A DNA stretch of 62,261 nt, the filler included. It is 4 parts of 4 records of this genome, joined end to end, with 100 filler letters (N's around TTAATTAATTAA, not from the genome) between each part and the next. Parts side by side here need not be neighbours in the genome. Positions count along the whole stretch, not along the records: positions 1 to 24,667 come from DRR378314_2105; 3 more parts are not named here. One strand, 5' to 3'. The translations under genes were made by a program, and so were the position numbers. The notes beneath the pieces are model-generated. The model did no database searches. It was not told where the DNA came from and saw only the letters and a program-made list of their open reading frames with translations. Each line of letters begins with the position of its first letter. The first letter of the stretch is position 1. This document shows, piece by piece, positions 1-62,261 of this stretch.

Positions 1-1412
1 GCGAGCATTTTAGCTCTCGCCTCGGTTTTATATTAGCGGCTGCAGGCTCTGCAGTGGGTATTGGTAATTTAGTTGGTTTTCCTGTCTCAGCAACAAAAAA
101 TGGGGGAGGTGCGTTTTTGCTTATTTATGCACTGTTTGTCATTTTTATTTGTTTGCCAGTGATGATGGCTGAAATGGCAATGGGCCGAAAAGCGCAAAAG
201 GATCCTCTTCATGCGTATAAGTTTCTTTCAAATAATGATAAGAAATGGACCTTTGCGGGTTTCTTAGCCGTCCTAACGCCTTTTATGATTGCCGTTTTTT
301 ATATGGTGATTACAGTATGGATATTTGGCTACTTGAGTCAGGTCGCCGTGGGTAATTTAGATAAATTAGCAGATCCGACGAGTTTTGGTGCTTTTATAAA
401 TAGCAGCAGTGTATTTGGTTACATGGCCGTGGTTGCAATCATCGTTAACTTAATACTGGTTGGTGGTGTAAAGGAAGGTATAGAGAAAGCAGCGAAGTTT
501 CTAATGCCGGCACTTTTTGTACTGTTAACAGCGCTGGTTATATACGTATTAACACTAGATAATGCAATGGCGGGTGTTAAATATTATATTATTCCAGACT
601 TTTCTAAGATGGACGCCAGTGTTTTAAATGGTGCATTAGCGCAAGCGTTTTTCTCATTATCACTTGGTATGGGTATATTGATGACATACGCATCCTATAT
701 CTCTAAAAAAGATGACATCGTTGGCAGTGCGAAAATGGTCGCAATTACGGACTCCCTTGTTGCCTTTATTGCTGGTTTAATGGTGTTGCCTGCAATCTTT
801 AGTTTTAATCCTAATACAGATCCAACGAAGTTGTCAGATTCTTCAGTTTCGATGATTTTTGAGTTCTTACCTAAAATATTGTTAGCGCTTCAGTCTGATA
901 TTGGCTATGTAGGTGCGTCAATTGTTGCGTTTATCTTCTTTTTATTAGTGTTTTTCGCTGCAATCACCTCTTTAGTGTCAATCGTTGAAGTACCGACTGC
1001 TACATTATGTGAGAAAAAGGGCATCAGCCGAAAAGTAGCGCTGCTAATTTTATCTGGCACGGTGGGTGTTTTAACGGTGTTATGCACTATGTCTTTTGGC
1101 ATGGTTGATTGGCTGACTTCATTTGTAACCTATGGAGAAAGCTCAAAGAGTATGTTTGATGTTGTATATGATGTGTTTTACGACACTATTTTACCGCTAA
1201 ATGGTTTAATGGTTTGTCTGTTTGTTATGTATCGCTGGAAAAAAGCAGGGTTGAGTGAGGAGTTAAGTCAAGGTTGTCCGACCTATGAGGGGAGCTTTAC
1301 ACAGAAATACGTTAACTTTTCGCTTTCTACATTTATCCCAGTGATTTTAGTGCTTATATTTGTCAACACGGTTGCCACGAAGTTTTTCGCAATCAGTATT
1401 TTTGGCTTTTAA
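1..1412 (+). CDS. Sodium-dependent transporter, NSS/SLC6 family (5' truncated)
   Basis: The frame is open from the window edge (EHFSSRLGFILAAAGSAVGIGN...GGGAF) and contains QAFFSLSLGMG and many TM helices. Confidence 0.92.
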   Translation, partial: EHFSSRLGFILAAAGSAVGIGNLVGFPVSATKNGGGAFLLIYALFVIFICLPVMMAEMAMGRKAQKDPLHAYKFLSNNDKKWTFAGFLAVLTPFMIAVFYMVITVWIFGYLSQVAVGNLDKLADPTSFGAFINSSSVFGYMAVVAIIVNLILVGGVKEGIEKAAKFLMPALFVLLTALVIYVLTLDNAMAGVKYYIIPDFSKMDASVLNGALAQAFFSLSLGMGILMTYASYISKKDDIVGSAKMVAITDSLVAFIAGLMVLPAIFSFNPNTDPTKLSDSSVSMIFEFLPKILLALQSDIGYVGASIVAFIFFLLVFFAAITSLVSIVEVPTATLCEKKGISRKVALLILSGTVGVLTVLCTMSFGMVDWLTSFVTYGESSKSMFDVVYDVFYDTILPLNGLMVCLFVMYRWKKAGLSEELSQGCPTYEGSFTQKYVNFSLSTFIPVILVLIFVNTVATKFFAISIFGF

Positions 1413-1430
1413 TAGCTAAAATCACAAGGT

Positions 1431-1480
1431 ATAAAACGCGCTTTAATGAAGTCACTACACTTCATTAAAGCGCGTTTTAT
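1431..1480. terminator. Bidirectional intrinsic terminator
   Basis: Perfect 22-bp inverted repeat ATAAAACGCGCTTTAATGAAGT-cactac-ACTTCATTAAAGCGCGTTTTAT between convergent genes. Confidence 0.8.
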
Positions 1481-2121
1481 AATGCCCCTGCATCTAAATA
1501 TTGACCTACCCCAAGAGTAAACATCCATAACCCCCATAGGCTGTGTTCTATCACGCAAACAAATGTTGAGCGGCTCTGTGCGTAGGTATAAGAAAATAAA
1601 AGTCCCCCTAAAAAAGCGAGCAGCACTGCAACCCAATTAGCATAAACAACATGCGCAAGTGCAAATACAAATGCACTGGTGAAAATACGAACTGTTTTAT
1701 GGGGCATGATTCGTTTGTAGCGGTGAAAAAAATAGGTTCGGAAAATCAATTCTTGCGGTAACACAGATAACAAAGGATAAAGGACAAGTAATAATAACCA
1801 ATCATTTAATGATGTTCTCGGCATAACAAACCAATTACCTTGATTCATTATCGAATAGAATACCCCAGAAAATAATGCACCGATAAAAAAAAAGCTAAAT
1901 AAGCGCCGTTTAACTGCACTGAACTGACCTAAGCTCGTGAGCCTAAAGCGTTTAAATTGAGGGTCGCCGAGTAATAACATACAGCACACACTCATTAAAA
2001 TAATCAGTGCGGGTATAAGCCAGTTTGCTAAGTAAGCTCTAAGTGTAAACCCTAATAAAGGTAATACGATAAAGATTAGGGTAAATTCAAACCATCGGTA
2101 TTGAGTGGCGTTCAAGGTCAT
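1477..2121 (-). CDS. CPBP/Abi (CAAX protease-like) intramembrane metalloprotease
   Basis: QELIFR, FALAH and HSLWG motifs in a hydrophobic protein. Confidence 0.85.
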   Translation of the reverse strand: MTLNATQYRWFEFTLIFIVLPLLGFTLRAYLANWLIPALIILMSVCCMLLLGDPQFKRFRLTSLGQFSAVKRRLFSFFFIGALFSGVFYSIMNQGNWFVMPRTSLNDWLLLLVLYPLLSVLPQELIFRTYFFHRYKRIMPHKTVRIFTSAFVFALAHVVYANWVAVLLAFLGGLLFSYTYAQSRSTFVCVIEHSLWGLWMFTLGVGQYLDAGAL

Positions 2122-2176
2122 CTCGGTTCTGGGTTTGCAAATAAGGCTAACAAGCTAAAACGACATTTTTATTACA

Positions 2177-2773
2177 TCATTGGTGCTTTTTATCATTTAG
2201 TGTTGGCTTGTCATCTTCGTCAGGTAAGTATTTATACACCATGATGATGCTGGCCAAAATACTCAAAAATGTCATTCCCATGAGGCCAAATACTTTAAAA
2301 CTGACCCAAAAATCCAACGAGCAGTAATAGGCAATATAGAGGTTGAGTACTGCAATACATGCTGTGACAAAAGCCCAAAAGAGATTAAGTACATCCCACC
2401 GAGTATTAGGAATGCTCAATGGTTGTTTACTGGCATAGGCTGTTTGTAATACGGGGCCTAGCGACTTCTTAACGATGTTTTTACCTAAAATATATCGGCT
2501 AAATACCAAGGCGACCGATATAGCAGCATAGATCACGGTGGCTTTTAGCTTAACAAATTGTTCATCGTGAAAGAGTAAGGTGAGTGTACCAAGTACGATG
2601 GCAAGGGTGAACATAAGCCATTGGCGTGTTGGTATTTTACGGTATACATAATAACTAAGAATAATTTGAATGAATGTTGCGGCCATTAAAACGCCGGTAG
2701 CCCAGTAAATATCGACTAATTTGAAAACAATAAAAAATAATATAAGGGGAATGTATTCGCTTACTACACGCAT
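2177..2773 (-). CDS. yciB: Inner-membrane protein YciB/IspZ
   Basis: PLILFF, DIYWAT, FVKLKAT and FWVSFKVFG motifs; ATG at 2773 preferred over the upstream TTG. Confidence 0.85.
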   Translation of the reverse strand: MRVVSEYIPLILFFIVFKLVDIYWATGVLMAATFIQIILSYYVYRKIPTRQWLMFTLAIVLGTLTLLFHDEQFVKLKATVIYAAISVALVFSRYILGKNIVKKSLGPVLQTAYASKQPLSIPNTRWDVLNLFWAFVTACIAVLNLYIAYYCSLDFWVSFKVFGLMGMTFLSILASIIMVYKYLPDEDDKPTLNDKKHQ

Positions 2774-2926
2774 AATATACTTTGATTTCTGGAAAAAGGG
2801 ATGTTTTACCAATATATGTGAGGATATACAAGGTTGACTTACTCCCCGACAACCCTTAGCCTGCCTGCTTTTGATTTTTATACCATTTGAACCGTGTTAT
2901 TAAATCGCGGGGCTTTAGGAGCATTT

Positions 2927-3196
2927 ATGAATAAAGCAGACTTAATTACAGCGATGTCTACGCACAGTAAGCTGAGCAAAAAAGATTCAAAAGCAGCGCT
3001 TGCAAGTTTACTAACCGCTATCACAAAATCACTATCAGAAGGGGATCAAGTACAAGTGAATGGGTTTGGTACATTTGCGTTAAGTTATTACCCTGCACGT
3101 TCTGGGCGCAATCCGCAAACAGGGGCAGCAATTGAAATTGAAGGTGCTAACAAACCCATATTTAAGGCTGCTAAAGCGTTAAAAGACGCGTTGTAA
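2927..3196 (+). CDS. HU/IHF-family DNA-binding protein
   Basis: MNKADLI...GFGTF...RSGRNPQTG; AGGAG RBS before ATG 2927. Confidence 0.93.
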   Translation: MNKADLITAMSTHSKLSKKDSKAALASLLTAITKSLSEGDQVQVNGFGTFALSYYPARSGRNPQTGAAIEIEGANKPIFKAAKALKDAL

Positions 3197-3280
3197 TGTA
3201 GATTCTTCTCACCCTGTTACGCAATTACAGGGTGTTATTCCCTTCTTTTAAAAATATTCAATATTTTCAATGTATTAGAT

Positions 3281-3297
3281 TTGGCATGGTGTCTGCT
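3281..3297 (+). promoter_or_regulatory. Putative sigma-54 (-24/-12) promoter
   Basis: TTGGCATGGTGTCTGCT: GG-N10-GC about 40 nt upstream of the PfpI start. Confidence 0.55.
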
Positions 3298-3333
3298 TTT
3301 TATTTGAAAAGGTTTTTAAAATAAGGAGATATT

Positions 3334-3912
3334 ATGTCTACATTACAAACGGGTACTCAATTAAATGGTAAAAAAATTGCTATTCTAGCTGCAGATGGTT
3401 TTGAGCAAAGTGAGCTATTTTCACCGCGTGATGCTTTATTGGATGCAGGTGCAACAGTTGAAGTTGTATCAATTAAAGAAGGTGAGATAACTGGCTGGGA
3501 TGAAGATGTTTGGGGCGACAAAATTTCCGTTGATAAGCTTGCTAGCGATGTAAGCAGTGATGATTATGATGCGTTACTTCTACCAGGCGGATTATTTAAC
3601 CCGGATAGCCTTCGTCAAGATAAAGATGCAAAAGCATTTATTGATGGCTTTTTTGGCGCTAAAACAAATAAGCCAGTTGCTGCGATATGCCACGCACCTT
3701 GGTTGTTAGCAGAGATAAACAAGCTGCGCGATCGCACTGTTACCTCGTTTGCGAGTATTAAAACCGATTTAATGAATGCAGGTGCAAATTGGGTTGATAA
3801 AGAAGTGAGCGTTGATAGAGGTTTAGTGACAAGCCGGACCCCTGCAGACTTAGCAGCGTTCAACCAAAAATTTATTGAAGAAATTATAGAGGGTAAGCAC
3901 GCAGCTCACTAA
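3334..3912 (+). CDS. PfpI/DJ-1 family protein (YhbO-like)
   Basis: DGFEQSEL, LLPGG, AICHAP nucleophile elbow, LVTSR. Confidence 0.92.
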   Translation: MSTLQTGTQLNGKKIAILAADGFEQSELFSPRDALLDAGATVEVVSIKEGEITGWDEDVWGDKISVDKLASDVSSDDYDALLLPGGLFNPDSLRQDKDAKAFIDGFFGAKTNKPVAAICHAPWLLAEINKLRDRTVTSFASIKTDLMNAGANWVDKEVSVDRGLVTSRTPADLAAFNQKFIEEIIEGKHAAH

Positions 3913-3921
3913 AGTTTATTA

Positions 3922-3941
3922 GGGGCGCTGTTATGCGCCCC
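3922..3941. terminator. Probable terminator hairpin between pfpI and trpA
   Basis: GGGGCGC-tgttat-GCGCCCC between convergent genes; weak U-tracts. Confidence 0.5.
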
Positions 3942-3952
3942 CAATATCTGTG

Positions 3953-4780
3953 TTAAAGCTGGGTGGCAGCTTTCATGCTAGCGACAAATTCTTTTAAGCC
4001 ATTGAGCATTGCTTGTGGCTCATCAAGATTTGTTTCAATTATTTTTACAACTGCTGAGCCTGATATAGCGCCAGCAGCCCCAGCTGCTAGTGCTGATTTA
4101 ACATCATCTGGTGTTGAAATGCCAAACCCAAGCAGTGCCGGCGCACTGTGGTATTCTTTGAGTTTGGTTACAATGGGTGATGCAGGCATTTGTGCTTTTG
4201 TCTCTGTGCCAGTTACACCAGCACGAGAAAGCAGGTATGTGTAGCCTCTACCGTAAGATGCGCACTGGCGTAAAGTGTCATCAGATGCGTTGGGTGTGGC
4301 AATAAAAATTGGGTCTATACCATTATTCACTGCGGCTTGGCGGAACATTTTAGATTCATGCAGAGGCACATCTGCAACTAAAATAGAATCAACCCCTGCG
4401 GCTTTGGCATCTTCATAGAATGCTTCTAATCCACGCTTAAATACCAAGTTAGAATACAATAATAAACCAATTGGAATATCTTGGTTGTACTCACGCACTT
4501 GTTTAATAATATCAAAACAGTCTTGTGTATTAATATTTACATCCAAAGCGCGGATGTTTGCCGCTTGTATAACTGGGCCATCTGCAATGGGGTCTGAAAA
4601 TGGAATGCCGAGCTCTAGGGCATCTGCCCCACCATCAATTAAACTTTTGATAATATCAACGCTTAATGATTTGTTTGGATCGCCAATAGTGACAAAAGGG
4701 ACAAACGCGCCTTGATTTTGTTCTTTTAAGGCCGCAAATGTTTGCCCATAACGGTCTGTTTTTTGATTAATTTGGCTCAT
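3953..4780 (-). CDS. trpA: Tryptophan synthase alpha chain
   Basis: [25 protein letters not shown]. Confidence 0.97.
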
Positions 4781-5961
4781 GAATTATCTCCTTTAGACAG
4801 TACATCCATAACGTGTGATAAGTCTTTATCACCTCGGCCACTTAAATTAACAACTAAGACAGTGTCTTCAGTTTGTTGTTCTGCGTACTTTAACGCGTAG
4901 GCAATCGCATGGCTTGATTCTAGGGCTGGAATAATCCCTTCATTTTTAGCTAATGATTGAAATGCTTCGAGCGCTTCTTCATCAGTAATGCCAACATATT
5001 GAGCACGGCCTGTTTCATGTAAAAAGGCATGCTGAGGACCTACAGCTGGGTAATCTAAGCCCGCTGAAACAGAATATGACTCTTCAATTTGACCATCATC
5101 ATTTTGCATTATGTACGTATAAGTACCATGCAAAATACCTTTGGTTCCTTTACAAATTGTTGCACCATGCTCATGGGTATCCAACCCTTTGCCTGCGGGT
5201 TCTACACCAATCAGTTTTACATCAGGTTCACCGATAAAGTCTGTGAACATGCCAATCGCATTTGAACCGCCACCCACACAGGCAAGCACAGCATCTGGTA
5301 AGCGACCTTCAGCTTTTAAAACTTGTTGTTTAGCTTCTTCGCCAATCATTTTTTGGAATTCACGTACAATTGTAGGGAAGGGATGAGGACCTGCAGCCGT
5401 TCCTAATAAGTAATGCGCTTCCTTATAGTTCGCAGACCAATCTCGCAGGGCTTCATTGACTGCATCTTTTAACGTACCAGAACCCGCAGTAACAGGGATC
5501 ACTTCAGCACCCATTAACTTCATTCTAAATACATTGGGTTGTTGGCGCTCTACATCTTTTGCACCCATGTAAATGCGACATTTTAAGCCAAGTAATGCAC
5601 AGGCTAATGCAGTTGCAACACCATGCTGGCCTGCGCCTGTTTCTGCGATAACCTCTTTTTTGCCCATTCGCTTTGTTAATAACGCTTGACCCAGTACTTG
5701 ATTGGTTTTGTGTGCGCCGCCATGTAATAAATCTTCGCGCTTTAAGTACAATTTTACTTTTGGGTTTTTAATTAAATTACGGGTTAATGTTAATGGTGTG
5801 GGGCGGCCTGCATACTCATTAAGTAACTTTTCAAACTCAGCTTTGAATGCCGCATCAGTTTGTGATTTATTAAATTCATTTTCTAACTGCTTAAGTGCAG
5901 GAACAAGGAGTTCAGGCACAAACATGCCGCCAAACTCGCCGAAATAAGCTGGATTATTCAT
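4777..5961 (-). CDS. trpB: Tryptophan synthase beta chain
   Basis: [18 protein letters not shown] lysine, [20 protein letters not shown] 5961 with GAGG RBS. Confidence 0.97.
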
Positions 5962-5968
5962 ATTTACC

Positions 5969-7333
5969 TCAATATTTGCGGATGCTGTTGAATGCATCAT
6001 TTAATTTTTGTTGGCACTTCTTGCCTGCGCTTAACTCAACCCCAGAATTTAAATCTAAGCCATGAGCACCTTGGTAAAGCGCGTTTTGAATATTGTCTGC
6101 GTTGAGCCCACCGGCTAGCATAAAGGGTTGCGTTGCTTCTTTTAAAACAGACCAATCAAATGTTTTACCCGTTCCACCCACTTGTTTGTCACTGTGTGTA
6201 TCATATAAGTGACGGTCAACGCCAATAACGTGAGCTGGAAGGCTGTCTTTGATAGCTTGCGCTTTCCATATTTGGCAATTAGACGGTAATTTTGAACGAA
6301 GCTCGTCTATATAGGCTTCATTTTCATCGCCGTGTAATTGCACTGCGGCTAACTTCAATGTGTTAGCATGTTCAGCGACCTCATTGATTGTTGAATTTAC
6401 AAATACCCCAACGTAAGCAAGTGGGGCGCTTTGCGTAATTTGCAATGCACAATCTAAATCTACGAAGCGCGGCGATTTCGTTGCAAAGATAAGCCCGCCA
6501 TATACGGCGCCGCTGTTGTAAGCATTTATGGCGTCTTGACTACGTGTTAAACCACATACTTTATTTTCGCCTAAAATAACCCGACGACACGCACGCTCTA
6601 GATCATGCTCAGCCATTAAAGAACTGCCAATTAAAAAACCGCTACACAATGGTGCTAGGCGTTTTACATCTTGATGGGTGTAGATGCCTGACTCTGAAAT
6701 GACTACTTTATTATTAGGAATAAGTTTACGCAGTCGTTCAGTTGTTGCTAAGTCAGTACTTAGATCACGTAAATCACGGTTATTTATGCCGATAATTTGT
6801 GCATCGAGCGCTAATGCCCTTGCTACTTCTTCTTCATTACTGACCTCAGTTAACACCGCCATTTTTAGGCTTTGAGCAACCTTAGCAAGTGATTTATATT
6901 GGTTGTCGTCAAGGACTGAAAGCATCAATAAAATAGCATCACCGCCATATATGCGTGCCATGTAGATCTGATATTCATCAATGAAGAAGTCTTTGCATAT
7001 TAGCGGCTGCTCAACTTGGCTTCGTACAAACTCTAAATAATCAAAGCTGCCTTGAAAATATTTTTCGTCAGTAAGCACGCTTATACAAGTTGCGTGTTTT
7101 TTATATACACTTGTTATTTCTGCTAAGTCAAAAGGCTCACGAATTAGCCCTTTCGAAGGTGATGCTTTTTTGCACTCTAAAATAAATTGAATTCCAGGCG
7201 CTGCTAATGCGCTATAAAAATCACGATTAGTTGGTATAGCTTGTGATTTAAAACTGTCGAGCGGTCGTTTGGCTTTACGCTCAGTGAGCTCTATTTTTTT
7301 ATCTGCAACAATTTTATCTAATACATTAGCCAT
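5969..7333 (-). CDS. trpCF: Bifunctional IGP synthase / PRA isomerase
   Basis: [10 protein letters not shown] and INNRDL, followed by NKVCGLTR and LAGGL. Confidence 0.96.
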
Positions 7334-8393
7334 TGGTTACCTCTGCATTTTCGGCTTTATTACTATGTTCAACAATGGCGTTTAACGTGTTCAAGGCCTG
7401 TCCTGATTTTAAAACATCACTGACATACTGTGCGCCAGCTTTTAGGCTTTCTACTTTCTCTGTCATGTAGAGCAATGCCGCAACATTCACAATTATTGCT
7501 GCATTGTGTGCGTCTGAGCCTGTGCCCGACAATATAGCAAGGCTAGCTTTTGCATTATATTCTGGGCCTTCACCAGCAAGTTGTTCAAGTGAGTAATTTG
7601 CAAGACCAAAATCTTCTGCTGTTAACGTATATTGCGTGAGCTCTCCATGGTTTAACTCAACAACAGTGGTTGTCCCATGTAATGCAATTTCATCCGTGCC
7701 CGCACCATGAACAACCATCGCCCGTTGTGTTCCTAATGTTTTCAGTGTTTTTGCCATTGGCAGACATAAACTTTCATCATAAACACCCAGTAACTGCACT
7801 TGCGGAGCAGCAGGGTTTGCTAATGGTCCTAAGATATTAAAAATAGTTCGCGTTTTTAATGTAGTACGAACGCCCATCGCATGGCGCACACCACTGTGAT
7901 AATGCGGGGCAAATAAAAATGTAAAGCCTGTTTGCTCAAGGCAGGCAACGGCTTGTGCTGGCCTCATATCAATATTAATGCCAAGTGCTTTGAGTAAATC
8001 CGCAGAGCCTGAATTACTCGATACGCTGCGGTTGCCATGTTTCACCATGTTTATACCACAGGCTGCGGCGACAATTGCGGCAGTGGTACTAATATTAATG
8101 GTGTTTGAGCCATCTCCACCGGTACCACAGCTATCTGCAAGCTGAGTTAATTGTGTTTTAAATTGCACTGCATTGGCACGCATTGATGCAGCAGCACCGG
8201 CTATCTCGTCGCTGACTTCGCCTTTGATTTTTAATGCAACTAGTAAAGCAGATAACTCAATCTCATTGACTTCGCCTTGCATGATTGCATTGAACAACTG
8301 TTTGCTTTGGCTAAAACTTAACGATGTTTGCGCGAGTAACTCATCAATAAGAGCACGGGTGTTATGTGTTGTTGGCTGTTGTTTTACTGACAT
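7326..8393 (-). CDS. trpD: Anthranilate phosphoribosyltransferase
   Basis: DSCGTGGDG, NIST, KHGNRSVSS. Confidence 0.96.
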   Translation of the reverse strand: MSVKQQPTTHNTRALIDELLAQTSLSFSQSKQLFNAIMQGEVNEIELSALLVALKIKGEVSDEIAGAAASMRANAVQFKTQLTQLADSCGTGGDGSNTINISTTAAIVAAACGINMVKHGNRSVSSNSGSADLLKALGINIDMRPAQAVACLEQTGFTFLFAPHYHSGVRHAMGVRTTLKTRTIFNILGPLANPAAPQVQLLGVYDESLCLPMAKTLKTLGTQRAMVVHGAGTDEIALHGTTTVVELNHGELTQYTLTAEDFGLANYSLEQLAGEGPEYNAKASLAILSGTGSDAHNAAIIVNVAALLYMTEKVESLKAGAQYVSDVLKSGQALNTLNAIVEHSNKAENAEVTNG

Positions 8394-8401
8394 AAAATCC
8401 T

Positions 8402-9019
8402 CTACTGCTTTGTGTTAGCTAAAAACTGCATACTTTGTTGCAGTAGTGCTGCGCCATTGGGCGTTAAAATAGACTCAGGGTGAAATTGATACCCAAGCGC
8501 ACTATCTTCCTTGTGAAAAATGGCCATCGGAATTGAACCGAAATTTGCTATCACGTCTAATGTGTCAGGTACGACGGTAGCCATGAGTGAGTGATAACGT
8601 GCTACGGGCATACGTTCACCCATTCCATCAAACACTGGGTGCTGCGCTAATTCAATAACTGAAGATTTGCCATGAACGGTTTCACCAGCGTGTCCAATTA
8701 CACCGCCATAACTCTGAGTTAACGCTTGTTGCCCCAGGCAAATACCTAACATCGGGAATTTACCTTTACACAGTTCAATTAAGGCCATTAAACAGCCCGC
8801 ATCAGATGGCGTCCCAGGGCCCGGCGACAAAACCAAAATAACGGGTTTGGTTTCATTACACATTTTGTTAAAAATGAGCGTAGCCTCTATGTTGTTACGA
8901 TATACCACTAAATCGCTGCCTAACATAGAAAGTTCATCGACTAAGTTATAACTAAATGAATCAAAGTTATCTAAAAAGTAAATTTTTACGCTTGAAAGGC
9001 TTATGTTACGTTCGCTCAT
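8402..9019 (-). CDS. trpG: Anthranilate synthase component II
   Basis: DNFDSFSYNL, SPGPG, GICLG, RYHSL, QFHPES. Confidence 0.95.
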   Translation of the reverse strand: MSERNISLSSVKIYFLDNFDSFSYNLVDELSMLGSDLVVYRNNIEATLIFNKMCNETKPVILVLSPGPGTPSDAGCLMALIELCKGKFPMLGICLGQQALTQSYGGVIGHAGETVHGKSSVIELAQHPVFDGMGERMPVARYHSLMATVVPDTLDVIANFGSIPMAIFHKEDSALGYQFHPESILTPNGAALLQQSMQFLANTKQ

Positions 9020-9024
9020 TTTTA

Positions 9025-10590
9025 TTATCCTTGGTAGGTCGATTGAATGGCTGTAATAACAGCTTGAGCCTTAGCGCGTGTTTCATTTGCCTCAGATTGC
9101 GGATCTGAATCGTGAACTACACCTGCGCCTGCTTGCACGTAAGCAATACTATTTTTTACAAAGGCTGAACGAATGACAATGCAGCTATCCATAGCACCGT
9201 CACCAGTTAAATAACCGACGGCACCGCCATAACTGCCTCTGCGCTTGCCTTCCGTTTTGCGAACGAGTTCAGCTGCACTGACTTTAGGCGCACCCACTAA
9301 TGTGCCCATATTCATGCAGGCTTGATAGGCATGTAGTGCATCAAGTTCAGGTTTTAATGTGCCTACAACACGAGAGACCAAGTGCATTACTTGTGAGTAG
9401 CGATCAACTTTTAAAAGCTCTTTAGCATGACGCGTACCGGGAACACTTATACGTGCTACGTCATTACGGGCCAAATCGACCAACATTAAATGCTCAGCTC
9501 GCTCTTTTTGGTCGTTCCGTAGTTCGAGTTCGATTCGGCTGTCGAGATCAGGGTTTATTTGCCCATTTGCAAATTTACCACGAGGTCGCGTGCCTGCAAT
9601 TGGGTAAACTTCTACTTGCTGACTGATAGGGCAAAACTTCAAAGCCGATTCAGGAGAAGCACCAAATAAGGCAAACTCACTGTCTCGCATATAAAACATA
9701 TAAGGGCTTGGGTTTTGCTGTTTTAGCTGGCTATAAGCATGAAGTGGCTGAGCACAAGGTAATGAAAAGGTACGCGAAGGCACGACTTGAAAGATGTCGC
9801 CATCAACAATATGTTTCTTTAAGTTGATTACTTGCTGACAATACATCTCGTCACTGATGTCTACACTCACTTCACTGTGACCGGCTGTTTTTTCGGCACT
9901 GAAATTACTTGCTTGGTCACATACTTTATTTAGACGCTCCAGTTTTTTACCTACCTCAAAGCAGTTCGCATGCACATCTGGGCCATTAAAAACATTACCT
10001 ATAAGCTCAGTTGTTTTAGCTTGATGGTCAATGACAACTAACGTTTCTGCCAAATAAAAAACATAATCGGGGCAACTATTCTCGCCGTCGGGTACAGCAG
10101 TGAGCTGTTCAAAATTTGCGACCATGTCATACGCAAACACGCCCCCTAAGAATAGCGAAAACGGGTTTTTTGTGGTGCTCTTGATATTGTTAATACAGTT
10201 TCTCAATGCACTAAATGCGTTATCAGCGACTAATTTACTGCCCTCATCAATATCTTTAGCAGTGCCTTCATATTCAATGGTTAATGTGTGTTCATTTAGA
10301 GTTGTTGCGCAATTTTGTAATGTGTCTCTCAGATAAGGTAATAGCTGCATCCCATTATTTGATTGCGCAGTAACAGTCACGATTTTACCTGTACATGTTA
10401 CTTTCAGCGCACAATCAACCAAGATTAAACTTTTAACACTATCTTTAGAGTCAATCTCAGCTGACTCTAGTAATAATGAATTATCTTTGTCTAGCAGTGC
10501 ATACAATGCTAGCGGACTATGAATGTATTCTCTGACTTCGGTGATACTTGTGACCTCACCCGGTGCTGTTGTTATATGACTAAAAATCAA
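9025..10590 (-). CDS. trpE: Anthranilate synthase component I (TTG start)
   Basis: LLESAE, NPSPYMF, PIAGTR, EHLMLVDLARND; GAGG RBS before TTG. Confidence 0.96.
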   Translation of the reverse strand: MIFSHITTAPGEVTSITEVREYIHSPLALYALLDKDNSLLLESAEIDSKDSVKSLILVDCALKVTCTGKIVTVTAQSNNGMQLLPYLRDTLQNCATTLNEHTLTIEYEGTAKDIDEGSKLVADNAFSALRNCINNIKSTTKNPFSLFLGGVFAYDMVANFEQLTAVPDGENSCPDYVFYLAETLVVIDHQAKTTELIGNVFNGPDVHANCFEVGKKLERLNKVCDQASNFSAEKTAGHSEVSVDISDEMYCQQVINLKKHIVDGDIFQVVPSRTFSLPCAQPLHAYSQLKQQNPSPYMFYMRDSEFALFGASPESALKFCPISQQVEVYPIAGTRPRGKFANGQINPDLDSRIELELRNDQKERAEHLMLVDLARNDVARISVPGTRHAKELLKVDRYSQVMHLVSRVVGTLKPELDALHAYQACMNMGTLVGAPKVSAAELVRKTEGKRRGSYGGAVGYLTGDGAMDSCIVIRSAFVKNSIAYVQAGAGVVHDSDPQSEANETRAKAQAVITAIQSTYQG

Positions 10591-10603
10591 ACCTCATTCC
10601 CTC

Positions 10604-10640
10604 AAAAAAATAAACCCCGCAAGCTATGCTGTGCGGGGTT
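10604..10640 (-). terminator. Attenuator terminator 2 (trpE-proximal)
   Basis: Minus strand AACCCCGCA-cagcatagct-TGCGGGGTT-TATTTTTTT, ending 13 nt before trpE. Confidence 0.88.
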
Positions 10641-10682
10641 AAATAACGACATCTATATTTTAGATAAACCATTACTGTCCCG

Positions 10683-10733
10683 CTAAGCCAGGCGCCACCA
10701 CCAATGATGTGTAAGAGTTAAATCGTTATTCAT
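10683..10733 (-). CDS. trpL: trp leader peptide 2 (MNNDLTLTHHWWWRLA)
   Basis: Hand translation; three tandem TGG codons; AGGGT RBS; followed by terminator 2. Confidence 0.88.
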   Translation of the reverse strand: MNNDLTLTHHWWWRLA

Positions 10734-10758
10734 GTTTGTTACCCTAAAATTTATGTAT

Positions 10759-10783
10759 AAAAAAACCCGCTATAAGCGGGTTT
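10759..10783 (-). terminator. Attenuator terminator 1 (promoter-proximal)
   Basis: Minus strand AAACCCGC-ttata-GCGGGTTT-TTTT. Confidence 0.88.
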
Positions 10784-10820
10784 AGAATGTGTTAGACACG
10801 ACAATTCGTCACCCGATAAT

Positions 10821-10865
10821 TTACGAGTGCCACCACCAGATTGTGTTTTGGATTGAATTGATCAT
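10821..10865 (-). CDS. trpL: trp leader peptide 1 (MINSIQNTIWWWHS)
   Basis: Hand translation; three tandem TGG codons; followed by terminator 1. Confidence 0.85.
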   Translation of the reverse strand: MINSIQNTIWWWHS

Positions 10866-11012
10866 TTTTGTTTCTTATTAAGTGTGTCTTTAGTGGCTAC
10901 AGTAAAGCGTACCTGTAGTATTTATGTCAAGTGTTTATTTAAAACAATTTATTAAAAAAATTTGTTATACTTCATAACAATTAAGCAATTATAACTTTAG
11001 TAGTCCTCTCTT

Positions 11013-11870
11013 TTGATAAAATACGATTTACATAGTCATACAACACATTCGGACGGACAATTGAGTGTTGAGCAACTGCTCCTTCGTGCAGTAGATAAAA
11101 ACATTGATGTTTTTGCCATTACTGATCATGACACGGTGGCTGCAATTGAACCTGCACAAACGTTTATTGAAAGCGAAAAATTACCTTTGATTTTAATTAC
11201 GGGTGTTGAAATTTCAACGAAGTGGGAAAGTTTTGAAATACATATTGTTGCGTTGAACGTCGATGTGAAAAATGAGGCTTTAAATTCGTTACTTTTGCTG
11301 CAGCAAAACAAGCGAGCAGAACGTGCAAAAGAGATTGGCAGGCGTCTTGAAAAAAACGGCTTCGATGGTATTTACGAGCAGGCAAAAGAGCTTGCACAAG
11401 ATGCACAAATTACCCGTGCCCATTATGCCAGAGCATTAATAGAGCGCGGTGTTGCTAAAACAATTCCGGGTGTATTTAAAAAGTATTTAGGCCGCGCAAA
11501 AACGGGTTACGTACCAAGTAAATGGTGCGATATGCAAACTGCAATTAGTGCAATTCATGCTGCTGGTGGTGTAGCGGTTATCGCGCACCCTGGGCGTTAT
11601 CAAATGTCTAATAAATGGCTGCGTAAATTATTACTACAATTTAAAGAAGCTGGTGGCGATGCAATGGAAGTTGCGCAACCACAACAGGCGCCAAGCGAGA
11701 GACAGTTTTTGGGTGAGTTAAGCCGTGAATATGGTTTATTATGCTCACAGGGTTCAGATTTTCATTTTCCTACCAGTTGGTTAGAATTAGGGAAAAACTT
11801 ATATTTGCCGAAAGATTGTCAAGGTGTTTGGCAACTTTGGGAAGGCAAACAAGGAGACACACATGAGTGA
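11013..11870 (+). CDS. yciV: PHP-domain protein YciV/TrpH (RNase AM-like)
   Basis: DLHSHTTHSDG, ITDHD, AHPGRY, GSDFH; divergent from trp as in other gammaproteobacteria. Confidence 0.9.
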   Translation: MIKYDLHSHTTHSDGQLSVEQLLLRAVDKNIDVFAITDHDTVAAIEPAQTFIESEKLPLILITGVEISTKWESFEIHIVALNVDVKNEALNSLLLLQQNKRAERAKEIGRRLEKNGFDGIYEQAKELAQDAQITRAHYARALIERGVAKTIPGVFKKYLGRAKTGYVPSKWCDMQTAISAIHAAGGVAVIAHPGRYQMSNKWLRKLLLQFKEAGGDAMEVAQPQQAPSERQFLGELSREYGLLCSQGSDFHFPTSWLELGKNLYLPKDCQGVWQLWEGKQGDTHE

Positions 11871-12483
11871 TTTTTTTCATATTCATCCAGATAACCCACA
11901 GCCACGATTGATAAAACAAGCGGTTGATATTATTAAAAAAGGTGGCGTTGTTGTCTATCCAACAGATTCTGGTTACGCAATCGGTTGTAATTTAGGAAAC
12001 AAACAAGCTAAAGAGCGTATTGAACGTATTCGTGGTATTGAAAAACACCATAACTTTACTTTGGTTTGTCGTGACTTATCTGAATTATCAACGTATGCCA
12101 GAGTTGATAACCAATTATTCAGGCTAATAAAAAACAACACGCCAGGGCCATACACGTTTATTTTTAAAGGTACAAAAGAAGTGCCTAAACGGTTATTAAA
12201 CGATAAGAAAAAAACCATCGGGATCCGTGTAATCGAACATCCAATTAGCTGTGCATTACTGGCTGAATTAGGTGAGCCTTTGATGTCGTGCTCACTGATT
12301 TTACCTGACGAACAATTTACAGAATCTGATCCTGATGAAATTCGTGATCGCATTGGCCCATTGGTTGATTTAATTATTCATGGTGGCTATTTAGCAGAGC
12401 AGGCGACAACAGTGATTGATTTATCAGAAGATGATGTTGAAGTGCTTCGAGTTGGGTGTGGTGACACAGCACCGTTTGAATAG
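11863..12483 (+). CDS. yciO: Sua5/YciO/YrdC family protein
   Basis: HPDNPQPRLI, YPTDSGYA, PGPYTFI; ATG 11863 with AGGAG RBS. Confidence 0.92.
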   Translation: MSDFFHIHPDNPQPRLIKQAVDIIKKGGVVVYPTDSGYAIGCNLGNKQAKERIERIRGIEKHHNFTLVCRDLSELSTYARVDNQLFRLIKNNTPGPYTFIFKGTKEVPKRLLNDKKKTIGIRVIEHPISCALLAELGEPLMSCSLILPDEQFTESDPDEIRDRIGPLVDLIIHGGYLAEQATTVIDLSEDDVEVLRVGCGDTAPFE

Positions 12484-12494
12484 CACACATTACT

Positions 12495-13328
12495 GTGACA
12501 GATGTAAATAATTCAACTACTGTTGAGCCTCAGCAGCCAGTACAGCAAAAGTTGCCACTGGCTTTTTTGCATGGCAAAGCGGTTATTGATACTCCAGAAG
12601 ATTTGTACATTCCCCCTGATGCGCTTGAAGTAATTTTAGAGACGTTTGAAGGTCCACTGGATTTACTGCTTTATCTGATAAAAAAACACAAACTAGATAT
12701 TCTAGAATTATCCATTTTTAGCATCACTGAGCAATATGTTCGGTACGTAGAAATGATGAGCGAATTTCAGCTTGAACTGGCGGGAGAATATTTAGTAATG
12801 GCGGCGCTTTTAGCGCAGATAAAGTCGCGGTTACTATTACCAAAACACGAAGAGCTGGAAGAAGAAGAAGATCCTCGCGCTGAGCTGATACGTCGTTTGC
12901 AAGAATACGAACAATTTAAAAAAGCCGCTGAAAACTTAGATGAAATCCCACGGGTTGGACGAGAAATATTTACCGCCCGTGCTTTAATGGCCGAGCAAGA
13001 AGAGCCGAGTCAATTATTACCGGATGTAGAATTAAAAGACCTACTTTTAGCGCTCAGTGATGTGATGGCCAGAGCTAAAACCTTTGAACATCATCAAATT
13101 ACCGCAGAAGCACTCTCAACCCGAGAGCGAATGAGCTTAATTTTGGCTAAGCTCTCCAAAGCGGGTACGCAATTACCTTTCACTGCCTTGTTTACAGTAG
13201 AAGAGGGGCGAAGTGGTGTTGTGGTCAGCTTTATTGCAATGCTCGAACTAATAAAGGAAGGGCTGATCACATGCTTACAAGTTGAGCCCGCCACACAAAT
13301 ATATATAGGCTTGGTGGATAATAATTAG
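12495..13328 (+). CDS. scpA: Segregation and condensation protein A
   Basis: FEGPLDLLLYLI, EYLVMAA, DPRAELIRRLQEYE, VVVSFIAMLEL. Confidence 0.93.
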   Translation: MTDVNNSTTVEPQQPVQQKLPLAFLHGKAVIDTPEDLYIPPDALEVILETFEGPLDLLLYLIKKHKLDILELSIFSITEQYVRYVEMMSEFQLELAGEYLVMAALLAQIKSRLLLPKHEELEEEEDPRAELIRRLQEYEQFKKAAENLDEIPRVGREIFTARALMAEQEEPSQLLPDVELKDLLLALSDVMARAKTFEHHQITAEALSTRERMSLILAKLSKAGTQLPFTALFTVEEGRSGVVVSFIAMLELIKEGLITCLQVEPATQIYIGLVDNN

Positions 13329-13710
13329 TGATGGTTGCTTATAAAGCAAAGTTTGGGTGTAATAACGACTTAATTAACGTTGAGCAACGCAGGCATAGCT
13401 TAGGGCATAAAAGCTTTTCTAATTATTTAAAATCCATTGCATAAATAGCACTCACTCTGTTAAATCGAACAAGTAGTTCCTCAGCCTAGAAAGCAACACT
13501 ACAACACAACCAGCGTGTCGCATAAATATTATAATGCACAAGTATAGACTCACACCTTTTAAACAAGATAGGCCAACTGAGACTCCCCACACAAAATAAA
13601 ACTCACAACTTTAGCTGTGCATATACGCACATAACTTGTTTGTAGTTCGCTATTTTCTTTTGATTCGGAACGGGCTATCTTAGTTTTACTAAATCAAGGA
13701 GCCGTTCAAC

Positions 13711-14265
13711 ATGTTTAAAAATACTCAGTCGCGTTATGGCTTAGTCGCAATTGTCCTTCATTGGCTCATGGCATTGATGGTCATAGGGTTATTTGGTTTA
13801 GGGCTATATATGGTTGAATTAACCTACTACGATAGCTGGTATAAAGGGTCAATGGATTTACACAAAAGTGTGGGTATTACATTGGCATCTTTACTTATAT
13901 TTAGGTTTGCATGGCGGGCATTGGGTACACAGCCAGATCCAGTTGCAGGCTCAAGCGCTCTTGTTAATAAAATAGCGCACAGCGCACACTTAGTGATCTA
14001 TATATTACTGGTTTGCATCGTGATTTCAGGGTATTTGATTTCAACTGCAGATGGTCGCTCAATTGACGTGTTTACGTTATTTAGTATTCCCGCCATTGAG
14101 TTATCAGTGGAAAATCAAGCAGATATTGCAGGTAAAATTCATTATTGGGCAGCATGTAGTTTAATAGGCCTTGTAATTTTGCATGCACTTGGGGCATTAA
14201 AACATCACTTTATCGATAAAGATAAAACCTTAATTAGAATGATCAAACCACTAAAGGATGATTAG
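13711..14265 (+). CDS. yceJ: Cytochrome b561 (YceJ-like)
   Basis: LHWLMA, HKSVG and HALGALKHHF heme histidines; adjacent to yceI. Confidence 0.88.
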   Translation: MFKNTQSRYGLVAIVLHWLMALMVIGLFGLGLYMVELTYYDSWYKGSMDLHKSVGITLASLLIFRFAWRALGTQPDPVAGSSALVNKIAHSAHLVIYILLVCIVISGYLISTADGRSIDVFTLFSIPAIELSVENQADIAGKIHYWAACSLIGLVILHALGALKHHFIDKDKTLIRMIKPLKDD

Positions 14266-14266
14266 A

Positions 14267-14845
14267 ATGAAAAAATTACTTGTTACTGCAGCTGTTGCTG
14301 CAACACTTTTTGGTGCCACAGCTGCACAAGCAGCAGATTACGTTATTGACACAAAAGGTGCTCATGCGTTCGTTAATTTTAAAATTAAGCATTTAGGATA
14401 TAGTTGGTTACATGGCCGTTTTAATACTTTTGATGGTGAATTTAGCTATGACGCTAAAAACCCAAATACATCATCGATCATGGTTAATATTGATACAAAA
14501 AGCATCGATTCGAATCATGCTGAGCGCGACAAGCATTTACGCGGCAAAGATTTTTTAAATGTTGATAAATTTCCAAATGCGAGCTTTAAAAGCACATCAA
14601 TAAAGTTTGATGATGATGGCGATGAAGCGAATGTGACCGGTGAATTTACACTGCACGGCGTTACGAAAACGATTACATTTGAAATTGATAAAATTGGTGA
14701 AGGGACGGACCCTTGGGGTGGTTATCGTGTTGGATTTGAAGGCGAAACAAGCCTCAAGTTAGCAGACTATGGAATTGATTATAATTTAGGTCCAGCATCT
14801 ACACACGTGGATATCGGTTTATATATTGAAGGTATTAAGAAGTAA
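14267..14845 (+). CDS. yceI: YceI family periplasmic polyisoprenoid-binding protein
   Basis: Signal peptide, HAFVNFKIKHLG, RDKHLR, DPWGGYRVGF. Confidence 0.92.
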   Translation: MKKLLVTAAVAATLFGATAAQAADYVIDTKGAHAFVNFKIKHLGYSWLHGRFNTFDGEFSYDAKNPNTSSIMVNIDTKSIDSNHAERDKHLRGKDFLNVDKFPNASFKSTSIKFDDDGDEANVTGEFTLHGVTKTITFEIDKIGEGTDPWGGYRVGFEGETSLKLADYGIDYNLGPASTHVDIGLYIEGIKK

Positions 14846-14881
14846 TCTTATCTTTTAGTCGTATATATTAGAACAAGCGCC

Positions 14882-15733
14882 TCATTTTCGTGAGGCGCTT
14901 TTGTGTAAGTGGTGGGCTAAAATAGGTTTTAAATGCTCAGGTAGCCATCGAAGTAAAATATCATTATATGCGTTAGTTTGTTTTACCTTCATAAGGGCCT
15001 TATTAAGTAATGCTATATGTTCCTTACCTTGGTCAGTATTGGTGCATCCAATATAACCCAAGCTAAAATCTGATGCCTCTTGCAGTTGTAATTGAGTTAA
15101 CTCTGTGTCGAAGCCCATCTTTTTAGCCATATAAAAGTGTTCGCTCGGGTAGCCTAACAATATATCTATTCTCTGCTTGTTCAACATATAAGTGAGGCTT
15201 GAAAGTGTATCTCTACCAGGGCGGATTATGATAGATGCATCGGCACTATTATTAATTACTTTATCGATTTCAAGACCATATGAGCGACTCATTGAAATAC
15301 CCAAAGTGAGCTTTTTATTGTTTAACAAAGAATTGAACGACTGGGGTATTTGTTGATCCAATTCCAACTTATCGATTAAGTTTTTATGTATTGCAACAGA
15401 CGGTGATAAACCGAGTGTAGAGCTTTCTTCACTGAAAGTAATATGTTGGCGGCGGTGATCACTTTGATAAAGTGAAAGCATACAATAGGTTTTATTAGGG
15501 TTTGACACTTCGAGCAGTGCTCGGCTGGAGGGGAAGATAACACGATTGAAAGTATAGCTGGGTAATTCTTGCTCTAATAATGAAATGATACTTTCATCTC
15601 TGCCTGTGCCGATGAATTGATCAGATAAAATGTAATATGGGGCAAAGTCAACGACAACCCAATTGATAGTATTACTTGTGGCCGACACTGGCAGCGCGTA
15701 AAGAAACATGGAAAGTAAAATGCTACGAAACAT
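14882..15733 (-). CDS. Periplasmic solute-binding-like protein (TIGR02285/family 3-like)
   Basis: Signal peptide, DFAPYYI, RSYG, RIDILLGY, GYIGC. Confidence 0.65.
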   Translation of the reverse strand: MFRSILLSMFLYALPVSATSNTINWVVVDFAPYYILSDQFIGTGRDESIISLLEQELPSYTFNRVIFPSSRALLEVSNPNKTYCMLSLYQSDHRRQHITFSEESSTLGLSPSVAIHKNLIDKLELDQQIPQSFNSLLNNKKLTLGISMSRSYGLEIDKVINNSADASIIIRPGRDTLSSLTYMLNKQRIDILLGYPSEHFYMAKKMGFDTELTQLQLQEASDFSLGYIGCTNTDQGKEHIALLNKALMKVKQTNAYNDILLRWLPEHLKPILAHHLHKSASRK

Positions 15734-15798
15734 ATAAGTACTACTAAATTACAGGCTCATTTAATTAGTGTAGCAGGATAATTTTAGCTTGATAAAGT

Positions 15799-15820
15799 AA
15801 AACGCCAGCAGATGCTGGCG
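15799..15820 (-). terminator. Intrinsic terminator after the 55-aa ORF
   Basis: Minus strand CGCCAGCA-tc-TGCTGGCG-TTTT. Confidence 0.65.
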
Positions 15821-15851
15821 AATATCGTGTTGGAATACAAATCAATATTGA

Positions 15852-16019
15852 TTAGTTAGCTTTTAACCACTTAACAAATTGACGTGCATCGCTTGCTTTT
15901 GTGAATAAGGCATTTTTAAGACCTTGTGTGTCTGAAAAAATAACACGTTGTTTATTCACTGAAATTGATTGCACCGGATGGGCAATTTGGATCATAGATC
16001 CGTTATAACTATAAGACAT
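15852..16019 (-). CDS. Small hypothetical protein, 55 aa (below the ORF-track cutoff)
   Basis: MSYSYNGSMIQIAHPVQSISVNKQRVIFSDTQGLKNALFTKASDARQFVKWLKAN; upstream GTGAG; own terminator. Confidence 0.65.
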   Translation of the reverse strand: MSYSYNGSMIQIAHPVQSISVNKQRVIFSDTQGLKNALFTKASDARQFVKWLKAN

Positions 16020-16400
16020 AATAAAACTCACTTTTTTCTTGTTATCTTTGTGCTGCTAAATCTTTTATTAGCTCAAAAGCACAATTAGACGACCATGTTG
16101 TGTTTAGCTTCATTACAGTGTTGACGATCTTTATGACATTTATGCGAACATATCTAAAAATATGACGTATTCTGAATTAGGGTTCTCGCCGTACGATAAC
16201 TTAGCTTTATAATTTACGTATTTGCGGGCTTACTGGATCAGGGTAAAGGGGTTAACCGCTAGGGCTTTTTTATAGCCAAGGGATAATATTACATTTTAAT
16301 TTCTAGCTTTACAAGCTTAATTTAAATTTATCTGGAGTTTGAGTGGTTTTCATTGTATCTTTCTTGGGTAAGTACAATTAATAAGCAGTAGTTTTAAGAA

Positions 16401-16940
16401 ATGAAATACATTTTTGTCAGTGATATTTTTGGGAAAACAGCACACCTCTCTCATTTTGCTAAGCAGTTCAATACTGACCATCTCATTATTGACCCTTACA
16501 ATGGTGAACTACAAACAGTCACTGATGATAGCCAACAATACACGCACTTCATGAGCAAATGTAATCATGACGGGTATCTTAATAAGCTTAATTCCATTTT
16601 TGCGAATGTTGCAGATGCAACGACGGTAATTGCTTTTAGTGCTGGTGGTGCAGCGGCTTGGCGAAGTATAGCGCACGTAAATAACCCCCACATTAAAAAG
16701 CTTATTGCATTCTACCCAAGTCAAGTTCGTCATCATCTTGATATTATTTCTCCTATTCCATGTGAATTTATATTTGCGAATGAGCAACATTTTGATATTC
16801 AGCACGTGATAAATAACTTGAGTGCGCAAAAACAAATAATATGCACAGTGACTGATTATAAACATGGGTTTATGAATCCACTGTCTAAAGGGTTTAATAG
16901 TGCTGGTTATCAACAACTTTGCCGATATTTATTATCTTAA
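16401..16940 (+). CDS. Dienelactone hydrolase-like alpha/beta hydrolase
   Basis: SDIFG, AFSAGG nucleophile elbow (Ser), HGFMN catalytic His. Confidence 0.75.
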   Translation: MKYIFVSDIFGKTAHLSHFAKQFNTDHLIIDPYNGELQTVTDDSQQYTHFMSKCNHDGYLNKLNSIFANVADATTVIAFSAGGAAAWRSIAHVNNPHIKKLIAFYPSQVRHHLDIISPIPCEFIFANEQHFDIQHVINNLSAQKQIICTVTDYKHGFMNPLSKGFNSAGYQQLCRYLLS

Positions 16941-16997
16941 AACATCACAAATTAATTATTACAGCTATACTTAAATTTTACATGGAATTTAAGTATC

Positions 16998-17933
16998 ATG
17001 ATTGAATCAACAGTGCCTTATCAACACTTTTTATCGAATCCCATAGCCAAACCACCATGTAGAATGACCAATGCTAATATGTATGGTTTTTTTGCCGAAA
17101 TTGAAATAGAAAAAGTACAACAATACATTGATTCCACACTCAACAAGGCTGCCCCAGATGCGACGACTTTTAATGCTTTAGGAGAGTTTGTACTCATTAC
17201 CTTCACCGATATTGAAAAAATAGCCTCGGTTACCCCTCCTTTTGATAATCAAGGGTGGATGCAAGAGACCGACATCATTATCTGGTTGCCTGTTGTCAAA
17301 GTTGAACACGGTGATATAAGTCACCTATATTGGTATCCTGCTTTTATATGCGTTAACAATATTTACGCACTGATTAATGGCCGAGAAACATGGGGTTACA
17401 ATAAGTATTTGTGCGAATATGAAATGCCAAACTCAGTATCAGCACTTTCGCCATTTTCGATTTCTTTAGCGTGTTTCAAACAATTCTCACCAAATTCAAA
17501 ATTACAAATGCATGAATTGTTCTCTATTAAGCAAACGGTTAATAAAGAAGATAACTCATTCTTATCTGCACTTGATGACTTTGGAGATCAGGTAGCGAAC
17601 CTTTTCGAAGGTGGTCATTTTGGTATTGATCTATCTTTGATTAAACAGTTGCTTAAAGGCTTTATTAACCCACAAATGGATCAAATTCTATTCAAGCAAT
17701 TTCCAGATGGGGAAGGCGAGAATGCAGTTTACCAATCAGTAATGCATTCACCATCTGAGATAAAAAAGGTACATCAATTAAAACTTTTAAAGTCAGACTT
17801 CACCCTAAACCTCAATCAGTTGGACAGTTTTCCTCTTGCCGATATGTTTGGTTTAAAACTAGGGAATCAACCTCTACACCTACCATTTTATATTCAAATG
17901 GACTTTGATCAGCTACCGGCAAGCCAACTTTAA
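16998..17933 (+). CDS. Acetoacetate decarboxylase (ADC)-like superfamily protein
   Basis: ALINGRETWGYNK matches the ADC GRE-x3-Y-P-K motif; also FKQFPD. Confidence 0.7.
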   Translation: MIESTVPYQHFLSNPIAKPPCRMTNANMYGFFAEIEIEKVQQYIDSTLNKAAPDATTFNALGEFVLITFTDIEKIASVTPPFDNQGWMQETDIIIWLPVVKVEHGDISHLYWYPAFICVNNIYALINGRETWGYNKYLCEYEMPNSVSALSPFSISLACFKQFSPNSKLQMHELFSIKQTVNKEDNSFLSALDDFGDQVANLFEGGHFGIDLSLIKQLLKGFINPQMDQILFKQFPDGEGENAVYQSVMHSPSEIKKVHQLKLLKSDFTLNLNQLDSFPLADMFGLKLGNQPLHLPFYIQMDFDQLPASQL

Positions 17934-17956
17934 AGCGACCTATTAAAGGAAATAAT

Positions 17957-20206
17957 ATGACCCAAGAAAGAATAGTTATCATAGGTGGCGGTGTGTCGGC
18001 TATGACTGCTGCGCTCTATCTGACAGAGCAAGACGATTGGCAGCAACACAGGAGTATTACGGTATATCAACAAGGTTGGCGTTTAGGCGGTAAAGGAGCC
18101 AGCGGGCGAAATGCAAAGTATGGGCAACGGATAGAGGAACATGGTTTGCACGTTTGGTTTGGGGCTTATGTTAATAGCTTTAAAACCATCGAAACTGTAT
18201 ATGATAAATTGCAAAGACCAGAAAGTTGCTCATTATCAACCTGGCAACAGGCTTTGAAGCCACACAGTTTTGTTGCGCTTGAAGAATACATTGACTCAAC
18301 ATGGCAAACTTGGCCTCTAGACTTTCCTTTACTTCCAGGCAACCCAGCACAAGGTAGCCTTGATATTACAGCGTGGGACTTTGTAAAAATGACGCTGGCG
18401 TGGCTAAAAAAATGGATAACTGACATACAAAGTGAAGCCTCAAATGCTAATAAAAGCACGCAGTTAAAAACGAAAAAAACACGCGATAAATCTCTATTAC
18501 GTCATTTACAACAGCAGTTAGAAGATTTAGTAGATGATACTGAAGAAGCTTGGCAACAATTTAGCAAAGATATCGAACAACAGGCGCATGAAATAAGCTC
18601 AACTCCGAGTTTGTTAATTACTAAACTCAATCATTTTGTTCATGGGCAGGAAACCTTAAACCCACAAGGGAATGAAAAAAAAGACGGCCTTGTTATTTGG
18701 TACATAGTTAGGAAACTTAAGCGTTGGTTAAATAGCGAGATCAGAGATTTATTAGACGATAATTCAGATTTAAGACGCTTATATATTTGTGCCGATTTAG
18801 CGATCGCTATGTTGGTTGGTCTTGTAAGAGATAAAGTATACCGTGATGGGTTTGGTGTAATTAATAAATACGATTTTAGGCAGTGGCTAACAAAAAACGG
18901 CGCAAATGTGCAATACAGTGTAAATTCTGCACCGGTGCGTGGTTTTTACGATCTCGTATTTGCTTATCCAAAGGGCGACTTTAGTAAGCCTAATGTTGAG
19001 GCGGGTGTTGCTGCACTTGCTATGTTGCGTATAGCCTTGTGTTACCGAGGTGGCGTAATGTGGAAGATGCAAGCAGGAATGGGGGATGTGATTTTCGCGC
19101 CCATTTATGAGTTGCTACAAAAAAGAGGCGTTAAGTTTGAATATTTTCATCAACTACAAAACCTCACTCCAAGTCTTGATGCTCAAGGCGAGTACATTGT
19201 AAATACAATTGAATTACAACAACAAGTATCATTAAATTCAACAGCGCAATACCAACCCCTGGTAAATATAAAAAGTTTGCCGTGTTGGCCAAGTGAGCCA
19301 CTTTACGATCAATTAAATTCAGAGCAAGCTGCTTTATTACAGCAAAATAATATAAATTTAGAATCATTTTGGAGTGACTGGCCGGCAAAATACCAAGCCT
19401 TTTATGGTCGGCCGCTACCACGTAAAATCTTAAAAGTTACTGATGATTTTGACAAAGTGATTTTGGGTGTTTCTGTGGCATCACTGGAACATATTTGCCC
19501 TGAATTATTAGAAATAGATAGTTCATTTCTTGCTCAAGCTAATAATGTTAAAACCGTGGCAACGCAAGCAGCACAGTTATGGCTGACAAAAACAGATCAA
19601 CAGTTAGGTTGGCAATATATGCCAGCCAGTGAAGAGGGGCCTATATTAAGTGGTTTTAGCGAGCCTTTTGATACATGGGCTGCAATGTCAAACTTAATTG
19701 ACAAAGAGCAATGGCCGCTGAACTCCTCACCTGTAAATATTGCTTATTTTTGCAGTGCTTTTCCGTGTGATGACTACCCACCTCAAAGCGATCATGAATT
19801 CGTAGTAAGTGCAAAAGCACAGGTTAAAGAAAACCTTGAAAGCATGCTACAAAATAATATGCAGCCTTTATGGCCATTGGCTTATGAGCACAAAAAATTC
19901 GATTGGTCAGTACTATTTGGATCAGGGCAAGTTGATAAATCATCTATTGACGATCAGTATTGGCGTGTCAACGTCGATCCGAGTGAGCGCTATGTTTTGT
20001 CTGTGGCAGGTTCAAGTAAATATAGGCTGGCAACCAATGAAACTAAATTTACTAACCTATTTATTACCGGGGACTGGATAAAAACGGGCGTAAATGCGGG
20101 CTGTGTTGAAGCTGCGGTTATGGCAGGAATGCAAACTTCTCGGGCAATATGTAACTATCCTGAAAACATAAGTGGGGAAAATGCCTTTGAACCCAGTAAT
20201 AATTAA
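17957..20206 (+). CDS. Large FAD/NAD(P)-binding oxidoreductase (phytoene desaturase/amine oxidase-like fold)
   Basis: IIGGGVSAMTAA, RLGGKGAS, IEEHGLHVWFGAY, C-terminal NLFITGDW...CVEAAVMAG. Confidence 0.8.
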   Translation: MTQERIVIIGGGVSAMTAALYLTEQDDWQQHRSITVYQQGWRLGGKGASGRNAKYGQRIEEHGLHVWFGAYVNSFKTIETVYDKLQRPESCSLSTWQQALKPHSFVALEEYIDSTWQTWPLDFPLLPGNPAQGSLDITAWDFVKMTLAWLKKWITDIQSEASNANKSTQLKTKKTRDKSLLRHLQQQLEDLVDDTEEAWQQFSKDIEQQAHEISSTPSLLITKLNHFVHGQETLNPQGNEKKDGLVIWYIVRKLKRWLNSEIRDLLDDNSDLRRLYICADLAIAMLVGLVRDKVYRDGFGVINKYDFRQWLTKNGANVQYSVNSAPVRGFYDLVFAYPKGDFSKPNVEAGVAALAMLRIALCYRGGVMWKMQAGMGDVIFAPIYELLQKRGVKFEYFHQLQNLTPSLDAQGEYIVNTIELQQQVSLNSTAQYQPLVNIKSLPCWPSEPLYDQLNSEQAALLQQNNINLESFWSDWPAKYQAFYGRPLPRKILKVTDDFDKVILGVSVASLEHICPELLEIDSSFLAQANNVKTVATQAAQLWLTKTDQQLGWQYMPASEEGPILSGFSEPFDTWAAMSNLIDKEQWPLNSSPVNIAYFCSAFPCDDYPPQSDHEFVVSAKAQVKENLESMLQNNMQPLWPLAYEHKKFDWSVLFGSGQVDKSSIDDQYWRVNVDPSERYVLSVAGSSKYRLATNETKFTNLFITGDWIKTGVNAGCVEAAVMAGMQTSRAICNYPENISGENAFEPSNN

Positions 20207-20325
20207 TTAATCTTTCTTATCACAGCGGTTTTAGTCGATGGATTAGTCTATAATTGGCCATATAACAGTATGTTTACATACATATTTGAATATGGTCTTT
20301 GCACATTTATACCCAAGGTTACTTT

Positions 20326-22575
20326 ATGACAAAAAACATATGGTTGATATGCTCATCAGGTTTGATTCTTCCGCTTTATACTCAAGCTCTTGAAAATGAT
20401 GATGTTCTGCATAAAAGTGATATGGAAGTTATCGAGGTTTATGCGCAAAAGAGAGCGCAAAAAATTGAAGACGTTGGTATCGCAATAAGTACTGTAAAAG
20501 GCGATGCGCTTAAAACACAGCATTTTAAAGATTCTACAGAGCTGTCTGTGTTTGCGCCAAATTTAAAAATTAGCCAAAATGCAGCAGAAGGTACGCCACC
20601 GGCTGTTAATATTCGTGGTGTAGGCTTGGTTGATTATAATACGGCAAATACATCGCCAGTGGCTATGTATGTCGATGACATTGCTGTAGGTTCTGCAAGT
20701 AATCAAATAGTTAACCTATTCGATATTGAGCAAGTTGATATTTTGCGTGGTCCACAAGGAACATTATTTGGGCGTAACTCTACGGGGGGAGCAATCCTTA
20801 TACGTTCTAAACGTCCAGAATTCGAACAAAGTGGATATATTACAGCGGGCGGTGCTAATAATAATGCATCAAGCTTCGATGCTATGTTCAATTTACCGAT
20901 TAGTGAGAATACAGCGGTTCGGGTGGCACTTAATCACCAAGACTATGAATATTCTACCAATAACATATATTTTGATGCCCCGACAGCTGGAATGGAGCAA
21001 ACAAATGGTCGTGTTTCTTTTTTAGCTGATTTTGATTCTGTTCAAGTATTAATTAAAGGCCATGTTTCTGATTGGGATGGTATCGTACAGCCAGTTGGCA
21101 GTATTGGTATAGTTGCTAACCCGCTCACAGGAGAGCGGTGTACGCCTGCGCAAGCTGGCTCATCGGCATGTTTCGATAATTTTGGATTTAATGTTGGGAG
21201 TGATGACTTTTATACTGTGAATGTTAATAACAATTCACCGCATAAAACCGATGGAAAAGGGATGAGTGCGCATTTAAATTGGCAATTGGATTCAGACAAT
21301 GAATTTATCTCATTAACCAGCTACAACACACTCGAACGCTTTCATGCATTTAATTGCGACGGATCACCCGCTAGATTGTGTGAAGGAAGCTTAGGTTTAG
21401 ACACTGATCTTGTGACTCAAGAACTGCGCTTACAGTCAAAACTCGGTGAACACTTTTTAACAACGGGACTTTATTTTTCTGATGAGTCTATAGGGCAGAA
21501 TAACGTTAATGATATTTTGCGTGATTATCGTGGTATTTTGCCAACAAATGTAACTGCTACATTTTTCTATGATAATGAAATAAAAACTCAGAACATCGCT
21601 GCATTTAGCCAGATTGACTATCAGTTAAACGAAAAATGGTTAATCACGGCTGGTCTTCGTTATTCTTATGAATCACTCGATTATGACTCAGTTTCAACTT
21701 TGAATGTGGTGGTTGACCCTACTGATTTAAAAGGGGTTGAAATTCCTTTTTACCATGTTAAAGGCAGTCAATCAGATAATGGCTTTTCTGGACAATTGGG
21801 TGTTAATTATAAGATAGATGATTTTACATCCGGTTATTATCGTTTTGCCAATGGCGCAAAAAGTGGTGGTTATAATGGTGGTTTTTTATCGTCTGTTGAG
21901 CAAGCTCAACTTGCAGATTACCAGAAGGAGCGATTAAACGCTCACGAAGTTGGGAGCAAATCATGGTGGCCACAACAAGGTGTTCGTTTTAATTGGGCAG
22001 CTTTTTACTATGATTATAATGATCAGCAAGTGTTTATGAATCAACCTTCAGCCTTTGAACAAAGTCCACCCGTTCAATTATTAGAAAATGTTGCAGACTC
22101 TGTTATTTACGGCGTTGAGGCTGAATTAGATTATTGGATAACCGACGCGCTTAATATAAAGTTTGCACTGGGTTACATTCCTCATGCAGAGTTTGAGGAA
22201 TATGTTGACCCCTTAGGCAATGTGCTTACAGATAACCGCTTGCCGTTTACATCTGAATGGAATCTCAGTGCAGGAGTTGAATATAGTGCAGATGTAGCAA
22301 ATAATCCTTTAAAAGCTCAATTAATCGTAGATTATCAATCAGATTATTATTTTGACCAAAATCAAAACCCTTATGCGATGCAAGATGGATATAGCATCGT
22401 GAATGCAAATTTTCAGTACCAAATAGATAACTGGGGATTTGCTTTATGGGGTAAAAATTTATTCGATACACAATACAGCCATTTAAAATTTGATTTAAGC
22501 TCTTTCCTTGGCATGCTTGAAGATTTTAAGGGTGAAGGTCGACGTTACGGGCTGGATATTAGCTATCAGTTTTAA
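20326..22575 (+). CDS. TonB-dependent receptor
   Basis: MEVIEVYAQKR TonB-box region, plug LRGPQGTLFGRNSTGGAI, C-terminal ISYQF. Confidence 0.92.
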   Translation: MTKNIWLICSSGLILPLYTQALENDDVLHKSDMEVIEVYAQKRAQKIEDVGIAISTVKGDALKTQHFKDSTELSVFAPNLKISQNAAEGTPPAVNIRGVGLVDYNTANTSPVAMYVDDIAVGSASNQIVNLFDIEQVDILRGPQGTLFGRNSTGGAILIRSKRPEFEQSGYITAGGANNNASSFDAMFNLPISENTAVRVALNHQDYEYSTNNIYFDAPTAGMEQTNGRVSFLADFDSVQVLIKGHVSDWDGIVQPVGSIGIVANPLTGERCTPAQAGSSACFDNFGFNVGSDDFYTVNVNNNSPHKTDGKGMSAHLNWQLDSDNEFISLTSYNTLERFHAFNCDGSPARLCEGSLGLDTDLVTQELRLQSKLGEHFLTTGLYFSDESIGQNNVNDILRDYRGILPTNVTATFFYDNEIKTQNIAAFSQIDYQLNEKWLITAGLRYSYESLDYDSVSTLNVVVDPTDLKGVEIPFYHVKGSQSDNGFSGQLGVNYKIDDFTSGYYRFANGAKSGGYNGGFLSSVEQAQLADYQKERLNAHEVGSKSWWPQQGVRFNWAAFYYDYNDQQVFMNQPSAFEQSPPVQLLENVADSVIYGVEAELDYWITDALNIKFALGYIPHAEFEEYVDPLGNVLTDNRLPFTSEWNLSAGVEYSADVANNPLKAQLIVDYQSDYYFDQNQNPYAMQDGYSIVNANFQYQIDNWGFALWGKNLFDTQYSHLKFDLSSFLGMLEDFKGEGRRYGLDISYQF

Positions 22576-22603
22576 CTGCGCGTTTATAATTTAAGGTGTC
22601 AGT

Positions 22604-24667
22604 ATGCCAAGACAGGCAATGCTAAAAATATTACTGTGTATTTTATTTTTGTTTTTTAGTAACTTAGTTGTTGCCAGCGCGCCTGAGCTATTCAATTATA
22701 CTGAACAAGAAAGTAAAACTAATTTATTGCAAAAAGGCCAAGTGCTTGAAGTAGTTAATGGCTCATTTCCTCGCAATAGTTTTGAAGTTGATGCGTGGTT
22801 GCAAGGCAAGCAGCCGCAAACAAGAACCACTTTTTTTGGCGGTAGCTTTTGGTTTGTTATTCATTTGGAGAACAAAACTGATTTAAATGAGCTTGTGCTT
22901 TATCCGTACAACACGTTGCTTTCAAAAATTGAAACACGTATTTATGATATGTCGGATGCCGAGCAGCCTGTAAAGCGCTATGAAACAGGTGGTTTATCAC
23001 CTAACGAATTTGCATTTCACTATGGCAATAAAGTGCAATTAACGCCAGGTACACCTTACATATTAATTGCGAAGTTCCAAAGTGATTACTTTTATACGCC
23101 ACCTAAACTCGTACTTGAACCTTACGACGCATTCTTTAAAAAAATTACTTCTGACAATATGATCATGCTGCTTTGTTTTGGCGTTGGCATTGCATTAGGA
23201 TTATATAATTTACTTATCTATTTTGGTGCACGCGACGTTACGCACCTTTACTATGCGCTATTTACAGCGTGCTGGGTTTTCGCATGGAGTCAGTTTTTTC
23301 ATATCCCGGATCAAATATTTGGTTTTTATAGTGCACATCTTCACTGGGTTGGTTTTACTTTAATTCCACTAACAAATATTTTATTTTTTAATAGCCTACT
23401 TAAGTTAAGAGAAACATCTCCAAAACTATCAAGTTTATCAATTGGCTTAGGTATCTTTGCAACCGCAGGGGTTCCTTTTGCAGTGGTGTGGCCAGGTTTT
23501 GGTTTTATTTGGGCGACTTTAGTCACAGGTGCAACACTGTGCTTGGGGATGGTTGTTGGTATAAGAAGTTGGATGAGTGGCTTTAAACCCGCGCGTTATT
23601 TTGTCTTAGCGTATTTGGCTATGGCCATTCCGAATATGATTGGTAATTTAACGAATCTTGGTCTAATTGAACCTGTTTCGATGGATCTGTATTTATTGGG
23701 CTTGATTGGTACTTCACTTGACGCGATGTTGCTTGCTTTTGCAGTGGCGAACAAATTTAGCTTATTACATGACAGTAACGTTGAATTGACCAAAAACCTA
23801 GAACAAAAAGTACAACTACGCACGCAAGAGCTTCAGCAATTAGCTGAAGAATTACGTGATGCTAGTGAGGCTAAAAGCCGTTTCTTAGCTAATATGAGCC
23901 ACGAGATACGAACTCCTATGACGTCGATCATCGGGTATGCTGATGGCATAATTTTAGGTGATATAAAGCCGCACGAGCGAAATCATGGAATACGCGTAAT
24001 TTTACAAAATAGTCGCCATGTACTTGGGTTAATCAACGACATACTTGATATGTCGAAGATAGAAGCAAACCGATTAGAGATCGAACTTGTTGAGACTGAC
24101 TTGTTTGCAACTATCGCTGAAATAGAGTCGTTGTTAGGTAAGCAAATTCGCGATAAGGGCTTAAAATTTAAAGTTGATTATGAATTTCCTTTACCAGATT
24201 GGATTGTGTGTGATCCAACAAGATTAAGACAGATACTTCTCAATCTGGCAACTAATGCACTTAAGTTCACAACAGTTGGCCATATTCAGTTGCTTGTGAG
24301 TTGCTCGAAAAACAAACTTAAAATTAAAGTGAAAGATACAGGTATTGGTATGACAGACAAAGAGCAAAAGGAGTTGTTCACGCCTTTCTATCAAGCTGAT
24401 TCATCCATATCACGCAAATACGGTGGCACCGGCTTAGGGTTGAATATTTCTAAAAACTTAGCGACTAAGCTAGATGGAGAAATAACAGTTCATTCAGAAG
24501 TAGGCAGTGGTAGTGAATTTTGCTTAGTTTTAGCACTATACACAACTGAGCGAACCCATTGGGTTGATTCATTTGATGATATACGTAAAGAGGAGGTAAA
24601 AAATACAGCGCCTGATAATTTACAGCGAAATTTGGTGGGTGAAGTTCTAGTAGCAGAAGACCACCCA
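22604..24667 (+). CDS. Hybrid sensor histidine kinase with 7TM-DISM sensor region (3' truncated)
   Basis: Periplasmic domain plus 7TM, FLANMSHEIRTPM, DTGIG and GGTGLGL boxes, receiver start VLVAED at the contig end. Confidence 0.9.
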
Positions 24668-24767
24668 NNNNNNNNNNNNNNNNNNNNNNNNNNNNNNNNN
24701 NNNNNNNNNNNTTAATTAATTAANNNNNNNNNNNNNNNNNNNNNNNNNNNNNNNNNNNNNNNNNNNN
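24668..24767. other. Artificial contig spacer
   Basis: N44-TTAATTAATTAA-N44 (stops in all six frames). Confidence 0.98.
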
Positions 24768-25288
24768 TTGAGACTGCCGGTGAAGCTCAGAGTGGCCTAT
24801 TTGCATCGTTGCCGCTTGGCTTGGTGATGATGTTTATTATCACGGTGGTGTTGTTTAATAACTTCCGTCAGCCGCTGGCGATCTGGTTTTTGGTGCCGTT
24901 GACCATTGTCGGCGTAGTGGCCGCGTTACTGCTAACCGGGCTGCCTTTCTCGTTTATGGCGCTGCTGGGCACGCTGAGTTTGATCGGGATGGTGATTAAG
25001 AATGCTATTGTTCTGGTAGAAGAGATCAATGTGCAACTGCCGCTGCACAAAGATCGCTATCACGCCGTGGTGCGCGCCGCCATTAGTCGCGTGCGCCCCG
25101 TTTCAATGGCTGCGCTAACCACCATGCTGGGTCTGATTCCGCTGATTAGTGATGCATTCTTCGCCAGCATGGCGGTCGCGCTGATCGGCGGGCTTGGTGT
25201 TGCCACGCTGCTTACTCTTATCGTGCTACCGGTGATCTATTGCGTGCTTTACCAGATCAAGATCCATGAGGATTCATCGAGCACTTAA
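24768..25288 (+). CDS. RND efflux permease (AcrB family), C-terminal fragment
   Basis: GMVIKNAIVLVE, SRVRPVSMAALTT. Confidence 0.88.
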
Positions 25289-26157
25289 TTCAGCGCAGCA
25301 GCGACCTCTTCAATTTGTAGCGCTAAGCTTTGTAGGCCGCCACCGGAGAGGTACCACAGAGCCGGGGTTAGCATCACTAGCTGGGGGGTAGTACCAGCCT
25401 CGGCTAGTGTTTGGCGCAGTTGGTCGGCATCCGCAGGTTCATTGCCAATGGCGGCGCTGCGATCAATGACCAGCACAACGTCTGGTTTGATGTCGGCAAT
25501 GGCATCAGCAGAAAGCGGTGTAAAGGTGCGCTCACCACGGGTTTCTGAGGTCACACTCTCCGGCATGCTGAGCGCTTCCACGCCTAGCACATCGTGAACG
25601 ACGGGATGTTGGTTAAGCATCAAGTTGCCGCCGTTGTGAGTGACGACCAGTGTCCTGGGGGCATTGCTGAGTGCTTCGCGTAGCGCGTCAATCTCTGTGT
25701 GGAGCGTTGCAAGTGCCTCATCAGCTTCACTTTCCGCCTCAAATTGGCTGGCGAGCTCACGCACGTTGTCGTCAAACGCCGTGAGGTAATTATCGCCTTG
25801 CAAACTGGTGTTAAGTAGCGGAGCAATATCACCAAGTGCTTCTTCCCAATCGCCCTGGCGGCCGGTGTAGAGAATCAGGCTAGGCTCGCTAGCGCTGATG
25901 GCCTCCATGTCCGGTGAGCGCAGGCCGCCAATATCGCTATAGCGGTCGCTAGCGTATTGCTCTAGGTAGGTAGGCAGGCTCTGCTTGGGGACGCCAACCA
26001 CTTGTTCGCTTAAGCCCAGCGCATCTAGCGTATCTAAACTGCCTAAGTCGAAGGTGGCGATGCGCTGTTCGGCATGAGCGTTTACGCTGATGGCTGAAAA
26101 CAGTACGGCTGTGGCGAATGTAGGAACGAATTTAGTGGCAAAAGAGGTAGGCTTCAT
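25285..26157 (-). CDS. Siderophore ABC transporter substrate-binding protein (FatB/CeuE-like)
   Basis: RIATFDLGSLDTLDALG, VVGVPK, VIDRSAAIG, WYLSGGGL. Confidence 0.85.
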   Translation of the reverse strand: MKPTSFATKFVPTFATAVLFSAISVNAHAEQRIATFDLGSLDTLDALGLSEQVVGVPKQSLPTYLEQYASDRYSDIGGLRSPDMEAISASEPSLILYTGRQGDWEEALGDIAPLLNTSLQGDNYLTAFDDNVRELASQFEAESEADEALATLHTEIDALREALSNAPRTLVVTHNGGNLMLNQHPVVHDVLGVEALSMPESVTSETRGERTFTPLSADAIADIKPDVVLVIDRSAAIGNEPADADQLRQTLAEAGTTPQLVMLTPALWYLSGGGLQSLALQIEEVAAALN

Positions 26158-26188
26158 CGTAGCTCCTTTTATGAGAAAATGTTTTATA

Positions 26189-26207
26189 TGCGATGGTTTC
26201 TCATATT
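26189..26207 (-). promoter_or_regulatory. Possible Fur box
   Basis: AATATGAGAAACCATCGCA upstream of the siderophore-binding gene; partial match to consensus. Confidence 0.4.
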
Positions 26208-26338
26208 CTCAAAAGAAGAGGCGCTATGTCGCCTTTTTATAACGGAACAAACTGTTGCGCAAAGCGTGACCGCCCTCACAGAGGAGGGCGGTGCTATTCG
26301 CGAAGACTAGGTCGTGATGAGGCGTTTATGGGACACGC

Positions 26339-27673
26339 TTATGAAGCGACACGGAAGGGGTTACGAGGGTCGTTGTCCCAGGCCAAGAATGGTTTGCCGG
26401 TTTCTTGAGGCACCATGGTGATGCAATTCTCCACTGGACAGGTGATTTGGCATAAGTTGCAGCCAACGCACTCGTCTTCGATTACCTCGTAACGGCGTGC
26501 GCCATCTTGCTCGGTGAGCTTGGCAATCGACTGATGGGAGGTATCCTCGCAAGCGATATAGCAGCGACCGCACTCAATGCACAGGTCCTGATCAATCTTG
26601 GCAATGGTTTTAAAGTTGATGTCCAGGTGTTTCCAGTCGGTGGTTTGGGGCACGGCTTTGCGCGAGAACGATTCAATAGAGTCGTAGCCTTTTTCTGCCA
26701 TCCAGCGTGAAAGGCCATCTTTCATCTCTTCTACAATGCGAAAACCGTTGAGCATTGCAGCGGTACATACCTGCACGCTGCCTGCTCCCAGAGTGATAAA
26801 TTCTGCCGCATCCCGCCATGTAGAAATGCCGCCGATGCCGGAAATCGGCAGCGTTGGCGTTGCCGGGTCGCGGGCAATCTCTGCCACCATATTCATCGCG
26901 ATAGGCTTCACGGCGCTGCCACAGTAGCCACCGTGGGTACTCTGATGGCCTACCGTGGGTTTGGCGACCATATTGTCCAGGTCGATGCTAGTGATCGAGT
27001 TGATGGTGTTGATCAGCGATACCGCGTCGGCGCCACCTCGTAGCGCGGCTTGGGCACCCACTCGAATGTCGGTGATGTTGGGGGTGAGTTTTACAATCAC
27101 CGGTTTTGAGTAGTGCTTCTTACACCAGTAAGCAACTTTTTCGATCAGGTCGGGATTTTGGCCGACCGCTGCCCCCATGCCGCGTTCCGGCATGCCGTGA
27201 GGGCAGCCCAGGTTGAGCTCAATGCCATCTGCGCCCGTTGCTTCCACGAGTGGCAAAATATAGGCCCAAGCGTCTTCGTTACAGGGCACCATGATAGAGA
27301 CAATCAGCGCTCGGTCGGGCCAGTCTTTTTTCACCTGGGTGATTTCTTGAAGGTTGATCTCCAGCGAACGATCGGTAATCAGCTCGATATTGTTGAAGCC
27401 GATCACCTCGCGGTTTTTGCCATAGTGCGCGGAGTAACGTGAAGAGACATTCACTGCTGGTGGCTCTTCACCAAGGGTTTTCCAGACGACGCCGCCCCAA
27501 CCCGCTTCATAGGCGCGTACTACGTTATAGGCTTTATCGGTAGGCGGGGCTGAGGCTAGCCAGAACGGGTTGGGGGCTTTGATGCCTGCAAAATTCACCG
27601 ACAGGTCAATGCCGTTTACTACGCTGTCGCCGCTGTTTTTGTTGCCTGGTGGTGTGAAGGGAAGTGTGTTCAT
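26339..27673 (-). CDS. preA: Dihydropyrimidine dehydrogenase subunit PreA
   Basis: NPFWLASAPPT, ELNLGCPHG, C-terminal CIECGRC and CVGCNLC ferredoxin motifs. Confidence 0.93.
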   Translation of the reverse strand: MNTLPFTPPGNKNSGDSVVNGIDLSVNFAGIKAPNPFWLASAPPTDKAYNVVRAYEAGWGGVVWKTLGEEPPAVNVSSRYSAHYGKNREVIGFNNIELITDRSLEINLQEITQVKKDWPDRALIVSIMVPCNEDAWAYILPLVEATGADGIELNLGCPHGMPERGMGAAVGQNPDLIEKVAYWCKKHYSKPVIVKLTPNITDIRVGAQAALRGGADAVSLINTINSITSIDLDNMVAKPTVGHQSTHGGYCGSAVKPIAMNMVAEIARDPATPTLPISGIGGISTWRDAAEFITLGAGSVQVCTAAMLNGFRIVEEMKDGLSRWMAEKGYDSIESFSRKAVPQTTDWKHLDINFKTIAKIDQDLCIECGRCYIACEDTSHQSIAKLTEQDGARRYEVIEDECVGCNLCQITCPVENCITMVPQETGKPFLAWDNDPRNPFRVAS

Positions 27674-29055
27674 GCGGCCTCCTGCTTGGCGGCAAGCGCT
27701 TGGTGAATGGCATGGGCAGCTAGTTTGCCGTGTTGAACGGCTTGAACAGTAAGATCTTGACCGGGGTTCACGCAGTCGCCACCCGCGTAAACATTGGGCA
27801 TTGAGGTGCGGAAGAAAGCATCAACTTGGATACGTTCGCCGTCGCGGGCAAGCTCTCTGGCGGCTTCATCCGTCAGGCTAGCGCTATCGAAGCCTTGGCC
27901 AATCGCCTTAAAGATGGCGTCGGCGGCAAGGTCGAATGTTTCACCAGTAGGTGTTAACTGACCAGCCCGATCGTGGGTCTTGGCAAAACGCATACCCGCC
28001 ACGCGCCCTTGGTCATCCAATAAAATTTCGTCTGGCTGAGCCCACGTCACCATGCGCACGCCGTTCGCTTTGGCAATTTCTTGCTCATGATCGGTAGCAG
28101 ACATCGCCTCTGTGCCGCGGCGGTAGACCAGCGTTACCTCTGTCGCGCCAAGCCGGGTCATTTGGGTCGCCATATCAATGGCGGTATTGCCTGCACCGAT
28201 CACAATGCAGCGCTTGGCGACAGGTAAACTCCCAAGGTCTTTGGTTTGGCGCAGGGTTTTAATGTAGTCAACGGCTGGCATTAAGCCGGGAGCATCATCC
28301 CCCGTCAGCCCTAGGGCACGGCTGGCACCAAGACCTAAACCGAGGAAAACGCTATCAAACTGCTGGTGCAGCGTCGCAAGCGACAAATTATCACCGAGGC
28401 GCTGGCCGTACTGAAGCTCAATGCCGCCTATTTCTAGTAGAAACTCCACTTCTTTACGGGCGAAGTCATCGGTCATCTTATAACGGGCGATGCCGTACTC
28501 ATTCAGTCCGCCTGGTTTTTGTTCGGCCTCAAAAATGGTCACCTGATGGCCTAGCATTGCCAAGCGATGGGCACAGGAAAGGCCTGCGGGCCCCGCGCCT
28601 ACCACGGCGATATGGCGGCCGCTGTTAGCTGCCCGCTTGAACGGGTGGCTTTCGAACTGCATATGGTCAGTGGCGTGGCGTTGCAGCAGGCCAATTAACA
28701 CTGGCTGGCACTCTGCATCATGGTTGCGCACACAGCTACGCTCGCAGAGGATTTCAGTGGGGCACACCCGGGCGCAGCTGCCGCCAAGAATGTTGGCTTC
28801 CAGAATGGTTTCTGCGGCGCCATTAATGTTGTTTTCGCTGATTTGGCGAATAAAGCTGGGGATATCAATATCCGATGGACACGCCTCAACGCAGGGGGCG
28901 TCGAAACAGTACAAGCAGCGCTGGCTTTCGATCATTGCTTGGCGGTGGGTTAACGGCGGATGGAGGTCGCTAAAGTTGCTTGCCAGTGTCGGTGGGTCGT
29001 AGGTGCCGACCTCTTGTGCACTTGGCAGGTGGTCAAGTAAATGGTTCACGGTCAT
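27670..29055 (-). CDS. preT: Dihydropyrimidine dehydrogenase subunit PreT (GltD-like)
   Basis: RCLYCFDAPC, GAGPAG, GAGNTAID; 4-nt overlap with preA. Confidence 0.92.
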   Translation of the reverse strand: MTVNHLLDHLPSAQEVGTYDPPTLASNFSDLHPPLTHRQAMIESQRCLYCFDAPCVEACPSDIDIPSFIRQISENNINGAAETILEANILGGSCARVCPTEILCERSCVRNHDAECQPVLIGLLQRHATDHMQFESHPFKRAANSGRHIAVVGAGPAGLSCAHRLAMLGHQVTIFEAEQKPGGLNEYGIARYKMTDDFARKEVEFLLEIGGIELQYGQRLGDNLSLATLHQQFDSVFLGLGLGASRALGLTGDDAPGLMPAVDYIKTLRQTKDLGSLPVAKRCIVIGAGNTAIDMATQMTRLGATEVTLVYRRGTEAMSATDHEQEIAKANGVRMVTWAQPDEILLDDQGRVAGMRFAKTHDRAGQLTPTGETFDLAADAIFKAIGQGFDSASLTDEAARELARDGERIQVDAFFRTSMPNVYAGGDCVNPGQDLTVQAVQHGKLAAHAIHQALAAKQEAA

Positions 29056-29092
29056 CTCTCCTGTTGGCTTTTTTCTTTTCTTGAGGAGCTGT

Positions 29093-31430
<2,338 letters not shown>

Positions 31431-31861
31431 AGAACATGCCCTCTCAAGTCATACGCGCCAACCGCATGCGTACGCATGTCGGTAGGTTACTGGTCAAGTA
31501 ACAAGTGTGTGATTACGTGGCGTGCAGCGGCGTCTTACGGTGCCTTTTTCGCTTAGCCTTGCTTGTGAAACGTGCTTTGAAAATAGCGTAATGCAAGCGA
31601 GGGTAAGCGAGCGTCTTATTGTTGTTTGTAAAGTTGTCTTGGTTGACAGCTTTTTGAAAATAGTCCTTTATGAGGTGTTGTTTCAAGTGTTTTTTAATAA
31701 TTTTTATTTGCTGTTTTAACTCTTTGATTTTTTAATGTTTTTATTATTTTTAGTGCTATTTTTGCTAAGTTGGTGAGGTGTCGTTCGATATTGGTGATAT
31801 TTAATTTTTTGTTTTAAAACATTGCGTTATGTTGTTTTGTTTTTGATTTTGATATTTTTTA

Positions 31862-31878
31862 TGCGTCTTTTTGGTGCG
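31862..31878. promoter_or_regulatory. Possible NtrC-type enhancer site
   Basis: TGCGTC-TTTTT-GGTGCG versus consensus TGCACC-N5-GGTGCA, about 140 bp upstream of the sigma-54 site. Confidence 0.4.
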
Positions 31879-32017
31879 TATTTTGTTTAAATGGCTACGC
31901 TTATTAATGGCTTTTAAGATCTGCAAGGCGAATAACAACAATCACGCTAAAAGTATGTGTATGTCTGCCTGTTAAGTCAGCTTTTTGATCAATGGGTTAG
32001 TGTTTGTGATTTTGTTT

Positions 32018-32034
32018 TAGGCACGCTTATTGCT
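32018..32034 (+). promoter_or_regulatory. Putative sigma-54 promoter of the NCS1 permease
   Basis: TAGGCACGCTTATTGCT, GG-N10-GC. Confidence 0.65.
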
Positions 32035-32089
32035 CTTAAAAGACTGACACCGTGAATTTACTGGGCTACAGCACTGCTGAGGAGACTAT

Positions 32090-33607
32090 ATGACTGGCTC
32101 AACATCCCGAATGGTGGACAGAGAGGGGTTAATTGAACTTGATGTAGGCAAAGACGTAGGTGATAGTCCTCGTTTCAATAAAGATATTGCGCCCACTCAG
32201 GCGAGCGAGCGCACTTGGAGTAAATGGAACATTGCGGCACTTTGGGTGGGGATGTCGATTTGTGTGCCGACCTACACGTTGGGTGGTGTGTTAACCGCCT
32301 ACTTTGGCCTGAGTGTGGGCGAAGCGCTTTTTGCCATTTTTCTAGCCAACGTGATTGTCCTGATTCCGCTCACTCTCAATGCCTTTCCTGGCACTAAATT
32401 TGGTATTCCCTTTCCAATTGTACTGCGATCATCGTTCGGTATTTTAGGTTCTAATGTGCCTTGTTTGGTGCGGGCTCTCGTAGGCTGCGGCTGGTTTGGC
32501 ATTCAAACGATGTTTGGTGGTTTGGCTATTCATCTTCTGTTATCCGAACTGGTCCCCGCTTGGGCTGCGCTGGGTGGGATAGGTGAAGTGATTGGCTTTT
32601 TTGTATTTGGTGCAATGAATCTTCTTGTGGTCATTCGTGGGGCTGAGTCGATCAAGTGGCTGGAAACCCTAGCGGCGCCATTGCTGCTTGCTGTGGGGGT
32701 TGGATTAATGATGTGGGCATGGCCGCACATGTCGATGACTGAGTTATTAGCGCAACCGCCTTCGCGCCCAGAAGGAGCGTCGGTATATGGCTATTTCTTT
32801 GCAGGGTTAACCGCGATGGTGGGGTTTTGGGCGACGTTGTCGCTGAACATTCCTGATTTCAGCCGGTTTGCCAAAAGCCAAAAAGATCAAATTGTTGGCC
32901 AAGTGATTGGGCTACCGCTGACAATGTTCTTCTTTGCAGCGTTGGGCGTTGTATTGACTGCAGCTTCAGAATCGTTGGTGGGACAAACGATCGCTGACCC
33001 AGTTAACTTGATAGGGATGATCAATAGTCCTTTTTGGGTCGTGTTAGCGATGGTGTTGATCATTGTTGCAACGCTTTCTACCAATACAGCCGCGAATATT
33101 GTCTCGCCAACCAATGACTTTCAAAATATTGCGCCAAAATGGATTAATCAGACGCGTGGCGTTCTGATAACCGGAGCAGTGGGTGTTTTATTGATGGGCT
33201 ACGATCTTTTGCAGAAAGCGGGGCTCATTGCTCAAGGGGTGTCGCTTGAGCAGATGTATTCAAACTGGCTGCTAGGATACTCCAGCCTGCTTGGCCCCAT
33301 TGCAGGCATCATGGCAGTGGACTATTTCCTAATTAAAAAGCAGCGCTTAGATGTGCCTAGCTTATATATGGATAACCGCGCTTATCCTGCGTTTAATGTG
33401 GCGGGTTTTATCGCGTTCGGCGTGCCGGTGGCACTGACGCTACTAGCACTGTTAACCGGCACCATGAACTGGTTCTATGACTATGGCTGGTTTACCGGTT
33501 CTGCGCTTGGCGCGATTGTTTATTACGCCGCAAGCCACGTTTTAACATCATCTTCTCAGGTAGGACCCGCGCCACACATGGCCAGCGAGACGGCAAAACT
33601 GCCATAA
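32090..33607 (+). CDS. NCS1 nucleobase:cation symporter (PydP-like)
   Basis: LWVGMSIC, GWFGIQT, WATLSLNIPDFSRF, STNTAAN. Confidence 0.92.
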   Translation: MTGSTSRMVDREGLIELDVGKDVGDSPRFNKDIAPTQASERTWSKWNIAALWVGMSICVPTYTLGGVLTAYFGLSVGEALFAIFLANVIVLIPLTLNAFPGTKFGIPFPIVLRSSFGILGSNVPCLVRALVGCGWFGIQTMFGGLAIHLLLSELVPAWAALGGIGEVIGFFVFGAMNLLVVIRGAESIKWLETLAAPLLLAVGVGLMMWAWPHMSMTELLAQPPSRPEGASVYGYFFAGLTAMVGFWATLSLNIPDFSRFAKSQKDQIVGQVIGLPLTMFFFAALGVVLTAASESLVGQTIADPVNLIGMINSPFWVVLAMVLIIVATLSTNTAANIVSPTNDFQNIAPKWINQTRGVLITGAVGVLLMGYDLLQKAGLIAQGVSLEQMYSNWLLGYSSLLGPIAGIMAVDYFLIKKQRLDVPSLYMDNRAYPAFNVAGFIAFGVPVALTLLALLTGTMNWFYDYGWFTGSALGAIVYYAASHVLTSSSQVGPAPHMASETAKLP

Positions 33608-33630
33608 ACTCGTTATATGTAAACGTCGTT

Positions 33631-33669
33631 AATAATCAAAGCTCGGCTAAGTGCCGAGCTTTGATTATT
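33631..33669. terminator. Bidirectional terminator
   Basis: AATAATCAAAGCTCGGC-taagt-GCCGAGCTTTGATTATT between convergent genes. Confidence 0.8.
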
Positions 33670-33693
33670 TTGTGCTTGGCATAACCAAGTGAG

Positions 33694-34599
33694 CTATTTT
33701 GCGCCTTTTACAAATCCTAAAAATGCATCGACCACCCGGTTGGGTCGGCGATCATGGCGAGTGATTAGCACAAACGGAATCTGATAACGCTGGGTACCCG
33801 GCTGAATGGCGCGCATCTTATTGGCATTAACCCATTGAGCGGCAACATGTTCAGGAAGAAAACCGATAAACCGTCCAGTGAGAATCAAAAACGCAGCGCC
33901 CTCCCGATCAGAGGCAGAGGCTTGTAGATTTAACGCATCATGTGCTTTACGCGCATCGCTGGGGAGTGGATAGCGAGGCGTTATCGCTGGGTAAGCGGCG
34001 ATCTGTTCAGCTGTGAATGCTTCATCAGTTTCATCAAACAAGGGGTGGCCAGCGGCGCAGTAAAGAAACGAAGGCTCCTCGTACAACAGATACGTTTCTA
34101 AGCTGGAGGGTAAGTTAACCGCGGGCACTACGCCGACATGCAAGTGGCCATCCATGACGCTTCGAATAACGGCATCTGAAGGCTCCATGTGAATATTAAC
34201 CGTGACTTCATGGTTTGGCGCTGTCAGCTCGGCGAGCGCATGGGTAACATGCATGGCAGGCAAGGTGACCAAGTTGTCGGTGATACCGATATTCAGCTCG
34301 CCCTTGATGGTATGATGTAATGCGTTTACATCGCTTTTAAAGGCTTCGAGCGCGGTCAGTAGCGTCAAACCTGCTTGGTAAATTTCTTTGCCTTCTTCGG
34401 TTAAACTAAAGCCGCCTCGGCCACGCTGGCATAGCGAAAAGCCTAGCCTGCCTTCTAAATCATTCATGTGTTGGCTAATGGCTGAACGGCTGATGCCTAA
34501 AGCGGTTTCCGCAGCGGTGAAACCACCGCATTCCACGACCGTTTTAAAAATACGCACCAAGCGTACTTCGTAGTCACTCATTTGGCCTAACGATGCCAT
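33694..34599 (-). CDS. LysR family regulator (BauR-like)
   Basis: HTH RIFKTVVECGGFTAAETALGISRSAISQHMNDLEGRLG. Confidence 0.9.
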   Translation of the reverse strand: MASLGQMSDYEVRLVRIFKTVVECGGFTAAETALGISRSAISQHMNDLEGRLGFSLCQRGRGGFSLTEEGKEIYQAGLTLLTALEAFKSDVNALHHTIKGELNIGITDNLVTLPAMHVTHALAELTAPNHEVTVNIHMEPSDAVIRSVMDGHLHVGVVPAVNLPSSLETYLLYEEPSFLYCAAGHPLFDETDEAFTAEQIAAYPAITPRYPLPSDARKAHDALNLQASASDREGAAFLILTGRFIGFLPEHVAAQWVNANKMRAIQPGTQRYQIPFVLITRHDRRPNRVVDAFLGFVKGAK

Positions 34600-34784
34600 G
34601 GCAGCCTCTTATTAAGTAAAATAACGACTTTTATGAGCTTTTTTGCTGAAAATAGCTATACATCAAAAACAAGCCGCGCCACTATTTAGAACCGCTTACG
34701 AGGAGCCGCTGTGGTCTATCTTTCACCGTTCTTTTTATACTGTATCAGGTGTGCTCTGGGATATTTGAATAAGGCCTACATATA

Positions 34785-37557
34785 ATGCTGCTACTTCGCA
34801 GTGATCGGGTAACTAACAAAAGCCAGGCAATGCCTGGCTTTCGGCGCCAAAAGCAGCGCGTTATTACGCTCTATGTTTTGTCGTTATGTATGATGATTGC
34901 GCTGTTTGGCTGGTTGCTCAAAGGCCAATATCACCAAGAAGTCAATGCGGCTGAGTCCCGTGTGATTGCCCGTGCGAATGTGGTGTCAGAATGGGTAACA
35001 GGCATGTTTGGGCAGAGCAGCCAAGGTTTGTTTAGCCTGGCCGAGTTGCTCAATGTTCACCAAGAAAACTCTTTGGGGTTGGATGGTTTAGAGGCGGAAA
35101 GTGCAACTGCCGTCCAGCGAGCGCTCGACAATCTTACCGAGTATGTGCCACTGATCGATAGTGTTAGTGTCTTAGACCCTCAGGGGCGCCTACGTTTAAG
35201 CAGTAACGCTAATCGACATGTTGGGGAGGGGATTGGCGACAGCGCCTTTTTCCGCACCTTTCAACAAGGTGGCCAAGACGAAATGATGACGCCGCTTATT
35301 TGGTCGACAAGCAAGCAGCGTTTCTTTCTCTATCATGGCAGGCGTCTAGTGAATGACCAGGGCGACTTCGCTGGTGTGATTATGTCTCGTATCATGCCGC
35401 ATATCCTCAATAGTGCGCTGCAGCAAATGCGACTGTACGACGGTGAGAGTATGGCGCTGATAGATGAGAGTCTAAAAGTGGTTGCTCGGCACCCGGCTCC
35501 CCATGAAGGAATGCTCATTGGTAGCCAACTTGATGCACCTGAGACACAGCAGTGGTTAAACAGCGGTAGCGTTACTCGGACATTAACCGCAATCTCGCCC
35601 CTTGACGGAAGTAAACGCTTATTTCACATGCAACGCATTAGTGGCTATCCGGTATTTGTTGCAGTGGGCGTTGACCTTCATACGCTGATGGCAGGATGGC
35701 GCCAGCGTTTGCTAGTGTTAATGTTGGTCGTTGGTTTAATTACGCTGTTGGGGGCTTGGGGTGTTCGCCACTACTTAAACCGCCTTGCGTTAGCTTACCA
35801 ACTACATGAACGAATAAAAGAGCGAGAGCTAGCAAGAGCCGAAGCGCAAGCGCGTGGCGCGCGTATGGATGCCTTAGTCCACTCGATTCAGGATTTGATT
35901 TTTGTATTTGATGTGGAAGGGCGCTTTAACTATATCCATGCGGCTTCCCCTGAGCAGTTGCTTGTTAAAAGCCAGGATGCGCTGGGAAAACACTTTTCAC
36001 ATGTTTTACCTGTTCCCTTGGCTCGTGCATTTGCCGCCGTTTTTGAGCGAGTGCAGCAGTTGCATAAAGTAGAAAGGTTTGAATATCCGCTGACCATTGA
36101 TGCACAGCCACACCATTTTCATGCCACCGTGAGCCCGCTAATCAGTAGTGCTGGACAGTTTGAGGGAGTGTTATCGGTGAACCGTGATATTACCGAAGCG
36201 AAGCGCGCAGAAGTTGAGCTGCAGATTGCAGCGGCTGCTTTTCAAGCACATTTGGGCATCATAGTGGCGGATGCACGGGGAGATATTTTAAAAGTTAATG
36301 AGACGTTTAAGCGTATAACCGGCTATAGCGATGCTGAGGTGATCGGTAAGAACCCGCGTATGTTTAGCTCTGGCCACCATAACGCAGCGTTTTATCGTCG
36401 TTTGTGGAAGCGGGTGATGACCACAGGAAGTTGGGAGGGAGAAATCTGGAATCAGCGCAAAAATGGTGAGCTATTCCCTGAGTGGCTGACGATCAGTGCT
36501 GTTTACGATGCAGACGGTGTACTGACTAACTACGTTGCCACCATGAGTGATATTAGTGAGCGCAAAGCCGCTGAGCAAGAGATCCACCAGCTTGCGTTTT
36601 ATGATCCATTAACGGGCTTCGCAAATCGACGCCTGTTTATGGACAGAATGGAGACAGCACTTAAAGAGCTAAACCGCCATCAGCGCTGTGGAGCGTTGTT
36701 GGTAATCGATATTGACCGTTTCAACCATATTAACGATACCTTGGGGCACCTCGCCGGCGATCAGTTGCTTCAGCGGGTTGCCCAGCGGTTTGGCCAAATG
36801 TTGCGCGATACCGATACGTTGGCTCGCCTGGGTAGTGATGAATTTGCGGTGCTTATTGAAGACATCGATGGAAGCCCACGCCAGACACGCCGCTTAGCAG
36901 AACATATTGCCCAGAAACTTCTGGTGGCGCTTGATGAGCCGGTTAATTTTTCTGAAGAGCAAGTTATGGTCACCGCATGCGTTGGGATTACGGTTGTGTC
37001 CGATAGCCAGCGAAGTGCCGAAGACTACCTTCAGCAGGTCGATATGGCCTTGTTACAGGCGAAAGCGAGTGGGCGTCGTGCCATACGCTTTTTTGATCCT
37101 TCGATGCAGGCTACGCTACTGGCGCGGGTTAAGCTTGAAGCCGACTTGCGGCAGGCATTGGAGAGTCACCAATGGCGCCTCTATTACCAGCCTCAGGTTA
37201 ATCGCTTTGGCCACTGTACGGGAGTTGAGGCACTGCTGCGCTGGCAGCATCCAGAGCGTGGCATGGTGTCACCTGGCGAGTTTATTCCACTCTTAGAGAG
37301 TACCGGGCTGATTAATGAGGTTGGTGAGTGGGTTATTGAAGATGCATGCCGTCAGCTAGCTTGCTGGGCAGCAACGCCACACCTGCGTGAACTGACGATT
37401 TCGGTGAATATCAGCCCACTGCAGTTTCGCGATAGTGAGTTCTTATCTCGCTTACAGCAGGTTTTTGTGCGTACAAAGGCACCGCTTGAGCGCCTCAAGC
37501 TTGAAGTTACCGAGTCGTTGTTTGTGGAAGCGCGCGACGATGCCCGTGACAAAATGC
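34785..37557 (+). CDS. Membrane Cache-PAS-PAS-GGDEF-EAL protein (3' truncated)
   Basis: Two TMs around a periplasmic domain, PAS/PAC, FYDPLTG, RLGSDEF, EALLRW, LEVTES. Confidence 0.9.
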
Positions 37558-37657
37558 NNNNNNNNNNNNNNNNNNNNNNNNNNNNNNNNNNNNNNNNNNN
37601 NTTAATTAATTAANNNNNNNNNNNNNNNNNNNNNNNNNNNNNNNNNNNNNNNNNNNN
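37558..37657. other. Artificial contig spacer
   Basis: N44-TTAATTAATTAA-N44. Confidence 0.98.
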
Positions 37658-37836
37658 CAACCAAACATCGTGTACTTTTCTTTCACTCGTGCCACCGCAC
37701 GAACGTGAACGCGCGACAGCCAACACGTGCGCGCCACCGTTGAGAATATACAACCCCATCGTACGCGTTCACTGCGAACGCAGTGAGCAGGCTTTCCCTT
37801 GCAACGCACGTCCACCTACGGCAACCCGGGACTTAC

Positions 37837-39841
37837 TCTTTCCATTTTTCCAGCTCCAGCAGGCGGTTTCCCTCCATCCATGCGTGATAGGCTTCAGCCT
37901 CGACTGTCGTACGACAGTCACCCAATACTTTTGCGCACAATCCCGCAAAGACGGACGCGTGTAGCGCTGCCTTGCGCAGGCGGCGACGCAGCTGGAAGCG
38001 CGCACGAGGTGACACCGCAGCGGCGTCTTCCCGAATCTGCATGGCAAACGCCCACGCTCGTTCCGCGGACACCAGCTCGATCATCAGATGCCGCGGGTCG
38101 GTAATGTACGGTGCCTCCACATGCTTCTTGCTGAATCGACCGTGCCCGCACGTAAAGTGAAGGCGCTTCCGCATCCGATGGAGCCTTCGCGTACAGTACT
38201 TCAAGAAGGAAACAAGCGCAATTGACGCGATTACACGTGAAAAACAAAGGAAGAGTAAGCAAAGGAAGACAGCGATCCGAGTCAGTACCCTCAAGGAAAC
38301 CAGGAACCACACCACCAGCGATGATACGCCCATGACATGATACGCTATCGCCATGTTCCTCCGGCCTATCCCGGGCACCGTCGCTGTGTAGGCGTGGTGG
38401 ATGTTTGTTTGGCAAACCCGCGTACGCGTGGTGCCTCGTTCGCGCACCGCAAGAACGCCAACGCCGCCAGCGTTCAGATACTTCGCACAGCGCAGCAGTG
38501 TCTATTCCTCTTCACGTGATACGCAGTTGTGTTCTCTCTCCCTTTCACACCTCTCCCCGTTCACAACGCCCCGGAGCAGTTCCGTAGAGGGTACGATCAC
38601 CGCGCGTATCGTTATATACACGAGTGCCTGTACGAATATGTAATTCGGTTCTCCTGGTGCGGTGCGTCGCAGCTGCGCGGCAGGCGACGAGTACCTGGTG
38701 CGCCGCTTACCTGTCGGTACCGCTGATAGTCATTGTGACGAAGGCCGTTTTCCAGCTGCATTTGTTTGACAAGTCCAAGTACTGCGAGCAAAGACCGTAG
38801 CGGTGCGGGTCCATGCGCGGGTGGTCAGACTGCGCGCGCTGCGTCGAGCGTGCCGTGCGCCGCGTGCGTGCGTGTGGCGGCGGCCGCGGTGGCTCGGCCC
38901 GCCGGCGCCGCTGCAGACGCGTATACCCACACGCGTCCGGCGCACCGGCATTCCGGTAATTGCCACACCACAGTAGTCTAGACCATAGGCACAAGGAAAA
39001 GATGGAAAGCATACACCCATACATATACTACTATGCACCCCATCGCGCCGGATATCACATGGCGGTACGAATTAGCGTCAGGGTTCGTTGACGCGGGCTC
39101 GCAGCGGCGGCAGCGGCTCGACGGGCGCGTACACGGCGGCGGCGGCGCACGCATCGCCGCCGCCGCCGCAATCCCGGAGGAGAGCGCCACGGGACCGTAG
39201 CACAAATACATCCCTTGCCAAACCCGGAGGAGAACCTTTGTACATAGGAATATAGTGCTGCCAGCGGGTCAGTGCATATTCCATGCTAGTGCGCGGTGAG
39301 TGCATTGTGCGGCGGGCTCGAGCAGTGCACGTGCGGCGGCCACTGCGAACGCACGCTGCAGCGAGGACCCCCGACCCGCGGCCGCGACCGCGCCGCCACG
39401 GCTACCGCACGCGACGCGAAACAAAGGAACACAACAAACCCGAAGTCACATACGCGCCCTAATATGATTAATGCGCGCTACGAACACCGTTCACAGCAAC
39501 GGAATCGCCAGCGGCGAGGGGAGAGAGACGCGACCAACGCGCTGGCCGTGCACGCATCGACGGACAGCTCTGGCAGGCGCTCGCGCTCGGCCACTCTGCG
39601 CGTCGCTGGGCTGCGCTCGATGCGAGCGACTGCCTCGGCGCACCGCGCAAAGGACGCGACCCGCGGACACCGCTGCGCGTAGACGCCCGACAATGACAAC
39701 TCCCACCCAAGACTTCCAGAACACCATACCATCCATCATGAGCGTCGTGGGATCCACGTCCGTCATTGCGGTATCCACCTCCTCGCCCGTGGCGCCGGAC
39801 GCCTCCTCCGTGTGCGGCTTGCTGTCGTCGGCGGCGGCCAT
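37837..39841 (-). CDS. SRP68: Eukaryotic signal recognition particle subunit SRP68, first three exons (3' incomplete)
   Basis: Exons 39841-39730, 38781-38711 and 38198-37837 splice in frame at GT-AG introns, giving ...LMMDVLGLVKQMQLENGLRHNDYQRYRQYCTRRLHR...SAERAWAFAM...RRRLRKA...EAEAY. Confidence 0.88.
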
Positions 39842-40756
39842 GGTCTCGGTTGGGGGTTCGCGGTCGGCCTGCGCTGGCAACCCGCGGTCGGCGCGGCGCA
39901 CGCGCAGTCGGCGGACGGCCCTACCTACCGAGCGCAGCGATTCGCGCACGCGCTTGGGGGTGTGCGATATTAATATACTTCCTTATTGGCATTACCCTCA
40001 ATATTAGTACCCGCCGCGATTCCTCTCGGCGGCAAGCGGCGGGCGCACGCTCACCGAATCGTGCAGCTGCGCCGACCACCTGCTCTACACTGCCACCCCT
40101 GTTCGCTGAAATACAGTTGTGTACGGTCAGGTACGAGGAACAAGCGACAAATTTTTCTGCAGGAACGGTACTGTCGCGCATATAGTTCAGCGACACACCC
40201 TCACAACGAGTTCGACCACGCGCCCGCCAGATTCGCGTGCCTGCCTCGCACCGCGCCGGACTTTCGCTTCCGAACAAACAGCGCCAGAGACGCCCGTCAT
40301 TATCCCTTCCTGTTGCGGCAGTGAATACTTTATGAGTGAAAAATGCCTTACATTTCCTTCACTTCATCCTATCAGAAGCACAAATACTCCCTCCGTAAAA
40401 CCTCCAGGTGTGTATAGGGCGAGATAATGCCGCATGCTCTGGGTACAGCGTCGGGGGTTTGCCGTACGGCGAGCATTTGCCCAGCGTTTGTAGGCCAAGT
40501 GACGGCAGGAGCGCCTGCTGACACTATGTGCGAGGGCATAACTTGTACCACTGCCGCGGAATGGTATTGAATTATCTTTTCAGTACTGTAGACTATGTTG
40601 ATGTCTACGTGTAGAGCGAGGCCGCCTCTAACAAAGTTGCAAAGCGCCGCGTCGGGATGCTGCGGCGGGGTTGTGCTTTCACGGGCGCATGTCACAGTTT
40701 CCAGGGCCTACACATATCGCGCCGCAGAGCGAACTGAACAAATGGCGCTCGCACAG

Positions 40757-41472
40757 GCAGCGCCCAATTTGCCATACGAGGCACGACTATCCACACATGT
40801 AGACGATGCGTTACAAGCAAGATCAGAGCACGTGCTGCAGCCACGTGACGGCAGTCATTCTCCCTATGAGCTGCTCCGCGACCTAGCCGTCAAGCAAGGG
40901 GAAGAAATCGAGTTCCTGGACGGGACCGTCGATGCTGTTCTTCAGGACGCCAAGGCCCTTGGCGAGGAAAACGACGCGCTCCGTATGCGTATCTCAATAC
41001 TGGAATCGTCCCACTTGCACGTACGTTTCGTATGAAATTTGATGAAGTGAGTTCTATTACGCAACATGACTGTACTGTTGTGCGCATTGGCACACGTACT
41101 CATTCCAAACATTGAGCGCTGTGCTGGTACACTGCTGGAGCTCTGGCACGCGATCTCCACCATGCTGGACACCGGCTCGCGTAGTGCGGTTCACGTGCAG
41201 AAACGAGCGTAGCAGCGGGAGACCCTCGCACGTGATTCTGTTTTGCTGGCCTATTCCAAGTGTACCATTGGTCCTTTCAGGACCTACTCATCCTGCCGAC
41301 GTCCGAATCAGGGATGCTAAGCGTGCGCTGTCGGCTTCACTGCCTTCACTCCTTGTTGCGAAACCGCAGCCGAGCCGTAGACGTCAGGGTTCGCAGGAAG
41401 CGCCCGAAGAATCTCCTGCGCCAATGCCGCGTCAACCACTCGATGCCCAACCGAGTCTCCAGTCTCTACAAG
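40757..41472 (+). CDS. Probable exons of an unidentified eukaryotic coiled-coil protein
   Basis: cag|40757-41020|gtacgt encodes LRDLAVKQGEEIEFLDGTVDAVLQDAKALGEENDALRMRISILE; second candidate exon tttcag|41281-41472|gtacgc. Confidence 0.4.
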
Positions 41473-42317
41473 GTACGCGTGGCATATCATCACTGGAATA
41501 ACATGATCTTCAGTGTCCTGCGTACAATGATCATCATACACTGAAGTGATGGGATGCAGGCAGAAAAGTGCCGGAATGGTAGCCAAGGGAAGTTTGCCGC
41601 TCCACGATTCTACTTCCGTTGAATTCCCGACGGGTTTCGTGCAATGTGCGACCTTGTAGCGGCGATCCGATCGGTACGGCGACAGAATCTCGTCATAATT
41701 GGGCTGTTATGCGTTTTATTACTTTGGATGAGTGTGAACTTGTTGTATGACAGAGTATCTTCCCTGTGGATTTCGGTTTCTTGAGCTGCGGTCGATAGTT
41801 GTCACGTAGTCATGTTGGCGACATTCTGGCTGACGGGTCCGCGAGCGATACGTACTACACGCGCGGCTGCACCCCGCGCGTGCGAGCCGTGCCCACCAAT
41901 GGGGAGGATAGCTCCGCATACTTAGCAATACAGTGGACACGCCTTACCTTCTCCATACACCGATGCTTGCTTGCGAGCTTGCCTCGAAGGGCAGAGAGCG
42001 CCTCACTCCGAGGACCGCACGTCGAATGCGTACCGTGCGTGCTCTTTCGTCAGCCCAGTAGCGGAACATCTGCGCCACCTGAGCACTCATGTGTAGTGTG
42101 ATAGGAGCATATTGTATTCCTTGTGTAGATATGCACACGCATTGCACTCACACCGCGATGTTTCCGACACGAGAGCAGTGAAACCGCGTCCGTCTCCAGC
42201 AGGCGAGCACCTACCGAAACGACGCTGCACGCAACCTCGCGCGCGCCAAGGTGAGGCGAGCGACCTTGCCACTGGCTTTCCATCTTCGACCCAGCCAACA
42301 CGAGACTTATTTATAAT

Positions 42318-45300
42318 TTATACAAGAAATTCATCCCTCCCAATACCGAGAGCTTGTCCCACTGCGATATTGAGAGCCGCGGAAGGGGAGCGCAGGGTGC
42401 TTCGCTGGAACAAGGAGGCTACACGCGCCCGGCGCGACCGGACCAGCTCGCTCCCTTCCGCAGCCAAGTGCAGCAGCACCGCACTCGCTAGCGCACTCCC
42501 TTCCTCGTCGCCGCTGCTAACAATGCGCATGAGACGATCGAATCCGCTTTCAAACTGCGACGTCGTATCGGATACAAACGTTGGTATCCGTGTCAGGTGT
42601 GCACCGGGACACCGTTGAAATCCACCGAACACGCGTCGGTGTGCTGGACGGCGCGCCGCGAGAGAGCACACGCGGCTCGGTGCGTTCGCGGCGGCACGCA
42701 CGAGAACACACAGACCCGCATACTTGCCCTGGATACACTCTGCAGCAACTCTGAGATACAACGTCCCGTACGCTTCTATATCTTCAAGCGTTGATTGTTC
42801 TCTTCGGCCTTTCACAGGAGAAAGGGATCACGCCACGCAGTGGCGCATTGTGGCTAGGGAAAACGGACCTGTTGGGAAAAGAGCGCAGCAAAGCCAAGTC
42901 GCTCCAGGCGACTCTGCAGTTCAGCTACATCAGCAACAGCTAGCGCCGCAATGGTCGCACTGGAGGGCTCTGGTGCGCGTGAGTTTCCAAAGAGGATCCA
43001 TTCGAGCGCCTGATCACAATCATGGTCGGTCTCTGCATCCGTAACATACCGTGGCAAGCGCGGTTTCGCGCAGCGCAGACAGAGCAAGCATTGGCGCGAG
43101 CGCCAGTGTTTTCAGCGCGCAACATCTGCTACGTAAGCCTGCTGCGACCTTGCCGCGGAGAAGTCGTACTGCTTCAACGACAGAACGTTACCGTGGAATT
43201 AAGGGTAACGAAAAACTACACGTCATTTATAAAAAAAATATTTCGCATACATTCAGCACAGCACGATAAGGGTATCCGCACGTGCGCTTACGCATCGAGT
43301 CGTGTGGGGCGAGCCACACAGCTTGCAACTCAAGGCACCGCACCTGACGAACTCCGTTGGCAGGACGCCGAGGACGATGCGACATCCACAGAGGGCCATG
43401 CAGATCCACAGCTGTACGGATCGATATCCCACTCTTCGCCGAGTAATGCGTCTACTAATTCATCGCGCGCGCTCTCTTCGGGTAGAAATAGGGGAAGACA
43501 TGCCGTGAGCGACCCCTGCTGTTCGCCGCCGACCTGCGCTGTTATGCCCTCGAGGTTCTCCATGCCTGCACGGTGTGAAACCAGGTGCCGAGCGCATACA
43601 CACTTCGTTTGCCGCTTCCAAAACAACAGTAGTAGGGGATAACTACACCGAAGCAGTGACGATATACTGTACGGGCGCCTGCGGTTAGTTCTGGGCGTCT
43701 CTGAAGTTACGGTCCGTACTTTTTCTTGCCCTTGACGCACGTCTGCGCAGGCACACACGGCGCGGCGCGAGACTGGCTCGCCTCACGAAATCACCGGACC
43801 AAGTGGGTTCTTGGGGGGCGTGCAGCCCTGGCGCGCCGCACGACGCCCGGTGTTCACAACCCCTCCGCCAGGGCCGCACCCTGTGGTCGGTGACGCCAGC
43901 GCAAGGATTCTCTCGGATGTGGCATGAAAATAGAGTGCGCTTTATACTGGAGAGAACGATGAAGATCGGCCACACGCTCTCCATCGGGTCAATGCATGCT
44001 GGGGCGAGTCGAATAGTGGACGCAATAGCGGGAGGGCAGGAGCAACCGTGACTTCGTCGCGGCAGAGTGCTCGTGGTCCGCTCTACGGAAAAGAAGAAAG
44101 AACCATGGCATTGGCTCATAGGTGCGCCACTAGCAAGTCACATCAATCAGAATAGTCCTGACCAACACATATGGATATCGCCGCGAAATAAAAGCGGGTA
44201 TTCGCGACTCATTAGGTGGGTGAACGCCTCTCTCCTCGCGTGTAGTTCTGCAAACCTCGGGACCGGGTGGCTTCGCATAGCGACTACACCACGCGCGCCG
44301 AAAGCTGTTTTTCTACCGCCTTCTTTGTCCGACGAAATACTACCGCTCCCAAGGTTTTGTTTGCCACATTATCCATATATTTACACAAACACAAACGTCA
44401 ATAAATTCTTGCTCGTTTGACTCCAGCGTGTCGTTTCGAAAGATACAGGAGATGAGCCGTACGTGTGCTGTCAAATGCATGTCGCGACGAACGCCGCGCG
44501 TCGGTCTCGCACTGCGAGAGCTGTGGCCGTGCGGCGCCAACGCCACACCCAACCTGCGCCACCGCGGTTGCGAAACCCGCGCGCACAGACCGCACAGTAC
44601 TGAAGCCAAGGATACTCCGAAGGGAGGGAACCGTTCCATAGCTTTGGCTCAACAGATCAACGACATATCCCTTCGTATAAAGTTTCCGAGTAACGACCAT
44701 CTGCAGCTGCATCGCCAGAAGTCCGTGCGGTGCGCAAAACCACCCAACGTTACGCGAATTGAGCGACCACGCGGCGTAGACCGACAGCACGGTGGGACTG
44801 CGCCGGCCGAGCAAACGAAACCAGCCAACACTCGCACGAGGTCGTCCATGCCAATCCGTTCTTGTACAAGGCAAAACAATGTAAACAGTCCTCAACAAGG
44901 ACAGACGACCACCATGAATGTGACAGATGATCTTTCATCGCTTGAAATGTGCGTCAACGGACCGCCCTTGGCATTCCACCTCACAAGAGAGCGGCGCTGA
45001 CGTAGCGCCTACGGCGAGGAAAGCCGCTACTCGGAAACAAGTAAACGCGAGTGCGCGAGCCCGCGCGTACGGCGAACAGCAAGCGCGTGCAGTGGTGCAC
45101 GGCGTTACTTCTCGGCCCGCAATTACACAGGCATAAGCCAAAGGCCTAGCATACAGATTTTTTACCAATAATTGTAAGGAAAGAAAACAGCATCGTCAGC
45201 AGCAAACAAAACAGAGGTATCTGGGCGTTATTCTGCCGAGCGTATTAATGGCGCACCTGTTAGAGCGCGACACTTCTTTCCTTGTGCAGGGGGCCGCCGC

Positions 45301-45860
45301 GTGCCGCCAAGCGCGCCCGCTGCAGAAACACGGAGACAGCTAGCCTTCCGATCCGTATCCTTGACGGCGGGCATACTTTCCAAGAGCCGCACAGACCACT
45401 ACAAAGCAAATGAAGATAATAAGAAGCGTAGCGAGCGTGTTCCCGAGATCCATTGTAGCGTCTCACGAGAAGGAAAGGAAATGGCTCAAGCCAGACCGCA
45501 GACTAAGAAGATGGACAGCCAGGTGGTTACGCCGCCCGAGCTGCTAACCTATTGCTCTGAGAAATTGACACCGTTCACAAGGGCTTGCAAGTCTTTACCT
45601 CCCACTACATATTAAGGATCTACTCTTTCTCGTAAACATTAGAAAGGGGTCAAAACTTATTATACCCGATATTTTTGTATAATTACATTCAGGCCGCCCC
45701 CCTCGGAAGGTACGACGGGACGAGCGCGTGTTCAGCGGATTGTCCTTTCGCCTTTTACTAAAGAACACCGCGCGTGCTCTCCAAGTACGTCGCTAAGTAT
45801 TTCTTTGACCGTCTTCGCGACGGCATCTTTCCAAACCTCTGTTGACAACTACCAACCAGT
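42318..45860 (-). CDS. Probable multi-exon eukaryotic gene of unknown function (boundaries approximate)
   Basis: Protein-like segments near splice-like signals (EVWKDAVAKTVKEILSDVLG; VVTRKLYTKGYVVDLLSQSYG; DQALEWILFG; FESGFDRLMRIV...GRDEFLV*). Not assembled into one model. Confidence 0.35.
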
Positions 45861-45963
45861 TGTCCATCAATTCTCCAATACTATTTTCAATTCGCTTCTT
45901 CGCGATGGTAGATGAACAGCGTGATGGATGGCGTACGAGCATTCATTGCTTACACAAGCTGAA

Positions 45964-48281
45964 TTAAAACCCTTTTGTATGCAAAGCAGCTGCACCTGCT
46001 TCCTGATATTCCGCAGCAGTCACCCACATTCGGCGGAACGTGCTCAATGCAGCCAGAATAGACCCTGCAGCAGGAGCAGCAGCACGGCGCCAAGAGTAAG
46101 TGCACAGCCGACAAGAGAAAATCACGTACTTTCCCCGTTATTCATCTTCCACAACCGAAAGTTTCTAATAAAGCATCAACGTGCTTATGAGCAACAACGC
46201 AACGATGGCGGCGTACCTCCGATCCACGCGGAGTACTTTCGCTCAGGGGGTGCAGCGATGCGCACGGTGACGTCCTTGGGAACAAGTTCGTGGAGCTCGC
46301 TGAGCAAGCGTTGCCCAAATCCTGCAAGCGGTACAAGATCCATCCAAACGAGCGTCATCCAAAGCCATCAGTCAATGCGCATCACAACGCATCCCGACCT
46401 GACGATCAGAGTGCGCGGCAGCGCGCCGTACCTCGGAAGAGGGTGGAACCGCCAGCAAGCGTCACACCGCCGTAAAGCGTGCGCCGTACGTCCACGTCTG
46501 CACGCGACACGCTTGAAAACAGCATCTGCTGCACTCCTTCATACTCTGTGCCACCAAGCCTGTAAAAACAAGGCGATACCAATGATGGGTAAACAAGCGC
46601 ACTTGCGGCACGGTGCGGCTGTAGAATGCGCGCGTACACTCAACCGCGTCGGACAGACAGCTCGCTGAAGGCTCGTTCTCCGACGCCGCACCCTAGTACA
46701 CACCCATACGCACACGATTCACTGCATTGCGATCCGAAGGGATAGTGGCTATACGCAGTGTTCTAACAACGCACGATGGGTCGAAGAGGATCTCCGGCGC
46801 CTGCCAGCGCTCGTCACCGAGCGACACGGTCGTCCCGTCGGGCATCGTGTACTCGGCGATCGTGGACCCGACAGCCTCCGCTTTGTTCACCTGCGAGACC
46901 GTCAGTTCCAGGGCGTGGCACACAAACAGCGCAGCATGAGCACAATGCTCCCCGAGCGCCATTCGCGGTACACATACGCACCACGTGTGGAGTACATGCA
47001 CTCCCTTCCCATCGTCACTCCGTGCGTGCTTTGGCGCCAGGGAGCGCAGCCGCATACGGTGCGGGCTTCGCCTCGCGCGTCCAGACGTACCGCAACCTCG
47101 CACACTTTCTCCTTGATCTCCCGGCACACATCGCGCTCCGACGAGGTGTGCAGCGCGTATCTGCACTCCATCAGAGCAAGGGCAACCCCACCATCCCCGC
47201 AAGCAATGCGCATCGTACATCATAGCAGTGCGTGAGAGCGCCACAGGCGACGCGACGCGCGGCTCGCGCGTGTACGAAGCAATCACACGCGCGCCCCACC
47301 GGAGATCTACACTGTGCCCTTCTCCGCGCAAACGCCGCTGCCTCTACGTGTCCACAATGCGCACGTGTACACGCTACAGCTACGTACCCGCTGCGCTGGA
47401 GGAGCTTCATCATACGATCCGTGACGTCACGGCCCCCGATGTTCGAGCGGCGGATGCAGTGCGGCAGCGATATGCCTTGCACTACCGGAACCACGTGCGA
47501 CACGCCGTCACCGCAGTCCAAGACAAGGCCCGTCGTTCGACCGGAGGCGTAGAGCGAAAGCACTGCTTGGATGGATACAAACATTGCCGGCGCGTGGAAC
47601 GTCTCGAAGAACACCTCGGCGGCGCGGTCGCGATGGGCGCGCGGGTTCAGCGCCGGCTCGGTCAGCAGCACCGGATGCTGCAGCGCCGCGCACCGGCACG
47701 AGAACACCGCTCGCACATGAGAGCCCGCTGTGTGCGTGCGTGTATCCTCGTCGCGCACTGGCTTGGTGCTTGTGTGCGCTGCCGGTTGCTGTGCACGGAT
47801 GTGGCGCTCGAGCGCGCTGCCGGTGGCTGCGCGGTGTGGGAATGCGGCACTGCGCACGCACCTCCTCTGCCTTGCACTTGAGCTCGCTTGTGTACATGTG
47901 CGACCACACGCGCTCCATATCCGTCCAATCATTAACCACACCATGGTCCAGCGCGTATCGCAGGCGCAGCACGCCGCGCGACTCCACCGCCGCGCGGCCG
48001 ACGTGCACGTCGCCGTCAAGTCCGCCGACCATGCTCTTCTCGTACTTCACCGTGCCGACCCTGCAACGAGCATACACGTACCGTACACCCCGCATCCAGT
48101 GAGTCCACGTACACGTGCATGACCGCAGCTATCGGAAAGAGGTATGTGCATGCCACGCATGTGTGCGCAGCTCCCGTGCCGCGCGCGCGAAGACAGAGAG
48201 AGCGCAGCGGACGCACAGGGACGGGAAGGCGCATTTCGGCAGGTTCTCCCCAGCGTATCCGGCCTTGAGCAGTCCGCTTCC
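45964..48281 (-). CDS. ARP1: Actin-related protein 1 (centractin, dynactin subunit), 8 exons, 5' exon missing
   Basis: Exons 48281-48217, 48060-47862, 47677-47388, 47160-47091, 46890-46775, 46559-46432, 46321-46217 and 46064-45964 splice in frame. Arp1-type [45 protein letters not shown]. Confidence 0.88.
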
Positions 48282-48511
48282 CTGTATACGGCAGTACACA
48301 CGCGCCCGCAGTACGCAACAGTGAGCGCTATACTTTTCTCGCAGGTGCTCCCCAGGAGTATTACAGTTCGTTCGCTGCGCGCACAGTACCTGCCCGTGTC
48401 GCGCTCTTCGCTGCGCACAAGCAGTCCGGCGCGCGGAGAGCGCAGCGCCAGGGACGCGCGGACTCAACTCGCACGCGACGGGCGCTACATACACGTGTGC
48501 GCGTACACAAA

Positions 48512-48611
48512 NNNNNNNNNNNNNNNNNNNNNNNNNNNNNNNNNNNNNNNNNNNNTTAATTAATTAANNNNNNNNNNNNNNNNNNNNNNNNNNNNNNNNN
48601 NNNNNNNNNNN
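48512..48611. other. Artificial contig spacer
   Basis: N44-TTAATTAATTAA-N44. Confidence 0.98.
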
Positions 48612-48626
48612 GGTCAACAGGCCCTA
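48612..48626. mobile_element. Terminal inverted repeat remnant of a repeated IS/MITE
   Basis: GGTCAACAGGCCCTA is the reverse complement (14/15) of 62233-62247. Confidence 0.6.
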
Positions 48627-48686
48627 GTACATCTCTTAACCAGAGCTCAGGTTAGTTAAGGTACGCTACGTAGCGTGTGAATTGAT

Positions 48687-48714
48687 AAAAGCTGAGCAAT
48701 TGCTCAGCTTTTTT
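48687..48714. terminator. Intrinsic terminator
   Basis: AAAAGCTGAGCA-at-TGCTCAGCTTTTTT. Confidence 0.75.
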
Positions 48715-48860
48715 ATTGATCGCGCATAGCTACAGGTCATGGATTAAGGGATTATCGCGTTTTTTGCTACAGTGTGCCGACCAAGGTCGCATATAAATTG
48801 TTCAACAAAGCACCTACATTTTATAGGGTCTCTCACACATTTATAGTTTTGGAGCCCTTT

Positions 48861-50744
48861 ATGTCAGGCCAATACCAACAACAATATAAACAGTTTTTAA
48901 ATGATCCGGCTCAATTCTGGTTAGCACAAAGTAAGCGAATTCCTTGGTTTACTCCCCCGTCCACAGCGTATACGCAAGATGAAAATAATTTTTACCATTG
49001 GTTTGCCGATGGGCAGCTCAATACTTGTTACTTAGCGCTTGATCAACATGTTGATGCGGGGTTTGGTGAACAAACTGCACTTATTTACGACTCGCCTGTA
49101 ACCAATACTCAAAAACAATACAGCTACTTTGAACTACAACAAGAAGTGGCTAAGTTTGCAGGTGTTATGCGTGATTTAGGGGTCGAGCAAGGCGATTGTG
49201 TGGTGATTTATATGCCCATGATCCCAGAAGCGGTGATTGGCATGTTAGCCTGTGCACGTATTGGTGCTGTTCACTCTGTGGTGTTTGGTGGTTTTGCGGC
49301 GCATGAGTTGGCGGTCAGAATTGACGATGCAAAACCTAAGTTAGTGCTCAGTGCATCTTGCGGGGTTGAGGTAAATACGGTTATTGAATACAAATCGCTG
49401 ATTGATAGTGCGCTTGAGCTTGCAAGCCATAAAATTGACCACTGTGTTATTCATCAGCGTGAGTACGTTACGGCCAAGCTTATACCTGGGCGTGATATTA
49501 ATTGGGCAGAGGCAATGCAAACAGCCCAGCCCGTTGCCCCTGTTGCCTTGCAAGGAGATCACCCGTTATACATTTTGTATACCTCTGGTACTACGGGCAC
49601 GCCAAAAGGGGTGGTAAGAGAAAATGCCGGTCATGCAGTGGCTATGCATTACAGCATGGAAACTGTCTACGGCATGAAGCCCGGTGAAGTATTTTGGGCG
49701 GCCTCTGATATTGGTTGGGTTGTTGGGCATTCGTATATTGTGTATGCCCCGCTGATTTATCGTTGCACGACGGTGCTGTATGAAGGAAAACCAGTGCGCA
49801 CGCCTGATGCCAGTGCCTTTTGGCGGGTCGTGGCTGAGTATAAAGTAAATGCCTTATTTAGCGCGCCCACTGCATTTAGAGCCATCAAAAAAGAAGACCC
49901 AAAAGCGCTGGGCTTTAAGCAATACGATACCTCATCATTAAAACGGTTATTTTTGGCGGGTGAACGATTAGATCCTCCTACCTATAACTGGCTTAAAGAG
50001 CATACACAGTTGCCCGTGCTTGATCATTGGTGGCAAACCGAAACCGGCTGGGCCATTGCCTGTAACCCTATTGGTATAGAAACCCTTGAAACAAAACCCG
50101 GCAGTGCCACAGTGCCAACGCCGGGGTTTGATGTGCAAATATTAAATATGGAAGGCGAGCAATGTGCGCCCAACGAAAGTGGTGCCGTGGTGATTAAACT
50201 GCCTCTGCCGCCGGGTTGTTTACCCACCATTTGGCAAAATGACGAACGTTTTAAAGCAGGTTACTTAAACGAATACCCCGGTTACTACTTGTCAGGTGAT
50301 GGTGGTTATATCGACGACGATGGCTACTTGTTTATTATGGGCCGCACAGACGATGTAATTAATGTGGCTGGGCATCGTTTATCAACTGGTGAAATGGAGG
50401 AAATTGTTGCCTCTCACGATGCCGTTGCTGAATGCGCGGTATTTGGTGTAAACGATTCACTCAAAGGCCAGCTACCCATGGCGATGATCGTATTAAAAGA
50501 CGATTACACCGATGAAGCCTGCCTTGTTGAGCAGCAGCTCGTTACGCTGGTAAGAGAGCAAATAGGGGCGATTGCCTGTTTAAAAACCATTGTACATGTT
50601 GCACGATTACCAAAAACACGATCGGGCAAAATATTACGTAAAAACTTACGCCAGCTGGTGGATGGCGAAGAACTCAACGTGCCCTCAACAGTAGACGATG
50701 CCAGTATTTTTGATGAAATAAAATCCACGTTAGTGGCAAGTTAA
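48861..50744 (+). CDS. prpE: Propionyl-CoA synthetase
   Basis: YTSGTTGTPKG, DHWWQTETGW, LPLPPG, LPKTRSGKILR; GGAG RBS before ATG 48861. Confidence 0.85.
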   Translation: MSGQYQQQYKQFLNDPAQFWLAQSKRIPWFTPPSTAYTQDENNFYHWFADGQLNTCYLALDQHVDAGFGEQTALIYDSPVTNTQKQYSYFELQQEVAKFAGVMRDLGVEQGDCVVIYMPMIPEAVIGMLACARIGAVHSVVFGGFAAHELAVRIDDAKPKLVLSASCGVEVNTVIEYKSLIDSALELASHKIDHCVIHQREYVTAKLIPGRDINWAEAMQTAQPVAPVALQGDHPLYILYTSGTTGTPKGVVRENAGHAVAMHYSMETVYGMKPGEVFWAASDIGWVVGHSYIVYAPLIYRCTTVLYEGKPVRTPDASAFWRVVAEYKVNALFSAPTAFRAIKKEDPKALGFKQYDTSSLKRLFLAGERLDPPTYNWLKEHTQLPVLDHWWQTETGWAIACNPIGIETLETKPGSATVPTPGFDVQILNMEGEQCAPNESGAVVIKLPLPPGCLPTIWQNDERFKAGYLNEYPGYYLSGDGGYIDDDGYLFIMGRTDDVINVAGHRLSTGEMEEIVASHDAVAECAVFGVNDSLKGQLPMAMIVLKDDYTDEACLVEQQLVTLVREQIGAIACLKTIVHVARLPKTRSGKILRKNLRQLVDGEELNVPSTVDDASIFDEIKSTLVAS

Positions 50745-50896
50745 GCTGTCAACCTAGCCAGTCGCCATTAGGCTGGCTTTAACAACATTGTGATGGCATA
50801 GGGATTATTTATACTATATAAACTGTTTAGACCTCTTAATTGTTCTTTATTGTGGCTAAAGTCGCTACACTGATTTTTTACTTTTTGAGGTGAGTA

Positions 50897-51985
50897 ATGC
50901 AGCAAAAGCCGTCGTCGTTTCCAACCCGCGTAATTATCGTTGTATTGCTAGGCTTTGCAGCTGTTCGCTTAGGCTGGGTGGATGCTGTAATGCAATGGTT
51001 TAACCCTGTGCCAACCTCAATGCAAGTGGTCGAAAAACCTGTCGAACAACCAATCAAGCGTGTTAAAGCGCAACGCCTTGTCGAACGGCCAGCGCCTGCG
51101 GCCCCGATCTATAAAAAAGCACAACCTAAAGAACCTGAAGTAGAAGACTCATGCCAATTAAATTGGCACGACAAAGAGGCCGTGGCTGATGCCAAAGAGC
51201 GTTTATCGTTATTGGATGACAACCTCGAATTTGAAAAATCACAATTTAGGCTAAGCAATTATGCGACGGTTAATTTAATTACCCCTAAATTGAGCGATGA
51301 TTATCATCAAACCTTAAAAACGCGTTTAAGTACTGCTTACACTCAATATCGGCGTTTCTTTCAAGTGAGTGCTCCTATGCCCTATAAAATTAACTTAGTG
51401 GTATTGCCACCGCGTTATTATCGGGATTACATATCGCAGTTTGGCTCCTCTTCCTCCACCAATATTGGTGTTTATTTTGGCGCGAGTAACACGGCTTTTG
51501 TTAAATATAACAGCCGTTACCCTGAGCAAAGCTTAACAACCGCCGTGCATGAGGCAATGCATGTATTTAATTATCGGCTGATTGGCAGGATGCCAAAGTG
51601 GTTAAACGAGGGACTCGCCGAAGTATTTGAAAATACACTTTACTTTGATAGTGAGAAAGTCATTAACGTACCCAGCCGATATTTTAAAGAGCGCTTGTTT
51701 ATGTTGTCGGTGTTAATTGATTCTGAAGAAAGCTGGCAGGGCGCAGATACATTACGAATGTATAGAAACTCGGCGTTGTGGGTTGGGTTTTTAATGCAAA
51801 GCAGCCGGGGTAAGCAGGTGTTAAAAGCATTACTGCAACACGAAGCGACTAATGTGTGTATTAAGTTGAGCGCTGAACAGGTTATTCATACGCTAATAGA
51901 TTACTACCCACGGTACGAAGAAGCCTTTAATAATTGGAGCAAAACTCACGTTAATACTAAAGCTGAATTTGTGCCTATTTTGTAA
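50897..51985 (+). CDS. Membrane-anchored gluzincin-like metallopeptidase domain protein
   Basis: N-terminal TM, AVHEAMHVF (HExxH) and WLNEGLAE. Confidence 0.7.
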   Translation: MQQKPSSFPTRVIIVVLLGFAAVRLGWVDAVMQWFNPVPTSMQVVEKPVEQPIKRVKAQRLVERPAPAAPIYKKAQPKEPEVEDSCQLNWHDKEAVADAKERLSLLDDNLEFEKSQFRLSNYATVNLITPKLSDDYHQTLKTRLSTAYTQYRRFFQVSAPMPYKINLVVLPPRYYRDYISQFGSSSSTNIGVYFGASNTAFVKYNSRYPEQSLTTAVHEAMHVFNYRLIGRMPKWLNEGLAEVFENTLYFDSEKVINVPSRYFKERLFMLSVLIDSEESWQGADTLRMYRNSALWVGFLMQSSRGKQVLKALLQHEATNVCIKLSAEQVIHTLIDYYPRYEEAFNNWSKTHVNTKAEFVPIL

Positions 51986-51990
51986 GTAAT

Positions 51991-52815
51991 CTAAGGCTCG
52001 TCATCACTTTGCGTTTGAGCGGGGCGATAGTCCCCTCTGTCAAGGCCATTAAAATAGCTTTGGTAGCGACCATCTTTTTTAAATTGGGCTAATTGCTGGT
52101 TAAAAATACTTAACAGCTGTTGGCTTTTCTCCCCGTCTTTAGGGAACAGTAAAAAGCTTTGATTGATTAACAGTGGCTTTGGGTGATGGGTTATTGTATT
52201 TGCAATATCAGCAAGTTCGTTGTTTAAAACATGATAACCCACGCTTTGCTCCTCGGCGAAAACGTCGATCCTGTTCATCGAGAGGCGTTTAAAGTTTTGC
52301 ACGCTACTGTTCACGCGTGAAATTTCAAATATTTCATCTTCGAGTGCTTTATCGAACTCTGCGCCATAGCTATAGGCAAGGCCACCACCAAGAATAAGGC
52401 CTTTTAAATCATTGACCGATTGCCAATCAAAAGGACGGCTTTGTAGGTGAAAAAACACAAACCGCTCATTGAGCACAGCGTCACTGAACAAAAAATGGTT
52501 GGTGCGTTCTTTTTCAAACATCCACACGGCTGTGGCGGCGTATTTTTGTTTTTGCGTGTCGTGGTAGGCACGTCCCCACGGTAAAAAGGTAAAGTTTACT
52601 TTAATGTTGGCTTGTGCAAATACATCGCGAATAAGGTGGGCAATTACACCTTGCTCAGGCAGTGATTCACTTAAAAAAGGAGGCCATTCGCCTGCGCTAA
52701 TTTCAATGGTGTTTACTTTGCTCGCTGCAAAAGAAGGCACAGCATAGCCACTGTAGCTTATACAAAGTAGCATCACAGCGCATAAGTTTGCTAAATACTG
52801 GCGTAATTTGACCAA
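51991..52815 (-). CDS. Periplasmic substrate-binding protein (family 3-like)
   Basis: GEWPPF, PWGRA, YSYG, RIDVF. Confidence 0.8.
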   Translation of the reverse strand: MVKLRQYLANLCAVMLLCISYSGYAVPSFAASKVNTIEISAGEWPPFLSESLPEQGVIAHLIRDVFAQANIKVNFTFLPWGRAYHDTQKQKYAATAVWMFEKERTNHFLFSDAVLNERFVFFHLQSRPFDWQSVNDLKGLILGGGLAYSYGAEFDKALEDEIFEISRVNSSVQNFKRLSMNRIDVFAEEQSVGYHVLNNELADIANTITHHPKPLLINQSFLLFPKDGEKSQQLLSIFNQQLAQFKKDGRYQSYFNGLDRGDYRPAQTQSDDEP

Positions 52816-52919
52816 CAGAAATTCGTTCCCTCATAAAGTGCTTAAAAAATAGCATACCTTATTTTTTTTATGTTATATACCAATAACAAGATTATGACGC
52901 TTTTTTGCCGTGCGTTATG

Positions 52920-53306
52920 TCAACAGTCTGGCTTAGGCTCTGGTACTTTGTTTATTTTTTTTAACTGATTTTCTAACGTGTTTAGATTAAACGGTTTAAT
53001 GATAAAACCAGTGACTTTAGCTGCGATGATTTCTTTAATTGATTTTTTGTTGTCTTCGCAGGTGACCATCAACACTGGGGTATCACTTAAAATTAGGTCT
53101 TCGCGAATTCGGGTTAATAACGTTTTACCATCCATTTTAGGCATATGTAAGTCTGTTATTACTAAATCAAACGCTTGTTTTTGCATTAACGCTAAGGCTT
53201 GTTTTCCATCTGTAGCCTCAGTAATGTGCTCAAAATTTAGTTTGCGCAACATGTTGATTAACACGTGTCGCATAAGTGGCATATCATCAACAACAAGTAC
53301 TTTCAT
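52920..53306 (-). CDS. Single-domain CheY-like response regulator
   Basis: MKVLVVDD, ITDLHMPKMDG, LMVT, IIKPF. Confidence 0.9.
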   Translation of the reverse strand: MKVLVVDDMPLMRHVLINMLRKLNFEHITEATDGKQALALMQKQAFDLVITDLHMPKMDGKTLLTRIREDLILSDTPVLMVTCEDNKKSIKEIIAAKVTGFIIKPFNLNTLENQLKKINKVPEPKPDC

Positions 53307-53341
53307 AGTATACGTAGTTTTAAAGTTAGTTGATTTTAAGG

Positions 53342-53884
53342 TTAGCCACTCTTTGCGCAATTAGCTACTAATTGGCTTAATCGGGCTATTTTTATATTAC
53401 TTAATTGTCGGTAATCAAAGTATGGGCAAACAATGACTTTGTGTTGCTCATTAATAGCAAACTCGTCATCAAGCCAATCTAACGTTATATTTAGTAAACC
53501 TTGGTTTATAAGGTTTTTAGCATGGGTGCGCCCTGCAATGATATGCAAAGTGTTATTGTTGTTTAATTGAGGCGGGCTAAATAATAGAGCGGTTTTACTG
53601 TTTGCTTGCAATAGCAATTCATCGCGATAGATTTGCCACGTAGCGGCTTGTTTGGCAAAGCTGTAATGTTCGCTAGGCAGTGCAAACAACACCTTAGCAT
53701 ACACATTAAATACTTTGCGCCAACCATTGCCACAGGCTTGGTTTATGGTGTTTATTTGGCCTTTGTTTAGTGGGGTGAGGTTTGTTAAATCTTGGTATTC
53801 TGGCATAGGTGGCGCTTTAGCAATGTAAACCGCTACGTTGAAATGTGGATCACCTATGCCTAGGTTAGTCGCAGTGTTTATCAT
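53342..53884 (-). CDS. Hypothetical protein
   Basis: 180-aa ORF coupled by 4-nt overlap to the yaiI-like gene; [25 protein letters not shown]. Confidence 0.75.
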
Positions 53885-54330
53885 TTATTTTGCGCTAAAA
53901 TACGGTCGAGGTTGTTGGCAAAGTTTTGTCGGTCAGTTTGGCTAAGTGGTGGTGGACCGCCGTTCATTTCTACGCCACTTGAACGCATGGTATCCATAAA
54001 GTCACGTACATTAAGTAATGAGCGAATGTTTTCTGAGGTGTATAGCTCACCTCGAGGATTTAGTGCTTGTGCGCCTTTTTCAATGACTTCAGCAGCCAGG
54101 GGAATGTCACCGGTGATAACTAAATCGTTGGCTGATACACGTTTTACTATTTCATCATCAGCTACATCAAACCCCGATGATACTTGCACGCGGCTAATGT
54201 ATTTAGAGGGCGGTATGCGCATAGCGTGGTTAGCGACTAAAATAGTGTCGGTGTGTGTACGATCGGCGGCACGAAATAAAATGTCTTTGATCACCACAGG
54301 ACAGGCGTCAGCATCAACCCAAATCTTCAT
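53881..54330 (-). CDS. yaiI: YaiI/YqxD (UPF0178) family protein
   Basis: [26 protein letters not shown]. Confidence 0.92.
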
Positions 54331-54480
54331 TTATTTATACATCTTGTTAGTAAAAAATTGATCCTAACCTACTCGTTTATCAACAACCAGTATTTACTGA
54401 TTTTTTTACCATTAAATACGTTAAACTTTGCTTAAAAGCCGCTAAGATAATGGTTCTTTTAATGATAAGGATATAGCTTA

Positions 54481-55011
54481 ATGAATAAATTCCTTTTGGC
54501 CGCGCTTATCACGCTGTGTAGTGTGTTTGTTGTTGGTTGCAGTGGCTTGCCTGACGGCGTAAAACCTGTTGATGATTTTTCTCTCACGCGTTACCAAGGA
54601 ACCTGGTATGAAGTTGCCCGATTAGATCACTCTTTTGAGCGTGGCTTATCTAATGTAACGGCCACTTACAGCTTAAATGACGATGGCTCTGTTAAAGTGA
54701 TAAATAAAGGGTTTAATGACGAAGAAGGTCAATGGAGCGAGGCACAGGGTAAGGCTAAATTTGTCGGTGCCAGTGATGTGGGGCACTTGGAGGTGTCATT
54801 TTTTGGCCCGTTTTATAGCTCTTACGTGGTGTTTAAAATGGACCAACAAGATTATCAGTATGCGTTTGTATCTGGTTTTAACACTGATTATTTGTGGTTG
54901 TTATCGCGTACACCTACGGTTAGCCAAGCTGTTAAAGATGATTTTGTTGCCACGGCTAAAAAGCATGGTTTTGACACCAATTCACTTATTTGGGTTGCGC
55001 ATACACGCTAA
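54481..55011 (+). CDS. blc: Outer-membrane lipoprotein lipocalin
   Basis: Lipobox VVGC, YQGTWYEVARLDHSFE, VSFFGPF, WLLSRTP. Confidence 0.93.
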   Translation: MNKFLLAALITLCSVFVVGCSGLPDGVKPVDDFSLTRYQGTWYEVARLDHSFERGLSNVTATYSLNDDGSVKVINKGFNDEEGQWSEAQGKAKFVGASDVGHLEVSFFGPFYSSYVVFKMDQQDYQYAFVSGFNTDYLWLLSRTPTVSQAVKDDFVATAKKHGFDTNSLIWVAHTR

Positions 55012-55040
55012 CAAAGGGTTTTATGTCATGTACTTGTAGG

Positions 55041-55074
55041 TTGTCATAAAACTGCAATGGTTAAGGTTTATCAT
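55041..55074 (+). promoter_or_regulatory. Pho-box-like promoter
   Basis: TTGTCATAAAACTGCAAT, 10 nt, then -10 TATCAT. Confidence 0.5.
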
Positions 55075-55080
55075 GCTAAC

Positions 55081-55184
55081 CCTACCATTTAAGGTCTAAT
55101 TGCCTTGATGTTGACATGCGTATCCCCTAATTTATAACCAGTTTATTGGATATACAGGCAAGCTTTTTAGCTTGCCTTTTTTTT
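55081..55184 (+). ncRNA. Candidate small RNA, about 100 nt
   Basis: Lies between the pho-box-like promoter and the terminator; no credible ORF. Confidence 0.4.
55156..55184 (+). terminator. Intrinsic terminator
   Basis: AGGCAAGCT-tttt-AGCTTGCCT-TTTTTTT. Confidence 0.85.
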
Positions 55185-55243
55185 CTCGATTAGCGGTAAT
55201 AAAGACCTGTGTTTTGTTCAGATCACATTTTTACTAACTAAGC

Positions 55244-55579
55244 CTAATAAACGACAAAATAGCTGCCACTTAGCAGTAGTAAAACAACATTGAGTACACT
55301 CATGTGTTTTACCCATGAAGGCTTAAAGCTATAAAAAATCATTAATAATAAAACACTTAAGGCCATATAGCCGCAAAATAGTAGTCCACCATATCCTTGA
55401 TGCTTTACCACACACAGCAATAAACTTAGTAAAATACTGATCCATGCAGCGATCAAAAACTGCGGACTTTGCTTTTGGCTTGGTCGTGCTTTAAATACGT
55501 CACGGTAATGATTAAATTTTGCTAGCGCAAAACAGTTAAATGCCAGCAAACACAGGCTAAATTGCAAAAGTTCGGTCAT
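55244..55579 (-). CDS. Small membrane protein (DUF3325-like)
   Basis: Hydrophobic, FALAKFNHYRDVF; coupled to the PepSY-TM gene. Confidence 0.7.
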   Translation of the reverse strand: MTELLQFSLCLLAFNCFALAKFNHYRDVFKARPSQKQSPQFLIAAWISILLSLLLCVVKHQGYGGLLFCGYMALSVLLLMIFYSFKPSWVKHMSVLNVVLLLLSGSYFVVY

Positions 55580-57186
55580 GCTTTTTGCTCCACAAGGCTG
55601 TTTTTAGTTACGCGATTTGAACGTGTTGTTGGCGTGGGTGTGTGCAGTTGAGTACGTAATTTTTTGGCTTGTAGTGCAAATAGCAGGGCGCACACTAAGC
55701 ACACTAAATCAAAACTAAACAATGCCCATTGTGAGTTAAGTAAATAGCTAACAATATTGCCTTTGGTGGTGAGTGCGTTGATCAGCGGCACGCTAATACA
55801 AGCCACTGCATTGACCCACGCTAACAAATACCACTGCATTTTTGCTCGTTTAAAAAGACTAAACAAAGCAACAGCTAGCCACGCAATAAAGAACGCAAGT
55901 ATTTCTTTGTCGGCTCGCTGGGTTAAGCTAAGTGGTAGCAATCGGTTAGCAATAAAGAAGGCACAAGTGGCCAACGGTAAGCCCATAAGTGTGGCAAGGT
56001 TTAAACCTTCAACAAGTTTGAGCCCAAACGATGCTTTTTGGTCTTTCTTCATCCGCTCGCGGATACGCTTCGCCCACATAATACAGCCTGTTGCTATCAT
56101 AATGCAGCCAGCAATACCGCATAAAAAGTATAGCCAACGCAGTAACGGGTTTGCTAAACGTCCGGTGTGCAAAGCGGTGAGTGAATCATAAAACACTTCT
56201 GTACTACTATATTCATCAACGCTTTTTGCAATTAAGTTGCCATCAACACCATTAAAAAGCATGGTCGGGGTTTGGTCGCGAACGAGTGTGCCTGTTGAGG
56301 CACGTACGGTTATTGTTGCAGACGTTTTATTTGGGTCTTTAATTGAGAATCGGGTAAGGTCTGCATTAGGCCAGTTAGTATAAATTTGATCTAACACACT
56401 ATCAATTGGCGTTAATGGGGCTGCTACATCACTTGATTTAGTACGTACGTTTGTTGGAGTAACATCGTTAAATAAGCCCCGAATTCCGTCATCATAAGCG
56501 GTCATAGCAGGGTATGGAAACAACATAAATATTAATGTTATCAAACCAGTATACGTTATCATGATATGAAAAGGTAACGCTAACACTGACGACACGTTGT
56601 GGCCATCAAGCCAACTGCGGCTGCCTTTGTTTTTTCTGAAGCTAAACATATCTTTAAAAATACGCTTGTGAATAACAACACCTGAAATCAGCGCCACCAA
56701 CATAAATAAGCTAGCAAAGCAGACTATCCACCGCGCTGTTCTAACATCGATATAATGTAGGTCAAAATGCAGCCGGTAAAAAAAGTTACCGCCTTTGGTT
56801 TCTCTGGGTTGTTGTAATGAGTCACCGGTTTTTGGATTTATATAATGGTCTTGCCAACCGCCAAAACGCTTGCCTTCTGGGCGTGGCTTTTCGTAGGCAT
56901 AATTAAGTTGTGGCTCTCGCTCTGTAGGTAAATAAATACCCCAACGACCTGACTCTGGTGCGGTTGCTTTTAAATAATCAACACCTGCAATAATTTGCTC
57001 TCGTTGTAGTGCAATACGCTCCTGTGGCGCTTGAATACTGTGCAGTGCGGGTTGATTCCATAAGGTAATTTCGTCACGAAAAAAGCTTATAGTGCCAGCA
57101 AAAAATATTAAATACAGTAACCAGCATACTAGTAACCCAACCCAAGTATGCATCCATGTCATTGAACGGAAAAAACTCTCTTTCAT
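55576..57186 (-). CDS. PepSY-associated TM helix protein (iron-regulated membrane protein)
   Basis: WMHTWVGL, FYRLHFDLH, DGHN, ALHTG; ATG 57186. Confidence 0.88.
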   Translation of the reverse strand: MKESFFRSMTWMHTWVGLLVCWLLYLIFFAGTISFFRDEITLWNQPALHSIQAPQERIALQREQIIAGVDYLKATAPESGRWGIYLPTEREPQLNYAYEKPRPEGKRFGGWQDHYINPKTGDSLQQPRETKGGNFFYRLHFDLHYIDVRTARWIVCFASLFMLVALISGVVIHKRIFKDMFSFRKNKGSRSWLDGHNVSSVLALPFHIMITYTGLITLIFMLFPYPAMTAYDDGIRGLFNDVTPTNVRTKSSDVAAPLTPIDSVLDQIYTNWPNADLTRFSIKDPNKTSATITVRASTGTLVRDQTPTMLFNGVDGNLIAKSVDEYSSTEVFYDSLTALHTGRLANPLLRWLYFLCGIAGCIMIATGCIMWAKRIRERMKKDQKASFGLKLVEGLNLATLMGLPLATCAFFIANRLLPLSLTQRADKEILAFFIAWLAVALFSLFKRAKMQWYLLAWVNAVACISVPLINALTTKGNIVSYLLNSQWALFSFDLVCLVCALLFALQAKKLRTQLHTPTPTTRSNRVTKNSLVEQKA

Positions 57187-57527
57187 AACCAACCCTTTAG
57201 TAAGGCAATGCTCAATCCGCATGCTGATGATGTTAGTAAAATAGTGATCCAAATGGTTTTTAAAGACTTAACCGCAAACGCCCAAATAAACACACAGCTA
57301 TAAACTAAAATTGTCAGGCTAATACTCAAAAGCACTGCATCGGATTTTTTTAGCGGTAAAATGAGGCTCAATAATGAAGTAAATACAGCAGTGAAAATAT
57401 AGCCACCAACAATGGCTGCGCTAAAGCGAGAAACTACACACAATGCATAAACATTGGCTTTGCAGGCCATTTTGAGCTTAAGTAATGGGTTACGAGTTGG
57501 CACTTTATTTACTGGTTGGGCATACAT
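57183..57527 (-). CDS. Small membrane protein (DUF3649-like)
   Basis: SRFSAAIVGGY, FIWAF; first gene of the PepSY operon. Confidence 0.65.
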   Translation of the reverse strand: MYAQPVNKVPTRNPLLKLKMACKANVYALCVVSRFSAAIVGGYIFTAVFTSLLSLILPLKKSDAVLLSISLTILVYSCVFIWAFAVKSLKTIWITILLTSSACGLSIALLKGWL

Positions 57528-57590
57528 AGGTAATCCTTTGACCCGAGTGAAAGAATGGAGGCAGAGGATACTACATTATTAAGGTACGTA

Positions 57591-57610
57591 AAAGTGAGTG
57601 ATTCGCATTT
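57591..57610 (-). promoter_or_regulatory. Possible Fur box
   Basis: AAATGCGAATCACTCACTTT upstream of the PepSY operon. Confidence 0.45.
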
Positions 57611-57834
57611 GTGTTACTTTATGTATTCTATACGGTTGCAAGCACTTAATTAAACGTTTTTCTTAGCTTAGTAAAATAGTGATCTGAGAGTTGTAGGCGG
57701 CGTTAGCACCGCATGTGAGTTACTAAGGCGGGGTTTATTTTAAGTTCTGGTTGGTTAAAATTGACACCATTCTATTCCCTTGCCACTGTTACATAACGCA
57801 AAACACTTTAAATTCGATGCCAAAGGGGTTTGTT

Positions 57835-58575
57835 ATGTCTAATTGGGTTGATGCACGCGTCAAAGATGTTGTTTGGTTCAGTGATTCCTTATTTAGCTTA
57901 ATTGTTAATGCCGACGTTGAGCCTTTTAAGGCAGGGCAGTTTACTAAGCTGTCGATGATGCAAGGTGATAAACGCATTGCGCGTGCCTACTCTTATGTAA
58001 ATGCACCGAGTTCGGCAGATTTAGAGTTTTACTTAATTAACGTTCAAGATGGTTTGCTATCGCAACAATTAGCCAAGCTTCAACCAGGTGATACGGTGAT
58101 GATAGAGCGTCGCGCAAGTGGGTTCTTTACCTTAGATGAAGTCCCGCAAAGCGAACAGTTATGGATGCTCAGTACAGGTACTGCGATAGGTCCTTTCTTG
58201 TCGATGCTTGAGCAAGGTGATGTATGGCAGCAATTTAAGCAAGTAACTTTAGTGCATGGAGTGCGGTTGAACAGCGATTTAAGTTATCAAAATACGATTG
58301 CTGCATTGCAGCAAAAACACGCAGGATTAAAGTATGTACCTGTGGTGAGCCGTGAACATCCCGAACTGGGGTTGCACGGTCGGATCACTGATCACGTTAA
58401 GGCTCAGACGTTGTTTTCACATGTTGAGTTAGTACCAACGCCGCATAGCGCGCAGTTTATGATTTGCGGTAATCCCGACATGGTGAAAGACACAACAACA
58501 CTGCTGATTGAACAAGGCTACAGTCGAAACCGCCGCAAAGAACCAGGGAATATAACCGTTGAGCAATATTGGTAA
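57835..58575 (+). CDS. fpr: Ferredoxin/flavodoxin-NADP+ reductase
   Basis: FKAGQF, RAYS, STGTAIGPF, MICGNP, C-terminal EQYW. Confidence 0.93.
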   Translation: MSNWVDARVKDVVWFSDSLFSLIVNADVEPFKAGQFTKLSMMQGDKRIARAYSYVNAPSSADLEFYLINVQDGLLSQQLAKLQPGDTVMIERRASGFFTLDEVPQSEQLWMLSTGTAIGPFLSMLEQGDVWQQFKQVTLVHGVRLNSDLSYQNTIAALQQKHAGLKYVPVVSREHPELGLHGRITDHVKAQTLFSHVELVPTPHSAQFMICGNPDMVKDTTTLLIEQGYSRNRRKEPGNITVEQYW

Positions 58576-58655
58576 ATTGCTTGCCTGGCGATAACTACTA
58601 TCTTGAAGGCACAATTTTTGCTATTTTATTGTTTCTTCAATTATTCAGGAACAGT

Positions 58656-59438
58656 ATGAAATCGTTATTTTTTGCAATCAGTTTACTCTCTTCAGGGTCA
58701 TTATTAGCCGTTGAGGCAGAGCAAAGTTCAGAGCAGCCTAATAAAGCGCCTCAAAAAAAGACTGAGACTAAAAAGAGCGACGCCGTTGTACAGCAAAAAG
58801 CGTTAGAAGATAGTCCTGCCGTTATTACCTTAACACCAGAAAAAAAAGCTGTCGTAGAGGCCGTAGAAGCTGATATTGAGCCGACGCAACCTATTGTAAG
58901 CGACCCAAGTACGGCGAATATGGTTGATGTTGTAGATAGCAGTAAGGTGTTAGGAACGCAAGAAGTCAAACCTGTTGACGCACCAAAAACCAAGCAAGAA
59001 AAAGAACAAGCCATTGAAAAAGCTGCACAAGCTGTAGAAAAAGCCAAAGAGGCTCTTACCTTAAAACAGCAAGAGAAAGCTAAGCAATCTCGAGAGGCAT
59101 TAGCGGTTGTTGAAAAGTTAATTAAGGCATATAACGCGCGCAATATTGATGCATTTGTCAGTATGTACTCAGAGGATGTTGAGTTTTATGTGTTTCCCAA
59201 TGAGCTGCTATTTAAAGGTAAAGAAAAGCTAATTGCCCGTTATGGCATTATGTTTAAAAAGTTAAAATGTGTTAAGTCATCACCAATTAAACGTATAGTG
59301 ACTGGTAATATTGTAATAGACCATGAACTCTCAGAGACCTGCACAAAGGATCCAAACATTGTTGATAAGCGCTCTGAGTTTGTATCCAGTTACAAAGTCG
59401 AAAACGGCAAAGTAACCAAGGTATTATTTTTTAGATAA
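58656..59438 (+). CDS. Exported protein with C-terminal NTF2/SnoaL-like domain
   Basis: Signal peptide, low-complexity linker, AYNARNIDAF...GNIVIDHE. Confidence 0.75.
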   Translation: MKSLFFAISLLSSGSLLAVEAEQSSEQPNKAPQKKTETKKSDAVVQQKALEDSPAVITLTPEKKAVVEAVEADIEPTQPIVSDPSTANMVDVVDSSKVLGTQEVKPVDAPKTKQEKEQAIEKAAQAVEKAKEALTLKQQEKAKQSREALAVVEKLIKAYNARNIDAFVSMYSEDVEFYVFPNELLFKGKEKLIARYGIMFKKLKCVKSSPIKRIVTGNIVIDHELSETCTKDPNIVDKRSEFVSSYKVENGKVTKVLFFR

Positions 59439-59506
59439 GAACAACCAAACTAAATGATTTTTAGTTTTTGCTTTACCACATAATTACAAAGTATAGGAGT
59501 AAGGGC

Positions 59507-59827
59507 ATGGAATTAGCGGATGATAAAAAGCTGCGTTTACTTTATCGTGTTGAACCGGGTTGTTTAGGTCCTACCGGTGCAGACACTATTGAGCGTTTTT
59601 GTGAATACGCGAATCAGCAAATTACTCCGCCTTATTTTGCCGGCTACCATTTTGTACCACGCTTTGACAAAACAAAGCCAGAACGCCAGTACAGCATTAA
59701 TCAAAAATCACTTTCAGAGCAGCAAGCTCAAGCGTATTTAGGTCACTTTAAAACAAGTATTGATGTTTTTGAAGAGCAGCTCGATGAACTGCTCACTGAG
59801 GCTATTGAACGATTTCTAAACCGTTAA
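59507..59827 (+). CDS. Hypothetical protein
   Basis: AGGAG upstream; RVEPGCLGP, PRFDK. Confidence 0.75.
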   Translation: MELADDKKLRLLYRVEPGCLGPTGADTIERFCEYANQQITPPYFAGYHFVPRFDKTKPERQYSINQKSLSEQQAQAYLGHFKTSIDVFEEQLDELLTEAIERFLNR

Positions 59828-60714
59828 ACTTTTTCACCTGATAAAATAATGTTAAAGCTTGTATTGTCGTGCAAGCTTGCAAATGCACTCTCATGCAATA
59901 GCTCGTTGCGTAAGTTAGGTGAGTAATCCAAAGCCATTTTAATGTCTGCTAATGCATCTGCATGTTTGTGAGTAAGCGCATACGCACAAGCTCGTTGCCA
60001 ATAGGCGTAGCCGTAGTCACTGTCGATATCAATTGCTTGATTACATAACTCAATCGCTTGCTTGGTTTCGTTTAGTTCTAATAAAGCATCTGCTTTGTAT
60101 GCAATTGCCTCAACATCTTCTGGTTTACGATTAAGGATCTCATCAAATATTTCGATTTTATTTGATACGTCGCTTTCTAAATTCGCTCGCATCCATAATG
60201 AATGAACCTCATTAGTAACGGATATTTTTTCTTGGTTTTTCAGTATTTCTTCAGAGCGTTCACGCAGCTTTTCTTCAAAGGTGTTTAAGCGCGCTTCGTA
60301 CTCATTGGTTATAACGCTTACACGCGTATTTACAATATCTTCTACTTTATTTTTAACATCGCGCAACGAGTTCCAACCTACTAGCACCAAGATAGATGCA
60401 GTTGCGGTAATAATAAAAAATACATTATTAATTGTATCCGTTGTGTATGTGAGTGCTCTATCTGCGGTATCCAGCTGCGCGTGAGTCACTTGTTTTGTCA
60501 CATCTTCGCGAAGCTTTTGTTGGTCTTGACGCACGGCTTTGAGTTCATCAAGAATGTAGCGCTCCATCAGTGGCTGAAACATCGGTTTTTGCACTTGTGC
60601 TAACGCTTGCTCTTGTTGTTGCTCTGTTGGGGCAGGGCGTGGTTCTTCTGCATTGCTATGCAATGAGCAAACAAATACAAAAAGAAGTGTTATAAGTATA
60701 AAGTAATGACGCAT
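59824..60714 (-). CDS. Membrane-anchored tetratricopeptide repeat protein
   Basis: Signal peptide, coiled coil, TM, TPRs (AIAYKADALLEL, AYWQRACAYA). Confidence 0.85.
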   Translation of the reverse strand: MRHYFILITLLFVFVCSLHSNAEEPRPAPTEQQQEQALAQVQKPMFQPLMERYILDELKAVRQDQQKLREDVTKQVTHAQLDTADRALTYTTDTINNVFFIITATASILVLVGWNSLRDVKNKVEDIVNTRVSVITNEYEARLNTFEEKLRERSEEILKNQEKISVTNEVHSLWMRANLESDVSNKIEIFDEILNRKPEDVEAIAYKADALLELNETKQAIELCNQAIDIDSDYGYAYWQRACAYALTHKHADALADIKMALDYSPNLRNELLHESAFASLHDNTSFNIILSGEKV

Positions 60715-60813
60715 AGTGCTGCCTAGTAATTAAATTCAAACCAACAACGGGTACAAACGTGATACCCAGCAAATTATGCGAACTTTAACATGACTACTTA
60801 TGAGTAACTAGGC

Positions 60814-60845
60814 AAAAAAAAAACCAGCTCTAAGATGAGCTGGTT
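60814..60845 (-). terminator. Intrinsic terminator
   Basis: Minus strand AACCAGCTC-atctta-GAGCTGGTT followed by a long T run. Confidence 0.8.
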
Positions 60846-60960
60846 AAACTGCTTAAACAACAAACATGTCGTTAGGGGTATCAACAGGAGTGAGTGGGTA
60901 CATTAACGAAATTAATCTGAACAACTACTTAATAATAAAAGTTTTCTAGAGGAAAAAAGA

Positions 60961-60992
60961 AAAAAGCGTATTGGGCTTAACAATACGCTTTT
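60961..60992. terminator. Intrinsic terminator, possibly bidirectional
   Basis: AAAAGCGTATTG-ggcttaa-CAATACGCTTTT. Confidence 0.75.
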
Positions 60993-61170
60993 ATATCTGT
61001 GCTAAAAATACAATTATGGTGAAGGTGACTAAATTGTGCGACACCGCGGTGCCCACTTCCATACCCTTCACATACCATTACGCAGGTTAAAAACGAATCG
61101 ATCAATGTGATTGCTAATTTTATTAAAAAACAATTCACTTTTTAGCCACTGTGAATATGAGTGCTGGGGG

Positions 61171-61947
61171 TTAAAGAGAATCCAGCGGAGAAAAGTTCAC
61201 CTCGGGCAGCGACTCAAACCCCGGTTTTGCAAATAAGTACCCTTGCATCAAGCTTATGCCTGCATTGTGAAGCCATTGATACTCTTCTATAGTTTCAATA
61301 CCTTCAGCAAGCGGTGTGATGTTCATTTCTTTGAGCATGGCAATATTGTGTTTTACTATTAATTGGCGTGCTTTGCTCAAGTGAATATTACGAATGAGCT
61401 CCATGTCAAATTTAACAATGTCAGTTTGAAAGTCTGCCAATAAATTTAATCCCGAATACCCTGAGCCAAAATCATCAGTGGCAGTTGTAAAGCCCAGCGA
61501 TTGATAATACTCAACAACACGTTTTATATGTTGGGTGTCGTCAATTTTTTCGACTTCGGTGAACTCAAACATGATTTTATTGGTTGGGAAGTTATATTTT
61601 TTTGCCGCTTCCAACGTTGTACGAATACAGCGCTCAGGTTTATAAATTGCGTTGGGTAAAAAGTTTATACTTAATACAGAGTCTAACTTAAGCTTTGCTG
61701 CTAAGGCGATGGCTCTAATACGACATTGTTGGTCAAAGGTATACCTATTGTGCTCATTTACTTGAGAAATAACACTGTAAGCTGACTCGTTGTTAACGCC
61801 GCGTACCAGCGCTTCATAACCAAATACACGGCGACGGTCGCAATCTACAATCGGTTGAAAAGCCATTGTAAAATCAAAATCTAATTGGTCTTCATCTGCA
61901 CATTGGTTACAAGTTAACTTTTCACAGTTAGCTGGTTTAGAGCTCAT
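61171..61947 (-). CDS. Stand-alone EAL-domain c-di-GMP phosphodiesterase
   Basis: FQPI, YEALVR, SINF, FEFTE, DDFGSGYS, AEGIET, QGYLF all intact. Confidence 0.92.
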   Translation of the reverse strand: MSSKPANCEKLTCNQCADEDQLDFDFTMAFQPIVDCDRRRVFGYEALVRGVNNESAYSVISQVNEHNRYTFDQQCRIRAIALAAKLKLDSVLSINFLPNAIYKPERCIRTTLEAAKKYNFPTNKIMFEFTEVEKIDDTQHIKRVVEYYQSLGFTTATDDFGSGYSGLNLLADFQTDIVKFDMELIRNIHLSKARQLIVKHNIAMLKEMNITPLAEGIETIEEYQWLHNAGISLMQGYLFAKPGFESLPEVNFSPLDSL

Positions 61948-62232
61948 TATCTCACCTTAAAGTCTTCAAATTGTATTTTTATTACAGTATTTTGTTTCGA
62001 TAGCATTTCATGCACTTAAAGTGATTTTATTTAAATCTATTAATAAGTGTTTGTTACACCACACATTTAAGCGTAGACAAGGTTTCTTACTTTTAAAAGG
62101 TAAAAGTAGATTCTTTACTACACCGTTATTTTTAATTAAGTTAATTTAACGCACTGACTATCAATGCTAAATAATGTGTTTTAGGGCTTTATAAAAAAGC
62201 GTGTTTAATGCAAAAAACACATATAAATTTAT

Positions 62233-62261
62233 TAGGGTCTGTTGACCTTTACGGATTAAAA
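62233..62261. mobile_element. Start of a repeated IS/MITE (terminal inverted repeat)
   Basis: TAGGGTCTGTTGACCTTT, matching the contig start in reverse complement. Confidence 0.6.

Follow-up and report, generated by a model that had tools for sequence, protein, structure and literature searches.

Introduction

Attenuation by a leader peptide is a textbook mechanism, for which both teaching and annotation assume a single unit in each operon. Tandem T-boxes precede the trp operons of some Firmicutes. In one article (PMC9413887), double T-boxes are regarded as the probable outcome of recent duplication that might act cooperatively. A single attenuator is described as the norm for biosynthetic operons by Lee and Groisman 2012 (PMC3641672), where the mgtCBR leader is presented as a singular case with tandem attenuators that respond to different signals and where the metE leader, unlike the mgtCBR leader, is stated to carry two predicted intrinsic terminators. 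For Sinorhizobium, two articles describe a trans-acting sRNA and a leader peptide that are derived from the trp attenuator (PMC7298713, PMC7968998).

A full-text literature search found no paper on trp regulation in Pseudoalteromonas. Likewise, no description of a tandem trp leader-peptide attenuator was found in the full texts searched; supplementary material such as the lists that accompany Naville and Gautheret 2010 (PMC2965389) might bear on priority. Here we describe the region upstream of trpE in Pseudoalteromonas, in which one promoter probably drives a leader transcript of about 290 nt with two complete, ribosome-mediated Trp attenuators in series. Such a genus-wide serial design for one and the same signal, based on a mechanism that is itself familiar, is apparently undescribed.

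Results

Organization of the trp locus

The window, i.e. the whole stretch of DNA that was analysed (62,261 nucleotides, filler included), contains a trp operon on the minus strand, which is flanked by two divergently oriented ORFs. Read from 5' to 3', the minus strand displays a putative promoter, leader ORF 1, terminator 1, leader ORF 2, terminator 2 and trpEGDC(F)BA. In the preliminary description the leaders, the pairing segments, the terminators and their order in front of trpE had all been placed correctly on this strand. The coding features are as follows.

3953..10590, minus strand: trp operon, trpE to trpA (ORFs and Pfam)
9025-10590, minus strand: trpE, 521-codon ORF with a TTG start at 10590 (Pfam)
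8402-9019, minus strand: trpG (ORF and Pfam family)
7326-8393, minus strand: trpD (ORF and Pfam family)
5969-7333, minus strand: trpC-trpF fusion (ORF and Pfam family)
4777-6000, minus strand: trpB (ORF and Pfam family)
3953-4780, minus strand: trpA (ORF and Pfam family)
between terminator 2 and trpE, minus strand: trpE ribosome-binding site (read from the sequence)
11013-11870, plus strand: PHP-domain ORF (Pfam), divergent from the trp promoter
11824-12483, plus strand: Sua5/YciO/YrdC-family ORF (Pfam), divergent from the trp promoter

The PHP-domain and YciO-family neighbours adjoin the trp locus of E. coli as well. A nine-base word of the TGG-TGG-TGG type, corresponding to three Trp codons, occurs four times in the 62-kb window against an expectation of 0.43, a count that none of 100 shuffles of the window reached. 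Two of the four words belong to leaders 1 and 2 and lie 135 nt apart. The Rfam family Trp_leader (RF00513) is the best Rfam match on unit 1 (32.4 bits, E 1.5e-4) and matches unit 2 too (20.4 bits, E 0.21). Since both scores lie below the gathering score of 41, the units are classed as working like the trpL type, outside the curated Rfam family.

Unit 1

Unit 1 comprises a leader ORF with three adjacent Trp codons, three alternative pairings and an intrinsic terminator.

10865 to 10821, minus strand: leader ORF 1, MINSIQNTIWWWHS, from ATG to TAA, with three Trp codons at 10838-10830
10810..10829, minus strand: protector hairpin (1:2), CACTCG (10829-10824) with CGGGTG (10815-10810), the leader stop codon lying in the loop
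10777..10815, minus strand: antiterminator (2:3), CGGGU (10815-10811) with ACCCG (10781-10777), enclosing a small hairpin
10759..10783, minus strand: terminator 1, 9-bp stem AAACCCGCU/AGCGGGUUU, 3-nt loop UAU and U7 (7 T in the DNA)

Across the genus, leader 1 keeps WWW followed by H/R/Y-S, and its N-terminal part is variable. A Shine-Dalgarno sequence is absent: the median duplex with the anti-Shine-Dalgarno sequence amounts to -0.7 kcal/mol at the genus loci, which resembles random positions (-0.6). The start codon is situated in an A-rich stretch (10865-10885 in the window; seen at the genus loci), about 20 nt from the predicted transcript start.

All six pairs of helix 1:2 (CACTCN with NGGGUG) can be formed in 42 of 48 distinct genus sequences, and the remaining six show one mismatch each. 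Among the fully paired sequences the closing pair is G-C in 35, U-A in four and A-U in three. This represents a compensatory change, in which the closing pair shifts together with a synonymous Ser codon; the closing-pair types arose in separate clades, and two distinct clades carry the U-A form. Terminator 1 is a stable hairpin (dG -14.7 kcal/mol, z -5.97), a stability matched by none of 200 shuffles. With the exception of the innermost pair, which covaries (UA 12, AU 12, GC 7), its stem is invariant in 48/48 genus sequences, and because of this invariance the rest of the stem tells nothing either way on covariation.

Unit 2

The second unit starts from a Shine-Dalgarno-like element and again ends in a hairpin followed by a T-run.

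10741..10745, minus strand: Shine-Dalgarno-like AGGGT, 7 nt 5' of leader 2
10733 to 10683, minus strand: leader ORF 2, MNNDLTLTHHWWWRLA, from ATG to TAG, with three Trp codons at 10703-10695
10633..10683, minus strand: antiterminator, GCGGG (10683-10679) with CCCGC (10637-10633), GCGGG overlapping the stop codon
10676-10642, minus strand: long internal hairpin, closed over by the antiterminator (from folding)
10604..10640, minus strand: terminator 2, stem AACCCCGCA/UGCGGGGUU enclosing a 3-bp helix and followed by UUUAUUUUUUU (from folding)

At the genus loci the starts of leader 2 show a moderate Shine-Dalgarno sequence, with a median duplex of -3.9 kcal/mol versus -0.6 at random positions. 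Genus variants of leader 2 carry WW, WGW or WWWW, and the tails read RL., CP, CL., FL or HS. Terminator 2 has a dG of -18.1 kcal/mol (z -5.27), and 0/200 shuffles were as stable. A simple terminator scan, which flagged terminator 1, passed over terminator 2 because its loop exceeds the 8-nt limit of the scan. A hairpin plus T-run is present in unit 2 of all 49 distinct genus sequences, the arms differing between lineages. Helix 1:2 of unit 2 is weak in the window, with 4 bp, and no covariation was obtained for it. Of the alternative pairings 1:2, 2:3 and 3:4 that follow from the preliminary description, unit 1 therefore possesses all, and unit 2 possesses the antiterminator and the terminator and has no convincing 1:2 hairpin.

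Folding and ribosome position

Nascent-RNA folds were calculated for the RNA that exists before the 3' arm of the terminator has been made, with masking to 12 nt beyond the A-site codon as the assumed ribosome footprint. In unit 1, a ribosome stall at a Trp codon places the antiterminator in the minimum free energy (MFE) structure of 48/48 sequences; for a ribosome on the stop codon the count is 0/48. In unit 2 the corresponding counts are 49/49 at Trp codon 1 or 2, 46/49 at codon 3 and 10/49 at the stop codon. A coarser measure of the nascent folds points in the same direction for both units. In silico, the antiterminator is thus predicted to exclude the terminator depending on the position of the ribosome.

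Equilibrium folds of the full-length RNA gave a different picture, as the terminator stays favoured whatever segment is masked: for a ribosome placed on Trp codon 1, P(terminator) lies above 0.5 in 35/48 unit 1 and 47/49 unit 2 sequences. Since the equilibrium folds do not switch, the model rests on kinetic, co-transcriptional folding. The result speaks against a purely thermodynamic switch and is expected for a kinetic one, as in the classical attenuator, the 3:4 hairpin of which is likewise more stable than 2:3.

The antiterminator cores (GCGGG/CCCGC) never vary and therefore yield no covariation. When shuffled sequences were used to ask whether the terminator 3' arm is repeated next to the stop codon, the outcome was weak and not significant, with a median p of 0.08 in unit 1 and 0.25 in unit 2; p was at or below 0.05 in 21/48 unit 1 and 6/49 unit 2 sequences. 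RNAalifold on MAFFT alignments was of little use, and helices were tallied per sequence instead. In unit 1 it recovered the terminator, with 8 invariant pairs and 1 covarying pair, along with a spurious 4-bp helix, and missed helix 1:2, because the G-rich segment was misaligned; for unit 2 only 3 terminator pairs were kept.

Conservation within Pseudoalteromonas

The nearest genome (G001) is identical to the window across the attenuator region, and all 21 exact matches to leader 1 in named genome records belong to Pseudoalteromonas. Conservation was followed at 64 genus loci that include the trpE start; one further locus (L061) was left out, since the trpE N-terminus is absent from it. Both Trp-rich leader ORFs are found at 62 of these 64 loci.

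For a genome-wide count, a leader-1-specific word followed by a second Trp-Trp word within 50-230 nt was used as the pattern. It matches 130 of 140 species genomes of the genus, and a reversed control matches 0/140. Three of the genomes missed by the pattern are tandem as well: two have a different codon after WWW (G156, G142) and one has WGW in leader 2 (G006). Five others (G003, G020, G126, G150 and G057) carry leader 1, terminator 1 and a second terminator and have no leader 2. The last two are the incomplete genomes G137 (74% complete) and G144 (82% complete). Accordingly, of the 140 species genomes 133 carry the tandem and 5 have a single leader followed by two terminators, the other 2 being the incomplete ones, which bears out the proposal of two complete attenuators in tandem before trpE, now as separately conserved units. 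As the same two-unit layout recurs with diverged sequence in other genomes of the genus, the tandem is no artefact of assembly, as had also been argued in the preliminary description.

Among the loci compared, conservation of the tandem spans TrpE identities from 99% down to 67%. The Trp codons, the geometry from stop codon to G-rich segment, the antiterminator segments and the terminators stay constant across the genus; drift is seen in the N-terminal parts of the peptides, in the loops and in the inter-unit spacer (87-150 nt from the leader 1 stop to the leader 2 start).

In the clade with one leader (loci L018, L020, L122, L123 and L124), the second terminator follows terminator 1 after 6 nt, and its 5' arm complements the 3' arm of terminator 1. 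Stalling of the ribosome at the Trp codons yields 2:3 plus 4:5 pairing in the nascent folds of 3/3 loci. With the ribosome at the stop codon, terminator 1 forms and the arm of the second terminator is left free. By virtue of the linked 2:3 and 4:5 pairings, a single stall could disarm both terminators.

In one genome of the genus, G087, the segment that runs from leader 1 to leader 2 is present twice without difference in sequence (C1:1414335-1414469 and C1:1415988-1416122), at a distance of 1.65 kb.

Putative promoter and transcript

A putative sigma-70 promoter is situated upstream of leader 1.

10901..10930, minus strand: putative sigma-70 promoter, TTGACA (10930-10925), 18-nt spacer, TTTACT (10906-10901) (from sequence and genus conservation)

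At the genus loci compared, a TTGAC-N17/18-TTTACTGTAG block is kept 5' of leader 1, with a spacer that varies. The promoter escaped a simple scan, which accepts a second hexamer only if its position 2 is A.

At 10899-10920 of the window an inverted repeat, CTACAG N10 CTGTAG, extends over part of the promoter spacer and the -10 region. Other species of the genus do not retain this repeat, which is therefore probably no operator. No conserved palindromic or operator-like repeat was seen at the trp promoter across the genus loci compared, in agreement with the preliminary description, in which no TrpR-type operator was seen here.

Two complete sensor-plus-terminator units stand between one putative promoter and trpE. 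Only 26 nt separate the U-tract of terminator 1 from the ATG of leader 2 in the window, where the simple scan found no promoter-like site at its threshold between the units; no conserved -35/-10 block was seen in the inter-unit spacers of the genus loci listed. The two units would accordingly be transcribed as one RNA from the conserved upstream promoter. A contig from an RNA library (metatranscriptome, run X3) covers 10577-10831 without mismatch and bridges both terminators, which is a weak hint of a single transcript, as contigs show neither ends nor strand nor level and gaps in their coverage carry no meaning. Two short RNA contigs over 10802-10840, 5' of terminator 1, are deeper, a property from which, for contigs, level cannot be read.

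TrpR and trpE leaders outside the genus

No trpR (PF01371) was found in five genomes of the genus, G001 and relatives, and above the Pfam cut-off TrpR was found in 0/131 genomes from 57 genera of the family. The same PF01371 search finds TrpR in 25/71 genomes of the order and in E. coli.

In 1-2 genomes of each of 55 other genera of the same family, 520-660 nt 5' of trpE were read, amounting to 58 loci; L151 and L156 were left out of this survey, as the TrpE N-terminus was unmatched. A single leader plus terminator is present in 33 of the 55 genera. Two leader ORFs, each with its own terminator, were found in three genera (g48, g38 and g68); in g48 the tandem is present at one locus (L034) and absent at another (L033), and at L038, from another genus, some 200 nt separate one unit from the other. 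In 11 genera no leader was found, and in two of these trpE is located directly 3' of another gene. At the latter loci (L054 in g51, L055 in g20) no leader or terminator lies between the two ORFs, and the preceding ORF has, judged by eye, the look of a DAHP/KDO8P synthase.

Because the relatives with a single attenuator (33/55 other genera) lack TrpR too, the distribution of TrpR loss does not match that of the tandem. The tandem is hence not simply a substitute for a lost repressor, and the proposal that it could replace TrpR repression is weakened, a reading that is not specifically supported by a repressor missing from the whole family, genera with a single attenuator included.

A further eight genera display a canonical attenuator followed by a conserved micro-ORF, without a second terminator. 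The micro-ORF (L056, L058, L128, L129, L135, L147, L152 and L154) is located about 35-60 nt 5' of trpE and consists of 18-20 codons that end in ..VK(S/T/R)WF(I/L)WWL(L/Q)P(I/L/K)YAG, with no terminator after it. Codons were compared at seven of the eight loci (the search motif did not match L128). Many positions show synonymous changes, and selection thus seems to act on the peptide itself; one guess is that the product is a nascent peptide with a regulatory role related to Trp.

Across 18 other families of the order, 20 loci were read, and two complete units were found at none. At four of them (L103 in f25, L105 in f11, L109 and L121 in f27) a second short ORF with Trp-Arg-Trp (TGG-CGA-TGG) follows a canonical WWWH leader and terminator, and no second terminator was found after this ORF. 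In the genomes sampled from f25, f11 and f27, TrpR is absent.

The canonical leader of the family (...WWWH.P.) resembles leader 1 of Pseudoalteromonas, which identifies unit 2 as the added unit. In L026, L093, L097 and L099, the lineages whose TrpE is least identical to that of the window, leader 2 ends in ...IWWWHS., like leader 1, and at L026 the two units have an identical stretch of 30 nt in common. The alike tails and the shared stretch point to an origin by tandem duplication, or else to gene conversion from one unit to the other. Within a genome, the global identity of the two units (0.57-0.69) does not separate the lineages.

Discussion

The two units would subject RNA polymerase to two consecutive tests, both of which must be passed in order to reach trpE. 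In each unit, the short ORF with its three Trp codons would be translated while the polymerase advances. With an ample supply of charged tRNA-Trp, the ribosome would proceed to the stop codon and cover the adjacent G-rich segment, which in unit 1 might alternatively pair back with CACTCG. With the G-rich segment occupied, the 5' arm of the terminator would be free, and the hairpin plus U-tract would halt transcription. A ribosome stalled at the Trp codons, by contrast, would leave the G-rich segment free to pair with the 5' arm of the terminator before the 3' arm is made, resulting in read-through. Under this scheme two small probabilities would be multiplied to give the basal read-through, and full expression would need a stall in both leaders, giving a lower basal level and a steeper response than one unit. 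The sequences document the anatomy, its conservation, the covariation in unit 1 and the alternative folds that depend on ribosome position; that both ORFs are translated, that both terminators depend on Trp, that there is one transcript and that read-through is multiplied across the two gates is our inference.

The same elements could be read as a device in which only one unit is a working Trp sensor and the other a decaying duplicate or a constitutive, leaky terminator that lowers expression. Leader 1 without a Shine-Dalgarno sequence, unit 2 without a clear 1:2 hairpin, the loss of leader 2 from five genomes of the genus and its reduction to WW or WGW in a few others would all be in line with such a reading. 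However, both ORFs keep their Trp codons and the stop-to-G-segment geometry in 133/140 genomes amid drifting sequence, and a dead copy would not persist in this manner at 67% TrpE identity. Where leader 2 has been lost, its terminator is linked to terminator 1 by base pairing, suggesting that an unregulated second terminator is not tolerated. A single working sensor is therefore considered unlikely. Chance co-occurrence of two Trp-rich mini-ORFs with hairpins, for which nothing speaks beyond the small size of the elements, has next to no probability: it is refuted by conservation, with the word-count and hairpin shuffles, the pattern matches in 130/140 genomes against 0/140 in the control and the compensatory changes all standing against it.

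It is also conceivable that the units do not form one serial device, either because unit 2 has a promoter of its own or because the transcript ended at terminator 1, or its leader peptide, acts in trans. The latter has a precedent in Sinorhizobium, where the trp attenuator is reported to give rise to a trans-acting sRNA and a leader peptide (PMC7298713, PMC7968998). A separate promoter could be accommodated in the AT-rich inter-unit spacer, which reaches about 90 nt in some species, and the units of another genus (L038) are about 200 nt apart. Yet the spacer of the window has only 26 nt and lacks a promoter-like site at the scan threshold, the genus spacers listed contain no conserved -35/-10 block, and a role in trans would add to attenuation in cis rather than replace it. 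A non-serial arrangement of either kind thus appears improbable, and two Trp attenuators in series remain the preferred reading.

More tentatively, and with a good deal of doubt, the serial attenuators might represent a switch of wide range and steep response to Trp that has been selected genus-wide in a bacterium without TrpR. On this reading Alteromonadaceae might offer a natural evolutionary series, in which second Trp-rich upstream ORFs were invented several times. Its members would be the lone attenuator, the attenuator accompanied by a conserved Trp-rich micro-ORF, the pair of complete attenuators and the leader that relays to two terminators. A two-unit design that is conserved and serves one amino acid would mean that bacteria without a repressor could widen and sharpen control by RNA and ribosomes alone. 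Relatives with one unit and the clade with one leader and two linked terminators are natural controls, which make serial multiplication testable. Moreover, stacked attenuators could serve as a simple part for tight synthetic control.

Among the known systems, the enterobacterial trpL leader (RF00513) resembles both units in its short ORF with neighbouring Trp codons, its stop codon beside segment 2, its mutually exclusive antiterminator and terminator pairings (2:3 and 3:4) and its intrinsic terminator before trpE; a 1:2 helix that excludes 2:3 is shared by unit 1. In contrast to trpL, Pseudoalteromonas possesses two complete units in series with three Trp codons each, TrpR was not found in its family, and the Rfam scores stay under the gathering score. 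The mgtCBR leader of Salmonella (PMC3641672) resembles the locus in having two short ORFs, each coupled to alternative stem-loops that control elongation into the operon; its ORFs sense ATP and proline, whereas the units of Pseudoalteromonas would both sense Trp, with a separate terminator for each. In double T-boxes and in tandem riboswitches, too, two complete sensor-plus-terminator units for one signal precede a biosynthetic or transport operon. They sense uncharged tRNA or a metabolite directly by RNA, however, whereas the sensor in Pseudoalteromonas would be the translating ribosome.
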